A DNA stretch of 64,000 nucleotides, from contig CADAXK010000008.1 in NCBI GenBank assembly GCA_902791865.1, forward strand, positions 9,198-73,197, in the 5' to 3' direction. The translations under genes and the position numbers were made by a program. Shown one piece after another: positions 1 to 64,000 of the stretch. Numbering within the stretch: position 1 is the first letter of the stretch; every line of letters starts with the position of its first letter. This DNA comes from an uncultured Bacteroidia bacterium. GTDB lineage: Bacteria > Bacteroidota > Bacteroidia > Bacteroidales > ML635J-15. The notes beneath the pieces were generated by a model. That model was not told the origin of the DNA. It ran no database searches and saw only the letters and a program-made list of their open reading frames with translations.

Positions 1-774
1 GCTGATTCCGAGGAATAAGGCCGTCATTGCTATCGGACAGCAAACAAACCAGTTAAACCCATTTAGCGATGCGTACATAATCCAGATGCCCCACCAGAAT
101 TGTATTTCTCCGAAATAATTTGGATGGCGGCCGTGTTTCCATAGTCCTACATTGCAGTATTGTCCGGGATGTGCGGCGCGAAAATCGTGAATCTGTTTGT
201 CGGCGATAAGTTGAATGGTTGCGGATGACAGGCAAATTATAAATCCAAGCCACGTCAGGATATTGGCCGATGCGCTTGTCTCATAAAGCATCAATCCTGG
301 TAGCATGGCGGCAAATACAACCAGAGTTGGCACCATGTTCAATCCAAAGAAATTGACAAGGTGGAAAAGGGCAGGATGCAAGTTGTTGCGGTACTGCGAG
401 TATCGCCAGTCTTCGTGTGCTATGCCGTGAAATGTAATCGCCCAGTTTCGTGTAAGGCGGAATCCCCAGTACCATGTTGCAATAAGTATAAGAATTACGG
501 GGAGCGACCAAATATGGGTGTAAAAGCACCAAAGTAGGAATGCGATTGGAGGAAAAACACTCCAATATGGATCGTAAACCGAGACGTTTTCGTATAGTAG
601 ACCGAATGCCCAGACAATAATGGTGGCCAGTATATCGGCATAGAAAAGTGCCAATAACGGAGAAATTTGTATGTCAACGAGTTTTACAAATAGAAGGGTG
701 CCAGCTAAAGCGCCAATGATATATATCGCAGTAATAAGTGCTATACTGCATGATCTTGAATAGTCGCGTTTCAT
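1..774 (-). CDS. Multi-pass membrane protein, DUF1295 / steroid-5-alpha-reductase-like (C-terminus runs off the window)
   Basis: Absent from the ORF track because it has no stop inside the window. The reverse strand from ATG 774-772 reads MKRDYSRSCSIALITAIYIIGALAG...GLWKHGRHPNYFGEIQFWWGIW, with the RHPNYFGE motif of this family. Track ORFs at 53-677 are out-of-frame shadows. Confidence 0.6.
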   Translation of the reverse strand, partial: MKRDYSRSCSIALITAIYIIGALAGTLLFVKLVDIQISPLLALFYADILATIIVWAFGLLYENVSVYDPYWSVFPPIAFLLWCFYTHIWSLPVILILIATWYWGFRLTRNWAITFHGIAHEDWRYSQYRNNLHPALFHLVNFFGLNMVPTLVVFAAMLPGLMLYETSASANILTWLGFIICLSSATIQLIADKQIHDFRAAHPGQYCNVGLWKHGRHPNYFGEIQFWWGIWIMYASLNGFNWFVCCPIAMTALFLGIS

Positions 775-819
775 GATAGAAAAATTTGTCGCAAAAATAC
801 GACTTTTCTGCAATACGGA

Positions 820-1410
820 CTAATTGTTCTTTAGCCTGTCAAATGGAAGCCAGTCGTTGTGTTCGGGAGCGACGAGTTTTTTATCAAAGGGAGCTTTGAA
901 TTTCTTGAACCATTTCCATGTCACCTCTTTGCCATCGTATTCGCATTCGTGAGTCATTTTGTCGGTTTCCAGATTGTACATCTGCATGTCGAATGCATGA
1001 TGAGCGATAGAACTGTTTTCGATGACGTAGTATGCCGAGAAGAATGCGCCAGTTCCTGCAGGTCCCGATGTACACAGCACATTCCCGCTTACAGATGCAA
1101 ACGACTTGAACCAAGTTGTGGCAATTATTTCGAGTTTGTCGTTGCCGTGGCAGAAGAAAGCGCCGTTTTCGCCGGCAGAGTCTTTTATCCAAAGTTCCTT
1201 TATGCCATCGCCGTCAAGGTCGATAAGTCCGTATTCGAATTTCATATTCTTGTCGTCGCTATATTCAAGTACTGGACATTCTTCGTTGAAAAGAGTTAGA
1301 ATCTCATCATAATGCTGTGAGTAGAACTGCTCATCGGCGTTCAATGTACTTTGTGCATTTAAGTAAGCCACAGCAAGGATAGCGACAAAAATCAGCACCA
1401 ACCTTTTCAT
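820..1410 (-). CDS. Hypothetical secreted protein
   Basis: The likely start is the internal Met (MKRLVLIFVAILAVAYLNAQ, a signal peptide). It abuts the stop of the upstream gene at 1412. Confidence 0.6.
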   Translation of the reverse strand: MKRLVLIFVAILAVAYLNAQSTLNADEQFYSQHYDEILTLFNEECPVLEYSDDKNMKFEYGLIDLDGDGIKELWIKDSAGENGAFFCHGNDKLEIIATTWFKSFASVSGNVLCTSGPAGTGAFFSAYYVIENSSIAHHAFDMQMYNLETDKMTHECEYDGKEVTWKWFKKFKAPFDKKLVAPEHNDWLPFDRLKNN

Positions 1411-1411
1411 A

Positions 1412-1912
1412 TTATTCCTCCTTTGGCATGCAAAGTTCACCGATAATTCTGTTTATCTCATGGAAAGGTGCATTTTCCGGCCATTTCATGTAACCGTGAG
1501 AGTCGAATCTCTTGTCGCCGAACCTAACCGACACCGACCAGTTGTCGCCATCGAAGACATCGGTGGCATAATAATCGCGTTCCCATTTTTGCACATTGGC
1601 ATCAACTAGCAGTTTGCCAACAGCAACAAGTTTTTCGCGTGGCACATCGCTTACTACATGTTCTTTGCAAGGAATTGTGTCGTCTATCATCATCCGGAAG
1701 TTGCATTCCTTTATGCTTGCTGTTATAACACCATCCTTTTCGTATATGCTATAGTCGTAGCGTTGTCCTGAATAGCCGTTTCCGACATGATACTGATAAA
1801 AAGTAAGGTCTTCGCCCTTTAGTCCGTCGCCACTAAAGCAGAACGACATGCATGCGCCCAGCATTGCAACAAGCACGACTGCTATAGTAGTGTACAAAAT
1901 CGCTTTTTTCAT
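1412..1912 (-). CDS. Hypothetical membrane-anchored or lipoprotein-like protein
   Basis: Hydrophobic N-terminus MKKAILYTTIAVVLVAMLGAC. Co-directional and adjacent to the 820-1410 gene. Confidence 0.6.
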   Translation of the reverse strand: MKKAILYTTIAVVLVAMLGACMSFCFSGDGLKGEDLTFYQYHVGNGYSGQRYDYSIYEKDGVITASIKECNFRMMIDDTIPCKEHVVSDVPREKLVAVGKLLVDANVQKWERDYYATDVFDGDNWSVSVRFGDKRFDSHGYMKWPENAPFHEINRIIGELCMPKEE

Positions 1913-2025
1913 ACAGCCATAGTTTATTATTGGTGCAAAGTTAATGAAAATTATTGGAGGTTGGCGAAGTTTTTTGGTTGAGAAGAAGACATTTATTAAA
2001 TGTGTATATTTTCAGAAAATATGAT

Positions 2026-2033
2026 TATATTTG
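2026..2033 (+). promoter_or_regulatory. Bacteroidetes -7 promoter box (TATATTTG = TAnnTTTG)
   Basis: Exact TAnnTTTG match 22 nt upstream of the ATG at 2055. Confidence 0.5.
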
Positions 2034-2054
2034 CAGATGTAAATATGTAACGTT

Positions 2055-3695
2055 ATGAGAAAAGTACTATTATCATTTTTGTCGTTGTTTTTTGTGCTTG
2101 TCGTCTATGCGCAAAACATTACTGTGTCGTTTACAGGAATTACGCAGAATGGCGAATACCAGAGGCTCGACAGTGTTGTAATTCACAACTATTCGCAGAG
2201 ATGGGACAGAACTGCCATATATCCTGACACCGTAATGGTTGCAATACTTAATGGAATTAATGGTTCTGTTGCAGATGCCGAAATGCTTTCATGTGCGCCG
2301 AATCCTTTTGATGGCGAAACCGATTTTGTTGTGAATTTACCTCAGGATGGTGCTGTTTCAATAAAAGTCTTTGATGTGTCGGGGCGTATGTTTGCCGAGT
2401 ATAATGGAAACGCAATGGCTGGTTCCAATATGTTTGGTATCAGTTTGTTGCTGCCAAATGTCTATTTTCTTTCAGTAACGTCAAACGGAACTACGTCCAC
2501 CATAAAGCTGATGAACATTGGTTCTGGCAATGCTGATCGTATTTGGAGCAAAGGCACAATGGCTAGCGAAAAGATTGTTGTCAGTGGTGATTTCAATCTT
2601 AACGATGTAATGAGATACACAGGCTATACTACATATAATGGTGTTCCGCGTACAAGTACGCCAGTGACTAAAGTGCAGACAGGAAGCGAGGACATATCTC
2701 TTGAATTTGATATTTTCCCTTGCCCACCTCCTTCGCTTACCGAAATAGATGTAGAAAGATGTGCTGCATATACATTGGGCGGCGAGACTTATACCGAAAG
2801 CGGAGATTATGTTTTGACATTACAAGATGTCCATGGCTGCGATAGCATTGTACTTTTGCATTTAACTATAACAAACAATGGCATTCCCGTGTATAGCGAG
2901 GTAGAGATAAATACCTGTGCCGACCCGTTTGTGTACAATGGTGTTACATATACCGAAAGTGGTGGCTATCAGCAGGTGTTTACATCGGCAAACGGTTGTG
3001 ACAGCATTGTACTATTGTGGTTGCATTTGGGAACTGGTGTGTATGACGAGCGTGATGGGAATTCGTACTGCTCCATTACTTTGGGCGAACAGGAGTGGCT
3101 CTCGGAAAATATGCGCTATCTGCCGAGTGTAAATTATCTGACTGATGCATCTGTCGCAGATGCGAGGTATTATGTATATGATTATGACGGTACGGATGTA
3201 AATGAAGCCAGAAATAATCCGAACTACAGCGAGTTTGGAGTTTTGTATAACTGGCGTGCTGCACAGACGGCCTGTCCTGCTGGTTGGCATTTGCCTAGCG
3301 ATGACGAATGGTCGCAGTTGGAGGTGTATTTGCAGAACAATGGCTTTAATTATGACGATTATATTGATACGGATAACGATAGGGAAACGCATAATGTAAT
3401 AGCTAAGTCGTTGGCATCGACTAGTGGTTGGGTTGATTCTGGAATAGTAAATACTCCAGGATGGTTGCAACCTAAGAACAATACAAGCAGTTTCAATGGT
3501 AAACCGGCAGGAATGAAAATTGCCACTTCTCATTTTCAATCAAAAGGGAATCATACTTGGTGGTGGACTTCTGATACAGAATATGGTGATTCTAATAGTG
3601 CGTGGGATAGGAGACTTAGATATGATTTGGAAGAGTTGAGCAAAACGCACAATCACAAGAGTGTTGGTGTTAGTGTAAGGTGTTTGCGAAATTAA
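2055..3695 (+). CDS. FISUMP (Fibrobacter succinogenes major paralogous) domain protein with an N-terminal extension
   Basis: Signal peptide. The C-terminal part has DGNSYCSITLGEQEWLSENMRYL...YNWRAAQTACPAGWHLPSDDEW...VRCLRN, typical of FISUMP. It also has an internal T9SS-CTD-like segment and two Cys-containing ...GCDSIVLL.L.. repeats. Confidence 0.8.
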   Translation: MRKVLLSFLSLFFVLVVYAQNITVSFTGITQNGEYQRLDSVVIHNYSQRWDRTAIYPDTVMVAILNGINGSVADAEMLSCAPNPFDGETDFVVNLPQDGAVSIKVFDVSGRMFAEYNGNAMAGSNMFGISLLLPNVYFLSVTSNGTTSTIKLMNIGSGNADRIWSKGTMASEKIVVSGDFNLNDVMRYTGYTTYNGVPRTSTPVTKVQTGSEDISLEFDIFPCPPPSLTEIDVERCAAYTLGGETYTESGDYVLTLQDVHGCDSIVLLHLTITNNGIPVYSEVEINTCADPFVYNGVTYTESGGYQQVFTSANGCDSIVLLWLHLGTGVYDERDGNSYCSITLGEQEWLSENMRYLPSVNYLTDASVADARYYVYDYDGTDVNEARNNPNYSEFGVLYNWRAAQTACPAGWHLPSDDEWSQLEVYLQNNGFNYDDYIDTDNDRETHNVIAKSLASTSGWVDSGIVNTPGWLQPKNNTSSFNGKPAGMKIATSHFQSKGNHTWWWTSDTEYGDSNSAWDRRLRYDLEELSKTHNHKSVGVSVRCLRN

Positions 3696-3718
3696 TTTGT
3701 TGATAATAATTGTAGATT

Positions 3719-5362
3719 ATGAAAAAGATAACTTTGATATTGTCTGGTTTGTTGCTTGTGGTTGTTTCATTTGCACAGGATATAGTGATTTCGTTTACAG
3801 GTGTAAATGCCAATGGCGGTTACCAAAGACTCGATAGTGTTGTAATTCATAACTATTCTCAAGGATGGGAGCGTACTGCCGTTTATCCCGATACCACGAT
3901 GATTGCAAGAATTACTGACATTGAGAATCATAGCATTGACAATTATATGCTATCATCAAACGTACCTAATCCGTTTGATGGGAAAACCGAATTTGAACTC
4001 TCTGTACATGAGGTTGGCAATGTTTTTGTGTCAGTATGCGATATGGCAGGACGAAATTATGCAAGTTTTGACGGAAATCTTGATGCTGGAATACATCGTT
4101 TCGAAGTTGTGCTTTCTGAACCAAAGGTTTATGTACTGTCGGCTATTGTCAATGGCATGACGAGTTCCATCAAGATGGTAAATCTTGGCCATGGCAATGC
4201 AAATGCAATTGTTCATAAAGGCTATTCTGCTGAAAGTAAGATTGTCGTCAGTGGCGATTTCAATCTTAACGATGTGATGAAATACATAGGATATGCAACA
4301 TATAATGGTGTGTTGAACACAAGTGCGCCGGTGACAAAAGTGCAGACAGGAAGCGAGAACATATCGCTTGAATTTGATATTGTAGATTGTTCAACACCTT
4401 CGCTTACAGAAATTAATGTTGAAAGATGTTTAGCATATACTTTGGGCGGTGAAACTTATACAGAAAGTGGCGATTATGTTCAGACTTTGCAAGATGTCAA
4501 TGGTTGCGATAGCGTTGTACTTTTGCATTTAACTATTACTAACAATGGTATTCCCGTGTATAGTGAGGTAGAGATAAATACCTGTGCCGATCCGTTTGTT
4601 TACAATGGTGTTACATATACAGAAAGCGGAGGCTATCAGCAGGTGCTTACTGCTGCAAATGGCTGCGACAGCATTGTTCTGTTGTGGTTGCATTTGGGTT
4701 CTGGAGTGTATGACGAGCGCGATGGAAATTCATATTGCTCCATTATGATTGGAGAACAGGAATGGCTGGCAGAAAATATGCGTTATTTGCCGAGTGTAAA
4801 TTTTTATAGTGATGCTTCAGTTGTTGATGCTAAATATTATGTGTATGGATACGATGGGGAGGATGTTGAGACCGCAAAAGAGAATCCGAATTATGCAGAA
4901 TATGGAGCATGGTACAATTGGAAGGCTGCTCTGACGGCATGTCCTGCAGGATGGCATTTGCCTAGTGATGACGAATGGACTGAACTTGAAGTATATCTTC
5001 AGAACAATGGCTATAATTTTGATGATTATATTGATACAGATAGCGATAGGGAAACGCATAATGTAATTGCAAAGTCGCTGGCATCGACTAGTGGCTGGGT
5101 GGAATCTGATGTTGAGAACTCTCCAGGATGGTTGCAGCCTAAGAACAATACAAGCAGTTTTAATGGGAAACCTGCTGGTCATAGATGGGTCGATTCCCAA
5201 TTTATGGGAATTGGCCTATATGGTTTTTGGTGGTCTTCTACAACTCAGTCCGGTGATAATAACAGTGCATGGGATAGAAAGATACATAATGATAGTGTCG
5301 CAATGGGAAAGACACGCAATAGCAAAACGCTTGGTTTTAGTGTAAGGTGTTTGCGAAATTAA
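3719..5362 (+). CDS. FISUMP domain protein, tandem paralog of 2055-3695
   Basis: Same architecture as its neighbour. The central part is near-identical at the nucleotide level, while the N-terminal part and extreme C-terminal part have diverged. Confidence 0.8.
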   Translation: MKKITLILSGLLLVVVSFAQDIVISFTGVNANGGYQRLDSVVIHNYSQGWERTAVYPDTTMIARITDIENHSIDNYMLSSNVPNPFDGKTEFELSVHEVGNVFVSVCDMAGRNYASFDGNLDAGIHRFEVVLSEPKVYVLSAIVNGMTSSIKMVNLGHGNANAIVHKGYSAESKIVVSGDFNLNDVMKYIGYATYNGVLNTSAPVTKVQTGSENISLEFDIVDCSTPSLTEINVERCLAYTLGGETYTESGDYVQTLQDVNGCDSVVLLHLTITNNGIPVYSEVEINTCADPFVYNGVTYTESGGYQQVLTAANGCDSIVLLWLHLGSGVYDERDGNSYCSIMIGEQEWLAENMRYLPSVNFYSDASVVDAKYYVYGYDGEDVETAKENPNYAEYGAWYNWKAALTACPAGWHLPSDDEWTELEVYLQNNGYNFDDYIDTDSDRETHNVIAKSLASTSGWVESDVENSPGWLQPKNNTSSFNGKPAGHRWVDSQFMGIGLYGFWWSSTTQSGDNNSAWDRKIHNDSVAMGKTRNSKTLGFSVRCLRN

Positions 5363-5499
5363 ATCTTCTGATATTGTTTGTATTTTGTCTTTTCGGCTCA
5401 ATCGGATGCCTTTTTCTTCTTTTTAGGTGCATGAGAGTGCCGATAATGTCATATATTGGGGCAAATTTGAGCCGATTTGTTTATTCAGTAAAACTTTAT

Positions 5500-5507
5500 T
5501 AATTTTG
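5500..5507 (+). promoter_or_regulatory. Bacteroidetes -7 promoter box (TAATTTTG)
   Basis: TAnnTTTG match about 29 nt upstream of the ATG at 5536. Confidence 0.45.
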
Positions 5508-5535
5508 CAAGTTATTTTACAAGCCTAAAAGGTAT

Positions 5536-6141
5536 ATGTCGAAAATAAAATTCATATTCGATTTAGACGGGACGATAACTTCCGAGGAAACTTTGCCCTT
5601 GATGGCAAAGCATTTCAATGTGCAGGAGGAAATCGAACAGCTTACACGCGAGACCATACAGGGCGACATTCCGTTTGTGGAAAGCTTTATACGTCGCGTT
5701 TTCATACTTGGTAAACTGCCCGTCGATGAGGTTGCTAATTTGTTGGAAAATGTAAATATGTATCCGGAACTTGTTGGCTTTATCCGTGAACACAAGGAAC
5801 AGTGCGTTGTTGCAACGGGAAACTTGCTTTGCTGGTCGGAAAAGTTGCTTGCTAGACTTGGTTGCGAGGCTTATTGCTCCGATGCTATTGTCGAGAACAA
5901 CAAAGTTGTAAAGCTGACTAAAATTCTGCGCAAGGAAGTCGTGGTGGAGAAGTATCAGGAAGAAGGATACAAAGTTGTTTACATCGGCGACGGCAACAAC
6001 GACATGGAAGCTATGCGTGTGGCCGATGTGGCAATAGCGGTAGGAATGACGCACTCTCCGTCGAAGAGTATTTTGCCTATAACTAATTATTTGATTTTTA
6101 ATGAGAAAGCCTTATGTCGTCAGTTAAATCAGTTGTTATAA
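5536..6141 (+). CDS. HAD-superfamily phosphatase (subfamily IB, phosphoserine-phosphatase-like)
   Basis: Carries FDLDGTIT (DxDxT) and GDGNNDMEAM motifs. Confidence 0.8.
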   Translation: MSKIKFIFDLDGTITSEETLPLMAKHFNVQEEIEQLTRETIQGDIPFVESFIRRVFILGKLPVDEVANLLENVNMYPELVGFIREHKEQCVVATGNLLCWSEKLLARLGCEAYCSDAIVENNKVVKLTKILRKEVVVEKYQEEGYKVVYIGDGNNDMEAMRVADVAIAVGMTHSPSKSILPITNYLIFNEKALCRQLNQLL

Positions 6142-6746
6142 GTTGTGCGGGAATAGGTTCGCGTCTCGGATTGGGGCAGACAAAGGCCTTGATTAAGATA
6201 AATGGCAAGTCGTTGATTGCATGGCAGTTGGAACTGTTTAAGGATGTCGAGGATGTTCGTATTGTCATCGGCTATCAGGCAAACGACATAATAGAGGAGG
6301 TGCTGAAGCACAGGAAAGATGTGGTGTTTGTTTACAATCACCGTTATTTTGAGACAAAGACTGGTGCAAGTTTCTATCTGGGTGCTGTCGATGCAAAGGA
6401 ATATGTGCTTGAATGGGACGGCGACCTGCTTGTTCACCCCGACGATGTGAAGAAAATCTTAGCCACCGATGGCGAATTTATCTGCTATGCCGACAAGAGT
6501 TCCGACGAGGCTGTGTTTGTGCAGACCGACGAGAACGGCGATGTGCTTGCCTTTTCGCGCGAGACTGGCGACTACGAATGGACTGGCCCGGCCTGCATAA
6601 TGAAGCGCAAGGTGCAATATTCGTCGGGTAATGTGTTCAACCAGCTCGAGCCTTATCTGCCAATGAAGGGAATAAAAGTAAGAGCTTACGACATAGATAC
6701 TTACGATGATTATAAGAGAGTAATGGAAATAACAAAGAACTGGTAG
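6114..6746 (+). CDS. Nucleotidyltransferase (LicC/MobA-like NTP transferase)
   Basis: N-terminal VVISCAGIGSRLGLGQTKALIKINGKSLI matches the G-x-G-x-R-L NTP-transferase signature. It overlaps the HAD gene by 28 nt. Confidence 0.7.
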   Translation: MSSVKSVVISCAGIGSRLGLGQTKALIKINGKSLIAWQLELFKDVEDVRIVIGYQANDIIEEVLKHRKDVVFVYNHRYFETKTGASFYLGAVDAKEYVLEWDGDLLVHPDDVKKILATDGEFICYADKSSDEAVFVQTDENGDVLAFSRETGDYEWTGPACIMKRKVQYSSGNVFNQLEPYLPMKGIKVRAYDIDTYDDYKRVMEITKNW

Positions 6747-6748
6747 TT

Positions 6749-7468
6749 ATGGTTGTTGGCGTAATAGGAGCGGCAGGAGTAGCGGCTACAAACAAGCTTT
6801 GCGAATTAATCGAGGTGAAATATACTAGAAATGGCGCTTTTCGCGATTGTCATCACCCCGAAATGATTATTTACCAGGCTACACAGGCTCCATCAAGAAG
6901 CATGTACCTCGAAGGGAAAGGTCCCAGTTTTATAGATGACTATGTGAATGTAGGAATCAAACTGAAAAATGCTGGTGCCGAAACAATTTGCATGTGCTGC
7001 AATACAGCTCATTATGCCTTGCCGGAAATAGAAAGCAAGGTTGGCGTGAAATTCATAAACCTTATAGAGGAAGTCGCTTTGAAATGTAAGCAATCTGGAG
7101 CAAAAAAGGTTGGACTTGTAGCTTCCGACGGCTGCCTTGGCGGAAAGGTTTATGAGCGTTACTTCGCCGAAATTTGTTCCGATGTGGAACTGGTTTATCC
7201 CGATGCTGATGTGCAGAAAAATGTTACTAAAGGAATCTGTAATGTAAAGAATATGCATAGGTTTGATGCTTTGGATTCGCCAGAAAGACCGGCTAGGATA
7301 TTTGAGGAAGTCCGCGCTCATTTGCTTGAAAAAGGTTGCGATATTGTTGTGATGGGTTGTACAGACATAAGGGTGGATTATCATTCTGACGGTGCAAATG
7401 TTATTGATTCACTTGAGGTTCTTGCAGACAAGATATACGATTTGACAAAAGATTACTATGGAAAATAA
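6749..7468 (+). CDS. Aspartate/glutamate racemase family protein
   Basis: Two catalytic-Cys motifs, CCNTAHY and MGCTD, at the spacing typical of Asp/Glu racemases. Confidence 0.75.
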   Translation: MVVGVIGAAGVAATNKLCELIEVKYTRNGAFRDCHHPEMIIYQATQAPSRSMYLEGKGPSFIDDYVNVGIKLKNAGAETICMCCNTAHYALPEIESKVGVKFINLIEEVALKCKQSGAKKVGLVASDGCLGGKVYERYFAEICSDVELVYPDADVQKNVTKGICNVKNMHRFDALDSPERPARIFEEVRAHLLEKGCDIVVMGCTDIRVDYHSDGANVIDSLEVLADKIYDLTKDYYGK

Positions 7469-8096
7469 GGAAGCATTGGATTTTTTTGAGCGCATGTCTC
7501 AAAATACAAACGACCAGAAGTCGGTAAAACTTGCAAATGCAAGCGACTTTTCGCAGATGGATGCTGATTTTATTTTGAAATACAGCAACGCTAATACTGA
7601 GATACTTGACTTGGGTAGCGGAACAGGATTGGTAGTTAATAAAATTTACGACAAGGTTAAGCGAATTGTTGCGGTTGAGCCTTTTGAGTCGTTTACAAAA
7701 TTCATAGTAAAATCTTCCAATGTTGAAATTGTAAATCATACATTCGATGACTACACTCCAAGCGATAGCCTTTTCGATTTGATTACCATATTCGGAACCA
7801 TGCATTATTTCAACGAGGAAGAATCAGTGAAGATTTACACCAAGTATTTCGGTAATCTTAAGAAAGGTGGTAAAATAATTATAAAGAACCAGTTTGGTGT
7901 AACAGAGGATGTTACTGTTGAAGGTTATTCAGAAGAACAGAAAACCAACTATTTTGCACAGTACAGGTATATCGACAAGGAAGTGGCTAATTTGAAGAAA
8001 ATAGGATATTGCAATATTGAAGTTGCTGATATTTATCCGCCCGAGTGCAATAGGTGGACGAATACTCATTTCTACGCACTAGTGGCAGAAAAATAA
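7458..8096 (+). CDS. Class I SAM-dependent methyltransferase
   Basis: Motif I, ILDLGSGTGLVV, followed by VAVEP. Confidence 0.75.
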   Translation: MENKEALDFFERMSQNTNDQKSVKLANASDFSQMDADFILKYSNANTEILDLGSGTGLVVNKIYDKVKRIVAVEPFESFTKFIVKSSNVEIVNHTFDDYTPSDSLFDLITIFGTMHYFNEEESVKIYTKYFGNLKKGGKIIIKNQFGVTEDVTVEGYSEEQKTNYFAQYRYIDKEVANLKKIGYCNIEVADIYPPECNRWTNTHFYALVAEK

Positions 8097-8106
8097 AACT
8101 GATGCT

Positions 8107-8802
8107 ATGAGAAAATTTTTAGTGAAGATTGCTTCTGCCTTGGGCATATACAAGTTTATCGTAAAGAAAGCGAACAAATATATCGAAAAGAAGGAAGCCA
8201 AGGCGATAAAGGAAAGAGGTATTGATGTCCTTGCAAAAGTAGATGCAATGATGCGCGAGCGCAATATCAAGGTGTTTTTCTGCTTTGGACTTTTGCTTGG
8301 CGCATATCGTGAAAAAGGATTCATTCCGTACGATTTCGACATTGACCTTGGTATGCTCGCTTCCGAACGCCCTGATAACATCATCGATATATTCAAGGAA
8401 AATGGCTTTACTTTTTTAAAGCAGTCGTATATCAAATCAAATGGACGCATTACAATTGACCAGTTCAAATACGATGGTGTTCCTATTGACATATATTACT
8501 ATTATGACTTTGACGAACAAAGAATAGCTTGCAGTCCCCCGCGAAAGCACGAATTCAAGGATTGGCGTACGGCAAATGAAACCGATGGATTTCCAACTTT
8601 TATTTTCCCAGTACAGAGAACTGAATTTGAGGAAGTGGAATTCCTTGGACATAAATTCTACATGGCAGCAAAAGCTGAATCATGGCTTCGCGACATTTAT
8701 GGCGAGGACTTTATGACTCCAGTGAGAGAATGGACGGAAAAAACTCGGAAAACTTGTATCATTGCATCACCTGAGCGTCAGTACAGGCGGCTTGATTTGT
8801 AG
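8107..8802 (+). CDS. LicD-family phosphotransferase (phospho-substituent transfer to glycans)
   Basis: LLGAYREKGFIPYDFDIDLGM resembles the LicD core LLGAVRHxGFIPWDDDIDI. Confidence 0.65.
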   Translation: MRKFLVKIASALGIYKFIVKKANKYIEKKEAKAIKERGIDVLAKVDAMMRERNIKVFFCFGLLLGAYREKGFIPYDFDIDLGMLASERPDNIIDIFKENGFTFLKQSYIKSNGRITIDQFKYDGVPIDIYYYYDFDEQRIACSPPRKHEFKDWRTANETDGFPTFIFPVQRTEFEEVEFLGHKFYMAAKAESWLRDIYGEDFMTPVREWTEKTRKTCIIASPERQYRRLDL

Positions 8803-9700
8803 CTGTCCTTAATCCTTTGCTTACATTCTTCCTGAACTTCAGCATTATCTTCGCAGTGTAGGGTCTGAATGTTAGTGTATAATATGTTGCAAGCACTAGC
8901 GTTCCACACCATTTTACAAATTCTTGAAAATGACGCTTGTGCAGGCTTCGCTTTCCTGTGGAAGTGCAGCGTATTTGTTCGCTGATGCCAACGCCTAAGC
9001 CAACCCGCTCTATATATTCTTCCGTTGTACGCGATTCGGGGATTATGTGTTCTATTTCAACATCGGGGAAATAGTAGATTCCCATTTCCAAACCTTTGAT
9101 TTTAATAAAAATGTCCTTTTCTTCGCCACCGAGAAGAATGTTCCCAGTGCGACCAAGTTCGGTGTTGAAATAACCGCTTTTTTCGAGGCATTGCCTTCTG
9201 AAGCCCATGTTTGCACCAATCGGGTACTTGCGTTTGCCGTATTTTTGCGTCTTGTCGGGACAATTGGTTGCCGAAATCAACGAATACATCCAGCGGTTAA
9301 GCCACTTGGGCGGATGTCCTGCTTCGAATCGTGGCGTTATTTTTCCGCCGAAAGCCATCAGGTCCGGCGTATTGTCGAGGTTTGACCTTAGATTTTTAAG
9401 GTAATCTGACTTTACGACAACATCGTCGTCAAGAAAGACAAGAATGTCGCCATTGCTTTCGGCTATGCCCTTGTTGCGGGCAAACGAAAGTCCTTGCTTG
9501 CTTTCGGTGCAGTACCTTAAATTGACATCGGGGAAATTCGCTACAAACTGTTGGCATTTTTCTTCGGTGTCGTCGGTGCTGTTGTTGTTTACGAGTATGA
9601 TTTCGTATTCGTTGCAGGGAAAGTCGTTGCTGGCGATGCTTGCAAGGGCATCGTATAGGTACTTGGCTCGGTTGTATGTGCAGACGATTATCGAAATCAT
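8759..9700 (-). CDS. Glycosyltransferase family 2
   Basis: ISIIVCTYNRAKYL..., LVNNNSTDDT and FLDDD motifs. Confidence 0.85.
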   Translation of the reverse strand: MISIIVCTYNRAKYLYDALASIASNDFPCNEYEIILVNNNSTDDTEEKCQQFVANFPDVNLRYCTESKQGLSFARNKGIAESNGDILVFLDDDVVVKSDYLKNLRSNLDNTPDLMAFGGKITPRFEAGHPPKWLNRWMYSLISATNCPDKTQKYGKRKYPIGANMGFRRQCLEKSGYFNTELGRTGNILLGGEEKDIFIKIKGLEMGIYYFPDVEIEHIIPESRTTEEYIERVGLGVGISEQIRCTSTGKRSLHKRHFQEFVKWCGTLVLATYYTLTFRPYTAKIMLKFRKNVSKGLRTATNQAACTDAQVMQ

Positions 9701-10794
9701 AAAATCGTTTCCTTGAACATTTCGGCAACGGCAGTTTCCGAATATTTTTCAAGGAAAATCTTCCTTGAATATTCGTTGAATCTTGGTCGTGGATTCTTTG
9801 CAAAATCGTTTAGCAGTAAGATAAATTCTTCAGCCGTATTGCATTCTCCACCGACTTTTTGTGTCTCAACATCATATCCTTCGAAAGCCTCTGTTGTTCC
9901 GATGATATTTTTGCCGTGCATTAGCGATTCGCAGGTCTTTACCTTCATTCCGCTTCCAGTAAAAATTGGCAGTACCATGATGTCGGCTTCGGCAAAATAT
10001 GGTTGCAAGTCGGGTGCATCGCTCACGATTTCAATGTTTTTCAGCAATTCGGGTTCGTTTTCCTTCAGTTTCTTCATTCCCTTGCCTACTATCTTCATTT
10101 TTATCTTTACCGAAGGAAGTACATTGCGGACAAACCATATTATGCCATCGTTGTTTGGCTTGAAGTACGAACCGAGAAACATGCAAATGGGAACTGGCGA
10201 TGTGTTTGCATCGGTGCGCTCGCTGTCTGTGAATTTGTCGGCAAGAGCGATTGGAATTGTCGAATCGGCGGTTCTGCCGTACCTCGATTTTATTTCTTGT
10301 CCGTCGCGCTCGTTCAAAACGATTATCCTGTCGGAATGCAGGCACGAAAAACGGTCGTTGCTGTCGGCGCATTTTACTGCAAAAAAGCGCGGCAGTCCCT
10401 TGTTCGCTAGCTTTGCTTCGAAGTACGGCACTTCCACATTATGGAAAAATGTAATAATCTTGCCTTTGTATCCCGACTTTTTTAAATCGCGGGCAATTAT
10501 TCCGAAAACACTTCTGTCGATAAACACATAGTCGTATGACTTTGCAATTGAAACAATGTCCTTAACTCGTTTTGGACTAAGCCCGTAGAAATAGCCGAAC
10601 AACGACAATATTCCACTTTTGATGATAGTCCAGAGACTTTTACGCTTTATTTGTTCGTGGACATAATAGGTTTTTATGTTGTCTTCGCCAAGCAAATCCG
10701 ACAGTGCGGTGTAGTTGCGCCATGTGCATACTTCTCCGCCTTCGGGGATTCCTTCCGATTTTTTGTAGCGTATGAACAATAGGTTGCTACTCAT
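9697..10794 (-). CDS. Glycosyltransferase (GT4/GT1-type)
   Basis: C-terminal EADIMVLPIFTGSGMKVKTCESLMHGKNIIGT resembles the GT4 E-x7-E region. Start placed at the internal Met (MSSNLLF). It has a 4-nt overlap with the GT2 gene. Confidence 0.7.
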   Translation of the reverse strand: MSSNLLFIRYKKSEGIPEGGEVCTWRNYTALSDLLGEDNIKTYYVHEQIKRKSLWTIIKSGILSLFGYFYGLSPKRVKDIVSIAKSYDYVFIDRSVFGIIARDLKKSGYKGKIITFFHNVEVPYFEAKLANKGLPRFFAVKCADSNDRFSCLHSDRIIVLNERDGQEIKSRYGRTADSTIPIALADKFTDSERTDANTSPVPICMFLGSYFKPNNDGIIWFVRNVLPSVKIKMKIVGKGMKKLKENEPELLKNIEIVSDAPDLQPYFAEADIMVLPIFTGSGMKVKTCESLMHGKNIIGTTEAFEGYDVETQKVGGECNTAEEFILLLNDFAKNPRPRFNEYSRKIFLEKYSETAVAEMFKETIL

Positions 10795-11015
10795 GGCACT
10801 ATGCTTCGTTTGCATTGCCGTCATTCCGTAAGACAAAGCGAACAGCAAAAGGAATGTTGCTTGTGAGCCTGTCTGTACGGAATCTCCTTTTGAATTCGTT
10901 TTTCACGGGAGATTCCGCATAGTTGAACAATATGACGCTCCTCGTTCCGTATCGCGTTATTGTTCTAACTTGTGGAATGACTGGTAAAGGGTTTGTAATA
11001 ATATATTGACAATGT

Positions 11016-13496
11016 TTATGCATTAGCTGTAGCTTTTTTCTTTCTGTACTGCAAGAAAATCACTCCTGCAATTACCAATGCGAGCAGTACTGAGAATGCA
11101 ATCGAAACGCCATCCCATACCTTTATCATTGGAGCTTCGTTTACAAACTCAATTTTGTGCTGTCCTGCAGGGATAATCATTGCACGAAGTATGTAGTCGG
11201 CACGGAAATATTCGGCTGGCTGTCCGTCGATATATGCCTTCCAGTCGGGTTCGTAGTAAACCTCGGAGAAGATTGCCAACTGATCCTTGCTGGAGGATGT
11301 GCTGTAAACCAAATAATCAGGATTGTATGGTTTCGCATGTGTCATTTCGATGACGGCTGTGGTGTCGCGCGACAGATTTTTGCCCTCTACGTAGCTTGCA
11401 AAATTGGGTGCTATAATTGCAGTGTCGGCAGGGGAGAAGTCGTTGAGCGCTAGAATCTCTGCATTTGCATCATCCACTATCTGGCAACCATCTACAAACC
11501 AAGCATTTCCGAGTGCTGCAGGGTTGCGTTGCACCATGCTCGAACCTTGTTGGTCGGGAACGATGAAGTATCGCGCGTTGAGCATATTGAGTACATTCAT
11601 GTTCAGTTCGCCCATCATGTAGAAGTCGATGAGGTCCTGATAGCGACGCAGTTTTGCTCCGTGGTATCCGCCAATAGAGTGGTGGAATGCCGAGGTGCGC
11701 GAGTCGTTGAATGTGCTGGTGGCAAGGTTCATAACACGGAAATCCTTGTCGCCGAAACGCTCTGCTAACAGGTCGATTGTCTTGTCGTTCTCGGTCGGAC
11801 TTAATTGCATTTCCTTTTTCGAAACATAGCTGTCATCGTTGAGATAGCGGCGGTCAACTGTCCAAAGGTCAAAAACTACGAGCAAGGCAATGACTGCGGT
11901 TGTTACGATAAAAGCAACTTTTTGTTTCTTTTCCTTGTAGCTGATTGCGAAGAACAATGTTGCAGCCGAAAGCAGTATCAGTATTATCGAACGCCACGAG
12001 TCGGCAGTAAACAAGTCCTGTCTGTCCTGAATGAATATTTCTTGGATTCTAGGCCAGCCATCGCCATATTGAGCAGCCATTTGCTCGTCGACAGCGCCAG
12101 CAAACGAGAACGAACCCGACATAATCAATACGATGAGGATTATGCCGCAGGTGATTCCTGTCGATGCATACAAGGCGATTTTTAGCTTTTTCTTGTCTAT
12201 TTCGTTGCTGAAAATGTTTTTCAGTGCGAGAATTGCCATCATCACCATTGCGACATTGGCTATTACAAGGCTCATCGACGGGGTACGGAACTTGTTGTAC
12301 ATTGGCAGGTGGTCGAACAGGAATCCGTTGACCCCCATGAGGTTCTTGCCCCACGACAGTATTATTGCCATAATTGTGATGCCAAGTAGCCACCAGCGTT
12401 CCGGTCCTTTTACAATGAAAAGTCCGAGAATAAACAGGAAAACTATTATAGCTCCGAAATACACTGGTCCCGATGTGAATGGCTGGTCGCCCCAGTAGAG
12501 CGGTGCATTCTTGATTTTGAAATTCTTGTAGGTTTCTGTTGACTTGTCAACAGGTTCGTTTGAGCCACCGCCAAAACTGCCAGGAACGAGCAATGTGTAG
12601 GTTTCGCCGATTCCGTAGCTCCATGCAAAGGCGTAATCCATGTTTAGTCCAACTTTGTTCTTGTTGTCAGAATGTTCGATGTCGCCAGATAGAGATTCGG
12701 GAGTAACTGTAATTTCGGAACCGCCACGCATGGTATATCTGGAATATTCCACGTTCATCATAAGCAGACGGGCATTGCCGCCAATAGCGAAGATTGCGCC
12801 TAGCAAAAGTACGCCAATAGCTTTCCCAAATTGCTTGAAAGTCTTGTCTTTTATTGTGTAAATTAGGTAAACCAAGCCTAGTATTAGTACCGAAAGCAAT
12901 GTGTAGTATGTTATCTGCAGGTGGTTGAATGCAATCTGGAAACCAAGCGCTATAGTGAAAAGTATTCCACCTATTAGATATTTTTTCTTCAGTGTCAGTA
13001 TTATGCCGCTGAAAATTGGAGCCACCATTGCTAAAGCCCAGGCTTTTGAAATATGTCCTGCTTCAATAATTATTATATTGTAGCTGCCTAGTCCAAAGGC
13101 AATTGCTCCTACGAGGCTTAGCCACGGATTTACGCCAAGTGCTACGAGACAGATGTAAAATCCTATGAGATAAAGGAATAGTACACCAATGTTTTCTGAC
13201 CATCCTAACCAATATAGGTCGAAGATTTCTTTGGCTCTAAAAATTGATTCCTGTGGTTTGTTGGTAATCTGGTAAGTCGGCATTCCGCTGAACATTGCAC
13301 TGTTCCAGTGTGTGTAAGTGCCTGTTTCCTTCAGAAAATCCTTCTGCTCCTTCACCATTCCCTGCCAGTTGCGTGTGTCGCCCTGATTGAGAACTTTGTT
13401 GCTGGTAACTAGCTTGTCGAAAAACAGAATGGAAATAAGAAAGAATATGATTACTATTCCAGTGTGTGTAAGAATGTTTTTTACTATAGGTTTCAT
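11016..13496 (-). CDS. YfhO-family polytopic membrane protein (glycan or teichoic-acid glycosylation family)
   Basis: 826 aa, with many N-terminal TM segments, a large extracytoplasmic C-terminal part and a final TM. Size and architecture fit YfhO. Confidence 0.65.
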   Translation of the reverse strand: MKPIVKNILTHTGIVIIFFLISILFFDKLVTSNKVLNQGDTRNWQGMVKEQKDFLKETGTYTHWNSAMFSGMPTYQITNKPQESIFRAKEIFDLYWLGWSENIGVLFLYLIGFYICLVALGVNPWLSLVGAIAFGLGSYNIIIIEAGHISKAWALAMVAPIFSGIILTLKKKYLIGGILFTIALGFQIAFNHLQITYYTLLSVLILGLVYLIYTIKDKTFKQFGKAIGVLLLGAIFAIGGNARLLMMNVEYSRYTMRGGSEITVTPESLSGDIEHSDNKNKVGLNMDYAFAWSYGIGETYTLLVPGSFGGGSNEPVDKSTETYKNFKIKNAPLYWGDQPFTSGPVYFGAIIVFLFILGLFIVKGPERWWLLGITIMAIILSWGKNLMGVNGFLFDHLPMYNKFRTPSMSLVIANVAMVMMAILALKNIFSNEIDKKKLKIALYASTGITCGIILIVLIMSGSFSFAGAVDEQMAAQYGDGWPRIQEIFIQDRQDLFTADSWRSIILILLSAATLFFAISYKEKKQKVAFIVTTAVIALLVVFDLWTVDRRYLNDDSYVSKKEMQLSPTENDKTIDLLAERFGDKDFRVMNLATSTFNDSRTSAFHHSIGGYHGAKLRRYQDLIDFYMMGELNMNVLNMLNARYFIVPDQQGSSMVQRNPAALGNAWFVDGCQIVDDANAEILALNDFSPADTAIIAPNFASYVEGKNLSRDTTAVIEMTHAKPYNPDYLVYSTSSSKDQLAIFSEVYYEPDWKAYIDGQPAEYFRADYILRAMIIPAGQHKIEFVNEAPMIKVWDGVSIAFSVLLALVIAGVIFLQYRKKKATANA

Positions 13497-13545
13497 ATCA
13501 AATCTTGTTGTTACAATTGAAATACAAAGGTAATGCTTTTTTGCT

Positions 13546-14484
13546 TTATTCCGTTAGGTCGGCAATGATTTCCCTGATAGGTCTAACCTTGTGGACATGC
13601 TCTATTGAAACTCCTGCGCACCAGACGGTCTTATATGTCGCCTTGAAAGCGGAGTTGTAGAGCTTTTTCATTCCAGCCTTCATCATTACAGATTTTGCAA
13701 ACTTCTTCAGGGCAGAGTTGCCATTGACAAGTCTTTCCCAAATGTTTGGCTTGTTGCCAATTTGTTGGAGGTATGGAGTATTTATCACTGCAGTGGGACT
13801 GCCCGAAAGTTTCCGAGTCATGACAATGTCCTTGGCGCCATATTCTACTACGGCTTTCTTGTATTCGTCAGAGACCTTGCATTCCTCACTGGCTATGAAA
13901 ATTGTGCCGATCGACACTCCTGCTGCACCCATTTCAAGTGCCTTGTCAACATCCTGCTTGCGGGCTATACCGCCTGCATATATAATAGGTGTGTGGCAAT
14001 TGTCAACTAGTTCGGGCATCAACTTTTCGGGGGGGAATATTCCTGAATGACCGCCAGCTTTTGAGTTGACTGCGATAATAGCATCGGCACCAAGGCTTTC
14101 GACTTTTTGGGCAAATTTCAAGTCAACTACATCGCAGAAAACCTTGATTCCATTTGCGTGTGCCATTTCGATTGCCTGTTTTGGGTTGCCGAGTGATGTT
14201 ATAATGAAAGCTGGTTTGGCATTAATAATTTCAGAAAGTTGCTGTTTGTAGCGTGTGTTCGACTTGTTTACCACAAGGTTTATTCCGAAAGGCTTGTCTG
14301 TTTTCGCCTTGATGTTGGCAATGGCACGTGCGAGTTCTCCTTTTTTTCGATAGTTTGCAGCTGGGATTGCTGCAGTAATCCCACATTCTAGCGCAGCGAC
14401 AACCATTTCCTCGTTGCTAACCAGAAACATTGGAGCCATGATTATTGGATGTTCAATATGCAGTATGTCGCACAAAGTTGCCAT
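13546..14484 (-). CDS. Nitronate monooxygenase / FabK-like FMN oxidoreductase
   Basis: NPD-family layout: HPIIMAPM at the N-terminus and a GG...AGG phosphate-binding region. Confidence 0.75.
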   Translation of the reverse strand: MATLCDILHIEHPIIMAPMFLVSNEEMVVAALECGITAAIPAANYRKKGELARAIANIKAKTDKPFGINLVVNKSNTRYKQQLSEIINAKPAFIITSLGNPKQAIEMAHANGIKVFCDVVDLKFAQKVESLGADAIIAVNSKAGGHSGIFPPEKLMPELVDNCHTPIIYAGGIARKQDVDKALEMGAAGVSIGTIFIASEECKVSDEYKKAVVEYGAKDIVMTRKLSGSPTAVINTPYLQQIGNKPNIWERLVNGNSALKKFAKSVMMKAGMKKLYNSAFKATYKTVWCAGVSIEHVHKVRPIREIIADLTE

Positions 14485-14486
14485 TA

Positions 14487-14999
14487 TTATAATTGCAAGG
14501 TATTGTTGTTTTCGTTTTCTGTTGTTTCGAAATACTCATCAACAAGCAGGTTTGTGCCTGTGGCGGCAGCAACAGCAAGCTGGTCGCAACGGTTGTTGTA
14601 TGGATTGTCGGCATGGCCTTTTACCCATACGAATCTGACTTTGTGTTGCTTGTATATTCTTAAGAACCGAACCCATAAGTCTGGATTCTTTACATTCTTG
14701 AAATTTTTCTTTATCCATCCCGACAGCCAGTTCTGATTTATGGCATCGGCTACATATTTAGAGTCGGTGTAGATTGTCACAATGGAGTTCGGAATTTTTA
14801 ACATTTCGAGGGCAGTGATTACGCCAAGCAGTTCCATGCGGTTGTTGGTTGTACGGCGAAATCCACAGGCTACATCCTTGCGGTGTTGTCCGCTCATAAG
14901 CACAATGCCGAAACCACCAGGACCTGGGTTTCCTCGTGATGATCCATCTGTATAGATGGTTATTACAGGTGGTTGTGGCGTTTGTTTTTCCTCCGGCAT
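14487..14999 (-). CDS. rnhA: Ribonuclease HI
   Basis: IYTDGSSRGNPGPGGFG...MELLGVITALE...WVKGHADNPYNNRCDQLA carries the canonical RNase H1 motifs. Confidence 0.9.
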   Translation of the reverse strand: MPEEKQTPQPPVITIYTDGSSRGNPGPGGFGIVLMSGQHRKDVACGFRRTTNNRMELLGVITALEMLKIPNSIVTIYTDSKYVADAINQNWLSGWIKKNFKNVKNPDLWVRFLRIYKQHKVRFVWVKGHADNPYNNRCDQLAVAAATGTNLLVDEYFETTENENNNTLQL

Positions 15000-16984
15000 T
15001 ACCTTGCAATAAGAACCTTTTCGGTTACGCTGTGTCCGTCGATGTTCATATTTACGAAATACAGGCCTTCGCTGTAGCTACTAACGTTGATTCTGATTTC
15101 ACCCTCGCTACTGTTGCAGTTATGCATGTCGACCTTTCTTCCAAGCATGTCGTAGATGTCGATGGTAATGTCTTTGCCGTATTCCACAGAGCCAAGGTTG
15201 ATGTTGACAATGTTGTTTGCTGGGTTAGGGAAGATGCTTATTTCGTGTTCGGCAGCATAGTCCTCAACATCAACTATGCATGTAACGGGACGAATTGCGG
15301 ATGAAGTTCTTACACCGAATTTTTCGTAAGCAGTGTTCCATGTATCACCATCGTTGCTTACATACAGGGTATTTGAACCTGACGTACTTCTGTTTGGTGC
15401 AACGCTTACTACAAACCATTCGCCATCGCCGTCTGAGTTGGTGCCGTTGTAGTTGATTTTGTATCCGGCATAGAATGGACCATTTACTTCAACAGGGTCA
15501 TCAAACTCAACTACATAGTTGTAGTTTTCGGGAATGTCGCGCAGATATACTTTCTTTTCGGCAAGAATTGTTTCGGGATGTTGCGTATTGCCGTCCCAAA
15601 TGTAGAAAGTGACGGTTGAGTTATATGAGCCGGTCTGTGATTTAAATACAGGAACAATAATTGCGTCAACCTGTTCGAATGAGTACTGGTTGAACTTGTC
15701 TGCATAATACTTGGTTCTCTGTCCGTTATGACCGCCAATGTATCCCCATGAACCTGTAACAGTTGGGCTACTTGGTATTTCGTTGGGGCGTATGTTTGTT
15801 ATTGTATCGCAGTACATCGGGACAGGACCGGAAAATACCATTATATAGTCTTCCTTTGTTATAGATGTTACTCCGCATTCGTTTGAAACAGAGTGGAAAA
15901 CATCATAGAAACCTGCTGCGTTGTATTCTATTCCATTAATTATGTTAGCGGTTGCCGCTGTATGGGGGTATCCGCCTTCAAATTCCCATGTCCATGCTGT
16001 AGGATTGTTGGTTGATCTGTCCTCGAAATAAACCTTTGTACCTGAGCGGATAAGGCGTGGTGCGGCAACAAATTCGGCTTCTGGTATAGCTACACAAGGG
16101 TCGGTTTCGGCGACTGTAATATAGTTTGTTCTACGCAGTGTGTCCATGCCCATGTTGCTTTCGATAACAAGCTCTACATCGTATGTTCCAGGCATCGGGA
16201 ATATTATGCCGGTTGGATTTTGTACGTTCGAAGTAGTAGGAACAGCACCTTCGAAGAACCAGTGCCAAATGTAAGGATTACCAGTGCTTCTGTCGGTGAA
16301 GTTTACTGCGTCGCCAGGTGCAATATAGGTTCTGTCGACCATGAAATTTGCTTCGGGACTTATTGTAGCTTCTGGGACTACATTGATGTAGAAGTTTTTG
16401 GTTTCAGTATCGCTGTTTCCGTTCATGTCGGTTACGGTGAGTTCTACATTGTATATTCCGACATGTGGATAGGTTATTGGTGCTGGGCGTTCATCGGTTG
16501 ATGATGATGGCATGCCACCTTCGAATGTCCATTGGTATGATGCGAATGGCCCATTTTGTGATGTGCTAGTGAATTGCACAATATTGTTGGCTGGAATTGT
16601 TGTGTAGTTAGCAGTAAAATCGGCAATTGGAGTTTCGGTGTTTGGAAGTACCGTTATGCATTCGGTTACGATTTCCGTATTGACCATAGCGCCGTTTTGC
16701 ACTTCGAGGATTACTGAATATACGCCCGGATGGTAGTAGCAGATGTCCTGTGGGTGCTGTTCGGTTGAAGTTGGGGTTTGTGCGCCCTCGAATGTCCACT
16801 GCCAGTGGGTCGGGTTTCCCGTTGTCATGTCGGTGAAGTATACGCATTCGCCGGCGATAATTTCGTATGATGATACGAGGAACTGCGCATCAAGTCCTGC
16901 CTTGCTGTTTCCCTTTTGCGCAAATATGTTGCACGATAGCACTATTAATGTTGCTAATACTATGATTCTCAATATGTCTTTCAT
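14999..16984 (-). CDS. PKD-repeat surface protein with a T9SS C-terminal sorting domain
   Basis: Signal peptide at the internal Met (MKDILRIIVLATLIVLSCNIFAQ). Four repeats carry F.D.STGNP..W.W.FEG. The C-terminus IFPNPANNIVNINLG...GLYFVNMNIDGHSVTEKVLIAR is a T9SS CTD. Confidence 0.85.
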   Translation of the reverse strand: MKDILRIIVLATLIVLSCNIFAQKGNSKAGLDAQFLVSSYEIIAGECVYFTDMTTGNPTHWQWTFEGAQTPTSTEQHPQDICYYHPGVYSVILEVQNGAMVNTEIVTECITVLPNTETPIADFTANYTTIPANNIVQFTSTSQNGPFASYQWTFEGGMPSSSTDERPAPITYPHVGIYNVELTVTDMNGNSDTETKNFYINVVPEATISPEANFMVDRTYIAPGDAVNFTDRSTGNPYIWHWFFEGAVPTTSNVQNPTGIIFPMPGTYDVELVIESNMGMDTLRRTNYITVAETDPCVAIPEAEFVAAPRLIRSGTKVYFEDRSTNNPTAWTWEFEGGYPHTAATANIINGIEYNAAGFYDVFHSVSNECGVTSITKEDYIMVFSGPVPMYCDTITNIRPNEIPSSPTVTGSWGYIGGHNGQRTKYYADKFNQYSFEQVDAIIVPVFKSQTGSYNSTVTFYIWDGNTQHPETILAEKKVYLRDIPENYNYVVEFDDPVEVNGPFYAGYKINYNGTNSDGDGEWFVVSVAPNRSTSGSNTLYVSNDGDTWNTAYEKFGVRTSSAIRPVTCIVDVEDYAAEHEISIFPNPANNIVNINLGSVEYGKDITIDIYDMLGRKVDMHNCNSSEGEIRINVSSYSEGLYFVNMNIDGHSVTEKVLIAR

Positions 16985-17036
16985 CTGCAAGAGTTTTTTT
17001 TGAAAATGAAAATTAAATATCAAACTGCAAATATAA

Positions 17037-17283
17037 TAAAATTTGAAAATTCAATGATTTGAAAATTCAAAAATTTGATGATTGTAGCGGCGCAATGATT
17101 TGCGCCGATTGCAATGATTTGCACCGGTTGCAATGCTTTGCACCGATTGCAATGCTTTGCGCCGATTGCAATGATTTGCATCGGTTGCAATGCTTTGCAC
17201 CGATTGAGACGCAAGATTTTGCGTCTGTACAGATTATCAAATCCATTATCCATTGTTCATTGTTCATTGTTCATTGTCCATTA
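17037..17283. repeat. Mosaic extragenic repeat
   Basis: Read directly. It starts with AT-rich word repeats. Six tandem units GCAATGMTTTGCRYCGRTT follow at 17092-17205. The hairpin GAGACGCAAGATTTTGCGTCTGTACA is at 17206-17231. A CATTGTT run follows at 17249-17283. Track ORFs here only translate the repeat. Confidence 0.85.
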
Positions 17284-17350
17284 AATTGATTATCTTTGCG
17301 TAGCAAATTATTCCGCCTAATATTAGCGGAAATGTTTTTGTAATTGATTT

Positions 17351-17947
17351 ATGCAGAACAAATTAATCGACGAGGCAATACAGCAATTCATGTCGTTGCC
17401 GGGGATAGGGCGTAAGACGGCACAGCGTTTTGTGCTTCATCTTTTGCGGAAGTCGCTGGATGATGTTACGAATTTTACGACAACCATACAGCGCATGAAG
17501 GAGGACACTAAGTTTTGCCGCGTGTGCAACAATATTTCAGAGAACGATATTTGTGAGGTTTGTGTCAATCCACGTCGCGACCAGTCGACTATATGCGTTG
17601 TGGAAAATATAAACGATGTGATGGCAATTGAAGCCACGTCGCAGTACAATGGTGTGTATCATGTGCTTGGCGGTGTCATTTCGCCAATGGATGGTGTGAG
17701 CCCCAGCGACTTGCACATTTCCGACTTGATTAATCGTGCGTCTGCTGGCAATATAAGCGAGATTATCCTTGCCTTGCCCACGACTATGGAAGGCGAGACC
17801 ACCAATTATTTCATAAACAAAAAGTTACAGCAGACTGGCGTGAAAGTTTCCGTTATTGCGAAGGGAATTGCGGTAGGAGAGGAGTTGCAGTACACCGATG
17901 AGGTTACACTTTCGCAGGCAATAAAGAATAGGAAACCGTTTGAATAG
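17351..17947 (+). CDS. recR: Recombination protein RecR
   Basis: LPGIGRKTAQRF helix-hairpin-helix, a C-x2-C...C-x2-C zinc finger and a Toprim region. Confidence 0.9.
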   Translation: MQNKLIDEAIQQFMSLPGIGRKTAQRFVLHLLRKSLDDVTNFTTTIQRMKEDTKFCRVCNNISENDICEVCVNPRRDQSTICVVENINDVMAIEATSQYNGVYHVLGGVISPMDGVSPSDLHISDLINRASAGNISEIILALPTTMEGETTNYFINKKLQQTGVKVSVIAKGIAVGEELQYTDEVTLSQAIKNRKPFE

Positions 17948-18262
17948 CTTGGGCTAACGCCAGTTTCTATGGCTGCCGCCGTTTCAATGGGCTAAAGCCC
18001 TCAACGAAGTTAAATTTTACAAATAGAAACAAACCTTTGGCTCACGCAGCGAAGTAAGTAATCAGACAAATCCTATTTGTTAAATTTGGAAAAGATTTGT
18101 TTAATTTCTGCCACTTGTGGCACTCAAAAATGGAGTCGCTACGCGAGAACGGCGAAGCCCTCAACGAAGTTAAATCTTACAAATTGGAACAAATATTACA
18201 AATCCTATTTGTTCTATTTGGAATAGATTTGTTGAATTTCTGCCCGTTAGGGCACTCAATAA
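17945..18262. repeat. Intergenic repeat block: GGGCTAAMGCC words plus two imperfect direct copies of a 105-160 bp unit
   Basis: GCCCTCAACGAAGTTAAAT...CAAATCCTATTTGTT...ATTTCTGCC(N)GGCACTCAA occurs starting at about 17997 and again at about 18157. Confidence 0.75.
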
Positions 18263-18294
18263 ACAAAAAAGCCCCGCAAAATGCGAGGCTTTTA
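18262..18294 (-). terminator. Rho-independent terminator of the 18315-21992 gene
   Basis: On the minus strand, AAAGCCTCGCATTTTGCGGGGCTTT is followed by a T run. Confidence 0.75.
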
Positions 18295-18314
18295 AATTTA
18301 TCGCTATTGTAAGA

Positions 18315-21300
18315 TTACTTTACAACATTGAGTTTTACAACTTCAGCGTCAACCTTTACGAAGTAGGTTCCGTTTGCGAAGTTGCTAACGTCGATAGTCT
18401 GGTTAGCTGCTGCATTTTCGATGCTTGCAACAACCTGACCGAGAGAGTTAACTACGATGATGTCCTTACCTTCTGCATTAGCAATGGTTACCATATCGCT
18501 AGTTGGGTTAGGATATACAGAGATAGTTTCTGCAATGTTTTCTTCAGCAGCGTTGCTAACTGCTATTGAGAAGTCGTCAACCAATAAAGCAACACCATCT
18601 TCACCTGTATGGATTATTGCAATATAGATGGTCTGACCTGCAAAGTTTGCCAATGAATAAGTCTTTTCTGCCCATTCACCACCATTAAGGTCAACATCAA
18701 TTTCTTCTTCTTCAATAGCTGTTGTAGTAAAGCTTGCCAAATCATTATTGGTAGTTGAAATCTTTACAGTAAGGTTTTCTTCATACGAGTATGTATTTGC
18801 TACATAGAATGTAAGACCATAGTTACCTGTAGTTGGAATTGTAATAGCTGGTGTAATCAAATAATTTTCTGGAGTCAAAGCACCATATCTATGATTAATA
18901 TATGATTCTGAAGCCAAACTTCCATTACCAGAGTGGGTAAAATAAGTAATTTCTTCAGGATCTTCCCATAGAGAAATCATATCAGCAGTATTCATCCAGA
19001 TATGTCCGTCACCGTCAGCATCAATTGTTGTCCAGCAATCAGGCATACCGTTTTCGAAACCTTCTTCGAATGGGAATTCAGTGATAGCACTGCAACCAAC
19101 CAATGTGAATGTTGCTGTCAATTCGTTGTCGTCAGCATCATCTTCGATATCGTTTGGCTTTGAAACCTTAACAGTGATTGTGTATTCACCAGTAGCTTCC
19201 GGAGTGAAAGGAACTGAATGAGTGAAGTTGTGGGTTGCACCTTCAGCAACGTTACATTCGATAGTGTCGTTTGCAACAAATTCGCCTTCACCGACCTTGT
19301 AGGTAACAATGTAGCTTGTGAGTGCGCAGCTATTGTTGGTTATAGTACCAGCAATGTTGATTGATTCTGCGAATGGAATTCTAGCTTCGTCAGCAGGAAC
19401 GATAGAGGTAAGTTCGATTTCTGGAACCATCTTTTCGATTGTGCCTGCTAAGGTGTCATTGGTGTGGTTTTCGTCGCCAGCTAAAGTTATGTAAGTTACT
19501 ACATCGTATTCGCCAACTTCTGCCAATGCCATTGGAGTTTCGAATGTGAATACATACGAAGAATCGAGTGCAAGAGCATTTTCCAATGTGAATTCCTGAG
19601 AAACAGGTGCATTGTCGTCAACCTTGTAAGCAGCAGTGAAAGTAGTCAAAGGAGTTGACCCGTTGTTTGTAATAGTAGCAGAGATTGTGCTTGATTCGAT
19701 TCCGCATCCCGAAGGTGTTCCGAAAGTAAGGTTGGAAATGCTAGCCTCGTAAGGAGGAATAGCTTCAATATGGATGCTGTCGATAGAAAGACGGAGCATA
19801 TCAGCTGCGCTGTAGCAGTAGAAACCTAAGTAGTAAACACCCTCTTCTGCAACAACAAAGTTCTTGTTAGCAATAGCATTACTGTTCAATGAAGGATAGT
19901 CTTCAATCACGTTGGTCATTGCTTCAACAGTCGGAGCATTTCCGTAGAATACCTTAAGGCTTTCAGGGAAACTCGACGATGCAACATGATGGAAACTCAA
20001 CTTGTAAGAACCAGCAGGGATAGCGATGCATGAAGAAATCAACCAGTCGTTTGCTGCATTGGTTGAGTTATATCTATAGCTTGCACCATAAGAACTTGCG
20101 TATGCCCAAGTTGAGCCGTCATTGTTTGCATCAACGATTGTCCAGCCGTTGAGAGCCTCTTCGTTGTTAATTACCAATGTGTAAGGCAATGTTTCTGGAG
20201 CAAATCTGCTAAAGCTTCCTTCAGCTTCGTTGTCATCAGTATTGGTGTCGCCTTCCAATGTTGCAATTACTTCAACATCATAATCGCCATCAGCGTCAAT
20301 AGTAATTGCCTGTTCGAATGTATATGTGTAAACAGAATCACTTGCGATTGCTTGTGCAGGAGTTACGGTAACTTCTACAGGAGTACCTTCGTTTACTGCA
20401 TACGAAAGACCAAATGATGAGATAGGTTCAGTACCAACGTTCTTGACAGTAACGATAACTGTATTTGTTTCCAATGTACAATTCGATGCAGTACCAAAGT
20501 TAACATTAGTAACAGCAATGTCCTGTGCAAGGATTTCAAAGATGCTGAAATTATCAATATTTAGATAGAATTGATCAGATACGTTGAAATGACGTATTGC
20601 AATATAAACAGTCTGACCTGCATATGCGCTGAGGTCTGTATTCTTTTCACCCCAAGTACCTTGTACTCTATGGTTACCACCGTTAGAGTTCATTGTCTCT
20701 TCCCACAACATTGTGAAAGCGGCTGTATCATTGGTTGTTGTAGAAATATAAACACCATAATGTTCTGCAGCATAACTTGCGTCCTGTCCGTTAGCATAGA
20801 ATCTAAGATTAATAATATTTGTTGTTGTTGGCAATGTAATAGGAGGAGTTATCAACCAGTTGTCTGGATGCAAAGCTGTTCCATAATATGATGCAGAAGT
20901 TGCACAGAAACCTTGTCCTCCGTAACCAACAACACCACCTGTAGTACTTACAAACCAGTTGTTGCCATCTTCATCTCCATCAACAAGAGTCCAGCATTGT
21001 GGAATGCCATTTTCAAAACCTTCTTCGTATGGGAAAGAAGTAATTGCAGCAGTACAATCATAGGTAATAGCAGTAAGAGCAATAGTCTGGTTGTCAACAC
21101 CAGCTGTTGCAACAGTAACAGTTCCAGTTACATTAAGAGCTTCTGCATCTGCTGGAATGTACCTAACATAAAATGTTCCTGCGCCAGTCATTGTTGCGCT
21201 GGTCCCAAAAGTAGTATTGTCTGCCGATACTTCGAAAGGAGCAGCAGTTGTGATTGTAATGTCATCGGTTAAGTTTGCAGCAACGATAGTTGCAGTTTTC

Positions 21301-21992
21301 GATGTAGTATTTGCATCTCCAACAAATCCAACGAATGACATTTCGCTAGGAGATACCATCATTACAGGATCTGTACTGATTTCATCTTCTACTGTTGCTG
21401 CAATAATGTTGTTGTAGCTTAGGTCGTATTCGGTCATAGAAACCAATTCGTCGCCAAATGCTCCTATGCAAAGCAAATCGCCATTTGTTACAGCTGGTCC
21501 AGCATCCATTCCTAATGGATATCCTCCAGTTACAGTAACTTCGTATGCTACCATAATTGCAGTTTCTGTTGGAATCTGGTAAGGAACAATTAATTCTATT
21601 TCGTTAACACCATTAACAAAAGTACATGCCTGTTCATATGCTACGACAGGTGCGTCTATAGTGCCTGTAAGAATTCCAACTTTTCCTGATGTTATGACAC
21701 TAGCATTATCAATACCAATAGTGATTTTTGTAATGTACTGTCCAACGTAACTTGTAAGGTCTGCCGTTTCAAATCTTGATGCAGCATAAAGTGTTCCTGC
21801 ACTTCCCGTTCCAATGCCATTTCCTTCGACATAATCACCACAATGCTTTAGAGTTCCTGTTACGGCTCTAGTACTTTTGAAAGCAACTGAATTTTGGGAA
21901 GCCTTAAATGTCGGCTTCGTAAGTTGCTTTGTTTGTGCAAAGCCCATAGCTGCTACGAGCAATGCAATCATTAAAATTGTAAACTTTTTCAT
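18315..21992 (-). CDS. Very large T9SS-secreted surface protein (adhesin-like, choice-of-anchor-J-type modules)
   Basis: Signal peptide at the internal Met (MKKFTILMIALLVAAMGFAQ). Two FP[YF]EEGFENG[IM]P.CWT..D.D.DG..W modules, several CARDB-like repeats, and a C-terminal CTD (VYPNPTSDMVTI...GTYFVKVDAEVVKLNVVK). Confidence 0.85.
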   Translation of the reverse strand: MKKFTILMIALLVAAMGFAQTKQLTKPTFKASQNSVAFKSTRAVTGTLKHCGDYVEGNGIGTGSAGTLYAASRFETADLTSYVGQYITKITIGIDNASVITSGKVGILTGTIDAPVVAYEQACTFVNGVNEIELIVPYQIPTETAIMVAYEVTVTGGYPLGMDAGPAVTNGDLLCIGAFGDELVSMTEYDLSYNNIIAATVEDEISTDPVMMVSPSEMSFVGFVGDANTTSKTATIVAANLTDDITITTAAPFEVSADNTTFGTSATMTGAGTFYVRYIPADAEALNVTGTVTVATAGVDNQTIALTAITYDCTAAITSFPYEEGFENGIPQCWTLVDGDEDGNNWFVSTTGGVVGYGGQGFCATSASYYGTALHPDNWLITPPITLPTTTNIINLRFYANGQDASYAAEHYGVYISTTTNDTAAFTMLWEETMNSNGGNHRVQGTWGEKNTDLSAYAGQTVYIAIRHFNVSDQFYLNIDNFSIFEILAQDIAVTNVNFGTASNCTLETNTVIVTVKNVGTEPISSFGLSYAVNEGTPVEVTVTPAQAIASDSVYTYTFEQAITIDADGDYDVEVIATLEGDTNTDDNEAEGSFSRFAPETLPYTLVINNEEALNGWTIVDANNDGSTWAYASSYGASYRYNSTNAANDWLISSCIAIPAGSYKLSFHHVASSSFPESLKVFYGNAPTVEAMTNVIEDYPSLNSNAIANKNFVVAEEGVYYLGFYCYSAADMLRLSIDSIHIEAIPPYEASISNLTFGTPSGCGIESSTISATITNNGSTPLTTFTAAYKVDDNAPVSQEFTLENALALDSSYVFTFETPMALAEVGEYDVVTYITLAGDENHTNDTLAGTIEKMVPEIELTSIVPADEARIPFAESINIAGTITNNSCALTSYIVTYKVGEGEFVANDTIECNVAEGATHNFTHSVPFTPEATGEYTITVKVSKPNDIEDDADDNELTATFTLVGCSAITEFPFEEGFENGMPDCWTTIDADGDGHIWMNTADMISLWEDPEEITYFTHSGNGSLASESYINHRYGALTPENYLITPAITIPTTGNYGLTFYVANTYSYEENLTVKISTTNNDLASFTTTAIEEEEIDVDLNGGEWAEKTYSLANFAGQTIYIAIIHTGEDGVALLVDDFSIAVSNAAEENIAETISVYPNPTSDMVTIANAEGKDIIVVNSLGQVVASIENAAANQTIDVSNFANGTYFVKVDAEVVKLNVVK

Positions 21993-22215
21993 TTCAATAA
22001 AATTTAAATTATTAAGAAGCAAAGATATGAAGATTTTTTGGAACAGAGAGTATATTTTTGATATTTTTTTCAACAGGACAGACTTGTTTTTCAATGTGTT
22101 TTTGTTGAAGGAGAAACTGCTACTCATATGGATTCTACCGCATTGTAATCGTACGAAGATTTAAGGATTCAAAAATTTAATGGTTTGAAATGGTTTGAGG
22201 TTGTTTCTGGTTGTT

Positions 22216-22241
22216 GAGACGCAAGGCCTTGCGTCTGTACA
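22216..22241. repeat. Terminal hairpin of the repeat family (GAGACGCAAGGCCTTGCGTCTGTACA), with no 19-nt units
   Basis: Read directly. It lies between the 5' end of the 18315-21992 gene and rnpB. Confidence 0.8.
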
Positions 22242-22337
22242 ATACGAAAAGGATATTGAGAATTGTTTTGGTATTGGCTTTTAGCCTGTCAGCCTTCATG
22301 CCTTTAAGTCTGCTTGGCTGTGTGCCTTTTAGAAAAA

Positions 22338-22668
22338 AATCGAGTAGGCCGTAAGCCGAATTCTGTGGCATCCGGGGATGCTGTCTATCATTTATCTGTG
22401 CATTCTACCCCTCGGCTCGGGCGGGCAACCCTATAACGCCGATATACATGAACTTGCAGCTTGCGGGGCGGACGGCTGGCGGTGTCGCCACCACCACCGG
22501 TGGGCTCTTACTCCACCTTCTCACCTTTACCTTGTCGCCAAGGAAGTCGTTCTCTTCTCCGCGACCAAGCCTTCGCAGTCTTCTCCTATTTCAGAAGCGC
22601 AATGCCCTGTGCTGTCCGGACTTTCCTCATTACTTTGCAGTAACGCGATAGACTGACCTACTCGGGGG
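22338..22668 (-). ncRNA. rnpB: RNase P RNA, bacterial type A
   Basis: The minus strand contains GAGGAAAGTCCGGAC, GGTGAGAAGGTGGAGTAAGAGCCCACC and ACAGAATTCGGCTTACGGCCTACTCG. The 5' CGAGTAGG and 3' CCTACTCG can pair as P1. Ends are approximate (+/-10 nt). Confidence 0.85.
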
Positions 22669-22676
22669 CAAAGATA

Positions 22677-22860
22677 GTTAAAAGTTAAAAGTTGAAAGTT
22701 AAAAGTTGAAAAGTTTTGTGGGCTGACGAAAGTTTCATGGGCTAACGCCCGTTTCAAAGTTTCACGTTCAATGTTTAAAGTTCAACGTTCAATGTTTAAC
22801 GTTAAAAGATTTTGTGCTGCTGAAGCCGAACCTTGAACCCTTAAACTTTGAACCTTAAAC
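22677..22860. repeat. Low-complexity word repeats plus a GGGCTGACG...GGGCTAACGCC module
   Basis: Includes AAAGTTAAAAGTTGAAAGTTAAAAGTTGAAAAG, AAAGTTTCACGTTCAATGTTTAAAGTTCAACGTTCAATGTTTAACGTT and GAACCTTGAACCCTTAAACTTTGAACCTTAAACC. Confidence 0.7.
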
Positions 22861-22863
22861 CTC

Positions 22864-24846
22864 CTATTTTGCTACCATGAACTTAATGGCTTTGCGTTTC
22901 TTTTGAGCTTTCTTGTCGCCAACAAGAACTTTCAGATAGTAGTATCCGCTATTGTATTTGGAAACATCAATAATTGTATCCATGCTATCGATGATGCCAC
23001 TATCCATAAACATACCCATTTCGTTGTATATCTGATATTCATAAATGTCTTTTGTTATGTCGTAGTTCGCCCTGACAGTGATTTGTCCTGATGATGTTGG
23101 GTTCGGGAAAATCTCGAAGTTTACAATTTCAGGTGTAGGTTCTGGTTCGGGTATTATAGGTTTGGGCAATACTTTGAGTGTAAGTGTGACAATTGAGTCG
23201 CATCCTTCATCGTTTGTTAATGTTTGAGTGAAAGTATAATCGCCATCTTCGTGTATTGCTGCAATTTCGAAACCATTGTTTGTGTAGTCTGTATCAATCT
23301 CAATGCTGTCGATTAGCTCAATATTGTCGATTCTGCCGACTTCGAGACGGAGAACGACAATGCTGTCGCAGATGTTGCCTACTGAACCCGCAGCAAAGAA
23401 TAATGTGTCAAATATGATGTTGTTGGTTCTGTTAACTATTTCGGAATATTCAATGTTAAAGCCATTGCCGTGGTATTCGTCACCACCGTCGCAGATATGC
23501 TCTGGGATGTTCACCTGATAGTGGTCGTCGACCCTTAGGTTAAGTTTTATGGTGCTGTCGCATCCATGCTGGCTTGTGAGCAGGTGCTGGTATGTGCCAG
23601 TTTGGTTTAGTTCCTGTCCGAAGAAGTTGTATGTTGCGCTTTCGCAAATTGTAAGGTCGATATTTGTTGTGTAGGTGTCGTTAACGGTGAGTCTCAATTC
23701 AACTACCGAATCGCATCCGTTAGCAAGCGGATATGAATTGCTATGGTTGAATGTTCCGGCATTGTTTTGCATTGGCAGAGTAAAACCATTTTGGCTGTAT
23801 GAGTCACCCTTGCAAATTTCATCTGATAAATTGTAAGTAATTATGCTTCTGTAATGAACGGTATATGTTTTTGCTTTGTCGCCGTGTGTTACATTTATTG
23901 TGGCGGTTTTACCATCTGCAGAAAGGTTTGTAGAATATTCGGCACGAGGCGATGCGGTTGTCGCTGAAATATAATTTGTAGAACCGCATGGTACATCTAT
24001 GTAATAATCTGTTGTATTCTGGTTGAAATTGGGAATTTCTGTGCCGTTTATGGTTATTGACGAGAGATTTGCATTGTATATTAGTTCAATGTCATCAATG
24101 AAGAGTTCATCGCCTGCGCTACCTGCCATAGCCTCCCAGTTGGTCGAGAATGTTATAAGGATAAACTGCGGATCGTTTGACGGGCAACCTTCGTAATCGA
24201 TAGGAGAAGAATGGCGGCGCCATCCGCTATTATCGACAGCAACACCACCAGAGGTATTTGTGAAGTTGTAAGAAGGGACTTTACCAACTATATGGGCTTC
24301 GTATCCAGCTTGATTTCCTGGCAGAGGGTCCTGAAGGTTGTAATTGTCGTGTATGTAAAGGTGGCAGCACGCTTGACTTGCATTGCTGGCGTTGTGAACC
24401 TTTGCCCAGAAAACTATTGAATCTGGTTTCGCGTTTAGGCGGTGATTGAATTCATTATTATCTTTTATTGTTCTGTTTCCGTTAGCAGAGTTGTTGGCAT
24501 CCAATGAAACAAGTTGCATTTGTCCACTAGTTAGTGCTCCATTTGCGACAATACCCGCAAAAGGACTGGTCGAGTATATACGACACGAATAATTTCCAGT
24601 TGAACCAGGCCTTACATTGTTTGAGCGCTCGTGCCTTTTCCCTTTTGCAGTACTACAACCTACCCACATAGTACAGTTTGCTGATGGATAAGAGTTCCAT
24701 CCTGTAGGTTCATCGTTATTGCCACCGTCCCATTGTTCGAAGCCTGGGTTTTCGAATTGATATACCTGTGAATATGTGTTTTGAGGAATTGCTAAAGCAA
24801 AAATTGCAATAATTGCAGTAAAAAAAGTGAAATTCTTTATTCTCAT
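22864..24846 (-). CDS. T9SS-secreted surface protein (PCMD-like N-domain, cadherin-like beta-sandwich, Cys repeats, CTD)
   Basis: Signal peptide at the internal Met (MRIKNFTFFTAIIAIFALAIPQNTYSQ). Contains FENPGFEQWDGG...PTGWNSY and LSSITINGTEIPNFNQNTTDYYIDV. Four ...GCDS.v.L.L.V repeats. The C-terminus is IFPNPTSSGQITV...GYYYLKVLVGDKK. Confidence 0.8.
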   Translation of the reverse strand: MRIKNFTFFTAIIAIFALAIPQNTYSQVYQFENPGFEQWDGGNNDEPTGWNSYPSANCTMWVGCSTAKGKRHERSNNVRPGSTGNYSCRIYSTSPFAGIVANGALTSGQMQLVSLDANNSANGNRTIKDNNEFNHRLNAKPDSIVFWAKVHNASNASQACCHLYIHDNYNLQDPLPGNQAGYEAHIVGKVPSYNFTNTSGGVAVDNSGWRRHSSPIDYEGCPSNDPQFILITFSTNWEAMAGSAGDELFIDDIELIYNANLSSITINGTEIPNFNQNTTDYYIDVPCGSTNYISATTASPRAEYSTNLSADGKTATINVTHGDKAKTYTVHYRSIITYNLSDEICKGDSYSQNGFTLPMQNNAGTFNHSNSYPLANGCDSVVELRLTVNDTYTTNIDLTICESATYNFFGQELNQTGTYQHLLTSQHGCDSTIKLNLRVDDHYQVNIPEHICDGGDEYHGNGFNIEYSEIVNRTNNIIFDTLFFAAGSVGNICDSIVVLRLEVGRIDNIELIDSIEIDTDYTNNGFEIAAIHEDGDYTFTQTLTNDEGCDSIVTLTLKVLPKPIIPEPEPTPEIVNFEIFPNPTSSGQITVRANYDITKDIYEYQIYNEMGMFMDSGIIDSMDTIIDVSKYNSGYYYLKVLVGDKKAQKKRKAIKFMVAK

Positions 24847-24992
24847 ATATATGCCTTTTAAAATTTCAAGGCGCAAAGGTCTAATAAATTTTTTGAATAA
24901 TAGTTTTTTTGTGAGAGTTTTTTTAACGATGGGGTGTTGATGAGAATCGCGCATTCGGGACGATGCATGCATCGTCCGTGCATTTTAGCATT

Positions 24993-25100
24993 GCAATAAT
25001 TTGCGTTGATTGCAATGATTTGCCCCGATTGAGACGCAAAATTTTGCGTCTGTACAATCGAATATATTATTTGCGTTTCATAGGCAAACGCCTGTTCGCC
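24993..25100. repeat. Repeat-family copy: two 19-nt units, the terminal hairpin and a roughly 45-nt extension
   Basis: GCAATAATTTGCGTTGATT, then GCAATGATTTGCCCCGATT, then GAGACGCAAAATTTTGCGTCTGTACA (25031-25056), then AATCGAATATATTATTTGCGTTTCATAGGCAAACGCCTGTT. Confidence 0.8.
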
Positions 25101-25192
25101 TGCAAGCCTTTTTGCCCATTATCCAAATCAAAAATCGTAAATCGTAATTCGTCATTCTAAAATATTATTGTATTTTTGTAAAAAGTTTAATC

Positions 25193-25963
25193 ATGAAGAC
25201 AAAAGAAGAAATTGTAAGCGATTGGCTGCCGAGATATACGGGAAAGACACTTGATAGTTTTGGGGAATATATCCTGTTGACTAATTTTCAGTTGTATGTA
25301 GATTTGTTTGCCGAATGGAACAATGTTCCTGTTGATGGGCTTGACAGAAATATGCCTAGTGCTACTGTTGATGGGATTACCATAATAAATTTTGGTATGG
25401 GAAGCCCCAACGCGGCAATAATAATGGATTTGCTGAGTGCTGTTTCGCCTAAGGCAGTGCTGTTTCTTGGCAAGTGCGGTGGTTTGAAGGCAAAAAATAA
25501 GCTTGGCGATTTGATTTTGCCGATTGCTGCAATCCGTAGCGAAGGTACATCAAACGACTATCTGCCACCCGAAGTTCCTGCTTTGCCGGCATTTATGCTT
25601 CAGCGAGCTGTGTCAACATCCATAAGGGACAATGGACACGACTATTGGACAGGAACGGTGTTTACAACAAACCGCAGGGTATGGGAATACGACGAGCGTT
25701 TTAAGAAATACCTTATCAAGACGCGTGCGATGGCTGTAGATATGGAGACGGCAACAATATTTATAGTAGGTTTTGCCAATGAAATTCCATGCGGAGCCTT
25801 GTTGCTGGTCAGCGATCAGCCTATGGTTTCGTCTGGTGTAAAAACCGAGGCGAGCGACAAGAAAGTTACAGAGCAATTTGTGCACGACCATTTAAAAATA
25901 GGTATAGATTCGCTGAGGATAATAAAGAGAGGCGGTTCATCAGTGAAACATTTGAAATTCTAG
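25193..25963 (+). CDS. Nucleoside phosphorylase-family protein (short AMP-nucleosidase-like)
   Basis: PNP_UDP_1-type motifs: FGMGSPNAAIIMDLL, GKCGGL and AVDMETATIF. Confidence 0.7.
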   Translation: MKTKEEIVSDWLPRYTGKTLDSFGEYILLTNFQLYVDLFAEWNNVPVDGLDRNMPSATVDGITIINFGMGSPNAAIIMDLLSAVSPKAVLFLGKCGGLKAKNKLGDLILPIAAIRSEGTSNDYLPPEVPALPAFMLQRAVSTSIRDNGHDYWTGTVFTTNRRVWEYDERFKKYLIKTRAMAVDMETATIFIVGFANEIPCGALLLVSDQPMVSSGVKTEASDKKVTEQFVHDHLKIGIDSLRIIKRGGSSVKHLKF

Positions 25964-26027
25964 TAGAGCCGTTGCGTGCAACGGCTCCATAAAGTGCCCC
26001 CAAAAGGGGAAATATGGATATATTGCA

Positions 26028-26630
26028 ATGAGAAGATTTGTTTTTGCATTGTTGATGATTGCCGCTAGTGCAGGTTGCTTCGCGCAAAGCGACGACGAGA
26101 AGTCGAAGATTGCGGAAATCCGCAAGATGTACAACAACGAGATGGAATGGATTAATATAATGCTTGGCGATGAAACTATTCCGGATGACTATATTACGGC
26201 AAAAGTAAGGCACAACCTTGCGGGATCAGGTCAGGCAGATGAAACAATAGAGTTCTTTTTCAATGATGATTTTGATGAGGATCTTGGCGAATATGTTTCG
26301 TCTTTGGATTTTGTGCGCAAGACGACCGTGTACACCATAGCGGAGGGCAAGTCGTATGAGGAGTTTTTGTATGACGATGCTGGTTTTCCAGCCTTCTATT
26401 ATGCAAGTTTCACGACCTATCTAAAAGATGGGGAACATTATGCGGAAAAGTATGTTGAGATTCGTGCATACTACGACAAGGGCGTGCAGTTTCATGTCAT
26501 TTGCAAGGTTGGAAACGACAAGTCGTCGCTGAAGGAAGTACCACTTACAGAAGAACTGGATGAATATCTTTTTAGGGGATTTTTGCAGTTCGGAAAATTG
26601 AAGGATGCGCTGAATGGCATATTGAACTAA
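26028..26630 (+). CDS. Hypothetical secreted protein
   Basis: Signal peptide MRRFVFALLMIAASAGCFAQ. No recognisable domain. Confidence 0.6.
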   Translation: MRRFVFALLMIAASAGCFAQSDDEKSKIAEIRKMYNNEMEWINIMLGDETIPDDYITAKVRHNLAGSGQADETIEFFFNDDFDEDLGEYVSSLDFVRKTTVYTIAEGKSYEEFLYDDAGFPAFYYASFTTYLKDGEHYAEKYVEIRAYYDKGVQFHVICKVGNDKSSLKEVPLTEELDEYLFRGFLQFGKLKDALNGILN

Positions 26631-26633
26631 ATG

Positions 26634-27623
26634 CTATAATTCAATAGAATTTGCCAATTTCCTAAAAGCATCCAAGCATTTTTTCTCGTCACCATACGAA
26701 ATTCCTGTTATCACAAAGTATCTGTCCTTGTCGAAAAGCACAAGCTGGTAGATGAATTCTGTTTTCAGGAACTTGCTCACACCATTTGCATATATTTCGT
26801 AGCCCGAAAGTTTTCCAGTACTGTACTTTTGGGGTTCGAGTTTGCTGTTTTCGTCCCAAGTGAGCGGATATAGTTTTATGCGATGCATGCAGATGTCTTT
26901 CTTTTGTTCTTCGGTGAATTGTATTCCGCTGCGGCTTTCATGGATTGTCACCGAGGTCATGTCGTCGGTTTTCGATGGAATGTTACCGTCGTCGGTGAAT
27001 GTGCGGGTGTCGCCCATTGGAGGACATTCGATAAGGCCGGTGCCTTCAAGGTTTACTTTGTATGTAAATGACTCGCTGATGGGTTTTGATTCCATTTTTG
27101 GGTCGAAAATTATACTAAGCAGCGAGTTGGTGATTTCGATGTTCAGGTTGTTTTGTATAGGCTTTGGCGTTGACCCCATGACAAGGTAGGTTTGTGAGCA
27201 GTTACCTATAATTAATATAGACACGGCAAGTTCCTTTTCGTTGATGTACTGGTCGCCATCTATCATCATGGCATCGAAACCGTTGATTTTGAAAAATGTT
27301 TCCTTCTTTACCACAATGCCAGCCTGAAACATCGATTTCTTGTCGAATGTGTAGAAATTACGGTTTACATCGCCATCGAGTTCCTGCACCGAAATGTAAC
27401 TTTGCGCTAGCGTGTGCTCGTATGTTGTAGCATTGCGACGGGTGAAACCTTGTGGCAGTTTTATTTTAAGTTTTGTGGTTTCAAAAGCGGTATATTCTTT
27501 CGAGTCGATGTTTGTTATTTCAATGGCTTTTGAGTTAATGCCTTGACAAACAACGGCTAAACTTGCAAGAATAAATAATATGACAAGAATAATCCTGTTC
27601 ATTTGCGAAAAAAAATTTTTCAA
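26634..27623 (-). CDS. Hypothetical secreted protein
   Basis: Hydrophobic N-terminal segment (MNRIILVILFILASLAVVCQG). No recognisable domain. Confidence 0.6.
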   Translation of the reverse strand: MKNFFSQMNRIILVILFILASLAVVCQGINSKAIEITNIDSKEYTAFETTKLKIKLPQGFTRRNATTYEHTLAQSYISVQELDGDVNRNFYTFDKKSMFQAGIVVKKETFFKINGFDAMMIDGDQYINEKELAVSILIIGNCSQTYLVMGSTPKPIQNNLNIEITNSLLSIIFDPKMESKPISESFTYKVNLEGTGLIECPPMGDTRTFTDDGNIPSKTDDMTSVTIHESRSGIQFTEEQKKDICMHRIKLYPLTWDENSKLEPQKYSTGKLSGYEIYANGVSKFLKTEFIYQLVLFDKDRYFVITGISYGDEKKCLDAFRKLANSIEL

Positions 27624-27664
27624 ATTTAATAATAATGTGTTATTTCGTAAAAAATTTTTGAACG

Positions 27665-28966
27665 ATGAATTTCAAATTCGGCATATTATCGGCGGTAATT
27701 TCCATGCTAATGCTTTGCCATAATTTGTATGCGTTTGATTTTGAGCGTGATACTGTAGCATGCGTTGATCGAGTATATGGAAAAAACTTGAAAACCGTGC
27801 GTATGCATTTGCAGGACTGGGAAGTTTCGTATCCAGTGATGGAACTATACGGTGAGGTAGGACTTGAATTTTCATTTGATCAGATTGAATCGCAACCGCA
27901 GAATTATTACTATACCGTCATGCATTGCACCTACGACTGGAAGCCTTCGAATTTGATGTTTGTCGATTATGCTGATGGTTTTGATGAGAATGAAATTAGG
28001 AACTATGAGGAATCGCAGAGTACATACGTGCAATATACGCATTTTTCGCTAAACCTGCCAAACGATGATTTGCAACTGAAACTTTCTGGAAACTATTTGC
28101 TTATTGTATTTGTAAAAGGGCCTGAGGAAAGAATTGTGTGTACTAAACGTTTTATGGTTTACGAAAATCTTGTGACGGTTGAGGGGCGAGTTAATTCCAA
28201 TGTGTTTGGTGAGTTTAAAAAGGAGTACCAGAAGGTTGATTTCGAGATAATACCGAAGAAATATCCAATCTATAATCCGCTCGAAGAACTGAAGGTTACG
28301 CTTGTGCAGAATTTCCAGTGCGATGAGTCATACACCGAAATGCAACCATCGTTTGTCGGCAACGATTCGTATATTTTCAATTGGGAGGACAAATATCTGT
28401 TTAATGCAGGAAACGAGTACAGGTATTTCAATTTCAATAATCTGGAGCTAAATTCGGAATATGTTGAGCATATTGAGTATCGCAAACCGTACTATTACAT
28501 CGACCTTGTGCCAGGAAAATCGAAGTATTTCGAGCCTTATGCAAGCGACGAGGATATAAATGGAGGTTACATAATAAAGACCAACAGGCGCAACAACAAT
28601 AATTTCCCGGAAATCCAGTCGGAGTATGCCATTGTGCGTTTTCGACTGAACAATCCTTCGATGCTTGGCGGTGCTAGTGTCTATCTGTATGGTGCGCTTA
28701 CCAATTATGAGCTTTCGTCGCAATATAAGATGAAATATAACATGGAGGCACATTGCTACGAATTGCTTATGTTTCTCAAGCAAGGATATTATAACTATAG
28801 GTACGTTGTTGTTCCGGAGGGAGAAGGTGCTGGGATGGATAGGTTTTTCTTCGAAGGAAGCCACAAGCAGACCGAAAACGACTATTTGTTGTTTGTGTAT
28901 CACCGCAATCCGAGTGAATCGTACGACAGGTTGATAAATTACACGAAATTCAATAGCAGAAATTAG
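27665..28966 (+). CDS. DUF5103-like protein (possibly the T9SS plug-protein family)
   Basis: Signal peptide, about 430 aa, with GYYNYRYVVV and ENDYLLFVYHR near the C-terminus as I recall for this family. The assignment is from memory only. Confidence 0.5.
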   Translation: MNFKFGILSAVISMLMLCHNLYAFDFERDTVACVDRVYGKNLKTVRMHLQDWEVSYPVMELYGEVGLEFSFDQIESQPQNYYYTVMHCTYDWKPSNLMFVDYADGFDENEIRNYEESQSTYVQYTHFSLNLPNDDLQLKLSGNYLLIVFVKGPEERIVCTKRFMVYENLVTVEGRVNSNVFGEFKKEYQKVDFEIIPKKYPIYNPLEELKVTLVQNFQCDESYTEMQPSFVGNDSYIFNWEDKYLFNAGNEYRYFNFNNLELNSEYVEHIEYRKPYYYIDLVPGKSKYFEPYASDEDINGGYIIKTNRRNNNNFPEIQSEYAIVRFRLNNPSMLGGASVYLYGALTNYELSSQYKMKYNMEAHCYELLMFLKQGYYNYRYVVVPEGEGAGMDRFFFEGSHKQTENDYLLFVYHRNPSESYDRLINYTKFNSRN

Positions 28967-28967
28967 A

Positions 28968-29150
28968 GGGCTGACGCCTGTTTGATGGGCTAAAGCCCGT
29001 TTCAAGTAGAATCGCGCCATGGCACGATTCTATAAGATGATTCAAAAATTCGATGATTTGTATTGGCGCAATGCGTTGCGCCGATTGAGACGCAAAATTT
29101 TGTGTCTGTACAATAGAATATATTCATTGTGTTTCATAGGCAACGGTCTG
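28968..29150. repeat. Repeat-family copy
   Basis: GGGCTGACGCCTGTTTGATGGGCTAAAGCCCGTTTCAAG comes first. One 19-nt unit GCAATGCGTTGCGCCGATT follows at 29068-29086. The hairpin GAGACGCAAAATTTTGTGTCTGTACA is at 29087-29112, followed by the extension AATAGAATATATTCATTGTGTTTCATAGGCAACGG. Confidence 0.8.
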
Positions 29151-29225
29151 TTTGTCCCAAAATCCTTTCTTCTCAAAAAAAATCTTTGCCATAAAGAAAA
29201 ATAGTTGTATTTTTGCATCGCAAAT

Positions 29226-29309
29226 GCCCAAGTGGCGGAATTGGTAGACGCGCTGGTTTCAGGGACCAGTGTTCGCAAGGACGTGCAGGTTCGAGCCCTG
29301 TCTCGGGCA
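29226..29309 (+). tRNA. tRNA-Leu (anticodon CAG)
   Basis: GCCCAAGTGGCGGAATTGGTAGACGCGCTGGTTTCAGGGACCAG...GCAGGTTCGAGCCCTGTCTCGGGCA. Long variable arm, T-loop GGTTCGAGCC and an anticodon loop TTCAGGG. One A-C mismatch in the acceptor stem. Confidence 0.9.
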
Positions 29310-29310
29310 C

Positions 29311-29341
29311 AGAAAAAAGACGGATTCCGTCTTTTTTTTTG
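29311..29341 (+). terminator. Rho-independent terminator after tRNA-Leu
   Basis: AAAAGACGGATTCCGTCTTTT is followed by a T run. Confidence 0.8.
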
Positions 29342-29467
29342 TTTTGTGTATTTTGTTGAAAATCATGCGGATAGTAACTTTTTAAACATTTTGTGTTTGA
29401 ACTTTTCCTTGAAAAAACTGCGTAACTGATTGAAAATACATATTTTTGCAGTTTAACTTTAAATGCT

Positions 29468-29926
29468 ATGCGAAAAATTATCGCTATAATATTTACCCTT
29501 ATGCTGGCTGTGGCGCTATTCGATTCGTGCGGCAGATACGAGAACGGACCTGCCTTTTCGTTAAGGTCGGCAAAGTCGAGGTTAATTGGCGAGTGGTATC
29601 TCACGGATTTGTTAGTCAACGACAAGCATGAGCAAGCGCTGTTTGATAAGGAGTCGTCGTCGGTTGTAATATTGAATTATGACGGAACTTTTTCGTATTC
29701 GATGCCGGTGGTAAGATCGTTGAACGAAAGGTCGGGTTTGTGGTCGTTTGGCGAAGACAAGACAGAGCTGATTCTTACTGAAGTGGATTCTATAAATGGG
29801 AACAGCGAGCGCAACTACAAGATAACACGTTTGTCGAGTTCGGAAATGTGGTTGGTTAACGGCAGCGAGGAATATTCGGGATACGATGACCTTATTGAAC
29901 GCCATTTTGAAAAGAAACAAGATTAA
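29468..29926 (+). CDS. Hypothetical lipoprotein (lipocalin-like size)
   Basis: MRKIIAIIFTLMLAVALFDSC lipobox-like signal. Confidence 0.6.
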   Translation: MRKIIAIIFTLMLAVALFDSCGRYENGPAFSLRSAKSRLIGEWYLTDLLVNDKHEQALFDKESSSVVILNYDGTFSYSMPVVRSLNERSGLWSFGEDKTELILTEVDSINGNSERNYKITRLSSSEMWLVNGSEEYSGYDDLIERHFEKKQD

Positions 29927-29938
29927 AATACAATAGCT

Positions 29939-30499
29939 ATGAAAAACCGTATTTGTTTAATTGTCGTTTTGACACTAGTATTTGGGTTGTTTTTTTCTTC
30001 CTGCAAGAAATATGAAGAGGATTATGGACTGATGCTCAAGTCTCCTAAAGGTCGTCTGGTAGGCACATGGAAGATTACGCAGATTGATTCGGATACCATG
30101 TCGATAAAAATGTCTGATTATGCAATGTTTGGCGAGTTGCAGATGACTTTTAAGAAGGATGAGACAGGTTCTATAAAGTTCAAGGACAATGGTTTGGGCG
30201 AAATGCTGGGAAATATCGACTGGGATGAACTTATGGGCGAAATGCAGGATTCGACGTATACCGATAGCATTGACTATGGACCTGGAGACCTTGATTTCAC
30301 TTCTCTCTTGAGTACTGAGACGGGGTTCAAATGGGCTTTCGATGATAAGAAGGAATATCTGAAATTCAGCATGTACGACTCTACGTCAAGCGCATACGTC
30401 AATGTTGCCGACATGAAAATCCTTTCGCTTTGCAAATCGGACTGCAAGTTCCGCTACGAAGAAGATTCTACTAGGGTGGATGTTTCGATGCAGAAATAA
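29939..30499 (+). CDS. Hypothetical lipoprotein
   Basis: MKNRICLIVVLTLVFGLFFSSC lipobox. The GTWKITQID segment parallels GEWYLTDLL in the upstream gene, so the two may be distant paralogs. Confidence 0.6.
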   Translation: MKNRICLIVVLTLVFGLFFSSCKKYEEDYGLMLKSPKGRLVGTWKITQIDSDTMSIKMSDYAMFGELQMTFKKDETGSIKFKDNGLGEMLGNIDWDELMGEMQDSTYTDSIDYGPGDLDFTSLLSTETGFKWAFDDKKEYLKFSMYDSTSSAYVNVADMKILSLCKSDCKFRYEEDSTRVDVSMQK

Positions 30500-30536
30500 A
30501 TTTTCACATTTGCATTAAGGATATTTTGAAAAATAC

Positions 30537-30575
30537 TGTGGCTTTCTATCTTCCAGTTGTAGATAGGAAGCCACA
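30537..30575 (+). terminator. 15-bp stem-loop downstream of the 29939-30499 gene
   Basis: TGTGGCTTTCTATCT / AGATAGGAAGCCACA arms with a 9-nt loop. The T tract is weak. Confidence 0.55.
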
Positions 30576-30828
30576 ATTGTTTATGAGTTTGATAACTTCG
30601 TGAAAATATAATCGTATTAGTTGCGGATGTTCCAACCTATCACAACTTTTGGTTAAAACCAGCCGCACTTTTCATCATTTGTGGGGATTGTGTACCTATC
30701 GCGATAGGCATACTTTTGCAAAACCAAAGTTAATTTACATTTATTTACACAAACTCAAAAAACGATGAACAAACTATCATTTCAATAAAAACTGAATTTT
30801 ATAAGGCATACAAATCATCGTAAAAATA

Positions 30829-30858
30829 GGCTGTATCGTGAGATGCAGCCAATTTTTT
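30829..30858. terminator. Bidirectional hairpin terminator
   Basis: GGCTGTATCGTGAGATGCAGCC is flanked by an A-rich run on the left and a T run on the right. It lies 6 nt from the stop of the 30864-31826 gene. Confidence 0.6.
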
Positions 30859-30863
30859 GTGTA

Positions 30864-31826
30864 TCATCTCACAACCCATGTCGTACAATTTAGCAAACCG
30901 CCTTCCTTGGCAACATCGTTGTAATCGATTGTTTCAATTTTCTTGTTTGGAAATGTCCTTTGTAAGATTTCAAGAACTTGTCTATCTTCGTCCCGATTAA
31001 ATATCGGCATCACAATCAAATCGTTAACTTCCAAATAGTTCACATATATTCCTATTGCACTGTCAGGATGTTTCGGGTCTTTGATGTCAGTTATGAATGG
31101 CACATCAATGTAAGTAAGGTTGTATGTGTCAATGACTTTTTGCATTCCTTTCTGCCAATATTTGCATTCGTCTGCCAATTTGTTTCCAAGAATAGTGTTT
31201 CTGTCCGCAAATCTTACCATCCCATCGGCGTGACCTGTATAATCACCATTTTGCGCAGGTATGATAATAATCTCGCATTCAAGCAGTTTTGATAGTTCGT
31301 TTATCAGTGAATCCTTTTCATAATTTGGATTTTCTGAAAAAATCCTGTCCGACAATATTGCCCGTCCATCACAGATAAGAACATTTCCTCCGTCCAAGTT
31401 TATGTCCGAAAATGTAGCGTTGATATTATTCAACCGGCAAACTTCTTTCACATCGGAACGCGAATCTTCCCATTCCTTTTCGCCTTTCAAATAGCTTGGT
31501 TCGTACCGGAATTGTATAAACTTTCCCGATTCGGTTTGAACCGGCATATAGTCGCGGCACCAGATGTCCTTTGTCCCTTTAATAAACGAGTATTTCACAT
31601 GGTGCTTTTCGAGAATGGCAATCAAGTTCTTGCAAGTTTCGGGGTATTTGTCCATTAGCAGTTCCGACAAATAGACGGTTTGCTCGTTGTGCGGGTTCTT
31701 GTCTTTCATTTCAAACATAGGTTCATTTATTAAGTTGTTCTTTTTGTAAAATTCGTTACTGGTTGCCGCATCTGTGGATATGAAACAGACGATAATTCCA
31801 ATTAGTAATCCGAATGTAATTCTCAT
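30864..31826 (-). CDS. Agmatine deiminase / Porphyromonas-type peptidyl-arginine deiminase family protein, with signal peptide
   Basis: DGGNVLICDGRAILSD and the C-terminal GGLLNCTTWV (catalytic Cys region) match the family. The N-terminus MRITFGLLIGIIVCFISTDA is signal-like. Confidence 0.75.
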   Translation of the reverse strand: MRITFGLLIGIIVCFISTDAATSNEFYKKNNLINEPMFEMKDKNPHNEQTVYLSELLMDKYPETCKNLIAILEKHHVKYSFIKGTKDIWCRDYMPVQTESGKFIQFRYEPSYLKGEKEWEDSRSDVKEVCRLNNINATFSDINLDGGNVLICDGRAILSDRIFSENPNYEKDSLINELSKLLECEIIIIPAQNGDYTGHADGMVRFADRNTILGNKLADECKYWQKGMQKVIDTYNLTYIDVPFITDIKDPKHPDSAIGIYVNYLEVNDLIVMPIFNRDEDRQVLEILQRTFPNKKIETIDYNDVAKEGGLLNCTTWVVR

Positions 31827-31833
31827 TTTCTTC

Positions 31834-32178
31834 TTACTTTACTGGTATCACAACTGCAGATTCATCTAAAAAAGCACCTGGAATCTGTTCCACGAAATCA
31901 TATATTGTATTAACTATAAATTCCAACTTGTCGTAAGGGTATATTATATTGGCAGACTCCAGATGCTTGTTTATGGAACGACATGTGTCCTCAAAGTCCG
32001 CATAGTTGCCAAAACCAACTTCAAAGTCCCAGTAGTAAGCGAATCCATCGTTAATGGCATCCCATATTTCATCGGGAAGTTCAAAATCAATCTTGCTTAA
32101 TACTACCTTATGTAAGACAGGTTCCGTAAAAGCATTTTCCATCAATGGTGATATTATTTCAAAATTCTTTGCTTCCAT
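31834..32178 (-). CDS. Hypothetical small acidic protein
   Basis: ORF only. Co-directional with and close to its neighbours. Confidence 0.5.
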   Translation of the reverse strand: MEAKNFEIISPLMENAFTEPVLHKVVLSKIDFELPDEIWDAINDGFAYYWDFEVGFGNYADFEDTCRSINKHLESANIIYPYDKLEFIVNTIYDFVEQIPGAFLDESAVVIPVK

Positions 32179-32236
32179 GGCGGTTTTTGTGTTTAGTTGT
32201 TATGGGATATTGTTGACGGCAATCGTAATATTATTT

Positions 32237-32932
32237 TTATTCTTTAATACCTTCTCGAATAAACAACCATGGCCTTAAATCGGGTTCTTCTAATTTGTTG
32301 ATAACATATCTTTTTTTCTTTTCATCGTACTTGCATTCTCTTTTCGTGACATTTCGACGGGGAATAGATGGGTTCTTTAGTTTGCCTTTCTCAGAACATT
32401 CTTTCCATTCAATTGTTGGATTGTTTGGCGAACCAAGCATAATTCCATCATAAAACATATCATCAAAAATATGAGTTGAGCATTTGTCAAATGGAATAGT
32501 CAAATCTTTCAGTTTCCCTTCTTCCTCTTTTCTTAACAATCTATATGACCTAATAAGAAAAGAAGCTCTGTATTTCTTTTTTTCGTTTTCAAAAGTCACA
32601 TCAACACCTGATTGATGCAGATTGAAACTGCCGAATTTAAAATATGGGTAACTATTGTTTAATTTATAGACTTTTGATTTTGAGGGATGTGCATTTGAAT
32701 GGTACATAATATAATCCTTGATTCCTCCTTCTTCCTCTTCATGATAGTATAACTCTATTGCTCCCAAATCAATTATGTATTCACCATTGATAAGGAAATA
32801 ACCATTACATAGGATTTTCTTAGCACAAGATTTAAAACATTCTGCTACAGCATCTTCGTTCCATACTCCTTCATTGCGTTTTTTTGTTCTTTCAACGTCA
32901 AATTCTTCTAAAATTTTTATCAATGCTTTCAT
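32237..32932 (-). CDS. Hypothetical protein (weak, speculative resemblance to the Mpg/AAG glycosylase core)
   Basis: The order AKKIL..G...GAIELYYHEE...DYIMYH...GSFNLH...ASFLIRS loosely parallels LLGK.L...GRIVETEAY...D.A.H...G..YVY...VLIRA of 3-methyladenine glycosylases. This is a by-eye comparison only. Confidence 0.5.
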   Translation of the reverse strand: MKALIKILEEFDVERTKKRNEGVWNEDAVAECFKSCAKKILCNGYFLINGEYIIDLGAIELYYHEEEEGGIKDYIMYHSNAHPSKSKVYKLNNSYPYFKFGSFNLHQSGVDVTFENEKKKYRASFLIRSYRLLRKEEEGKLKDLTIPFDKCSTHIFDDMFYDGIMLGSPNNPTIEWKECSEKGKLKNPSIPRRNVTKRECKYDEKKKRYVINKLEEPDLRPWLFIREGIKE

Positions 32933-33298
32933 AGTTACAAAATTTAAATGTTAGACTCCGCAAAAGTCTTTCAAAAAATCCGAACTGCCAAATCTTTTAG
33001 TGTTAAATATATGTTAAAGTAAGGTGTATTTATATACTTTTTTTTATTTAATATTTAAAAATTATAATCAAATAAAAATATTATTTAATAAATTATATTC
33101 GTATTTCTGCCCTACGATTCTGCTTATTTCGCCCTTCGACAGGCTCAGGGAGCGAAACTCAGTACACCGCATGGGGCGAATTGCAATAAAATCACAGCCA
33201 TCAAGTTGCCACCGTCCGTTCCCCCTTTGTTGATAAAAACAAAAAAATCAATTCGCCCCCAAATGCTTTTTTTACTAATTTTACAGCCATATTTTTAA

Positions 33299-35323
33299 AT
33301 GTATAACGCTATGATTACAAAGGAAGAATTTCAGAAGTTAATATTGCAGGGTATTCCCGACACACTGCCGGAACCTGCTGTGTATGAACCCGAAATAAAT
33401 CACGCACCTATAAGGAAGCAGATTCTTACAAACGATGAAAAGAAACTTGCAATAAGAAACGCTCTCCGCTATTTCCCGGCTAAATTCCACAAGGAACTTG
33501 CCCCCGAATTCAAGAACGAGTTGGAAACCTACGGCAGAATCTATATGTACCGCTTCCGCCCGAAATACAAGATGTTCGCACGCGACATAACCTGGTTCCC
33601 CCACAAGAGCACTCAGGCTGCTGCAATTATGCTTATGATTTCCAATAATTTGGATTATGCAGTCGCCCAGCATCCGCACGAACTTATCACATACGGTGGC
33701 AACGGCGCTGTTTTCCAGAACTGGGCTCAGTACCTGCTCACAATGCAGTATCTTGCAAATATGACCGACGAGCAGACTTTGGTAATGTATTCCGGCCACC
33801 CGATGGGACTTTATCCGTCGCACAAGGATGCTCCGCGCGTTGTGGTAACCAACGGTATGGTAATTCCAAACTACTCGAAGCCAGACCACTGGGAGAAATT
33901 CAACGCAATGGGCGTTTCGCAGTACGGACAGATGACCGCAGGCTCGTATATGTATATAGGTCCGCAAGGTATCGTTCACGGAACAACCATTACCGTCCTC
34001 AACGCTTGCCGTAAGATTGCTAAGCATGGCGAAGGTCCCGAAGGTCGTCTGTTTGTAACTGCTGGCTTGGGTGGTATGAGCGGTGCTCAGCCAAAGGCAG
34101 CAAACATTGCAGGTGTTGTAAGCATTTGCGCCGAAATAAACCCAAAGGCTGCCAACAAGCGCTACGAGCAGGGATGGGTTGACGAGATAATTGATGATGT
34201 TGACAAGGCTATCGATGCTGCTCTCGAATGGCAGAAGAAGAAACAGGCTCACTCGATTGCATATCTTGGCAATGTCGTTGACTTGTGGGAACGCCTTGCC
34301 TCTCGTGGCATAAAGGTTGACCTCGGCAGCGACCAGACTTCGCTTCACAATCCGTGGGCTGGCGGTTACTATCCAGTAGGACTTTCGTACGAGCAGTCAA
34401 TCGAAATGATGGCTCACAGTCCCGAAAAGTTCAAGGAAGCAGTTCAGGCATCGTTGAGACGTCAGGTTGATGCAATCAACAAGTTGACTGCAAAGGGAAT
34501 GTATTTCTTCGACTATGGAAACGCCTTCCTGCTCGAAAGTTCGCGCGCTGGCGCCGACATTATGGCACCCAATGGCATCGACTTCCGCTATCCATCGTAT
34601 GTTCAGGATATTATGGGGCCAATGTGCTTCGACTACGGTTTCGGTCCGTTCCGCTGGGTTTGCACATCGAGCCTTCCCGAAGATTTGGAAGTCACCGACA
34701 ACCTTGCAATGCAGGTTTTGGAAGACATCGCGAAGGACGCTCCTGCAGAAATTTCACAGCAGATGCGCGACAATATCCGCTGGATTAGCGAGGCTAAGAA
34801 GAACAAGCTTGTCGTTGGTTCGCAGGCTCGTATCCTTTACGCCGATGCCGAAGGCCGTATCAAAATTGCAAAGGCATTCAACGATGCTATCCGCGATGGC
34901 CGCCTGAAACAGCCCGTTGTGCTTGGTCGCGACCACCACGATGTTTCGGGCACCGACTCGCCGTTCCGCGAGACTTCCAACATTTACGATGGCAGTAAGT
35001 TTACCGCCGATATGGCAATCCAGAATGTTATTGGCGACTCGTTCCGCGGTGCAACTTGGGTTTCTATCCACAACGGCGGTGGAGTTGGCTGGGGCGAAGT
35101 TATCAATGGTGGCTTCGGTATGGTTCTCGACGGCAGCCCAGAGGCAGAGCGCAGGTTGAAACTTATGCTTCTGTGGGATGTCAACAATGGAATCAGCCGC
35201 CGCAGCTGGGCTCGCAACGAGGGCGCAATGTTCGCCATCAAGCGCGCTATGGAGGAATATCCTGAGATGAAGGTTACAGTTCCGAATCTGGCAGATGACG
35301 ATTTGATTAACTCATTGTATTAA
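33299..35323 (+). CDS. hutU: Urocanate hydratase
   Basis: The full-length pattern and size (YGGNGAVFQNW, GLGGMSGAQP, GSDQTSLHNP, RDHHDVSGTDSPFRETS) match long-form HutU. Confidence 0.93.
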   Translation: MYNAMITKEEFQKLILQGIPDTLPEPAVYEPEINHAPIRKQILTNDEKKLAIRNALRYFPAKFHKELAPEFKNELETYGRIYMYRFRPKYKMFARDITWFPHKSTQAAAIMLMISNNLDYAVAQHPHELITYGGNGAVFQNWAQYLLTMQYLANMTDEQTLVMYSGHPMGLYPSHKDAPRVVVTNGMVIPNYSKPDHWEKFNAMGVSQYGQMTAGSYMYIGPQGIVHGTTITVLNACRKIAKHGEGPEGRLFVTAGLGGMSGAQPKAANIAGVVSICAEINPKAANKRYEQGWVDEIIDDVDKAIDAALEWQKKKQAHSIAYLGNVVDLWERLASRGIKVDLGSDQTSLHNPWAGGYYPVGLSYEQSIEMMAHSPEKFKEAVQASLRRQVDAINKLTAKGMYFFDYGNAFLLESSRAGADIMAPNGIDFRYPSYVQDIMGPMCFDYGFGPFRWVCTSSLPEDLEVTDNLAMQVLEDIAKDAPAEISQQMRDNIRWISEAKKNKLVVGSQARILYADAEGRIKIAKAFNDAIRDGRLKQPVVLGRDHHDVSGTDSPFRETSNIYDGSKFTADMAIQNVIGDSFRGATWVSIHNGGGVGWGEVINGGFGMVLDGSPEAERRLKLMLLWDVNNGISRRSWARNEGAMFAIKRAMEEYPEMKVTVPNLADDDLINSLY

Positions 35324-35332
35324 CAATATTGG

Positions 35333-35371
35333 TTTTCGGCTGTGCTTAAATGTGCAGCCGAAAACTTTTTA
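35333..35371 (+). terminator. Rho-independent terminator of hutU
   Basis: TTTTCGGCTG / CAGCCGAAAA stem followed by CTTTTTA. Confidence 0.7.
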
Positions 35372-35406
35372 TAGAACGATAGGATTGTCTAATTAAAACA
35401 TATATT

Positions 35407-36729
35407 ATGAAGCAATATACCCGTATATTAATAGCGTTTACACTCCTAATATTAAGTGGTGGCGTATTTGCACAAAATCTCTTCGACAGGGCAAAGTTGG
35501 ACAATTACTTCGGTAAACTTGAAGAAAACAACAAGTTTATGGGAAGTGTTGCCGTTGCGAAGAACGGGGAGATTATCTACACAAAAGCAATCGGCTATGC
35601 TGATGTCGAAAACAAGGTTAAAGCAACCGAAAAATCCAAATATAGAATCGGTTCTGCCTCGAAATCGTTTACGGCGGTTCTGGTTTTGAAGGCTGTTGAA
35701 GAAAAGAAAATAGACCTTGACCAAACTATTGACAAATGGTTTCCTACAATAGCAAATTCACAGAAAATAACTGTAAGGCATTTGCTAAGCCATAGGAGTG
35801 GAATACACGATTTTACACACGACGATGACTATCTGGATTGGTGTACGCAACCAAAGACGGAAAACGAAATGCTGGCGATTATCGAAAAAGGCGGCAGCGA
35901 TTTTGAGCCCGACAGCAAGTCCGACTACAGCAATTCGAACTATGTGTTATTGACCTACATGCTTGAAAAGACTTTCTCGAAACCATATTCCGACTTGTTG
36001 CAGGAATACATTGTCAAGCCAATTGGTCTGACCGACACATATATTTTTGGAAAAACCAACCCGAACAACAACGAATGCAGGTCATACCGCTTCTTGGGTT
36101 CTTGGAAGGTAGAAAACGAAACTGACTGGACTGTTCCGATGGGTGCAGGTGCAATATTGTCAACGCCTACCGACTTGACAAAATTCGCTGACGCTTTGTT
36201 TGGTGGAAGGCTTGTGGCAGATGAAAGTCTCGAAATGATGAAAACCATTAAGGACGACTATGGTCTCGGGCTGTTCGAGATTCCTTTTGGCGATAACATT
36301 GGTTTGGGACACACGGGGGCAATAGATGGTTTTGTTTCTGTTTATTCGCATTTTGACGACGGAAATATTTCGTATGCCATGACTTCTAACGGGCGTAATT
36401 TTAAAATCGGAGATATTAAAAAGGCGGTTTTAAGCGCAGTTTACGGCAAACCTTACGAATTGCCAGAATTCTATAATGTGGCTTCTGAGGATTTGGACAT
36501 TTATTTGGGCGTGTATGTTTCCAAGAAAATTGGTTTGGATTTTATTGTCACAAAAGAAGGAAACACATTGATTGGGCAGATTGGAGATGATGCTTTTTCG
36601 TTTGAAGCAGTTGACAAGGACAAATTTAAGTGCGACCAGTTAGGTGCAAAATTTGAATTTAATCCGAAAAAGAATGCAATGACTTTATTCCAGAATGGAG
36701 CGAAATTAGTTTTACGAAAGAAAGAATAA
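35407..36729 (+). CDS. Serine hydrolase, class C beta-lactamase / DD-peptidase family
   Basis: Signal peptide, an S-x-x-K motif (IGSASKSF), a Y-S-N motif (DYSNSNY) and HTGA near the C-terminal part. Confidence 0.85.
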   Translation: MKQYTRILIAFTLLILSGGVFAQNLFDRAKLDNYFGKLEENNKFMGSVAVAKNGEIIYTKAIGYADVENKVKATEKSKYRIGSASKSFTAVLVLKAVEEKKIDLDQTIDKWFPTIANSQKITVRHLLSHRSGIHDFTHDDDYLDWCTQPKTENEMLAIIEKGGSDFEPDSKSDYSNSNYVLLTYMLEKTFSKPYSDLLQEYIVKPIGLTDTYIFGKTNPNNNECRSYRFLGSWKVENETDWTVPMGAGAILSTPTDLTKFADALFGGRLVADESLEMMKTIKDDYGLGLFEIPFGDNIGLGHTGAIDGFVSVYSHFDDGNISYAMTSNGRNFKIGDIKKAVLSAVYGKPYELPEFYNVASEDLDIYLGVYVSKKIGLDFIVTKEGNTLIGQIGDDAFSFEAVDKDKFKCDQLGAKFEFNPKKNAMTLFQNGAKLVLRKKE

Positions 36730-36895
36730 ATATCCGGCGAAGTAAGGGAACCATCCCTTACGGATATACGATGTATCACCACAAAACATACAATAATGTG
36801 ACGGTTGAATGCCGTCTTTTTTTCTTTGTCAGCATAAAAAAATGTTATACCTTTGCGGCAAATGTTATAGCCATAAAATTTACCGCCATAAAATT

Positions 36896-38269
36896 ATGAA
36901 TAGGTTTTACGATAGGGAAAATGAAATTCTGAGATTAAAAGATGTTCAGAATCAGTCGTATAGTGATTGCTCAAGATTTGTCGTTCTTACAGGGCGAAGG
37001 CGCGTTGGCAAAACAAGCCTTGTACACAAACTGATGGAAGACACATCGGATATAGCTCCGTGCCTGTATTTTTTTGCAGGAAGAAAAACAGAATTGTCAC
37101 TTGTTAAAACATTTGCCGATGAAGTGCGGGTGAAACTTGGCGAGTATGTGCCAGAAAGCATAAGCAGTTTCCGCGAGCTGTTCCAGATGCTGCTTGAATT
37201 TGCCACACGACAGCGCTTTACATTGTTCATTGATGAGTTTCAAGAATTTGACAACATTAATCCGGAAATATACAGCGATGTTCAGGAATTGTGGGACACA
37301 TACAAGAAAAAGACAAAAGTGTGTCTCATTGTTTCTGGGTCTATTTACCGTCTGATGGAAAAGATTTTCAAGGACGAAACACAACCGCTGTTTGGTCGCG
37401 ACGACTGCACAATAAACCTGCAACCATTTACTACAGAAGTACTTTCCAAGATTTTAAGCGATTACAACGCAAAATACACTAACGACGATTTATTGGCATT
37501 GTGGACTATTACAGGTGGCGTAGCTAGATATGTGGAAGTCCTTATGAACAATGGTTGCACAACCGTGAACAAAATGATACACAATGTGTGTGCAGATGGG
37601 GACAGTTATTTTATTGAAGAAGCGAGAAAGATACTAGTTTTGGAATTTGGCAAGCAGTACGGCACATATTTCAGCATTTTGGAGCAACTGGCGGGAGGAA
37701 ATGTCACTCAAAGCCAGATAGAATCGGCAATCGGGGAGAATAGTCTTGGTGGTCATCTGAAGTTACTGGAGGAAAAGTACGGCATTATTGGCAAGAGACG
37801 TCCCATTGGTGCCAAACCAAATTCACAAAGTGTAAGATACTACATCAAGGATAACTTTTTCCGCTTCTGGTTCCGCTACATTTACAAGTATTCCTATTTG
37901 ATTGAAATTCATAATATGCCAGCATTGGAGAAGATTATTCTTGACGATTACCAGACATTTTCGGGTGTTGCGCTCGAAAATTGGTTTCGTAACCGTATGT
38001 CCGAGTCGTACAGTTACAAGCAGATTGGAAGTTGGTGGCTTGGCGGCAAAAGTGCAAATAAAAAAGGTAATGCCGATGATTTTGAAATAGATATAGTTGC
38101 TGTTACGCTAAACGATTCCGTTGAGGTTTATGAAGTAAAACGCAATGTCGACAAATACAATGCGGAACGGCTAAAGGAAAAGGTCGAAGTTATGCAGCGT
38201 CACATATTTGGCAAAAATAGTATTAGCGTGGCAGGTCTATCGCTGGATGATATGCAGAGGAAATTTTAG
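36896..38269 (+). CDS. AAA-type ATP-binding protein (archaeal-ATPase / DUF234 family)
   Basis: Start at MNRFYDRENEI. Walker A is LTGRRRVGKTSL, and a Walker B-like segment is LFIDEFQ. Confidence 0.75.
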   Translation: MNRFYDRENEILRLKDVQNQSYSDCSRFVVLTGRRRVGKTSLVHKLMEDTSDIAPCLYFFAGRKTELSLVKTFADEVRVKLGEYVPESISSFRELFQMLLEFATRQRFTLFIDEFQEFDNINPEIYSDVQELWDTYKKKTKVCLIVSGSIYRLMEKIFKDETQPLFGRDDCTINLQPFTTEVLSKILSDYNAKYTNDDLLALWTITGGVARYVEVLMNNGCTTVNKMIHNVCADGDSYFIEEARKILVLEFGKQYGTYFSILEQLAGGNVTQSQIESAIGENSLGGHLKLLEEKYGIIGKRRPIGAKPNSQSVRYYIKDNFFRFWFRYIYKYSYLIEIHNMPALEKIILDDYQTFSGVALENWFRNRMSESYSYKQIGSWWLGGKSANKKGNADDFEIDIVAVTLNDSVEVYEVKRNVDKYNAERLKEKVEVMQRHIFGKNSISVAGLSLDDMQRKF

Positions 38270-38412
38270 TTCAAATTAGAAATTAAACAGACGTTGTGAA
38301 ATAAATAATGAATATACGGCATAATCCCCTAAATAGAAACATTATTTTTGCATAAAATTCATTTAATAAAAATGAGAACTTTTGAGAATATTGCATATTA
38401 AAATTTGCTTAT

Positions 38413-40476
38413 ATGAAAAAAATACTTTTCCCATTAATCGTTTTGGCTATGGTAGCATTTGTATCGTGCAAGGATTCGGACAAGAATAATGGCGCAGTGG
38501 TCGCCGAATTCAGGATTCCGCAAAACGACATCGAAAGGACAGTCCGCAGCTTGAAGGAGTTCTGCAACGGACAGGAGTCGGACCGCATAGAGAAGGGCGT
38601 ATCGCAGGTTGCCGCATTGTGGCAGGAGCAGGATGGTTCGCTTGACGACTTCTACGATTTCTGTATGACCAACTTTGTGCTTGACTCGGCAAAGCGCTTT
38701 GAGACCTACAAAAAAATTGAGCGTGACCTTGAAATCCTTTACGGTTACGGCAACACGATGACCATAAAGCTTATGGAACCTTTGCACCTGGATATGGGCG
38801 AAGTCGATTTCGTCGATGAGGCTATGGGCGCATATTCCACCACGGCACATATTGCCGACGATTTGTTCGCCAACAAGATGGCGTTCTACATCGTGCTTAA
38901 CTTCCCGTCGTACTCGCTTGCCGAGAAGAATGCACTCTGCGACAAGTGGACGCGTCAGGACTGGGCGTACGCTCGTCTGGGCGACAAGTTTACATCGCGC
39001 ATCCCGGCCGAATACGAGCAGGCTGCCAATGTTGCAATGACCAACGCCGACAACTATATTTCGAGCTACAACATTTATATGGGAAATCTCGTAGATAACA
39101 GCGGACAGACATTGTTCCCAAAGGATATGAAACTCATCAGCCACTGGAATCTGCGCGACGAACTGAAGTCTGACTATTCAGATTCGGAGCACGGACTCGA
39201 GAAGCAGCAGATGATTTATGATGTGATGTTGCATATTGTTAATCAGGACATTCCGCAGGATGTAATCAACTCCGACAAATATCAGTGGAATCCGCGCACA
39301 AACAAGCTTTACAAGGATGGGGCAGAGGTTTCAAGTCCTGCCGAACCATATACCCGCTACGAACATATATTGTACAATTTCAAGGCTTTGTCGGCAATGG
39401 ACAAGTTCAACTCGGTTTATCCGACCTATATCGAAAGGGCTTTTGATGAGACAATGGAGCTTACTCAGGATGAAGTGGAAAAGTTGTTCATCGACTTTAT
39501 TTCGGCACCCGAAATTGCACAGGTCGGTCAGTTGGTTTCAAGTCGTCTTGGTCGTCCGTTGCAGCCATACGACATCTGGTACAATGGATTTACCGCCCGC
39601 AACGATATGAACGAAGCAGAACTCGATCGTATTACTCGTCAGCGTTATCCAAATCCGTCGGCATTTGGCCGCGATATTCCGCGAATACTTACCGATTTGG
39701 GCTGGTCGCGAGAAAAGGCAAACTACATTGCTTCGAAAATCAGTGTTGACCCTGCTCGTGGTGCTGGTCACGCATGGGGCAGCGAGATGAAGGGCGATGT
39801 GGCTCATCTGCGTACAAGGATTGCAAAAAGCGGTATGGACTACAAGGGATACAATATTGCAGTTCACGAACTTGGACATTGCGTAGAGCAGACCATAACC
39901 CTTTACGATATCGACTACTATATGCTGAAGGGCATTCCGAATACTGCATTTACCGAGGCTGTTGCCTTTATGTTCCAAGGTCGCGACCTGAAGTTGCTCG
40001 GACAGGCAAAGGGCGATGCTTCGGAGGAAAAGGAAGCAATGGCGGCATTGGAAAACTGCTGGTCGGCATACGAGATTATGGGCGTTTCGCTTGTTGACTT
40101 ATACACATGGCGCTGGATGTACGAAAATCAGGATGCCAATGCTCAGGAACTTCGCGATGCAGTGGTTTCCATTGCAAAGGATGTGTGGAACAAGTATTAC
40201 GCACCTGTTTTCGGCGTGAAGGATTCGCCGATACTTGCAATCTACTCGCACATGATTGATTCGCCGCTTTATTTGGCGAATTACCCTGTAGGACATCTTA
40301 TTGACTATCAGATAGAAACTTATATGGCCGACAAGCCGTTCTCGGAGGAACTTACAAGAATGCTTCTGCAAGGTTCCATCACTCCGCAGGCATGGATGAA
40401 GGGTGCTGTTGGAAGCGAAATCTCCGGCGAACCGACTTTGGCTGGCGTAAGGAAAGCTTTGACTATTGTGAAGTAA
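38413..40476 (+). CDS. Zinc metallopeptidase lipoprotein (gluzincin, M3-like)
   Basis: Lipobox LAMVAFVSC. HExxH is AVHELGHCV, with a downstream TAFTEAVAF Glu. The subfamily is not resolved. Confidence 0.6.
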   Translation: MKKILFPLIVLAMVAFVSCKDSDKNNGAVVAEFRIPQNDIERTVRSLKEFCNGQESDRIEKGVSQVAALWQEQDGSLDDFYDFCMTNFVLDSAKRFETYKKIERDLEILYGYGNTMTIKLMEPLHLDMGEVDFVDEAMGAYSTTAHIADDLFANKMAFYIVLNFPSYSLAEKNALCDKWTRQDWAYARLGDKFTSRIPAEYEQAANVAMTNADNYISSYNIYMGNLVDNSGQTLFPKDMKLISHWNLRDELKSDYSDSEHGLEKQQMIYDVMLHIVNQDIPQDVINSDKYQWNPRTNKLYKDGAEVSSPAEPYTRYEHILYNFKALSAMDKFNSVYPTYIERAFDETMELTQDEVEKLFIDFISAPEIAQVGQLVSSRLGRPLQPYDIWYNGFTARNDMNEAELDRITRQRYPNPSAFGRDIPRILTDLGWSREKANYIASKISVDPARGAGHAWGSEMKGDVAHLRTRIAKSGMDYKGYNIAVHELGHCVEQTITLYDIDYYMLKGIPNTAFTEAVAFMFQGRDLKLLGQAKGDASEEKEAMAALENCWSAYEIMGVSLVDLYTWRWMYENQDANAQELRDAVVSIAKDVWNKYYAPVFGVKDSPILAIYSHMIDSPLYLANYPVGHLIDYQIETYMADKPFSEELTRMLLQGSITPQAWMKGAVGSEISGEPTLAGVRKALTIVK

Positions 40477-40497
40477 GATGTAAAATATTTCGATTTG

Positions 40498-40530
40498 CGA
40501 AAGGGTGGCAATTTTGTCACCCTTTTTTGT
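40498..40530 (+). terminator. Rho-independent terminator of the peptidase gene
   Basis: AAGGGTGGCAATTTTGTCACCCTT followed by TTTTGTG. Confidence 0.7.
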
Positions 40531-40726
40531 GTCTAATTGAATTTGAGTACATAAAGGCGTACTATATTGTTAATTAGCATTATATCCGTGTATAAACGAC
40601 AAGAAACGACTAATAAACGAAAGTAAACGCTTAAAAACCGACTCGTGTTTCCAAATCACCCGACTTTTGCAGCGGATTTCAAAACGAAGTCCGAACAAAA
40701 TGTTTAACGTTTAAAATTTTACGATT

Positions 40727-41092
40727 ATGAATTTAAGAAATCGCGTACAACTGATTGGAAATCTGGGTTCGGAACCGCAGATCAGGGAATTTGGAAATGG
40801 TAGGAAACTCGCACGCTTCTCGCTCGCAACTACCGATGTTTATAAAAAAGAAGGTAAATATGTGCGTGACACGCAATGGCACAGCGTTACGGCTTGGAAT
40901 CGTATCGCAGAAGTCCTGCAGGACCGCGAAGTTTCCACGGGTAGTGAAATAATAGTAATAGGTAGTGTGGTAAGTACCAAGTTTACCGACCGAGAAGGTC
41001 GTGAGCGCAAGGTTTCGGAGATTGTTGCCGACAGCATAATGATAAGAAGGTTGAAACGTGCGGATGCAAAGGTGGAGAAGAATATTGCATAG
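40727..41092 (+). CDS. ssb: Single-stranded DNA-binding protein, short form (subtype A)
   Basis: OB-fold SSB pattern MNLRNRVQLIGNLGSEPQIREF.NGRKLARFSLAT...TQWHSVTAW. It has no acidic C-terminal tip. Confidence 0.8.
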   Translation: MNLRNRVQLIGNLGSEPQIREFGNGRKLARFSLATTDVYKKEGKYVRDTQWHSVTAWNRIAEVLQDREVSTGSEIIVIGSVVSTKFTDREGRERKVSEIVADSIMIRRLKRADAKVEKNIA

Positions 41093-41112
41093 TTTGTTGA
41101 TGTAATAGATAG

Positions 41113-41433
41113 GTGGAAATGCTGGCTCCAAACGGTAAAATATCAAATCTTTGCAACGAGTCTAAACAAAAAGAGCAATGTGGCACTCATTCATTTTTTG
41201 TGACCAATATTGCTCTTTATGAGCCATATAGGTTTGTCGCTACCGATAACTACTCGGACGAGAGTGACCGTCAATGGTTCCCTTTGGAAGAAAATGCTTC
41301 GGCATGTTTCGACCGAAAGGTTGACACAAAGCTATTGGATTTTTTTGATATGGCAAAAGAAAATTTCGAAAAAGTCAGGGGCAAAGTTGACTGCAATAGA
41401 GAGCCACTTCCGCAATATATAACAGAAAAATAA
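41113..41433 (+). CDS. Hypothetical protein
   Basis: ORF only. It fills the gap between ssb and the frameshifted gene. Confidence 0.4.
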   Translation: MEMLAPNGKISNLCNESKQKEQCGTHSFFVTNIALYEPYRFVATDNYSDESDRQWFPLEENASACFDRKVDTKLLDFFDMAKENFEKVRGKVDCNREPLPQYITEK

Positions 41434-41440
41434 TGGCATT

Positions 41441-41859
41441 ATGGCACTCATTGACGATAGGATAGCGCAGTTCCGTGCTGAGGTTGGCGACAGGGAACTA
41501 ACCGAGGAGCAGAGAAAGATTTTCAATGCATTCACAAAAAAGAATGGTGCTGCAACTTTTCTGAATGTTACCGATAAGGACGGAAGAAATGTACGAATAA
41601 AATTTATTCAAATAAAATAAAAACAGGTTCGCAACATATTCTTATCAACCATTTTGGAACTATCATTCATTGGGTAACAGCTTGGGAAATACTAACCCTA
41701 TACGAAGTCGTGGAAAGTGGAGAACATTATGTTAGTAATGGTTATGTCGTGTATCGTATAGAAACAGATTTTGATGGAGTAAAGATTAGTACGGTATTGA
41801 AGTTTGTTGAAGATAAAGGTATAGCAGTGCTAAAAAGTTTCTATTCAAATAGAGAATAA
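41441..41859 (+). pseudogene. Frameshifted copy of the SSB-associated QH[IV]L[LI]xH protein gene
   Basis: Frame 1 reads MALIDDRIAQFRAEVGDRELTEEQRKIF...IKFIQIK and stops at 41618-41620. A second frame continues ...TGSQHILINHFG...LKSFYSNRE and stops at 41857-41859. The two frames overlap near an A-rich stretch. Confidence 0.7.
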
Positions 41860-41987
41860 AAAAGCCTTGAAAGACCGGCCGTTTCCTCCCAATGTAAGGG
41901 TCCGCACCGCGTTAGCGGGGGTGGTGCCAAATCTCAAAGGCGATGCAAAAGTAGTAATAAATTATTAATTGACAAAAATTTAAAGAC

Positions 41988-42329
41988 ATGGAAATTAGAA
42001 ATTTTGTAATGTTGGTCGGCAATATGGGCGCTGATCCGAAGGTAAACGAGACAAGAAATGGAAAGGTTGTAAGGTTTTCGCTGGCAACTTCCGAGAATTA
42101 TTATGAAAACGGCAAGCCTGCAAGTCGTACAGAGTGGCACAACATTGTTGTGTGGGGAGCAAATGCCGACAAGGTGTCGGAGCGGTGCACGAAGGGAACG
42201 CATGTTACCATCGTTGGCAGGTTGACTTCGCGTAGTTACGAGGATGCGAACAATATTAAGCGGTATATAACGGAAGTGGTCGCTAATGAGGTTATTTGCG
42301 AATCGTCGTTAAAGGAAAAGACTGAATAA
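41988..42329 (+). CDS. ssb: Single-stranded DNA-binding protein, short form (subtype B)
   Basis: MEIRNFVMLVGNMGADPKVNETRNGKVVRFSLAT...TEWHNIVVWG. No acidic tip. Confidence 0.8.
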   Translation: MEIRNFVMLVGNMGADPKVNETRNGKVVRFSLATSENYYENGKPASRTEWHNIVVWGANADKVSERCTKGTHVTIVGRLTSRSYEDANNIKRYITEVVANEVICESSLKEKTE

Positions 42330-42346
42330 AGCTTATCCTTGGGATT

Positions 42347-42763
42347 ATGGCACTCATTGACGATAGAATAGCGCAGTTCCGAGCGGAGGTTGGCGACAGG
42401 GAACTAACCGAGGAGCAAAATAGGGTTTTCGAAACTTTTTGCCGGACCAAAGGAAAACTGAAACGTATCTGCACTACGGACGGTAATGGCGATTCTGTTA
42501 CAATAATGTTTCCATCTGATGATGAAAATGAAGGTACACAACATGTTTTACTCAAACATTACAAGACAAATCGTGGTAGCGTTACCGCATTGGAGATCTT
42601 AAATTTGATGGATGTAGTGCGCAATGGTAGTATGGAATCAGATGAGAATCATATTGTTTATAGTATGGAAAAGTATCTAGGTAAGATAAAATTTACGATT
42701 GCAGTAAAGGTGGTCAAGAATGGGAATATTTTCAAATCGTTTTATTCAAATAGGTATAAATAA
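42347..42763 (+). CDS. SSB-associated protein of unknown function (conserved QHVLLKH motif)
   Basis: A 138-aa intact paralog of 41441-41859 and of the prophage gene at 55644-56168. Confidence 0.7.
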   Translation: MALIDDRIAQFRAEVGDRELTEEQNRVFETFCRTKGKLKRICTTDGNGDSVTIMFPSDDENEGTQHVLLKHYKTNRGSVTALEILNLMDVVRNGSMESDENHIVYSMEKYLGKIKFTIAVKVVKNGNIFKSFYSNRYK

Positions 42764-42927
42764 AAAATGTTTCACTCAGCCTGTCTGGTCCCCCAGCAGA
42801 GGAGGCTTCCACGCATCATTCCGAGACAAATGCCGGCTTCCCGAAACGAGTGGCGCGATCTTGGTGCCAAAGCGAAACACGATGCAAAAGTAGTAATAAA
42901 TTATTAACTGACAAAAATTTAAAGAAA

Positions 42928-43281
42928 ATGGATACAAGAAATTTTGTAAGATTGGTCGGTAATCTTGGAACCGACCCGAGGGTAACAGAGACAAAGAATG
43001 GTAAAGTAGCAAGATTCTCATTGGCTACAACCGAAAATTATTTTGAAAATGGCAAGCAAGTCGCAAAAACCGAGTGGCACAATGTGGTTGCATGGAATGC
43101 AAATGCCGATTTGGTGGCAGAAAAATGCACGAAAGGTTCGCGTGTCGTTGTTATGGGAAAACTGGCAAGTCGTAGCTACGATGACCAGAATAAAGTCAGG
43201 CGGTATATTACCGAGGTTGTTGCCGAAGAAATAATTAGTGAGAAAAAGGGAGTGCATAATGCAGATGATACCGAGTGTTAA
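42928..43281 (+). CDS. ssb: Single-stranded DNA-binding protein, short form (subtype B)
   Basis: Start at the internal Met (MDTRNFVRLVGNLGTDPRVTETKNGKVARFSLAT...TEWHNVVAW). The upstream part of the track ORF covers the conserved non-coding box. Confidence 0.8.
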   Translation: MDTRNFVRLVGNLGTDPRVTETKNGKVARFSLATTENYFENGKQVAKTEWHNVVAWNANADLVAEKCTKGSRVVVMGKLASRSYDDQNKVRRYITEVVAEEIISEKKGVHNADDTEC

Positions 43282-43299
43282 TTATTAAAATCTATAGTT

Positions 43300-43635
43300 A
43301 TGAATTTACGAAACAGAGTACAGTTGATTGGAAATCTTGGCGGTGATCCAAAATTTTATGAATTTCCAAGCGGAACGAAGTTGGCAAGAATTTCAGTTGC
43401 CACATCCGAATTTTCAAAGCATAACGACAAGGTCGTCAAGGAAACTCAGTGGCATAATGTTGTTGCTTGGGGCAGTCTTGCCGACATGGTGAAGACAAAA
43501 ATAGCAAAGGGCTATGAAGTAGTGGTTGACGGATGCCTTAAACAAAACAGCTATACTGACCGAAATGGTGTGGAATGCCAATCTTACGAAGTAGTAGCAG
43601 ACAGAATATTATTTTGTAAGCCGGAGAATAATTGA
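43300..43635 (+). CDS. ssb: Single-stranded DNA-binding protein, short form (subtype A)
   Basis: MNLRNRVQLIGNLGGDPKFYEF.SGTKLARISVAT...TQWHNVVAWG. No acidic tip. Confidence 0.8.
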   Translation: MNLRNRVQLIGNLGGDPKFYEFPSGTKLARISVATSEFSKHNDKVVKETQWHNVVAWGSLADMVKTKIAKGYEVVVDGCLKQNSYTDRNGVECQSYEVVADRILFCKPENN

Positions 43636-43655
43636 TGCCAATCATGTTTCGGCAG

Positions 43656-45092
43656 TCACTTTGTGGTGGCTGCCGATTTTTTCAGTCCGAGTTCTTCGCC
43701 TTTCTGAACCATAAATTCATGGGCTTTTTCGTAGTCGTTGGGGATAATGCCATCCAGAATAGCCTCACGTACGGCGTTTTTGATTTCGCCGACAATCCGA
43801 GATGGTTCGATGCCAAAGTATTTCATTATTTCCTCGCCAGAAATCGGCGGCTGGAAATTGCGAAGCGAATCGCGTTCCTCGACCTCGACAATCTTTTGGC
43901 GCACAAGCTTGAAATTCTCAATGAACAGAGCCACCTTTTTCTCGTTGCGCGAGGTAATGTCCGATTCGCAGAGTGTCATAAGGGCATCAATGTCATCTCC
44001 TGCATCAACAATAAGCCTGCGTATTGCCGAGTCGGTGACTATTTCTTCAACCAATGCTATCGGGCGCATGTGCAAATCGACCATCTTCTGCACAAACTTC
44101 ATCTTTTCGTTGAGCGGTAAATGCATACGGGTGAAGATTTTCGGAACCATATTGGCGCCAACGGTGTTGTGTGAGTAGAATGTCCAGCCGGTACCTTCAA
44201 CAAAACGCTTGGTTTTCAGTTTGCCGATGTCGTGAAGCAATGCTGCCCAGCGTAGCCAAAGGTCGTTGCTTTTTTCTGCCACATTGTCAACCACTTGGAT
44301 TGTATGCAGGAAAATGTCCTTATGTCCAAGTCCATCTTGTATGGTAACGCCAGAAAGTTGGTACAACTCGGGGAAGATAATTTCGAGCAGGCCGGTATCG
44401 AACAATAATTTCAGTCCAATGGATGGTTTCTTGCTCTCGAGAATCTTGTTAAGTTCGGTATGAATCCGTTCCTGTGTGATTATTTTTATTCGTTCGCGAT
44501 TGTCATGGATTGCAGAAAGGCATTCGGGATGAATCTGGAAATCAAGTTGTGAGGCGAAGCGGATTGCACGAAGCATACGCAAAGGGTCATCGGAAAATGT
44601 TATCGATGGTTCGAGCGGAGTTCTGATGGTGCGGAAGTAAAGGTCGTCCAAGCCATTAAATGGATCGATAAGTTCTCCGAAATTGTGCTTGTTAAGGCTT
44701 ATTGCCAATGCGTTTATGGTAAAGTCACGGCGTTTTTGGTCGTCCTCGATGCTCCCTCGCTCAACAATAGGGTTTCGGCTGTCGAAATTGTATGATTCTT
44801 TGCGTGCTCCAACAAATTCCAGTTCTGTGTCGTTGTAGACAAACATAGCAGTTCCGTATGTCTTGAAAATACTTACCTTTTTTACTTTCAAATGCTTGGC
44901 AAGCTTGCGGGCAAAGTCAACCCCATCTCCATCAACAACGATGTCAATGTCTTTCTTGTTTCGGCGCATAAGCAATCGGTCGCGGACATAACCACCAATG
45001 ACAAAGACGTTTACATTTTCCTTTGCCGCAATGTCCGAAATCTCTGCGAAAATTTTGTCGGACACAAACTCTATGTAGTTGTTGTTATCCAA
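43656..45092 (-). CDS. cca: CCA tRNA nucleotidyltransferase / poly(A) polymerase family with HD domain
   Basis: GGYVRDRLL, DIDIVV, RDFTINAL and HDIGK motifs. Confidence 0.85.
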   Translation of the reverse strand: MDNNNYIEFVSDKIFAEISDIAAKENVNVFVIGGYVRDRLLMRRNKKDIDIVVDGDGVDFARKLAKHLKVKKVSIFKTYGTAMFVYNDTELEFVGARKESYNFDSRNPIVERGSIEDDQKRRDFTINALAISLNKHNFGELIDPFNGLDDLYFRTIRTPLEPSITFSDDPLRMLRAIRFASQLDFQIHPECLSAIHDNRERIKIITQERIHTELNKILESKKPSIGLKLLFDTGLLEIIFPELYQLSGVTIQDGLGHKDIFLHTIQVVDNVAEKSNDLWLRWAALLHDIGKLKTKRFVEGTGWTFYSHNTVGANMVPKIFTRMHLPLNEKMKFVQKMVDLHMRPIALVEEIVTDSAIRRLIVDAGDDIDALMTLCESDITSRNEKKVALFIENFKLVRQKIVEVEERDSLRNFQPPISGEEIMKYFGIEPSRIVGEIKNAVREAILDGIIPNDYEKAHEFMVQKGEELGLKKSAATTK

Positions 45093-45286
45093 GACTAACG
45101 ATTTTGGGTCTGCAAAGGTAAGAAAATTCGAGGAATCAATGGCTCGATAATTTAACTTCGCTGAGCTAAAGGTTGATATTTCGATTTTGTGCCGAGATTA
45201 TTCAAAATCTACAATTGTAATCGTACTTCGTAACCTTTTGCATCTCCTCTCATGTCAATCTAAAATCGTCAATCGTAAATCCAAAA

Positions 45287-45294
45287 TAAATTTG
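45287..45294 (+). promoter_or_regulatory. Bacteroidetes -7 promoter box (TAAATTTG)
   Basis: TAnnTTTG match 14 nt upstream of the ATG at 45308. Confidence 0.45.
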
Positions 45295-45307
45295 TATCTT
45301 TGTGCCT

Positions 45308-45853
45308 ATGTTTGAAGGAATAAAGTCGGGTCTTGCAAGGCGCAAGTTGTTGAAGGCTCGGGGTGCTGAGCCTCGGTGTGTTCGCGCTTGTGGCTTGGAG
45401 TCGGCAGAAAAGATTGGCATTCTGCATGAAGCTACCGATGAAGCTCAGTTTGAAGTGGCGCGTAAGTTACTCTTCGATTTGCAGAAACGGATTCCATTTG
45501 TCAAGGCTCTTGGTTTTGTCGATAACAAAGAATTGTCAAACTTTCATTTGCAGCCACTCGACTTTTCGTTTTTCTGTAACAAGGAACTAGACTGGCTTGG
45601 CTTTCCGCGTGAGGAGGTTGTTGCTGAATTTTGCAATGCCGACTTCGATATTCTTATTTGTCTAGACATGGAAGACAAGACTCCTCTTAATTATATAAAA
45701 CTAAAGTCGAAGGCAGGATTTAAGGTCGGACTATACAATGAAAAAAATGCCGATTTGCTTGATGTTATGGTAAGTCTAGATGAGGAAAATTCAAACATTT
45801 CAGAACTAGTAAAGCAGATAATTCATTATTTGGAAGCGATAAGATATGAATAG
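45308..45853 (+). CDS. Hypothetical protein upstream of dapA
   Basis: The ATG at 45308 (MFEGIKSG) is preferred over the GTG at 45302. It overlaps the dapA start by 8 nt. Confidence 0.6.
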   Translation: MFEGIKSGLARRKLLKARGAEPRCVRACGLESAEKIGILHEATDEAQFEVARKLLFDLQKRIPFVKALGFVDNKELSNFHLQPLDFSFFCNKELDWLGFPREEVVAEFCNADFDILICLDMEDKTPLNYIKLKSKAGFKVGLYNEKNADLLDVMVSLDEENSNISELVKQIIHYLEAIRYE

Positions 45854-46730
45854 CAAGTTTTTGGGAACGGGCGTGGCATTGGTTACGCCATTCGATATTA
45901 ATGGAAATGTTGACTATGTGGCTTTTGCTCGTTTGCTGTCGAATGTTGTAGATGGCGGAGTCGACTATGTGCTGGTGATGGGAACGACAGGCGAAACGCC
46001 TTGTCTTTCGGCAGAAGAACGTCGTAAGGTAATTGATTTTGCTAAGCGAGAAATAGCTGGTCGTGTGCCGATTATGGTTGGAATGAGCGGAAATAATACA
46101 TCCGACCTGCTTGATAGCATTCGCAACTTTGATTTCAGTGGCATAGATGGACTTCTAACGGCATCTCCGTTTTATAATAAGCCGGTACAGAATGGCTTGT
46201 ACGCACATTTCGCTCATGTTGCAGAGGTTTCTCCTGTGCCTGTAATTTTGTACAACATTCCGGGGCGTACTGGAGTTAACATTTCGCCAGAGACAATTTG
46301 CCGTCTTGCTAGCGACTTTGATAACATTATTGCTGTGAAGGAGGCATCTGGTTCAGTTGACCAGATTATGCGCGTGGTGGAGAACAAGCCAGAACGCTTT
46401 ACTGTTATTTCGGGTGATGATGGACTTACGCTTCCGCTTATGGCAGCAGGTGTGAAAGGTGTGATTTCCGTTGTGGCAAACGCATTCCCGCGTGAACTGT
46501 CGCAGATGGTGAAACTTGCGCTTAATGGTGATTTTGAGCAAGCAAGAAAATTACACTACAAGTTGTTGCCAACAGTTCGTTTGATGTTTGCCGAAGGCAA
46601 TCCTGCTGGCGTAAAGGCATACTTGTCGCAGATGGGCGTAATTCAGAATGTGCTTCGTTTGCCGTTGGTAAATGTCAGCGACGATTTGTATGCAAGGATT
46701 GCAGACGATATTTTAAGGTTGAAAAAATAA
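45846..46730 (+). CDS. dapA: 4-hydroxy-tetrahydrodipicolinate synthase
   Basis: GTTGE, YNIPGRTG and the AVKEASG (catalytic Lys) motifs. Confidence 0.92.
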   Translation: MNSKFLGTGVALVTPFDINGNVDYVAFARLLSNVVDGGVDYVLVMGTTGETPCLSAEERRKVIDFAKREIAGRVPIMVGMSGNNTSDLLDSIRNFDFSGIDGLLTASPFYNKPVQNGLYAHFAHVAEVSPVPVILYNIPGRTGVNISPETICRLASDFDNIIAVKEASGSVDQIMRVVENKPERFTVISGDDGLTLPLMAAGVKGVISVVANAFPRELSQMVKLALNGDFEQARKLHYKLLPTVRLMFAEGNPAGVKAYLSQMGVIQNVLRLPLVNVSDDLYARIADDILRLKK

Positions 46731-46743
46731 AAATATAATGATT

Positions 46744-46773
46744 TGTAGCGGCGCAATGCATTGCGCCGCTACA
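46744..46773. repeat. Perfect 13-bp-stem palindrome related to the repeat family (TGTAGCGGCGCAATGCATTGCGCCGCTACA)
   Basis: Read directly. It shares the GGCGCAATG..TTGCGCC core with 17087-17106 and 29065-29082. It lies 14 nt after the dapA stop and has no T tract. Confidence 0.75.
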
Positions 46774-46796
46774 TAAAATCGTAAATCTAAAATCCA

Positions 46797-48089
46797 TTGA
46801 AAACCGTTGCCTTCTGTACTCTTGGCTGTCGCCTCAATTTTGCCGAAACATCGACAATATCCCGCTATTTCATTGAGCGAGGGTTTTCAGTTGTGCCTTT
46901 TTCTCAGAAAGCGGACTTTTATGTGCTGAACTCATGTTCGGTGACATCAAATGCGAATCGAAAGGGCAGAAATGCTGTCGCACGTGCGCATTCGCTAAAT
47001 CCTGATGCAATAATAATTGTAACAGGCTGTTATGCACAGTTGAAAGCCGATGAGGTCGCATCGCTTCCGGGTGTGAACTATGTCTTTGGGGTGAACAACA
47101 AAGCCGAGATTGAAAAGATAATAGACAATGCGGTGGCAAGTCGTGATGTATTCGTAAGTACTACGCCACACAACGAAATGAAGTCCTTTGTGCCTGCATT
47201 TTCGAAGGGTGACCGCACTCGCGCTTTCCTTAAAGTGCAGGACGGTTGCGACTATTTCTGTGCCTATTGTACGATTCCATTTGCTCGCGGGCGTAGTCGC
47301 AATCCATCGGTTGCCGAGTGTGTCGAGCAGGTGAAGTCGCTTGCTGCTGATGGAATGAAGGAGGTGATAATCTCGGGTGTGAATATTGGCGATTTCGGTA
47401 AGACTACCGGTGAAAACTTTTTGCAGTTGCTGAAGGCTCTTGCAAAAGTCGATGGCATTGATCGGTATAGGATTGGAAGCATTGAACCAGATTTGCTTAC
47501 AGATGAAATTATTGAATTTGTTGCATCCGAACCTAAGATGATGCCACATTTTCACATTCCGTTGCAGTCGGGGTGTGACGAGTTGCTGAAACTTATTGGT
47601 CGCCGTTACGATACTGTTTTGTATCGTAGTAAGATAGAGTTAATAAAGAAACTTATTCCTGATGCTTTTATTGGCATCGACCTTATAGTTGGCGTTAACG
47701 GCGAAACACCAGAAATGTTTGCCGAGACCGTGGAATTTGTTGATTCTCTTGATATTTCGTTCATACACCAGTTCCAGTATTCCGAAAGGGAGAACACAAG
47801 GGCGTTGAAGTTTACTCCGCGCGTAACTTCCAAGCAGAAGCAGGAGAGGGCAGATGTGGTGAAGTCCGTTTGCGAAAGGAAACATAAGGAATTTGTGCAG
47901 TCGAGGCTTGGTTCTGTTCACGAGGTGCTGTTCGAGTCGGCAAAGAAGGGCGGAATGATGTTCGGTTATACCGATAATTATATAAGAGTGTCCGTGCCGT
48001 ACGACAAGGCGTTGATTAATAGTATTCGCCCTGTGAAATTGACTAAAGTCGTTGACGAAGATATAGTTGAAGCAGAAATTTTGAAATAG
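46797..48089 (+). CDS. mtaB: tRNA (t6A37) methylthiotransferase MtaB (radical SAM)
   Basis: TTG start. MKTVAFCTLGCRLN matches the typical N-terminus, with the CDYFCAYC radical-SAM cluster and a TRAM-like C-terminus. Confidence 0.85.
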   Translation: MKTVAFCTLGCRLNFAETSTISRYFIERGFSVVPFSQKADFYVLNSCSVTSNANRKGRNAVARAHSLNPDAIIIVTGCYAQLKADEVASLPGVNYVFGVNNKAEIEKIIDNAVASRDVFVSTTPHNEMKSFVPAFSKGDRTRAFLKVQDGCDYFCAYCTIPFARGRSRNPSVAECVEQVKSLAADGMKEVIISGVNIGDFGKTTGENFLQLLKALAKVDGIDRYRIGSIEPDLLTDEIIEFVASEPKMMPHFHIPLQSGCDELLKLIGRRYDTVLYRSKIELIKKLIPDAFIGIDLIVGVNGETPEMFAETVEFVDSLDISFIHQFQYSERENTRALKFTPRVTSKQKQERADVVKSVCERKHKEFVQSRLGSVHEVLFESAKKGGMMFGYTDNYIRVSVPYDKALINSIRPVKLTKVVDEDIVEAEILK

Positions 48090-48111
48090 ATAATAACGAA
48101 AAAAATAGAAT

Positions 48112-50748
48112 ATGAAAAAGGTACTATTACTTATTGCGTTGGTTTCCATGTCGTTGCTTTCGGCGGCGCAGTTTGCCGTAAGCCCTGCCTTGTCGGATGC
48201 GATTAAGGATGGATATGCAGAATACCTTGATGTCAATGTTTATTTTGAGAATGCGGAGTCGATTTCCGACCTTGCCCAGCAGTTCGATAAGTATCATGCC
48301 GACTTTGATACACGAGTGAAAGGTGTTACGGTAATGTTGAAACGAAATCATGAAAGGTCGTATGCCAAGTTCATGAGGCAGATTGCTCCGTTGATGAAGG
48401 CAAATCCGTCAGCTGTGACAGAAATGGAGGACTTTTGGATTGTGAATGCCGTGAATATGAAGGTGCAACGAGATTTAATAATGCAGATTGCTGGATTTGA
48501 GGATGTGACATATATAGACTTGAACACTCCGCGCTTCACGATTATTGATGGTACAACTTTGGTAGAGGAAAATGCTCCGCGTTCGGTGAATGGAGTGGAG
48601 TGGGGCGTGCGTGCCATAAATGCTCCGGCAATGTGGGCTTTGGGTTATACTGGTCGCAATATGTTGATGCTTAGCATTGATACAGGTGTAAATCCAGAAC
48701 ATCCAGCCATTAGCACCAACTATGCTGGCAATCATTGGCCACAGTCGCAGTGCTGGTACGGAATGCGACACGAAAATCCGCGCGACAATGCATCATCATC
48801 GCATGGCACACATACTACAGGAACGACAATGGGGCTCGATAGGGCAACCCACGATACTATCGGCATCGCATTTAATTCCAAGTGGATAGCATGTGACCCA
48901 GTTGCTAGTACTGAATCCGAACTGCTTACTGTAAGTCAGTTTTTCTCGGTTTACCAGTGGGTTTTGAATCCTGATGGCGATGAAAATACCACTCATGATG
49001 TTCCGCGTGTGATAAACAATTCATGGGGTTACAGCTATGATTTGGCAGAGGAATTTGGCGCTTGTTCGCTTCCAGAAAATTCAATAGTTGAGACTTTGGA
49101 AACTGCAGGAATTTGCTCTCCGTTCTCTGCAGGTAACGAAGGTCCGAATGATTCTACCACAGGCTATCCAGCAATGCTTGCATACAATGTTGTAAATCCT
49201 ATGTCGGTTGCAGCTGTAAATTCGAGCAATGCAGTTGCTAGTTTTTCGAGCCGAGGACCAACGCCATGTGTCGATGAGGAATCATCGTTGAAGATTAAGC
49301 CCGAGGTTTCGGCTCCAGGTGTAAATGTGCGTTCTTGTGTAGGTCTGAATGGTTACAATGCACTTCAGGGTACATCAATGGCTTGTCCGCATGTGTCGGG
49401 TGCTTTGCTGCTGCTTGCAGAGGCATTCCAAATGGCATCGGCAAGGGAACTGAAGGAGGCTTTGTACTATTCAGCTGTCGATCTCGGTGATGAGGGTGAA
49501 GACAATACATACGGAATGGGTATGATTGATGTGCTTGCTGCATACAATTATTTGTCAAATATATATCCTGTATCAGCACCGGAGAACGAAAATTTTGATG
49601 TAAGTGTCAAACTTAGCATGTCGTATGGTGATGGCATTGTTGACTATGATACAGTAACATGTTTGGAGAGTGTCCCCAGAGTTTATGCAACAATGCAAAA
49701 CAATGGAATTGTGGATGCAGGTCGTGTTATGTTGTCTGTTTATTCAGGCGATAGCCTAATTGCAACTCATGAATGGAACGATGTGGTCGCTTTATCAGAT
49801 GTTAACTATGAATACGAATTGCCCGATGTGCCTGTTCATGGTGGGCTTAACGAGTTGTATGCAGTAGTTTATCCGGGAAGCAATGGTCTCGAGTACGATT
49901 ACTTTAATAATAGTGCTATGCTGAGGTTCAATAAGTATTATGAGTCGGAGTTCCCGATGACTATGGATTTTGATGAAGGCGGCACACTTTCAAGTTACGG
50001 ACTGATAATTGACAATCCAGACAACAAGAAGACATGGATGATTATGCCTTGGGGCGAAAACAATGAACATTATGCACTTGGTTGTGCTTTTAGCAAGAAT
50101 AACACATATAGGGATCTTGATTATGCATATTTGCCTCACATTAGTCTTCCTGATGCAGATTCGTTGTATTTGAATTTCATATATGCATACAAGCGCCATT
50201 CGAGTAATTCTCTCAAGGATTCTCTTTTTGTGGAGGTTAGTACCGATTGTGGACAAACTTTCCCGTATGCGGTTTGGGCAAATGGAGGACCTGGTCTTTA
50301 TACTCAGGAGGGTAATTCTACTCCATATTATGTGCCGGCAAGTCGTTCTGAATTTGACACAGTGTCTATTTCTCTTGATGAATTTAGGGGACAAGATGTG
50401 TTAGTCAGATTGAAAGCAAAGAACGGAAGTAATTCAGAACTATACATATCGGATTTGTCGCTCGACAATCATTGCCTGAATGAGTTGCGCGAACATTTTA
50501 CTGCTGATAATGCGTCCATATTGCAAGTTTACCCTAATCCTACAGATGGTCAGACCAACATTTTTATTCCTGCGGAATATTGTGGACAACATTTCTGCAT
50601 ATATGATGTGTATGGAAGGTTAATAAAGGAGTTTGTTGTTGATAATCAGTATAATAGCGTTGATTTTTCAAGTCTTTCTGATGGCATATATGTGCTGAGA
50701 GCTGATGCTATGAATATACAGGCTAAAATAGTTTTGTTAAAAAAGTAG
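48112..50748 (+). CDS. S8 (subtilisin-family) serine peptidase with a T9SS C-terminal sorting domain
   Basis: Catalytic triad motifs SIDTGV, HGTHTTGT and GTSMACPHVSG. The C-terminus is VYPNPTDGQTNIFIP...GIYVLRADAMNIQAKIVLLKK. Confidence 0.88.
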   Translation: MKKVLLLIALVSMSLLSAAQFAVSPALSDAIKDGYAEYLDVNVYFENAESISDLAQQFDKYHADFDTRVKGVTVMLKRNHERSYAKFMRQIAPLMKANPSAVTEMEDFWIVNAVNMKVQRDLIMQIAGFEDVTYIDLNTPRFTIIDGTTLVEENAPRSVNGVEWGVRAINAPAMWALGYTGRNMLMLSIDTGVNPEHPAISTNYAGNHWPQSQCWYGMRHENPRDNASSSHGTHTTGTTMGLDRATHDTIGIAFNSKWIACDPVASTESELLTVSQFFSVYQWVLNPDGDENTTHDVPRVINNSWGYSYDLAEEFGACSLPENSIVETLETAGICSPFSAGNEGPNDSTTGYPAMLAYNVVNPMSVAAVNSSNAVASFSSRGPTPCVDEESSLKIKPEVSAPGVNVRSCVGLNGYNALQGTSMACPHVSGALLLLAEAFQMASARELKEALYYSAVDLGDEGEDNTYGMGMIDVLAAYNYLSNIYPVSAPENENFDVSVKLSMSYGDGIVDYDTVTCLESVPRVYATMQNNGIVDAGRVMLSVYSGDSLIATHEWNDVVALSDVNYEYELPDVPVHGGLNELYAVVYPGSNGLEYDYFNNSAMLRFNKYYESEFPMTMDFDEGGTLSSYGLIIDNPDNKKTWMIMPWGENNEHYALGCAFSKNNTYRDLDYAYLPHISLPDADSLYLNFIYAYKRHSSNSLKDSLFVEVSTDCGQTFPYAVWANGGPGLYTQEGNSTPYYVPASRSEFDTVSISLDEFRGQDVLVRLKAKNGSNSELYISDLSLDNHCLNELREHFTADNASILQVYPNPTDGQTNIFIPAEYCGQHFCIYDVYGRLIKEFVVDNQYNSVDFSSLSDGIYVLRADAMNIQAKIVLLKK

Positions 50749-50811
50749 CAAAAAATTTTGAGGATTAAAATATTGTTAATAATTTTACGGCTTGATTATA
50801 TTCTTAAAATT

Positions 50812-51774
50812 ATGAATAGAAGAATTTTTAGTATGGCGTTTATGTTCGCAATTTTTGCGGCATTATTCTTATTGTTCACTGCTTGTCCGAGTGACAGTAC
50901 AGGACCTTCAATTTATTTCTTGGCAAAGGATGGTGTAACCATAGACAAGAAAGGTGATACTACTATTTTGTTATATACTAAATATGTTGATCCCGGTTGC
51001 TATGTCGAGGACAATGCAAGTATGAATGAAAATATTCAGGTTACATCGGATTTGGAAACTGTATTGCAAATAGAAAGAAAAGTTGCATCGCATATAGGTG
51101 AAGTAAAGAAAACTGGCGATTATACTATAACGTATACGGCAATCGATGAGGCAGGAAATGCTGGACAGAGGACAAAGATAATTACTTGCAAGAATGTCAG
51201 CGACATATATGCAGGACGTTATTGGACTGTTCGTGATGATATTGTCGGTCAGGGATCTAGTGATATATGTCACGCAGCGAGATATTATTCGAATGTAACT
51301 GCTTCGGCAAATGTTGCTGGTCGTATTAGATTCTCAAAAGTGGCGTTGCACGAATATCAAGGACAAAAAGTTTCGTTCAAGGTCGATGCTGACTTATATT
51401 CTCCAGAATTGTCATCCCGTACTCGTTCCGACCAAGTTGGATTCCTCGGAACTGCATCAGACAAGGAAGTCGTGTTTTATAATGGAATGTCGTATGATGC
51501 AGCTGTAGATTCTATGCGTTTGAATTATGTATATCTGCAAATCCCGACTCAGGAAGCAAGTGTTGCTTATTCAGAGGGTGATGCTGCGATAAATGACTAT
51601 ACCGTAAAAATTCAAGGTCGTATGGAAGGTACAACGCCAAAGTCGAAGATTGTATACAATGAAAGAGGGGTTATGTTGTATATAGAACTTGCGCTTAATA
51701 TTTCGATACCTAATGCATCGGGTACAGGTCTGCAGCCTATTCAAAATTATGTAGAAAGATACTATCCTGAATAG
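50812..51774 (+). CDS. Lipoprotein with an Ig-like (DUF5011/HYR-like) domain
   Basis: Start at MNRRIFSMAFMFAIFAALFLLFTAC (lipobox). YVDPGCYVEDN...TYTAIDEAGNAG resembles DUF5011. Confidence 0.6.
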   Translation: MNRRIFSMAFMFAIFAALFLLFTACPSDSTGPSIYFLAKDGVTIDKKGDTTILLYTKYVDPGCYVEDNASMNENIQVTSDLETVLQIERKVASHIGEVKKTGDYTITYTAIDEAGNAGQRTKIITCKNVSDIYAGRYWTVRDDIVGQGSSDICHAARYYSNVTASANVAGRIRFSKVALHEYQGQKVSFKVDADLYSPELSSRTRSDQVGFLGTASDKEVVFYNGMSYDAAVDSMRLNYVYLQIPTQEASVAYSEGDAAINDYTVKIQGRMEGTTPKSKIVYNERGVMLYIELALNISIPNASGTGLQPIQNYVERYYPE

Positions 51775-51794
51775 AATCTAATAAGAAGAAAAAT

Positions 51795-51825
51795 AAAAAA
51801 GTCGGATGTTAGTCCGACTTTTTTT
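51795..51825. terminator. Bidirectional Rho-independent terminator
   Basis: AAAAAAGTCGGATGTTAGTCCGACTTTTTTT lies between convergent genes. Confidence 0.8.
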
Positions 51826-51840
51826 ATGTTTTATGTGTGG

Positions 51841-52119
51841 TTATTCGATTGAAACAATAAGCCCTTTTCCAATTAAAGCGTCTTTGAGTTCCTTAAGGTA
51901 TTTGTACTCGCCTTTCTTAATATCGCAGCGTCCTTTGTAATTGGCTATGTATGCGCATTGTTCTGCCTGAATCATATCGTGTTCGCAAATGTTTACCAGG
52001 CATGTTATTACATGGTCAAATGAATTTTTGTCGTCGTTGTACAGAATAAGGTTGTTTCTATCCAGCGATTTGATGTCTTCCTTCGCCTGTGGCTCTATTA
52101 TATTGTTGTTTGTTGGCAT
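51841..52119 (-). CDS. clpS: ATP-dependent Clp protease adaptor ClpS
   Basis: LILYNDDKNSFDHVITCLVNICEH...QAEQCA is the classic ClpS core. Start placed at MPTNNN. Confidence 0.85.
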   Translation of the reverse strand: MPTNNNIIEPQAKEDIKSLDRNNLILYNDDKNSFDHVITCLVNICEHDMIQAEQCAYIANYKGRCDIKKGEYKYLKELKDALIGKGLIVSIE

Positions 52120-52347
52120 AGCGGTGCAAATATATAGCATTATTGCCAATTGGCAATATATGTCTATCGATTTTTCTTTAAAAACGATTTTAAAATGACG
52201 ATTTTAGTTTGCTTATTGGAGGCTTATAATTTTGATTTTATAGGAATATTTGGTTTAATAGGTTGATAATAATAGGATTGTGAGCAAATAAAAAATAAGG
52301 AAAATAACTTTGCTGAGAATTTTATTTGTAGTACTTTTGCACCGCTC

Positions 52348-52437
52348 GGAGAAATGGCAGAGTGGTCGAATGCGGCGGTCTTGAAAACCGTTGAACTCGC
52401 GAGGGTTCCGGGGGTTCGAATCCCTCTTTCTCCGCCA
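52348..52437 (+). tRNA. tRNA-Ser (anticodon TGA), CCA encoded
   Basis: Acceptor stem GGAGAAA / TTTCTCC, anticodon loop CTTGAAA, a long variable arm and the T-loop GGTTCGAATCC. Confidence 0.9.
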
Positions 52438-52475
52438 CTGAGGCGGCAAGCAGACAAATAAGTTTGACCTCGCAA

Positions 52476-52562
52476 GGAGAGATGCCAGAGTGGTCGAATG
52501 GGGCGGTCTCGAAAACCGTTGTACTCTTTCGAGTACCGGGGGTTCGAATCCCTTTCTCTCCG
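52476..52562 (+). tRNA. tRNA-Ser (anticodon CGA)
   Basis: Acceptor stem GGAGAGA / TCTCTCC, anticodon loop CTCGAAA, a long variable arm and the T-loop GGTTCGAATCC. Confidence 0.9.
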
Positions 52563-52687
52563 CAAAAAGCGTTTAAATGTCAGAAAGCCAGACGGTTGTT
52601 TGGCTTTCTTGCAAAAATGCGCCAAAATTGAGCTAGCAGATATTTTTCTTTTCGAGTTGAAAAACAAGAAAGGAAAATAAAAAAAAA

Positions 52688-53809
52688 ATGTTGCCATTCA
52701 TCAATTTTAAACCAGCAGAACTAAAAGAGACAAATACGGAAACATACGTTTCCTACTATGTTGAGAATCCATTCCAGGATGATAAGCTAGTCAGGCAGAG
52801 AATTAGGTTGAACCACATCAAGAACCGAGCAGAACGGCTGAGGTATGGCCGTAAGCTGGCGTATGAGATTAACCTGAAGCTGTATAAGGGCTGGAATCCG
52901 TTTCTGGAGAAAAGCAAGGTAGGTATGAAGCGAATTTCGGATGCAATAGACGAGTTTCTGAAGGAAAGTGACAGGCATTTGCGTCTCGATAGCAGCCGAA
53001 CCTATCATTCGTACTGCAAGCAGTTCAAAGAGTTCCTGAAGGAAAACGATCTGTGCGACAGTTATGTGTTCAACCTGAAAAAGTCGGATGCTCGTGACTT
53101 TGCTGCCTACATCGAGGAAAAGAAGAATCTCACTTCCCGGACATTCAACAACTATATGCGTATGATGAGAACGTTATGGTTGTGGCTCATCGATCACGAA
53201 TACACCAGGGAAAACATATTCGAGTGCATAAGGAAGCGGCGTGTCGATACTAAGAACAGGATCGTAATACTGCCCGCTGACCGCAAGAAGATTATGGACT
53301 ATCTGGAATCGACTGGACAACACGGGTTCTGCCTGATGTGCCAGTTTACCTTCCTGATGCTGATTAGGCCAAAGGAGTGCCTGCAGCTGCGAGTATGCGA
53401 CATTGACCTCGATGGACGTTTCCTAAGTATTCCAGCTTCCGTAGCGAAGAATCACAAGGAGCGGACTCTTGCATTGCCTGACAAACTGGTGGAACTTCTG
53501 CAGGAGCATTGCAAGGGTGCCTTGCCTACGGATTTTATTTTTTCGGAAGGCTATGAGTGCGGCAATGTGCAGAAGAATACGCGCGACTCTGGACGTACTT
53601 GGGGGAACATGCGCAAGGTCTTGGATTTGCCGAAGGAGTACCAATTCTACAGTCTGAAGGACACCGCTATTTCGGAAATGCTGGAAGCCGGTGTGCCTGC
53701 TAAGCTCGTGCAGGAACTTGCCGATCATGCCGACCTGTCGATGACACAGAAGTACGTTCACCGCAGCGATGCGCGGAAGATCCTGGCATACGACCGTCCC
53801 GACTTTTAG
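52688..53809 (+). CDS. Tyrosine-type site-specific integrase (Bacteroidetes type)
   Basis: An N-terminal arm-binding-like region and a SAM-like core. The C-terminal catalytic region is ...RPKECLQLR...YSLKDTAISEML..G.......LADHADLSMTQKYVH (R...H-x-x-R-like...Y). Confidence 0.85.
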   Translation: MLPFINFKPAELKETNTETYVSYYVENPFQDDKLVRQRIRLNHIKNRAERLRYGRKLAYEINLKLYKGWNPFLEKSKVGMKRISDAIDEFLKESDRHLRLDSSRTYHSYCKQFKEFLKENDLCDSYVFNLKKSDARDFAAYIEEKKNLTSRTFNNYMRMMRTLWLWLIDHEYTRENIFECIRKRRVDTKNRIVILPADRKKIMDYLESTGQHGFCLMCQFTFLMLIRPKECLQLRVCDIDLDGRFLSIPASVAKNHKERTLALPDKLVELLQEHCKGALPTDFIFSEGYECGNVQKNTRDSGRTWGNMRKVLDLPKEYQFYSLKDTAISEMLEAGVPAKLVQELADHADLSMTQKYVHRSDARKILAYDRPDF

Positions 53810-54078
53810 AAATCCTGCTTTTCGGTGCTGATTTCCATGTTGCCCTTGCGGAATGTGACGGCGCGACCGGAATGGATGATGCCATAGACGGCGTAGAGGG
53901 TGGGGAAGGCGAAGATTTCACCGACCGCCGCCAGAACAGAACCGTCGATGATTCCGCGTGGCGGCACGATGAACGATACCACTACCAGCACCGCCGAAAG
54001 CACCAGCGACACCCAGAACACCACCTTCCAGTGGCGGTCACCAGCGACTATGCAATCCTTCAGCTCCTGTTGGCTCAT
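53806..54078 (-). CDS. Small two-TM membrane protein (holin-like candidate)
   Basis: 90 aa with two hydrophobic helices (VVFWVSLVLSAVLVVVSFIV and LAAVGEIFAFPTLYAVYGII) and a charged C-terminus. Its stop overlaps the integrase stop in a convergent arrangement. Confidence 0.6.
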   Translation of the reverse strand: MSQQELKDCIVAGDRHWKVVFWVSLVLSAVLVVVSFIVPPRGIIDGSVLAAVGEIFAFPTLYAVYGIIHSGRAVTFRKGNMEISTEKQDF

Positions 54079-54383
54079 AACTCAAGCACTCCAGAATTAT
54101 TGAGGTATTCATATATCTGTCTCACAGCAGTATAAGTACCTTCTGATGCAGGTGAAAGGCCAAGATGGTTGTTCACTGTATCTATGTGCAATTTTGCCGT
54201 AGTATTATCACCGGCTTCAATGCAACAGCAGGCAAGGTTTAGCAGTGCATTAATACGGTCGAGTTTAGCAACTGTTATGGTATCGCCGCACTTCAGTTTA
54301 TTGTTTTCTGTGTCTAATAATACAGGTCTAAGTGCCATTTTATTTATTTTTTTATTGGTTAAACATTTTTTATTAGTATTCAA
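54075..54383 (-). CDS. Hypothetical protein
   Basis: ORF in the operon. An alternative start is at 54338 (MALRPVLLD). It has a 4-nt overlap with the downstream gene. Confidence 0.55.
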   Translation of the reverse strand: MNTNKKCLTNKKINKMALRPVLLDTENNKLKCGDTITVAKLDRINALLNLACCCIEAGDNTTAKLHIDTVNNHLGLSPASEGTYTAVRQIYEYLNNSGVLEL

Positions 54384-54963
54384 TTCCTTTCACCTTAGCC
54401 CAGTTCTGCCAGTTGCCGGTGGCAAGGTCGGTCATCACGACGCCATAGCGGTGTCCCTTGGCCTCGATGACTTTTCCGTGTCCGGCATATACGCCTACAT
54501 GTCCGCTCTTGTGTACAGTAAGGCCTGGGATTTCGGGAATGGTGGCGATGGTCCCGCTCTCGATGGCGGTTGCCAGTATTGCATCGGCGGTGGTGTCGGG
54601 AAAGCCGTTGCTGCCAGGAACGACCTTGCCGTTCCTTGTGCCGTCGCTCCACATGTATGCCTCGACAAGGCCCGCGCAGTCGTGGACGCGCTGCCCGAGT
54701 TGTTGCTCGGCATCGGCATAGTCGGCACTGCCATATACATTGGGATACTGCCTACGCTTTTGCTCAAGCAGTTCTTGCGTGGCAGTTTGCCCGCTAGTCC
54801 CCCACCAGTAAGGACGGCCAAGCTGCGAGCGTGCATAGCGTACAAGTCCGCGACCAGTCTTTTTCCTGCCGTTATGCCTGCGCACAATGGCAAAAACCGT
54901 TGCGGTAACCACACAAGTCACCGCAACGGAAACTATTAGTATTATGGCGGACTTACGATCCAT
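54373..54963 (-). CDS. NlpC/P60 cell-wall endopeptidase with an N-terminal TM anchor
   Basis: LGRPYWWGTSG, catalytic Cys in HDCAGLV and His in GHVGVY. The N-terminal anchor is SAIILIVSVAVTCVVTATVFAIV. Start at MDRKS. Confidence 0.8.
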   Translation of the reverse strand: MDRKSAIILIVSVAVTCVVTATVFAIVRRHNGRKKTGRGLVRYARSQLGRPYWWGTSGQTATQELLEQKRRQYPNVYGSADYADAEQQLGQRVHDCAGLVEAYMWSDGTRNGKVVPGSNGFPDTTADAILATAIESGTIATIPEIPGLTVHKSGHVGVYAGHGKVIEAKGHRYGVVMTDLATGNWQNWAKVKGIEY

Positions 54964-54965
54964 GG

Positions 54966-55589
54966 TTATGATTGTTGATCCCACAATAAACTCACGGAAT
55001 CATCATCACCTATCACAACGGTTCCCCAACCACCTTTAGGAGCCCACACTCTAAAATAGATGGCTGAGTCATCTGCGAGGCACATAGATGATGAAATAGC
55101 TTCTCCAGCCTGTCCCAGTAAAAACATAGTGACAGGAGTACTGCCAATTTGCCCTACAAGTTCTCCAAATGGCAAATCGCATTCATATACCCAGGCTTCT
55201 TGTCCTGCATCATATTCCACGCGGACTTCGTAACCCAATCCCTTTTTTGTACTTTCCACAGAACCATCTGAAAGTATAGTAACCTTTATAATTTCGCCAT
55301 CAATTAGATAGCGGTATGTCACTTTTACTTCAGCGGGGTCTGGATCTCCATGGGAAATACTGTCAGCAGTAGTTAGTATAAGATCTCCTTCTGCAGATTG
55401 AAGGAATACAGGTGTTCCTGCGGAGATATAATCGTTTATCTCACAGGCATTCATGTCGCATGTAAGATCGCCGGAAACCATGTCCACTATCAAATGTGCA
55501 ACTATAGTGCCAGCGGATGGCTGTGCATCGGGGGCTACAATTTTCCCTGTTTCCGCATTAAGGTACAGCGGTTTTAAATTCTCGTTCAT
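54966..55589 (-). CDS. Hypothetical acidic soluble protein (possible virion or spike component)
   Basis: 207 aa with no TM, acidic and rich in beta-type sequence. No motif recognised. Confidence 0.55.
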   Translation of the reverse strand: MNENLKPLYLNAETGKIVAPDAQPSAGTIVAHLIVDMVSGDLTCDMNACEINDYISAGTPVFLQSAEGDLILTTADSISHGDPDPAEVKVTYRYLIDGEIIKVTILSDGSVESTKKGLGYEVRVEYDAGQEAWVYECDLPFGELVGQIGSTPVTMFLLGQAGEAISSSMCLADDSAIYFRVWAPKGGWGTVVIGDDDSVSLLWDQQS

Positions 55590-55643
55590 AGTCCTAAAAA
55601 TTTAAGTTGTTATTTCTTTGTTTTTGATTTCGGTTTAGATTTT

Positions 55644-56168
55644 TTAGTTACTTTTGCGGCGGATTTCTTGTCGCTCGCGCCAAGACGGGGACTTTTGCCA
55701 CCACGCGCGCCGCTTTGCGGTGAAAACGATAGGCGAGGACAAGAAATCTTTTTTTTCTACTTCTGAATAGAAAGATTTTAATATATATCCCGATTTAATT
55801 ATCTTCAAGCTAGTTATGACCGTTTTGCCACCCGAGGTCCTTTTCCATTTATAGCAAATATGATTCTTGTCGTTTATAACAATGTCGCCAAACTGTACCG
55901 TATCACAAATTGACAGTATGTCGAATGCTGAAACATTTCCAGTCCTTCCGTGGAAGTGCTTCAGCAGTATATGCTGAGACCCTTCCTGTGGTCGGTCTGG
56001 AAAAATCTGAAACTTCACAGTATTACCGTTTTTATCAGTTACGGTAAATAAGACAGGCTTGCCAGATGTGCGTACAAATGTATCGTACACGCGCTGTTGC
56101 TGACCGGTAAGGACTGCCTCGCCAATTTCCTTCTTAAATTGCTTTATCTTGTCGTCAATGGTCGCCAT
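55644..56168 (-). CDS. Homolog of the SSB-associated QH[IV]L[LI]xH protein, with a basic C-terminal extension
   Basis: MATIDDKIKQFKKEIGEAVLTGQQQRVYDTF...GSQHILLKHFHGRTGNVSAFDIL...LKSFYSE aligns along its length with 42347-42763. Confidence 0.7.
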   Translation of the reverse strand: MATIDDKIKQFKKEIGEAVLTGQQQRVYDTFVRTSGKPVLFTVTDKNGNTVKFQIFPDRPQEGSQHILLKHFHGRTGNVSAFDILSICDTVQFGDIVINDKNHICYKWKRTSGGKTVITSLKIIKSGYILKSFYSEVEKKDFLSSPIVFTAKRRAWWQKSPSWRERQEIRRKSN

Positions 56169-56171
56169 GCT

Positions 56172-56264
56172 CTAACCTTTAGTTCGTTTCACAATAATCC
56201 ATACCGTCACGGCCAGAACTATCGTCACTGCTAGTATCCCCGTAGCTGTCAGCCATTTTTTTTT
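56172..56264 (-). other. -1-frame extension encoding a TM anchor, reachable from the glucosaminidase frame through an A9 slippery run
   Basis: The mRNA reads AGC GTA AAA AAA AAT GGC TGA in the zero frame. The -1 frame reads CGT AAA AAA AAA TGG CTG... = RKKKWLTATGILAVTIVLAVTVWIIVKRTKG, stopping 3 nt before the next gene's ATG. No in-frame start codon precedes the TM segment. Confidence 0.55.
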
Positions 56265-56758
56265 ACGCTCCAGATCTTGTCGTATTGACGCAGACCGTTG
56301 GCGTTGATTATTGAAACAATCTTGCCTACATAGTCGGGATCGGTTGCGTAGCCGGCTTCCCACATCAGGCGTATCTGTTCGTCGGGCGTGGCAGCCTTCA
56401 GCGCAGCTGCGTACCTAGGCGCACGGGAGAGCATGGCGTTGCGGTCGCGGAGGCTGTCGGACATGGAGCGGTACACGCGAAAGTTGTCGCGGTAGCTTTC
56501 GTTCCAGCCGCCGTCGAGATATTCCGACGTGCGGAGGTTCACGCTGCGGTCGACCTTCGGGTCCCACGCGCTGGAGAACCTGACGGCGGAAGCCTTCACA
56601 CCGAAGTAGTTGTTGTACTTCTTCGACAGTCCACTTTCGCCCCATCCGCTTTCTAGCGCGGCCTGTGCTATCATTACCGACGGGAACAGTCCGTGGAAGT
56701 CGGGCTGCTGCCTTATTGCCTCCACCATTTGCCGTATGAATTCCTGCTTGTCTGCCAT
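56249..56758 (-). CDS. Mannosyl-glycoprotein endo-beta-N-acetylglucosaminidase (FlgJ-type glucosaminidase domain)
   Basis: PSVMIAQAALESGWGESGLSKKYNNYFGVKA is the hallmark of the glucosaminidase family. The zero-frame stop lies just after an A9 run. Confidence 0.8.
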   Translation of the reverse strand: MADKQEFIRQMVEAIRQQPDFHGLFPSVMIAQAALESGWGESGLSKKYNNYFGVKASAVRFSSAWDPKVDRSVNLRTSEYLDGGWNESYRDNFRVYRSMSDSLRDRNAMLSRAPRYAAALKAATPDEQIRLMWEAGYATDPDYVGKIVSIINANGLRQYDKIWSVKKNG

Positions 56759-56803
56759 GATGTTCTTGTTTTAGTTTCTACGCTTCTGGATCGGTTTTGT
56801 TAT

Positions 56804-57259
56804 TTAGGCGGTAGCCGGAACGCTTTCAAGTACATACTGGAATGAAGGGGCCGTCCTCTGGATGAGGTCCAAAATCTGTTTTGCAACAGTCCAATTGCCT
56901 GCATGATTGCTGATGGCGGTTAGAGTCTTCGGTCCTATAAGTCCGTCAACAGCCAGATTTTCTTGCGCCCTTGCATTGAAAAACTCCTGCAATAGTTTCA
57001 CATTATTTTTATTCTTGAAATTGATGCATTTCTCCTGATCGTTAACTTTTATCTTGTAGTAGGAGTAGCCTGTCCATGCACCGACATTAATAGGGAATCT
57101 GGTACCCTGCAACACGCCGGCCAGTCCGCCATTGTCGGAATTTGGGGTAGTTCCGCCGTTGTCGTCGTTGCCGTTCTTGCGGCGGAACACGAAATATGCC
57201 GCAACGGCGACAGCCACCACGAGCAAGATCACGATAATTATTATGCCATTGTTTTTCAT
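56804..57259 (-). CDS. Membrane-anchored protein with a peptidoglycan-binding (PG_binding_1-like) domain
   Basis: N-terminal TM IIIIVILLVVAVAVAAYFVF. LLQEFFNARAQENLAVDGLIGPKTLTAI resembles the PGB1 repeat. Confidence 0.6.
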   Translation of the reverse strand: MKNNGIIIIVILLVVAVAVAAYFVFRRKNGNDDNGGTTPNSDNGGLAGVLQGTRFPINVGAWTGYSYYKIKVNDQEKCINFKNKNNVKLLQEFFNARAQENLAVDGLIGPKTLTAISNHAGNWTVAKQILDLIQRTAPSFQYVLESVPATA

Positions 57260-57292
57260 ATACCTATTAATTATTAGTTGTTAGTTTAAGTG

Positions 57293-57823
57293 TTATCTGT
57301 CGCTGGCAGGTACACCTATTTCTGTCAGGTGTTCCTTGATGCACCCAAATACATAAGCATCGTTGGAATCGTCACCAAAGGAATCCCACCAGCTGCCTTT
57401 CTCTTCAAATTCTGCCTTTATGTCATCCCACATATCAGAATGAAACTCTTCCTGGTACGAAGCTTTTACAAGAAAGTAGTCGGCTGCAGTAGGAATTGAT
57501 CTGACTGCGCTCAACATCTTTTCCTCGTCGGTACCCCAGCCCCCTAGCACAGCGTACTGGTTTGTAGTCCCAGCTTCTGTCATTGCCATCCTAATCTGCT
57601 GTGCAACGCTCTTGATTTGCACCGATGTGAGCTGTGACGGAGCGCCTCCTGCATTCTGTAACGCATTGGCACGTTCCACAAATTCATTTATTTTTTCCTG
57701 GTCATCCTTTTTCTTCTTGTGCTTCTTGCCGAAATGCACAGCCACGATGATCAGCACGATAATTACAATGGCAACCACAGCCACCGTTATCCATTGCTTT
57801 TTGCTAAGTTCCGGAATTTTCAT
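57293..57823 (-). CDS. Membrane-anchored protein with a single annexin-like repeat
   Basis: N-terminal TM WITVAVVAIVIIVLIIVAV. GGWGTDEEKMLSAVRSIPTAADYFLVKASYQEEFHSDMWDDIKAEF resembles the annexin repeat (G-x-G-T-D-E..L......R......I...Y.......L..DI). Confidence 0.55.
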   Translation of the reverse strand: MKIPELSKKQWITVAVVAIVIIVLIIVAVHFGKKHKKKKDDQEKINEFVERANALQNAGGAPSQLTSVQIKSVAQQIRMAMTEAGTTNQYAVLGGWGTDEEKMLSAVRSIPTAADYFLVKASYQEEFHSDMWDDIKAEFEEKGSWWDSFGDDSNDAYVFGCIKEHLTEIGVPASDR

Positions 57824-57825
57824 AG

Positions 57826-58158
57826 CTACGATCTCCCTATTATTCTCGCGTTATTGCTCAAAGATGTTGCTCCAGCAATTGGCTTTTCTTCTAATGTTAT
57901 CTGAGATACAGGCTTTGGCTCTTTTACGACTGGCCTCGGTTCTTTTACGACAGGTTTAGGCTGACGGTTGCTGCCGTCATTGATGGAAACCCTATCTCCA
58001 TTGCAGTCATCTTGTGTTTCAGAACCGTTTCCCGTGGCGCTGGGTCTAGTGTTTCCGTAAACCAAGCTGGGATCTTTTCTACTTCTACAGAAGAACCACC
58101 ATACTGCTACTGCGGCAACCACAGCCACGATAATCCATATCAATGTTTTGTATTTCAT
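57826..58158 (-). CDS. Small N-terminally anchored membrane protein with a KPVVKEP tandem repeat
   Basis: TM LIWIIVAVVAAVAVWWFF, and the repeat PKPVVKEPRPVVKEPKPV. Confidence 0.6.
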   Translation of the reverse strand: MKYKTLIWIIVAVVAAVAVWWFFCRSRKDPSLVYGNTRPSATGNGSETQDDCNGDRVSINDGSNRQPKPVVKEPRPVVKEPKPVSQITLEEKPIAGATSLSNNARIIGRS

Positions 58159-58159
58159 A

Positions 58160-58324
58160 CTACTTAAGTTTCTTTGTCAATATTATTCCACCAAGCACCA
58201 CAAGCACTACCGCTGCCAGTATCGGATAGAGCGTATCCTTTTCGACGCGTACTGACACAGGAACATCGGTGTTGCCTGCAATGAGATTGTTTACATTTCC
58301 TAACAATTCACTGAACTTATCCAT
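58160..58324 (-). CDS. Small tail-anchored membrane protein (54 aa)
   Basis: Start at MDKFSELLGN, which avoids overlap with the upstream gene. The C-terminal TM is LYPILAAVVLVVLGGIILT. Confidence 0.55.
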   Translation of the reverse strand: MDKFSELLGNVNNLIAGNTDVPVSVRVEKDTLYPILAAVVLVVLGGIILTKKLK

Positions 58325-58356
58325 AATTGAAAGTTTTTGAGTCGAGAGTTTTTTTT

Positions 58357-58776
58357 TTACAAGGGGCTGTCGAATGTGCGCTGATAAGCTTCTTCCCACT
58401 CGTCCTCGGTGATGCCGTGGTTCTTTATCGCTTGAGCCTGTGTTGCGCTGATGACCCGGCGGTTAGAATCGCCACGGAGGTGACTGCCGTCGGTACACCA
58501 CGATATGAAGTTCGGGAAGGTTGTGCTTCTTGCAGCAGCTGGCGTATATCCGCCATCGGAAAAGTCATCTGCCTGTCCGCGCACCCATAGAACATATTGC
58601 CAGAATGTTCGCACATGGTTTATCTGCTTGGCATCAAAAGTCTTGATAATCCATTCCACATTTTCGGAATTAGCATTACCCTTCTTGGATTTCTCCTTGC
58701 GGAAGAACATGAAATATGCAGCAACCACAATGATGACCGCTACAATTACTATTAATAATCTCTTATCCTTAAACAT
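58357..58776 (-). CDS. N-terminally anchored membrane protein (139 aa)
   Basis: TM LLIVIVAVIIVVAAYFMFF. No motif recognised. Confidence 0.6.
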   Translation of the reverse strand: MFKDKRLLIVIVAVIIVVAAYFMFFRKEKSKKGNANSENVEWIIKTFDAKQINHVRTFWQYVLWVRGQADDFSDGGYTPAAARSTTFPNFISWCTDGSHLRGDSNRRVISATQAQAIKNHGITEDEWEEAYQRTFDSPL

Positions 58777-58792
58777 AATAAATTCTTTATTA

Positions 58793-59329
58793 TCACTTAC
58801 CTATAAAATCTCTGCCGTCAGAATTAAGCAAATCTTTGAACTTATGACCTTGATTGGCTTTGCTGTTCCAATGGTCGCGCGCATATCCGATGAATGCATA
58901 CACAGTTACATGCTCCAATATGGACTGGCGCACACTTTCGGTAATGGCTCCGTTTGTTGCCTTGTCCCTGAGTGCAGCTTCAAACGCTTCTTCTGTATTT
59001 CTATCTCGGCCATCATACCATCCTGCAGTGTTGAGGATATTTGCAACATCGACATCAGCTATCATGTCGTGTACCCACTGCTTTTGAGTTTCGATATGCG
59101 ACGAAGGTCGCACAGCATTCAACTCACGTCTCTTGTCGTCGCTCCAACCTCCTCCCGAAGAACTGTTGCCACCCGACGAACCGCCAGACGAGCCACTCGA
59201 CGAACCGCCAAGCAATTTGCTCTTGCTGGTACCGGCATCATCTCCACTGTCATTTTTCTTGTACATCATATAAAGCACCAGCACAACCGCCAGAGCCACA
59301 AGTACCCAAGTCAATGTATTCTTGTTCAT
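58793..59329 (-). CDS. N-terminally anchored membrane protein with a Gly/Ser linker (178 aa)
   Basis: TM LTWVLVALAVVLVLYMMY, then GGSSSGSSGGSSGGNSSSGGG, then a globular C-terminal part. Confidence 0.6.
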   Translation of the reverse strand: MNKNTLTWVLVALAVVLVLYMMYKKNDSGDDAGTSKSKLLGGSSSGSSGGSSGGNSSSGGGWSDDKRRELNAVRPSSHIETQKQWVHDMIADVDVANILNTAGWYDGRDRNTEEAFEAALRDKATNGAITESVRQSILEHVTVYAFIGYARDHWNSKANQGHKFKDLLNSDGRDFIGK

Positions 59330-59333
59330 TTCG

Positions 59334-59579
59334 TTATCCCTTTATGTTAATAACCACTACCACAACTGCAATTGCCACTATTGCCAGCTTTATGATGTCG
59401 GAGTCGTCGTCGGCTTCCAGCTTCGAGAGCCTTTCCGACATCTCGGCATCGAGAAGTGCCAGGCGTTCGTTCTGGTCGAGCTGCTCCATGTTGTACTGGT
59501 ACAACAGTTCGGCATTGTACATCTCCTGTGTCCTCTTAGGGTTAAAGAACGCCGTAAATTTTCCCCAGAAATCTTTCAC
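59334..59579 (-). CDS. Small tail-anchored membrane protein (81 aa)
   Basis: An acidic coiled segment followed by the C-terminal TM IIKLAIVAIAVVVVVI. It has a 4-nt overlap with the upstream gene. Confidence 0.6.
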   Translation of the reverse strand: MKDFWGKFTAFFNPKRTQEMYNAELLYQYNMEQLDQNERLALLDAEMSERLSKLEADDDSDIIKLAIVAIAVVVVVINIKG

Positions 59580-59812
59580 GCCTTTGCCCTCTTGATAAAT
59601 ATCACACCAACAATAAGTACGACAACCACGAATACAATACCAAGCACAAGCGTCCTAGTCCTGCCGGCACTTGCTTCGTATGCGGCGCGGTCGCTTTCGC
59701 TTTGCATAAGCATCTCGAACTTCCCCTTGCCGAAAAGCCGGAGTTCAACCAGGTTGAGGAAATCGGCGAATGTACCGTCGTCCCTGTATCTTTGCGAACT
59801 GTATGTCACCAT
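59576..59812 (-). CDS. Small tail-anchored membrane protein (78 aa)
   Basis: C-terminal TM LVLGIVFVVVVLIVGVIFI. Confidence 0.6.
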   Translation of the reverse strand: MVTYSSQRYRDDGTFADFLNLVELRLFGKGKFEMLMQSESDRAAYEASAGRTRTLVLGIVFVVVVLIVGVIFIKRAKA

Positions 59813-59816
59813 ATTG

Positions 59817-60020
59817 CTAAGACTTTATAAGCACTATCATTACCACTACCAGAACAACGACGATTGCTGCGCCTTCGGCCACACTGGATGCCACAAGCAG
59901 GTTGCTCCTGCTTCTCGCCGTCTCCACCGTCCTTTCGGTGCGCTGTTGCCCGCTTTCTGAAACGAAGCCGAACAAGCCCTTGACAACGCCTGCAACCGCG
60001 CCTATTATCGCCTCTGCCAT
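59817..60020 (-). CDS. Small membrane protein (67 aa)
   Basis: N-terminal hydrophobic or amphipathic segment AIIGAVAGVVKGLFGFV and C-terminal TM AAIVVVLVVVMIVLI. Confidence 0.6.
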   Translation of the reverse strand: MAEAIIGAVAGVVKGLFGFVSESGQQRTERTVETARSRSNLLVASSVAEGAAIVVVLVVVMIVLIKS

Positions 60021-60021
60021 G

Positions 60022-60654
60022 CTACTTGTTCAGTTTTACCAACAGTATCACGATGATTGCGCAGAGCAGAATGTTTGTCATAGCTGCGCGATGCTGCCTT
60101 ACATTGAAGAACACCACTGGCTGCTGCTTCTGGATGTGGTTCTGCGGAGTGTTGCCACCACCGAGCATGTCGCCACCATTGCCGTTGTTGTTTTCACCAG
60201 GATTTTCAATACCTTCACCTGTACCGCCATCAATGCGTCTTGAGCCATTGAACGGCTGCTTTCTTTGCTTTGTAATTACGTTCATTTTCAATATATTTAA
60301 TTCGTTAATAGCTTTTTCGTTTCTGTTTTCCTTCGCATCGATGCGCAGAGCTGCACGGTATAGGCTTTCGAGCCGGGCAGGACTGATGAACGGGATGGAA
60401 CCGATTTGCCTTACCACTGTCTTTAGCGACTGCGGGAATGTTCCGTACATGCGCCTGATGGCGTACTCGTCGGCCTTTTCCTCGCTGTCGGTCTGCAGCC
60501 GGTAGTGACCTTCCTCGTGCAGCAGCATGAACCGCTGCTGGATGTCGGTGTAGCCGTCCCATACGGAGCGGTTTACGCTGACAGTGCCGGTGGCCATGTC
60601 AACTTCAGCCGGACACGCACCCATCTGCGCCGATGTGAGGTACTGGATTTTCAT
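60022..60654 (-). CDS. Putative minimal zinc metallopeptidase (HEEGH) with a low-complexity linker and a C-terminal TM
   Basis: FMLLHEEGHYRL is an HExxH motif. It also has a GGTGEGIENPGENNNGNGGDMLGGGN linker and the C-terminal TM ILLCAIIVILLV. Confidence 0.6.
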   Translation of the reverse strand: MKIQYLTSAQMGACPAEVDMATGTVSVNRSVWDGYTDIQQRFMLLHEEGHYRLQTDSEEKADEYAIRRMYGTFPQSLKTVVRQIGSIPFISPARLESLYRAALRIDAKENRNEKAINELNILKMNVITKQRKQPFNGSRRIDGGTGEGIENPGENNNGNGGDMLGGGNTPQNHIQKQQPVVFFNVRQHRAAMTNILLCAIIVILLVKLNK

Positions 60655-60658
60655 CTTC

Positions 60659-60802
60659 CTACAGTTTGCCCTTGAGGTTCTTTCCAGCTTCCTTAATGCA
60701 GGTCGTCCACTTCTTTCTTGGGTTGGCCTTCTGTATCTTCTTGGCCTCGCCTGTAATCTTGCGGCCCATTGCCGCCAGTTCCTTCTTGGTCTTTGTTGCC
60801 AT
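60659..60802 (-). CDS. 47-aa highly basic protein (candidate nucleic-acid-binding or condensing protein)
   Basis: Below the track's length cut-off. I translated it as MATKTKKELAAMGRKITGEAKKIQKANPRKKWTTCIKEAGKNLKGKL (15 K/R, 4 E). Its stop lies 4 nt before the next ATG. Confidence 0.5.
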   Translation of the reverse strand: MATKTKKELAAMGRKITGEAKKIQKANPRKKWTTCIKEAGKNLKGKL

Positions 60803-60940
60803 TTTTCAATTAAATTTTTGTTGTGTTAAAAATTATTTCTATTTTTGCCTCTGAAAACAAGTCAGTTTACAGATATAAGAGGCTAGGGCTCTAATCTATA
60901 AATTGGCTTGTTTTCGTTTTTTGAAAGTCTCATAGAGTTT

Positions 60941-61285
60941 TTATTTTCTCAGTGCAATCACGAATATGAGCATCATCGCCATTATTCCGCCTACGATGCC
61001 AATCCACGCGCCAGTGGACAAACCACCGCTGCGCTGATAGATGTCGTAGTCGTAGTTTTCCTTGCGGTTCCATGCCGATATGCCAAGTCCTATGCTGCCG
61101 AATATGTTCGCCAGTCCGCTTAGCCAGTCGGATGCACTGGTTTTGTTTGAACTGCCAGTATTGGTGCTGGAACCACTGTCTGTATTGTAGTAATAACTGC
61201 CGTTTTCCATTGGCGGTCCAACAAAGTCGTCACCGTCAGCCTTTCTTTTGGGCATTCCGAGTATATGTGTATTGTTATTCTTCAT
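60941..61285 (-). CDS. Tail-anchored membrane protein (114 aa from the internal Met)
   Basis: Start at MKNNNTHILG. It has an S/T/G/N-rich middle and the C-terminal TM AWIGIVGGIMAMMLIFVIAL. Confidence 0.55.
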   Translation of the reverse strand: MKNNNTHILGMPKRKADGDDFVGPPMENGSYYYNTDSGSSTNTGSSNKTSASDWLSGLANIFGSIGLGISAWNRKENYDYDIYQRSGGLSTGAWIGIVGGIMAMMLIFVIALRK

Positions 61286-61312
61286 CGCCGTTGGATTTAA
61301 GGTTTTACAAAT

Positions 61313-61339
61313 CGTCCGCCAACGGAAGGCTGGCGGACG
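61313..61339 (-). terminator. 9-bp stem-loop just downstream of the capsid-candidate gene (attenuator or mRNA-stabilising hairpin candidate)
   Basis: CGTCCGCCA / TGGCGGACG arms with a 9-nt loop, followed on the minus strand by ATTTGTAAAA (weak U tract). Confidence 0.4.
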
Positions 61340-61375
61340 GATAATACCCACGCATCCACCTGCATCACGCGCCAC

Positions 61376-62023
61376 CTAGAAGCGGAGGGTGAACGTCATG
61401 GTGGTGTTTGCTGGAACGTTTACGACCCACAAAAGGGTGTCGTTGATGATCATGTTGTCGTTCTCGAAGTCGATGTCGATCTTGTCGTCGTTCTCCTGGA
61501 AACGCGAATAGAACTTGTTGAGTTCAATGGTTTCTGGGGTTACCTTCTTGAACGGGTTCAAGTGCGAAACCTCCATGTCACCGTCGTAAGCGTCGGTGTT
61601 GGTCGCCTTAATGGTCATCGATCGGAGGATAACCTCGTTGGTCTTTACGAAATCGAGGAAGTCACGGATGCGGCGTTCGCTGTTGGTCGCCTGTACTGCA
61701 ATGTTAGCGTCGGACATGTCGTCGTCGATGATACGGTCGATGGAATAGCCGGCAGCAACGAGTGCCGCGGTGTTGTGATGATGCGCAACTATGCTGACTT
61801 CCTTGGTATTGTCGTCGAATGTGGCGGCCATGCCTAACGTGTCGAAATAAGCAGGTACTATGGCCACGCGGAGAGCCTGTCCGCCTGCTGCGTTCTTGTT
61901 CTGAATTGAAAACTGGATCTTGTTACCCAATGCTCCAGATGCCTTTGATACTTCTAATGACATATTTCCTGTGAATTTGTTTGTTAATAATCTCGTTTTT
62001 CTAAAAATTTTCTGTTTTTCCAT
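61376..62023 (-). CDS. Beta-rich soluble protein, candidate major structural (jelly-roll capsid?) protein
   Basis: 215 aa (195 aa from the internal MSLEV start) with no TM and an alternating beta-strand-like sequence ending ...NTTMTFTLRF. It is among the largest of the few TM-less products in the operon. The fold assignment is inference only. Confidence 0.35.
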   Translation of the reverse strand: MEKQKIFRKTRLLTNKFTGNMSLEVSKASGALGNKIQFSIQNKNAAGGQALRVAIVPAYFDTLGMAATFDDNTKEVSIVAHHHNTAALVAAGYSIDRIIDDDMSDANIAVQATNSERRIRDFLDFVKTNEVILRSMTIKATNTDAYDGDMEVSHLNPFKKVTPETIELNKFYSRFQENDDKIDIDFENDNMIINDTLLWVVNVPANTTMTFTLRF

Positions 62024-62193
62024 TACTCTTCAGGTGTGTCGGTTGTGGTGGTTGTGTCGGGTTTGTTGTCGCCGTTCTTGTCGGTTGGCGGAAGTGTCGG
62101 CTTGCCGCGCAATGCGAAGTACATCGCAAGTCCTGCTACCACTACGCAGATAACCACGAAGAGTGCCAGATGGTCGTTGATAAATTTCTTCAT
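62023..62193 (-). CDS. 56-aa membrane protein, first gene of the operon
   Basis: Below the track cut-off. I translated it as MKKFINDHLALFVVICVVVAGLAMYFALRGKPTLPPTDKNGDNKPDTTTTTDTPEE. Its TAA overlaps the ATG of the next gene (TAATG). Confidence 0.55.
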   Translation of the reverse strand: MKKFINDHLALFVVICVVVAGLAMYFALRGKPTLPPTDKNGDNKPDTTTTTDTPEE

Positions 62194-62260
62194 TGTCCTA
62201 AAAATTAAAAGTTACACGCTCGCAAAATTGATGACAATGAAAATGGCGATGTCCCGTTTA

Positions 62261-64000: not shown

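What the first reader, a model, noticed from the sequence alone, without database searches (positions are those of the whole stretch)
17037..17283. Modular extragenic repeat family: variable-number 19-nt GCAA-N4-TTGC units capped by a conserved GAGACGCAA-N4-TTGCGTCTGTACA hairpin
At 17092-17205 six head-to-tail 19-mers (GCAATGMTTTGCRYCGRTT, each containing a GCAA/TTGC mini-palindrome) run directly into the hairpin at 17206-17231. The same terminal hairpin recurs at 22216-22241 with 0 units, at 25031-25056 with 2 units and at 29087-29112 with 1 unit. A related perfect palindrome, TGTAGCGGCGCAATGCATTGCGCCGCTACA, follows dapA at 46744-46773. All copies are intergenic. The design of variable-copy short units plus an invariant cap differs from CRISPR because there are no spacers. 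It resembles REP/BIME-type mosaic elements. I do not recall this family being described for Bacteroidales.
Basis: seen in the sequence. Interest (0 to 1): 0.6.

Follow-up and report, generated by a model that had tools for sequence, protein, structure and literature searches.

The report
REP palindrome cluster with tandem half-units
These intergenic hairpin repeats in a rumen Bacteroidales genome are REP elements of a catalogued type linked to a RayT transposase family, and one cluster has grown a strain-variable run of 19-base half-copies, so the finding is real but mostly ordinary.

Summary
There are six head-to-tail 19-mers at 17092-17205. The hairpin GAGACGCAA-N4-TTGCGTCTGTACA occurs at 17206, 22216, 25031 and 29087, against 0 expected by chance. 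A perfect palindrome follows dapA at 46744-46773.

The "cap" is not a new design. Read on the minus strand it is GTAC-AGACGCAA-N4-TTGCGTCT. That is a one-base foot variant of GTAG-AGACGCAA-N4-TTGCGTCT-CTAC.

A capped scan of species genomes found that palindrome in 120 stretches, 76 from Bacteroidota and the rest from at least nine other phyla. It lies inside or within 140 nt of all 7 RayT genes examined. Its translation (RDAMHCVS or VETQCIASL) is embedded in 104 of 120 RayT homologues. Quentin et al. 2018 list the same sequence for TnpA_REP subclass 2.4 (RAYT group 4).

The 19-mers are internal duplications of a second GTAG-footed REP, GTAG-CGGCGCAA-N4-TTGCGCCG. Their number differs between close strains (3 or 6, plus a 19-nt indel). 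Relatives with 85-95% identical RecR have no array.

Best reading: a BIME/REPIN-like REP cluster with slippage-type expansion. No RayT gene lies in the window, and any effect on transcription is untested. It is a new member of a known kind, of modest interest.

The parts
17037..17083 (+). AT-rich left module (AAAATTTGAAAATTCA, about 2.6 copies). Related copies lie at 22158-22185 and 29031-29058.
   Evidence: TRF; repeat family D14.
17084..17110 (+). REP-A: GTAG foot, then CGGCGCAA-TGAT-TTGCGCCG, then ATT. Its body is unit 1 of the array.
   Evidence: 8-bp perfect stem with a 4-nt loop directly after GTAG; family D15.
17092..17205 (+). Six head-to-tail 19-nt units, GCAA-TGMT-TTGC-RYCG-RTT. Units 2-6 are partial copies of REP-A that lack the outer left arm.
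   Evidence: TRF score 174. Unit table. Copy number is 3 or 6 in related strains. ssDNA fold of 17080-17235 is -47.2 kcal/mol, z=-8.0.
17202..17231 (-). REP-B ('cap'). On the minus strand it reads GTAC-AGACGCAA-AATC-TTGCGTCT-CAAT.
   Evidence: It is the same form as the hairpin next to a RayT gene in L145.
17242..17282 (+). Heptamer tandem repeat (TCCATTG, 5.9 copies) between the REP cluster and the recR promoter.
   Evidence: TRF. The order of variants differs in L005, and the array is about 19 copies long in ortholog L151.
17291..17298 (+). TATCTTTG, which matches the Bacteroidetes -7 promoter motif TAnnTTTG and lies upstream of recR (start 17351). It is conserved in orthologs, unlike the repeats. 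It is context, not part of the repeat.
   Evidence: Read from the sequence and conserved in L148, L150 and L151. The motif assignment rests on general knowledge.
22212..22241 (-). REP-B alone (0 units). It lies between the 3' end of RNase P RNA (22337-22664, minus strand) and the start of a 1270-aa Cleaved_Adhesin/T9SS ORF (22127, minus strand).
   Evidence: RNA hairpin -15.5 kcal/mol. Retained in the 95% relative L148 at 13546.
24958..24977 (.). Extra palindrome GGACGATGCATGCATCGTCC in the left mosaic of the third cluster.
24993..25030 (+). Two 19-nt units (GCAATAATTTGCGTTGATT and GCAATGATTTGCCCCGATT).
   Evidence: The ortholog in L134/L135/L137 has 1 unit and a different left mosaic.
25027..25056 (-). 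REP-B cap, between divergent genes (a T9SS cargo ORF starting about 24847 on the minus strand, and PNP_UDP at 25193 on the plus strand).
25057..25100 (+). Right-flank module ATCGAATATATTATTTGCGTTTCATAGGCAAACGCCTGTT, shared with 29113-29152.
   Evidence: Family D3, 87% identity. Also found in L128/L138.
25963..25990 (+). Another GTAG-footed hairpin, GTAG-AGCCGTTGC-GT-GCAACGGCT, immediately after the PNP_UDP gene.
   Evidence: RNA hairpin -15.3 kcal/mol.
29006..29033 (+). REP-C: GTAG-AATCGCGCC-ATGG-CACGATT-CTAT.
   Evidence: It recurs in L131, L132 and L134.
29060..29086 (+). REP-A with a degenerate foot (GTAT-TGGCGCAA-TGCG-TTGCGCCG-ATT). This is the single unit of the fourth cluster.
29083..29112 (-). 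REP-B cap with 1 mismatch. It lies downstream of a T9SS_plug ORF (27665-28966) and 114 nt upstream of tRNA-Leu (29226).
46744..46773 (.). REP-A as a perfect 'double-foot' palindrome, (T)GTAG-CGGCGCAA-TGCA-TTGCGCCG-CTAC(A). It lies between dapA and a radical-SAM methylthiotransferase-like ORF.
   Evidence: RNA hairpin -23.8 kcal/mol, z=-5.5.

Best explanation
The region is a cluster of repetitive extragenic palindromes (REPs) of the GTAG-foot superfamily, arranged like a BIME or REPIN.

There are two related hairpins. REP-A is GTAG-CGGCGCAA-N4-TTGCGCCG, with its foot on the plus strand. REP-B, the 'cap', is GTAC-AGACGCAA-N4-TTGCGTCT, with its foot on the minus strand. They sit back to back with the feet outward.

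Shown here: REP-B is a local one-base foot variant of GTAG-AGACGCAA-N4-TTGCGTCT-CTAC. That palindrome is the cognate REP of RAYT group 4 (TnpA_REP subclass 2.4) HUH/Y1 single-strand DNA nucleases.

Inferred from the biochemistry of E. coli TnpA_REP and of IS200/IS605 elements: such hairpins form on single-stranded DNA at replication forks. The RayT enzyme recognises them through the foot tetranucleotide and cuts and rejoins them, which seeds copies into intergenic DNA.

The 19-nt units are head-to-tail duplications of the inner two-thirds of REP-A. They most likely arose by hairpin-promoted replication slippage, and less likely by aberrant RayT nicking and rejoining. Shown here: their number is polymorphic between close strains.

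Inferred and untested: the elements are largely selfish or neutral. As stable DNA or RNA hairpins without T-tracts they may, as a side effect, pause transcription, protect 3' ends, or insulate the neighbouring divergent promoters.
For: Of 151 palindromes, 124 carry at least one GTAG foot and 50 carry two.

2. RayT-like ORFs with NHFH...WQ...YIxNNP motifs occur in three of those random loci: L014, L099 and L063. The L014 ORF aligns to E. coli TnpA_REP (4ER8) across the HUH and Y motifs, E=1.8e-5. Its homologues are named 'REP element-mobilizing transposase RayT' by JGI.

3. All 7 RayT loci examined hold the palindrome inside the gene or within 140 nt of it. L145 10612-10631, cGTACAGACGCAAAATTTTGCGTCTCAACa, is the reverse complement of the window's cap form.

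4. 104 of 120 RayT homologues contain RDAMHCVS or VETQCIASL, the translated palindrome. Two carry GGCGCAA-stem variants that resemble REP-A.

5. Quentin 2018 describes 'double foot' REPs and in-gene REP insertions for subclass 2.4 in Cyanobacteria, Bacteroidetes and various other phyla. The paper lists this exact sequence.

6. The array behaves as a variable-number repeat. At the recR locus it has 6 units, 6 units of different sequence, or 3 units, and one strain shows a 19-nt indel. Three short metagenome contigs end inside it.

7. The clusters are not conserved. Relatives with 95%, 89% and 85% identical RecR show other REP arrangements or none, and one orthologous spacer is only 78 nt with no repeats. 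The promoter -7 box is kept throughout.

8. The hairpins are stable. They lack the T-tract seen in the window's canonical terminators.
Against: No RayT gene lies in the 64-kb window or in about 200 kb of related loci. The rest of this genome could not be read, so current mobilisation in this organism is unproven.

The local REP-B foot is GTAC or GTAT, not the canonical GT[AG]G.

The exact cap-plus-flank pattern gave only 14 stretches in JGI metagenomes, mostly orthologs of the window loci. Local copy number may therefore be tens rather than hundreds.

No target-site footprint could be defined. Slippage as the cause of the expansion is inferred from the pattern only.
Confidence: 0.8

Rival explanations
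1. The hairpins are primarily transcription terminators or 3'-end stabilisers selected for that role. Their repetition would reflect convergent or duplicated terminators rather than RayT-linked REPs.
For: Three of five sites lie downstream of a gene or RNA on some strand: dapA, the T9SS_plug ORF, and rnpB. The RNA hairpins are stable, at -11 to -24 kcal/mol. REPs in E. coli are reported to affect termination and mRNA stability (cited in PMC6006769 and PMC3733652).
Against: Two of the four caps lie between divergently transcribed genes, where no 3' end is expected. None has a T-tract, whereas the window's canonical terminators do, at 29311-29339, 51795-51824 and 18267-18293. The same 28-nt sequence sits inside RayT coding regions. 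The sites are not conserved in close relatives.
Confidence: 0.1
2. The 19-nt array is a binding-site array, or a contingency (phase-variable) repeat, that tunes the divergent recR and T9SS-cargo promoters.
For: The array sits between divergent genes about 60-200 nt upstream of the putative recR promoter. Its copy number varies between strains: 3, 6, and a 19-nt indel. Heptamer arrays next to it also vary.
Against: The array is absent in relatives with 85-95% identical RecR, which keep the promoter box. The units are partial copies of a dispersed REP rather than a distinct operator. The array lies upstream of the promoter core, so changing the unit number does not alter -33/-7 spacing. No candidate binding protein was identified.
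Confidence: 0.06
3. The cap is a portable sigma-70-type promoter (TTGAGA, 18 nt, TACAAT) that drives the downstream plus-strand genes.
For: The consensus scan scores 10 of 12 at 22214, 25029 and 29085. Three caps lie 114-137 nt upstream of plus-strand genes: recR, PNP_UDP and tRNA-Leu.
Against: The number of promoter-like sites in the region equals the shuffle expectation, 37 against 34.7. Bacteroidota housekeeping promoters use TTTG/TAnnTTTG (general knowledge), and such boxes lie closer to recR and tRNA-Leu. The cross-phylum consensus GTAGAGAC...GTCTCTAC lacks both hexamers. The copy at 22216 has no plus-strand gene downstream, and the copy at 17206 has TACAGA.
Confidence: 0.03
4. It is a degenerate or unusual CRISPR-like array.
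For: The repeats are short, partly palindromic and regularly spaced.
Against: The period is 19 nt with no spacers: units abut. Rfam gives no CRISPR repeat match above noise. The units derive from a dispersed REP.
Confidence: 0.01

Closest known systems
'Double-foot' GTAG REPs associated with TnpA_REP subclass 2.4 / RAYT group 4 (Quentin et al. 2018, PMC6006769; Bertels et al. 2017, PMC5581495)
   Same: The core AGACGCAA-N4-TTGCGTCT is identical. GTAG/CTAC feet are present on REP-A at 46744 and in the cross-genome consensus. The taxonomic pattern matches: Bacteroidetes, Cyanobacteria and scattered phyla. In-frame copies lie inside the RayT gene. The exact sequence is listed in their Table S1.
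   Different: In this lineage the REP-B foot is GTAC or GTAT. The opposite side is (C)GATTG rather than CTAC. REP-B is paired with a second REP type. No RayT gene was seen in the available sequence.
E. coli BIMEs and Pseudomonas REPINs (REP doublets; Bertels & Rainey 2011, PMC3116915; Nunvar 2010, PMC2817692)
   Same: Two REPs lie in opposite foot orientation with a short linker. Flanking modules are mosaic. Clusters are extragenic. Content varies between strains.
   Different: The sequences are unrelated and the RayT group is different. Each REP here is itself a near-perfect palindrome, so the doublet folds as separate hairpins, not as one long REPIN hairpin. Binding of IHF, gyrase or Pol I is untested.
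Tandemly reiterated REP clusters (Di Nocera et al. 2013, PMC3733652)
   Same: [quoted passage not shown] Comparable arrays appear here in other phyla, for example five copies at 45-57 nt spacing in Anaerolineales locus L024.
   Different: Here the repeated unit is shorter than a whole REP: 19 nt, without the outer left arm and foot. That paper reported GTAG REPs in Proteobacteria, Cyanobacteria, Chloroflexi and PVC, but not in Bacteroidetes.
Cyanobacterial STRR heptamer repeats (recalled from memory; not tested)
   Same: Short heptamer tandem arrays in intergenic DNA of lineages that also carry group-4 RayT REPs. Here heptamer arrays directly abut the REP clusters.
   Different: The unit sequences differ. 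No relationship has been demonstrated, so this is a lead only.

Membership tests
GTAG-foot REP superfamily | Short (20-40 nt) palindrome able to form a stem-loop | tested here: met
   8-bp perfect stems with 4-nt loops at 17088, 17207, 22217 and 25032, and 13-14 bp at 46744. RNA folds of -11 to -24 kcal/mol with z from -3.5 to -6.
GTAG-foot REP superfamily | GT[AG]G tetranucleotide directly 5' of the stem | tested here: inconclusive
   REP-A, REP-C and the hairpin at 25963 have GTAG. The four REP-B caps have GTAC on the minus strand, and 29060 has GTAT. Across genomes the same core carries GTAG on 174 of the 302 scored feet.
GTAG-foot REP superfamily | Many dispersed, mainly extragenic copies in one genome | not testable with these tools
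   The window has 7 REP-A or REP-B copies plus 3 other footed hairpins in 64 kb, and related loci have about 1 per 7-10 kb.
REPtron / RAYT group 4 (TnpA_REP subclass 2.4) system | The same REP flanks or sits inside a RayT gene | tested here: met
   Met in other genomes: 7 of 7 RayT loci, and 104 of 120 homologues carry the translated palindrome.
REPtron / RAYT group 4 (TnpA_REP subclass 2.4) system | A cognate RayT gene is present in this organism | not testable with these tools
   None in the window or in the fetched related loci, by motif regex and tblastn.
REPtron / RAYT group 4 (TnpA_REP subclass 2.4) system | The protein has the HUH and catalytic Y motifs of TnpA_REP | tested here: met
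   L014 and L099 ORFs have NHFH...WQ.RYHDHIIR...NYI.NNP. The L014 ORF aligns to 4ER8 at E=1.8e-5. The Pfam Y1_Tnp match is below cut-off, at 19 against 23 bits.
BIME / REPIN | Two REPs in inverted orientation separated by a short linker | tested here: met
   The GTAG foot is on the plus strand at the left (17084, 29060) and the GTAC foot is on the minus strand at the right (17231, 29112). The linker is ATT.
BIME / REPIN | The doublet folds into one long hairpin (REPIN) | tested here: not met
   The minimum-energy and centroid folds keep REP-A and REP-B as separate hairpins. The two stems match each other at only 6 of 8 positions.
CRISPR array | Repeats separated by unique spacers of similar length | tested here: not met
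   Units are contiguous, with period equal to unit length at 19 nt. There is no significant CRISPR repeat match in Rfam.
Intrinsic terminator | GC-rich hairpin followed by a T-tract | tested here: not met
   The caps are followed by GTACAAT or GTACAGA and are not listed by the terminator scan. Canonical terminators elsewhere in the window are listed.
MITE | Terminal inverted repeats with target-site duplication | tested here: inconclusive
   No duplication was recognisable. Repeat-free orthologous spacers (L150) are too diverged to define insertion boundaries.

The most novel reading that the evidence does not exclude
The group-4 RayT REP may be a self-seeding, horizontally travelling system. 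Almost every RayT gene of this clade carries an in-frame copy of its own target palindrome. Nearly the same 28-nt sequence appears in at least ten phyla and, without any RayT gene, many times in phage genomes. In some lineages, such as this rumen Bacteroidales, it then diversifies into mosaic clusters and hypervariable half-REP arrays next to promoters, which could act as strain-level expression or recombination hot spots. This would contrast with the mostly vertical, lineage-specific REPIN-RAYT picture from Proteobacteria.
Probability: 0.15. Interest if true: 0.55.

Novelty: new member of a known kind. Interest (0 to 1): 0.3.

Why it matters
The result assigns an unannotated, assembly-breaking repeat in rumen Bacteroidales to a known mobile-element system, RAYT group 4 REPs. 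This has three practical uses. It helps annotation, because spurious ORFs are called across these repeats. It explains why short metagenome contigs end at this locus. It offers a 19-nt variable-number marker for strain typing.

It also documents that one REP sequence is shared across many phyla and phages, and that it is embedded in its own transposase gene. That pattern may merit a dedicated survey. It does not reveal a new kind of system.

Tried and rejected
- Rfam at gathering threshold over the whole window, and at E<=10 over 16950-17350, found only rnpB, tRNAs and noise.
- All-against-all clustering of ORFs in the 120 palindrome loci found no protein family that recurs next to the hairpin. 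This is as expected for dispersed REPs.
- Full-text searches for the palindrome string returned only unrelated primer sequences. The match came from a supplementary table instead.
- The supplements of Di Nocera 2013 do not contain the sequence.
- The search for a RayT gene in the window and in related loci was negative.
- GC skew is mostly positive across the window. All four caps share one orientation, but with four copies this cannot be tied to replication direction.
- A loose scan for GTAG followed by a hairpin (at most 1 mismatch, stem of at least 7) is only modestly above first-order Markov simulations, 6 against a mean of 1.95. I did not use it as evidence.
- The CRISPR, intrinsic-terminator and sigma-70-promoter readings were considered and rejected, as set out under the rival explanations.

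Full report
OBSERVATION

The sequence is as described. Tandem Repeats Finder gives 6.1 copies of a 19-nt unit at 17092-17206, with 87% matches and score 174. The pattern GAGACGCAANNNNTTGCGTCTGTACA occurs at 17206, 22216 and 25031 exactly, and at 29087 with one mismatch. One hundred dinucleotide-preserving shuffles gave no match. Contiguous units before the caps number 6, 0, 2 and 1. The perfect palindrome TGTAGCGGCGCAATGCATTGCGCCGCTACA lies at 46744-46773, just after a DHDPS/dapA ORF.

All copies are intergenic:
- Copy 1 lies between a PKD/T9SS ORF on the minus strand and recR.
- Copy 2 lies between the 3' end of RNase P RNA (22337-22664, minus strand; Rfam 192 bits) and the start of a 1270-aa adhesin-like ORF.
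- Copy 3 lies between a T9SS cargo ORF and a PNP_UDP gene.
- Copy 4 lies between a T9SS_plug ORF and tRNA-Leu.

The window comes from a Bacteroidales genome seen in several rumen or gut metagenome assemblies. Three short contigs that encode the identical RecR end inside the 19-mer array.

ANATOMY

The first 'unit' is the body of a complete hairpin, GTAG-CGGCGCAA-TGAT-TTGCGCCG, which I call REP-A (17084). The dapA palindrome is the same element with a foot at both ends. The site at 29060 is a copy with a degenerate foot, GTAT.

Units 2-6 repeat only GCAA-N4-TTGC-RYCG-RTT. That is the inner part of REP-A plus the ATT/GTT linker.

The 'cap', read on the minus strand, is GTAC-AGACGCAA-N4-TTGCGTCT-CAAT. 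I call it REP-B. Each cluster is therefore a feet-outward doublet of two related REPs whose middle has been duplicated.

Further modules surround the clusters:
- an AT-rich left module;
- a 45-nt right module shared by copies 3 and 4;
- a third GTAG hairpin, GTAGAATCGCGCCATGGCACGATTCTAT, at 29006;
- a fourth, GTAGAGCCGTTGCGTGCAACGGCTC, at 25963;
- heptamer arrays;
- a GGGCTRACGCC..GTTTCAA family.

As single-stranded DNA, 17080-17235 folds at -47.2 kcal/mol (z=-8.0). REP-A and REP-B form separate hairpins in that fold. The individual RNA hairpins are -11 to -24 kcal/mol.

WHAT THE CAP IS

Seventy-six were from Bacteroidota. The others were from Chloroflexota, Planctomycetota, Desulfobacterota/Myxococcota, Patescibacteria, Cyanobacteriota, Ignavibacteriota, Acidobacteriota, Pseudomonadota and other groups. 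The flanks give the consensus GTAG-AGACGCAA-N4-TTGCGTCT-CTAC. Of 151 palindromes, 124 have at least one GTAG foot and 50 have two.

No protein family recurs beside the palindrome. However, a motif search and tblastn found RayT-like genes in three of these loci, L014, L099 and L063.

In L014 the gene is flanked on both sides by doublets of the palindrome. In L099 the palindrome lies in frame inside the gene. The L014 protein aligns to E. coli TnpA_REP (PDB 4ER8) over the HUH and tyrosine motifs, E=1.8e-5. It has at least 7,973 homologues, many of which JGI names 'REP element-mobilizing transposase RayT'.

Five further RayT loci, fetched independently of the palindrome, all carry it inside the gene. 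Three of them also have a copy within 60 nt of the gene. One such copy, L145 10612-10631 (cGTACAGACGCAAAATTTTGCGTCTCAACa), is exactly the form of the window's cap.

Of the 120 best homologues, 104 contain RDAMHCVS or VETQCIASL. These are the two stop-free translations of the palindrome. Two homologues carry GGCGCAA-stem variants that resemble REP-A.

COMPARISON WITH THE LITERATURE

Di Nocera et al. 2013 defined GTAG-tagged REPs but did not report them in Bacteroidetes.

Quentin et al. 2018 describe TnpA_REP subclass 2.4, which equals RAYT group 4 of Bertels et al. 2017. They describe it as abundant in Cyanobacteria and Bacteroidetes and scattered in other phyla, with 'double foot' REPs and with REP insertions inside the transposase gene. 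Their Table S1 lists GTAGAGACGCAATGCATTGCGTCTCTAC for Chlorobium chlorochromatii and GTAGAGACGCAATTTATTGCGTCT for Cytophaga hutchinsonii under subclass 2.4.

The core hairpin is therefore a catalogued REP. There is no Rfam family for it.

DYNAMICS

A JGI metagenome scan with the 30-nt cap pattern returned 14 stretches, all apparently rumen-derived. Most are orthologs of the window loci, plus four new loci.

At the recR locus the array has:
- 6 units in the window, L001 and L002;
- 6 units of different sequence in L129 and L136;
- 3 units in L133;
- a 19-nt indel in L005.

Relatives differ further:
- With 95% identical RecR (L148, L149) there is no array. They have REP-B followed by a degenerate REP-A.
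- With 89% identity (L150) there is a single TTAG-footed REP-A.
- With 85% identity (L151) there is no REP upstream. There are about 19 heptamer repeats instead, and a reversed REP-B downstream of recR.
- All of these keep the TATCTTTG promoter box.

The spacer that holds copy 3 is equally unstable. In L148 it holds a chimeric REP. In L151 it holds about 18 tandem GGCTWCGCCGTTTCA units. In L150 it is a 78-nt spacer with no repeats.

In L130 two caps lie in frame in the C-terminal tail of an FtsE-like ORF. In-gene REPs of this sort have been reported before.

INTERPRETATION

The clusters are REP/BIME-like selfish or neutral DNA of the RAYT group 4 system.

Mobilisation by a RayT enzyme acting on hairpins in single-stranded DNA is inferred from published work on TnpA_REP and IS200/IS605. 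It is not shown for this organism, because no RayT gene lies in the sequence I could read.

The 19-mer array is best explained by slippage between overlapping hairpins. Each unit's tail, RYCG-RTT, supplies the outer left arm of the next unit.

A role as terminators is unlikely to be primary. Two caps sit between divergent genes. None has a T-tract, while canonical terminators in the window do. The resemblance of the cap to a sigma-70 promoter, TTGAGA-18-TACAAT, is probably a by-product of its feet.

VERDICT

The REP/BIME interpretation is supported. The 'units plus invariant cap' design and the implied novelty are not. The finding is a new member of a known kind, of modest interest.

Noticed in passing
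window 17242-17282, 22676-22715, 22753-22803, 25132-25157; L151 about 9860-9990: Heptamer tandem arrays (TCCATTG, AGTTAAA, AAATCGT) abut the REP clusters and promoters. The recR-upstream array is about 6 copies here and about 19 copies in an 85% relative. Short tandem repeats also touch the palindrome in other phyla (L032, L057, L094, L108, L117).
   Followed up: partly
window 17946-18007, 22715-22757, 28963-29005; L151 4630-5118 (reverse strand): A second intergenic repeat family, GGGCTRACGCC(N)GTTTCAA. In L151 about 18 tandem copies of ATGGCTWCGCCGTTTCA fill the spacer orthologous to window copy 3. No GTAG foot is present, and its nature is unknown.
   Followed up: partly
L140 7466-13219; L142 712-3967; L199 4214-6615: RayT homologues sit inside or beside defence loci. 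In L140 the gene lies between a type I restriction-like helicase and N6_Mtase/Methylase_S. In L142 it lies between N6_Mtase+GIY-YIG and Methylase_S. In L199 it lies directly after GmrSD_N and HEPN_RiboL-PSP genes. That is 3 of 5 fetched loci.
   Followed up: no
L153-L197 (IMG/VR viral contigs), e.g. L154 559-586 and 2416-2443: The full 28-nt palindrome GTAGAGACGCAA-N4-TTGCGTCTCTAC occurs 66 times on 45 viral stretches (GC 36-63%), with at least 9 copies on one 24.8-kb contig. In L154 it flanks the major-capsid and prohead-protease genes. No RayT gene was found on these contigs.
   Followed up: partly
L130 7156-8169: An FtsE-like ABC ATPase ORF carries a roughly 100-aa C-terminal tail that contains two REP-B copies, each translated as NVQTQNFASQSE.
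   Followed up: partly
window 22864-24972 (minus strand); L002 9670-9903: Gene calls run through the repeats. The 702-aa ORF is probably over-extended by 41 codons across the palindrome at 24958-24977, with a likely true start MRIKNFTFF at 24847. A 77-aa ORF is called on the 19-mer array in L002.
   Followed up: partly
window 22337-22664 (minus strand): Bacterial RNase P class A RNA (192 bits). It is flanked upstream by short tandem repeats and the GGGCTRACGCC family, and downstream by a lone REP-B.
   Followed up: yes
window 40714-43340: Four tandem paralogous small ORFs of about 110-145 aa with repeated upstream regions (families D4, D5, D7, D8, D17). They were not examined.
   Followed up: no
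window 62255-62591: A dense patch of 9-30-nt tandem repeats (ATGCACAATA, AATTCTACA). It was not examined.
   Followed up: no
L024 2895-3107; L020: In an Anaerolineales MAG the same palindrome is reiterated five times at 45-57 nt spacing, together with a conserved linker. A Saprospiraceae MAG shows several copies amid GAGACG-rich tandem repeats.
   Followed up: no

Follow-up and report, generated by a model that had tools for sequence, protein, structure and literature searches.

The locus described here raises the question of whether a single gene of a Bacteroidales mobile element can give rise to both a soluble and a membrane-anchored form of one cell-wall-cutting enzyme. The gene lies on the minus strand of the window, by which we mean the whole 64,000-nucleotide stretch of DNA that was analysed, and it is read in the ORF listing as a GH73 glucosaminidase of 169 amino acids (56758..56249) that ends ...WSVKKNG*. 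The first-pass annotation had drawn attention to a run of nine adenines at the end of this gene (A9, 56256..56264, minus strand), across which a change of frame could add a C-terminal transmembrane (TM) anchor, and it had offered three mechanisms for such a change: transcriptional slippage, a -1 ribosomal frameshift, and a phase-variable indel.

The end of the glucosaminidase gene in two reading frames

In the zero frame the gene closes with AGC GTA AAA AAA AAT GGC TGA (VKKNG*), with the TGA stop codon (56249..56251, minus strand) two codons past the run. In the -1 frame the same region reads CGT AAA AAA AAA TGG CTG ACA..., which gives RKKKWLTATGILAVTIVLAVTVWIIVKRTKG and places KKK over the run, and the frame then stays open until a TAG at 56174..56172. 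The tail that follows the run in this frame, WLTATGILAVTIVLAVTVWIIVKRTKG plus the TAG (56172..56255, minus strand), was defined from its translation, its hydrophobicity, and a coding signature across relatives; it consists of a hydrophobic core (~56252..56190) followed by basic KRTKG, and its helix has a KD 17-mer score of 2.79. The zero-frame TGA is embedded in a conserved CTGAC(A/G)GC, which is read as L-T-A in the tail frame. The product has 195 amino acids if the shift occurs and 169 if it does not. The next operon gene, to which no function has been assigned (55644..56168, minus strand, 174 aa), begins with an ATG at 56168 that is 3 nt past the TAG of the tail and, within the window, in the tail's frame; the tail stop is close to the following ATG in the related loci L014 and L002 as well. 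An unshifted reading leaves a gap of 80 nt (56248..56169) ahead of this gene. When the coordinates and both frames were re-read, all that the first-pass annotation had stated of the sequence held, including the position of the run at the gene end, the TM helix with basic flanks, the 3-nt spacing to the next ATG, the noncoding gap of about 80 nt, and the fit of A_AAA_AAA to the X_XXY_YYZ slippery heptamer, as GT[A AAA AAA]AT in the zero frame.

A Pfam profile search places a Glucosaminidase/GH73 domain (PF01832) at residues 17-155 with 110.9 bits against a cutoff of 30.2 (E=8e-32), and the protein also matches PHROG endolysin families (E=3e-49). The AQxALES.WG motif and E36 are invariant in the clade alignment, and we take E36 of this A-Q-A-x-L-E-S-G-W-G motif to be the GH73 catalytic glutamate. 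The zero-frame enzyme contains no signal peptide, TM, or hydrophobic segment. One point on the negative side is that an N-terminal domain of 165 amino acids without a signal peptide would have to cross the membrane to reach peptidoglycan. The other enzymes of the operon are mostly membrane-anchored, as had been claimed, with one N- or C-terminal TM in each of the NlpC/P60-like and PG_binding_3-like gene products, and the same is true of most of the small operon proteins. A further adenine run, A10 at 58358..58349, was considered as a second recoding site and set aside, as a stop codon marks its start and the small ORF behind it has an ATG of its own.

The elements that carry this gene are small, are integrated in Bacteroidota, and are rich in single-pass membrane proteins, and genes for a tail, portal, or terminase could not be recognized in them; when the isolate elements were scanned against PHROG and Pfam, only sub-threshold matches to a Zot/AAA-like ATPase and an M78-like protein came up. 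Deposited phages gave no match by DNA similarity, and a protein search of them gave only GH73 domains of Firmicutes phages at ≤37% identity. The phage sequence H6 (MT838530), taken up as a possible full-length relative, was rejected, as it encodes a 526-aa glucosaminidase-M23 fusion in an ArdC-type context. A single-protein query of species-representative genomes and IMG/VR returned no close relatives. Elsewhere in the window, a beta-rich protein that also happens to be 195 aa in length (61963..61376) has only three close homologues, an AlphaFold model of poor quality (pLDDT 52), and a best BFVD match with E=1e-3 and a TM-score of 0.39.

Conservation of the run and of the out-of-frame tail

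The window clade has 19 sequenced loci (67-100% amino acid identity), among them that of the window itself, L014, L001, L002, L003, and L183-L195, and each of these keeps the run as A9 or A10 with the TM segment in the -1 frame. The clade falls into three clusters of 43, 7, and 7 member sequences, the 29 listed members of which sit on about 100 contigs. Clusters 1 and 2 carry A9 and cluster 3 carries A10-G-A5, with the TM in the -1 frame throughout, and the zero-frame end is identical in every cluster sequence inspected. Judged by protein identity, roughly 100 contigs have the same layout, and it is present as well in two cultured isolates, Mucilaginibacter terrenus (L180) and Pedobacter sp. 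22226 (L181). The orthologue comparison that the first-pass annotation had put forward as a check, extended here to 18 further clade loci and the two isolates, bore the proposal out, with the run kept and the -1 frame open, hydrophobic, and coding-like; a closed or non-hydrophobic -1 frame, which the annotation had named as a refutation, did not turn up in any of them. When 5.8 billion clustered proteins were searched with the fused sequence, none at ≥67% identity had the TM in frame.

Indel miscalls classically arise at homopolymers, and a sequencing or assembly error would mean that the true run is A10 and the gene a single 195-aa ORF, which would look ordinary beside its in-frame relatives. 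The first-pass annotation had named such an error as an outcome that would undo the proposal, and it failed to materialize, the out-of-frame state being uniform on about 100 contigs. The same call is made in independent NCBI, ENA, Logan, and JGI assemblies and in the two isolate genomes; in-frame A10/A11 relatives are called consistently (P0013 on 12 contigs), and the different run of cluster 3 still needs a -1 shift. Random errors would scatter inside clusters as well as in both directions, whereas the state found here is uniform within clusters and favours -1 by 20:1. An error of this kind is hardly credible.

In the wider family, 30 non-redundant loci have an A≥8 run at this place, and the TM lies in the -1 frame in 20-21 of them, in frame 0 in 6-7, and in +1 in one (L029); a further locus that was scored as +1, L043, has its run after an in-frame TM. 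The excess of -1 states means that the direction is the one served by insertion of one A or by a -1 shift. Among the closest cluster representatives, 44 of 120 end ≤5 residues from the K-tract. The family survey comprised 5,863 homologues. The length of the run, A9 in the window, ranges from A9 to A11 in relatives. An A9 run is by itself not rarer than chance in the window (6 matches against 5.6 expected at 43% GC), and what is non-random about this one is its position and its conservation. Within the clade the lysine tract is pure AAA, as compared with 5 AAA to 34 AAG (13% AAA) in the rest of these genes, and across the family the tract has 92 AAA to 5 AAG against a background of 173:129 (57% AAA; P=5e-17). 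Four-fold sites are near saturation, at 38-57% identity. Because a pure-AAA tract has been kept against an AAG-biased background with synonymous sites so close to saturation, the homopolymer is shown, on this comparative evidence, to be under selection at the nucleotide level.

The tail has diverged in a manner that can be read in its own frame. Between the window and L002 there are indels of 3, 6, and 3 nt, cluster 3 has one 3-nt indel, and the changes GCA>GCG and CTG>TTG are synonymous in the tail frame only. In L184 the zero-frame protein is unchanged, and the tail allele differs at 32 of 84 nt (38%) with no indel, the same stop, a hydrophobicity of 3.0, and codon position 2 the least changed; in a test of this tail, an open TM-like frame survived random substitution in 6% of trials. 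Comparison across the clade thereby shows the -1 tail to evolve as coding sequence. Relatives at 40-58% identity have an in-frame C-terminal TM past the same YD...KKK junction, and the conceptual -1 tails align with these in-frame tails, for example RLTAALVSVAAVLLVAVVVFIIVK of L002 with RLAVIIPLAVAVALLVAVVVLIIK of P0006. The tail is homologous to the in-frame TM tails of P0006, P0004, P0011, and P0013, and the alignments indicate that the TM anchor is ancestral.

It might be argued that the anchor was simply lost through an ancestral 1-nt deletion, in which case the TM-like stretch would be a remnant or spacer and the 169-aa enzyme the only product. The catalytic domain is indeed complete in the zero frame, and an anchor is not obligatory in the family, in which L018, L020, L023, and L034 are without any TM and have a separate lipoprotein gene instead. 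A remnant should, however, gain stops and indels that are not multiples of three, whereas all of the indels are 3n and the frame is open to the same stop, with hydrophobicity retained through 38% nucleotide divergence. The A-run is unbroken despite the AAG-biased background and saturated synonymous sites, and the layout recurs in independent lineages, two isolates among them, all of which makes a fixed frameshift very unlikely.

Three further readings of the region were considered and rejected. Nucleotide-level constraint as the cause of the high tail identity of the window, L014, and L001 fits less well than does mosaic exchange among tail alleles, given the diverged allele in L184. An ORF in the third frame (MADSYGDTSSDDSSGRDGMDYCETN, 56256..56179) was dismissed as a gene for its lack of an ATG in clusters 2 and 3, and its openness is automatic, because the NTN codons of the TM frame leave a T in last position in the third frame, and no stop codon ends in T. 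Readthrough of the stop codon into the following gene would draw on the frame shared by the two in the window, and this shared frame is absent from L002 and L003 and is thus a coincidence.

The tail might also be made unfused, as a separate small holin-like membrane protein translated from a non-canonical or internal start or through termination-reinitiation. In the termite-gut clade, L068, and L030, an ATG lies just past the run and overlaps the stop (ATGA), which is a classic coupling arrangement, and from this arrangement a separate small TM protein is possible in those lineages. Many in-frame relatives have also kept a Met after KKK, and TMDs of the M4Lys type resemble holin helices (PMC7143992). 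Against this, there is no ATG, GTG, or TTG between the upstream stop and the helix in the window clade, L042, L092, L180, or L181, and the earlier statement that the TM segment has no start of its own stands: the GTG codons inside the window helix would give peptides of ≤18 aa. A GTG at 56363 in the window does open an overlapping ORF of 63 aa, which we judged implausible and which is not conserved, as in L002, L180 (Mucilaginibacter), and L181 (Pedobacter) a stop closes the tail frame directly 5' of the run. A separate protein is therefore a highly improbable account of the tail.

Mechanism and possible consequences of the proposed recoding

The mechanisms offered by the first-pass annotation did not fare equally. 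Slippage and a -1 shift are supported, the -1 tail being conserved and coding, and a phase-variable indel is disfavoured in the clade, where no in-frame allele occurs. With phase variation at the level of DNA, the run would gain or lose an A and cells would switch between a soluble-only (A9) and an anchored-only (A10) state, with assemblies recording the majority. Long A runs are hypermutable (PMC1088944), and the wider family does include both genotypes, in frame with A10/A11 and out of frame with A9/A10, the run length flipping from one to the other in relatives no more distant than about 90% identity; the same flips would also arise from a hypermutable DNA tract, and one contig of the termite clade has A9 where its relatives have A10. 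In the window clade, however, there is no in-frame allele among 19 DNA loci from many samples, among the inspected members, or in the search of 5.8 billion clusters, and the state tracks phylogeny, with no variation within clusters; polymorphism is seen only elsewhere in the family, between lineages that are about 90% identical or less. For selection to have preserved an intact tail through 67-92% divergence despite so dominant an off state, expression from the A9 genotype would moreover be needed. We consider phase variation an unlikely explanation.

Functional recoding that yields the fused form is, from the comparative sequence evidence, the probable explanation. Standard decoding would give the soluble 169-aa GH73 glucosaminidase, and in a fraction of expression events the frame would move by -1 inside the run, most likely because RNA polymerase slips on the T9 template and adds one A to give an A10 mRNA; alternatively, a ribosomal -1 shift on A_AAA_AAA would lead to the identical protein. 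In the resulting 195-aa isoform the catalytic domain would be unchanged, and KKK, one TM helix, and KRTKG would come after it; one gene would in this way provide a free and a membrane-tethered form in a ratio set by the run. What we infer is the occurrence of slippage in these bacteria and how efficient it would be, together with what the two forms do. Some endolysins depend on a C-terminal TMD for lysis from within, and by analogy with these the anchored form probably reaches or acts at the membrane and wall, and the soluble form probably relies on the other membrane proteins of the element.

As to which machinery would change the frame, within functional recoding we would place roughly the larger share of the weight on transcriptional slippage and a smaller, still substantial share on a ribosomal shift. 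No conserved downstream stimulatory structure was found when the 70 nt past the run were folded (z -2.3 to +1.3), and the folds differ by lineage. A cassette of the dnaX or IS type would have a stem-loop or pseudoknot ~5-9 nt downstream and/or an upstream SD-like element, whereas the only hairpin in the window begins ~30 nt downstream of the run and the upstream GGAG of the window is missing from L002, L003, L180, and L181. Rfam has no match. In E. coli, ribosomes shift poorly on the heptamer A_AAA_AAA, which is weak in comparison with A_AAA_AAG (PMC5009743). In many bacteria a homopolymer is prone to slippage at about 9 or more A or T (PMC1088944), a length that the A9 run of the window attains, though proneness to slippage varies with the organism (PMC1088944). 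The lean toward RNA polymerase thus rests on the lack of a conserved stimulator and of an Rfam match, the weakness of the heptamer in E. coli, and the A9-A11 run lengths.

A broader reading can be suggested, though taken as a whole we consider it doubtful, in which the poly-A tract is a family-wide evolvable rheostat that tunes anchored against soluble lysin in what are possibly tailless-phage elements. The elements could in that case be phages that have an internal membrane and no tail. Individual lineages would switch between the in-frame state, with mostly anchored enzyme, and the -1 state, with mostly soluble enzyme, and slippage would guarantee both isoforms. Bound to a membrane or to the virion membrane, the anchored form would act as a lysin in entry or in lysis that needs no holin; the soluble form would correspond to a classical endolysin, and a slippage-limited minority of self-lysing anchored enzyme would time lysis or limit toxicity.

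If the recoding itself is confirmed, it would be a widespread bacterial or phage case of homopolymer slippage that decides between a soluble and an anchored enzyme, a logic so far best known from the Ebola virus GP. For annotation, it would mean that the 44 of 120 closest representatives are called as truncated after KKK, with their TM tails left as "intergenic." For phage lysis, run length could set how much of a harmless soluble endolysin is made relative to an anchored one that is self-exporting or self-lysing. For the recoding field, the family would offer a first handle on slippage of Bacteroidota RNA polymerase at A9-A11, with its natural in-frame and out-of-frame variants as ready-made controls.

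Comparison with anchored endolysins and known slippage systems

Endolysins with a C-terminal TMD include M4Lys of Salmonella phage BSPM4 (PMC7143992), the Enc34 endolysin (PMC8943055), and LysAP of phage AP1 (PMC8879335). The likeness is one of architecture and presumably not of homology, with an N-terminal peptidoglycan hydrolase, one C-terminal TM, a basic tail, and no signal peptide, and this M4Lys-like architecture is found in the conceptual 195-aa product and in the in-frame relatives. M4Lys cannot lyse from within unless its TMD is present, and the TMD-less enzyme is active and non-lytic (PMC7143992). These endolysins differ from the glucosaminidase in being encoded in one frame, in having other catalytic domains, and in their Proteobacteria hosts, and we found no report in the literature of an endolysin anchor that is supplied by recoding. 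Poly-A slippage, a device seen in Ebola virus and in a small number of bacterial genes, apparently has no described precedent among cell-wall-cutting enzymes.

Bacterial precedents for slippage at poly-A include Thermus thermophilus dnaX, with A9, and Shigella mxiE (PMC1088944). The dnaX genes of Thermus (A9) and E. coli (A_AAA_AAG, a -1 programmed ribosomal frameshift) resemble the glucosaminidase gene in having an A-rich site with a stop close behind and, as is proposed for the latter, two products in a fixed ratio (PMC1088944, PMC5009743), and in that the same outcome can be reached by polymerase slippage or by a ribosomal shift. They differ in that the recoded product of dnaX is the shorter one, and in that the E. 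coli site depends on an SD-like element together with a hairpin downstream, whereas the glucosaminidase run has no conserved counterpart of either. The type VI secretion genes tssM1 and tssM3 are also similar, with an A run just ahead of a premature stop and with truncated and C-terminally extended forms made from one gene. In Citrobacter rodentium tssM1 an A11 run gives 20-25% slippage to the long form, and Yersinia pseudotuberculosis tssM3 is in frame, with slippage giving the short form (PMC4256274), such that homologues occur in out-of-frame and in-frame configurations as in the glucosaminidase family. The tssM genes have, however, a run of A11, and what is added to their T6SS membrane protein is a large periplasmic domain and not a TM anchor; the tssM case is experimentally proven and rare among tssM genes, whereas the putative glucosaminidase case is widespread (44/120). 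The editing site of the Ebola virus GP gene differs in that it is used by a viral RNA-dependent RNA polymerase of a eukaryotic virus, has a shorter run, and belongs to an unrelated glycoprotein. It is nevertheless the closest in functional logic, since there slippage on an A run chooses between a soluble and a transmembrane product, with the unedited transcript giving ~70% soluble protein and the addition of one A giving ~25% of the membrane-bound form (PMC5009743).

The glucosaminidase gene and its A9 run

The glucosaminidase ORF lies at positions 56758..56249 on the minus strand and encodes 169 amino acids, its 3' end reading AGC GTA AAA AAA AAT GGC TGA, with the A9 run at 56264..56256 and the zero-frame TGA at 56251..56249. 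The product is unambiguously a Glucosaminidase/GH73 domain protein (PF01832, 110.9 bits) that matches endolysin families best among the PHROGs (E=3e-49), and neither a signal peptide nor a TM segment was found in the 169-residue protein. The -1 frame over the run translates as RKKK-WLTATGILAVTIVLAVTVWIIVKRTKG and ends at a TAG (56174..56172, minus strand) 3 nt before the ATG of the next gene (56168). The first-pass annotation had described a TM tail with its stop adjoining the next ATG, and the sequence agrees at every coordinate; the noncoding gap of about 80 nt expected in the absence of a shift is 80 nt by count (56248..56169). An A9 run is itself ordinary in this 43% GC window (6 matches versus 5.6 expected), so the case for recoding depends on the position and conservation of the run.

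The three closest 90%-identity protein clusters, which form the window clade, hold 43, 7, and 7 member sequences, with 29 listed members placed on ~100 contigs (NCBI, ENA, Logan, JGI). The zero-frame stop is identical in every sequence inspected, length variants differing at the N terminus only, and a search with the conceptual 195-residue fusion, which returned 5,863 homologues, gave none with the tail in frame at 67% identity or higher. Nineteen clade loci were checked at the DNA level: Cluster 1 (the window locus, L014, L001, and L183-L188) and Cluster 2 (L002 and L189-L191) have A9, Cluster 3 (L003 and L192-L195) has A10-G-A5, and the TM frame is -1 in each cluster. The out-of-frame state is fixed in this clade, and DNA-level phase variation of the run, which could explain the state flips of lineages elsewhere in the family, is disfavored here, as no in-frame allele appears in the clade loci, cluster members, or search matches inspected.

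The layout is also present in two cultured isolates, Mucilaginibacter terrenus (ATT-A9-GCC-TAA, -1 frame KKSLITWVIALAIAVVIIYLVFED, flanked by stops) and Pedobacter sp. 22226 (GT-A9-GGCATAA, -1 frame RKKKGITVIVVVLAAILATYIIYRTVKK, likewise flanked). In both, the tail frame lacks a start codon and is closed by a stop immediately 5' of the run, so the layout is no artefact of metagenome assembly and the tail is not initiated on its own. The orthologue comparison proposed in the first-pass annotation thus finds the run and the -1 TM frame in 19 of 19 clade loci and both isolates, and its claim that the TM segment has no nearby start of its own is borne out. Separate initiation of a TM peptide is not possible in the window, being possible only where an ATG follows the run, as in a termite-gut metagenome clade, L068, and L030.

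Constraint on the run and the tail across the family

Lysine codons outside the tract in the clade are 5 AAA to 34 AAG, whereas all lineages use AAA exclusively within it; across the family, AAA outnumbers AAG there by 92 to 5, versus a 57% AAA background (P=5e-17). Four-fold degenerate sites are only 38-57% identical between clade members, so the run has been maintained against mutation, and the homopolymer is under selection.

The tail, in turn, evolves like a coding region when read in -1. Tail indels are 3, 6, and 3 nt between the window and L002, with one 3-nt indel in Cluster 3, and, read in the tail frame, the single changes that separate close relatives are either silent (CTG>TTG, GCA>GCG) or exchange A and V. 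Locus L184 encodes exactly the 169-residue protein of L183 and L185-L188, yet has a different tail allele, WLTAVGIVATMVIVALAIFVLTKRFKG, in which 32 of 84 nt differ with no indel, the same stop, and codon position 2 least changed; the zero frame over this region contains 4-7 stops, and with random substitution at this density, just 6% of trials kept an open TM-like frame. The third frame also looks open, but this is a by-product of NTN codons and carries no meaning. The coding signature of the tail and the selection on the run contradict the reading of the tail as a decaying remnant. At L184 1930..2100, compared with L183 and L185-L188, two tail alleles 38% apart in DNA thus sit beside an identical enzyme, the breakpoints falling at the A-run and at the stop that ends the tail. 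The TM tail behaves as an exchangeable mosaic module, and recombination may also use the homopolymer as a junction.

Among relatives at 40-58% identity, many are 180-216 residues long, and in these the reading frame leads without a shift from the equivalent junction (YD, short linker, KKK) into a single TM helix with a basic tail. The conceptual -1 tails can be aligned with the in-frame ones, and the TM anchor is the ancestral state of the family. In-frame relatives also retain the run, as in P0013 (GAT-A11-T, 12 contigs), P0011 (G-A11-GTC), and P0010 (CTT-A10-TC). Among 30 non-redundant loci with a run of A>=8 near the junction, the TM frame is -1 in 20-21, 0 in 6-7, and +1 genuinely in L029 alone; the run of L043, scored +1 as well, is at the C terminus, after an in-frame TM. 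A stop no more than 5 residues from the K-tract ends 44 of the 120 closest cluster representatives, and ~27 are in frame. The possibility that the run is a plain assembly error, which the first-pass annotation had allowed for, is contradicted by the uniformity of independent assemblies, the layout shared by two isolates, the asymmetry toward -1, and Cluster 3, whose run differs yet needs the same shift.

In the termite-gut clade (L016, L017, L019, L021, L024, L027, L028, L038, L045, L046), the bases after A10 are TTATGA or nearly so, and the TM ORF, in -1, opens with an ATG just past the run; in most members this ATG and the zero-frame stop overlap as ATGA. This tail could be slippage-fused or separately translated. 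The +1 locus L029 belongs to this clade, its A9 placing the tail in +1. A further group at 46-48% identity (L018, L020, L023, L026, L034; also L033, L039, L094) has neither A-run nor TM tail; the overlapping downstream gene encodes a lipoprotein with a signal peptide and an LTGC/FAGC lipobox, a spanin-like arrangement that suggests an alternative answer to the same problem.

The surrounding operon and mobile element

The window is chromosomal DNA of Bacteroidota type, with a T9SS sorting domain and housekeeping genes, and glucosaminidase cluster members carry the names of Bacteroidales MAG proteins. The gene belongs to an integrated mobile element, whose tightly packed minus-strand operon (62023 to 53806) is bordered by two tRNA-Ser genes (52348..52563) and a tyrosine integrase (52688..53809). 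Nearly all of its ~18 small proteins have a single N-terminal or single C-terminal TM helix, in line with the first-pass annotation's remark that nearly every other enzyme of the operon is membrane-anchored, and its C-terminal anchors close with short basic tails (...IFIKRAKA, ...VVINIKG, ...ILTKKLK), a style that the predicted -1 tail (...VWIIVKRTKG) fits. Three operon genes are wall-hydrolase-like: the glucosaminidase, a PG_binding_3-like gene, and an NlpC/P60-like gene with an N-terminal TM.

The element (52348..64000) also contains a SocA/Panacea antitoxin-domain gene (63399..63914) and yielded no matches to capsid, terminase, portal, or tail genes; a 195-residue beta-rich protein (61963..61376) was the capsid candidate examined by structure, its AlphaFold model being poor (pLDDT 52) and its best BFVD hit having E=1e-3 and TM 0.39. 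The element could be tailless, membrane-containing, and phage-like. A metalloprotease-like protein that has an HExxH motif and is anchored by a C-terminal TM occurs in the window (60022..60654, minus strand), in the Mucilaginibacter locus L180 (3055..3525), in the Pedobacter locus L181 (3127..3360), and in L043 and L030, and its presence in the window element and the isolate prophage-like regions suggests one element family across Bacteroidales and Sphingobacteriales. Directly after the slippery gene lies a second, distinct wall hydrolase in both isolate elements, another GH73 in L180 (6563..7090) and a Phage_lysozyme in L181 (6578..7042), and variable cargo downstream of the hydrolase block includes MuF_C and LPD3 polyvalent-protein domains (L001 2965..4452) and an RVT_1 reverse transcriptase (L003 6105..6564).

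A second long run in the operon, A10 at 58358..58349 (minus strand), begins at the TAA stop of the ORF 58776..58357. It was rejected as a recoding site because it starts at a stop codon and the downstream ORF (58160..58324, minus strand, 54 residues) has its own ATG at 58324; with a C-terminal anchor ending ...GGIILTKKLK, that ORF looks like a missed small gene.

Probable recoding mechanism and proposed function

On these comparisons, the tail would have to be expressed from the A9 genotype, in which case recoding must occur inside the run. RNA polymerase might slip and add one A, or the ribosome might shift -1 on A_AAA_AAA, and either event would give the same 195-residue product. We favor polymerase slippage, since the runs (A9-A11) are far longer than a heptamer, and since what is conserved is the homopolymer rather than an X_XXY_YYZ-plus-stimulator cassette, with no downstream RNA structure or upstream SD-like element found conserved around the run across the lineages compared and no Rfam match. 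In addition, A_AAA_AAA shifts ribosomes poorly in Escherichia coli (PMC5009743). The ribosome may nevertheless contribute, for instance by sliding on poly(A) (PMC4363877).

The gene would yield mostly soluble enzyme, with membrane-anchored enzyme in the minority. C-terminal TMDs occur in known endolysins; M4Lys without its TMD is active on peptidoglycan but cannot lyse the producing cell, whereas intact M4Lys brings about lysis and needs neither holin nor Sec (PMC7143992). In an analogous way, slippage could limit the amount of the dangerous anchored form or postpone its appearance. Or it could add a membrane-bound, possibly virion-membrane-bound, copy to the free endolysin. Many family members are now annotated as truncated proteins with the TM tail left "intergenic".

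Poly-A recoding itself is well known, and a full-text literature search returned no report tying slippage or frameshifting to an endolysin membrane anchor, so that the site would be a novel and unusually widespread case. Retention of the run by in-frame and out-of-frame homologues alike, which also favors slippage, parallels the proven pair of Citrobacter rodentium tssM1, which is out of frame and makes its long form through 20-25% slippage, and Yersinia pseudotuberculosis tssM3, which is in frame and makes its short form through slippage (PMC4256274). The soluble-versus-transmembrane logic proposed for the glucosaminidase is that of the Ebola GP site.
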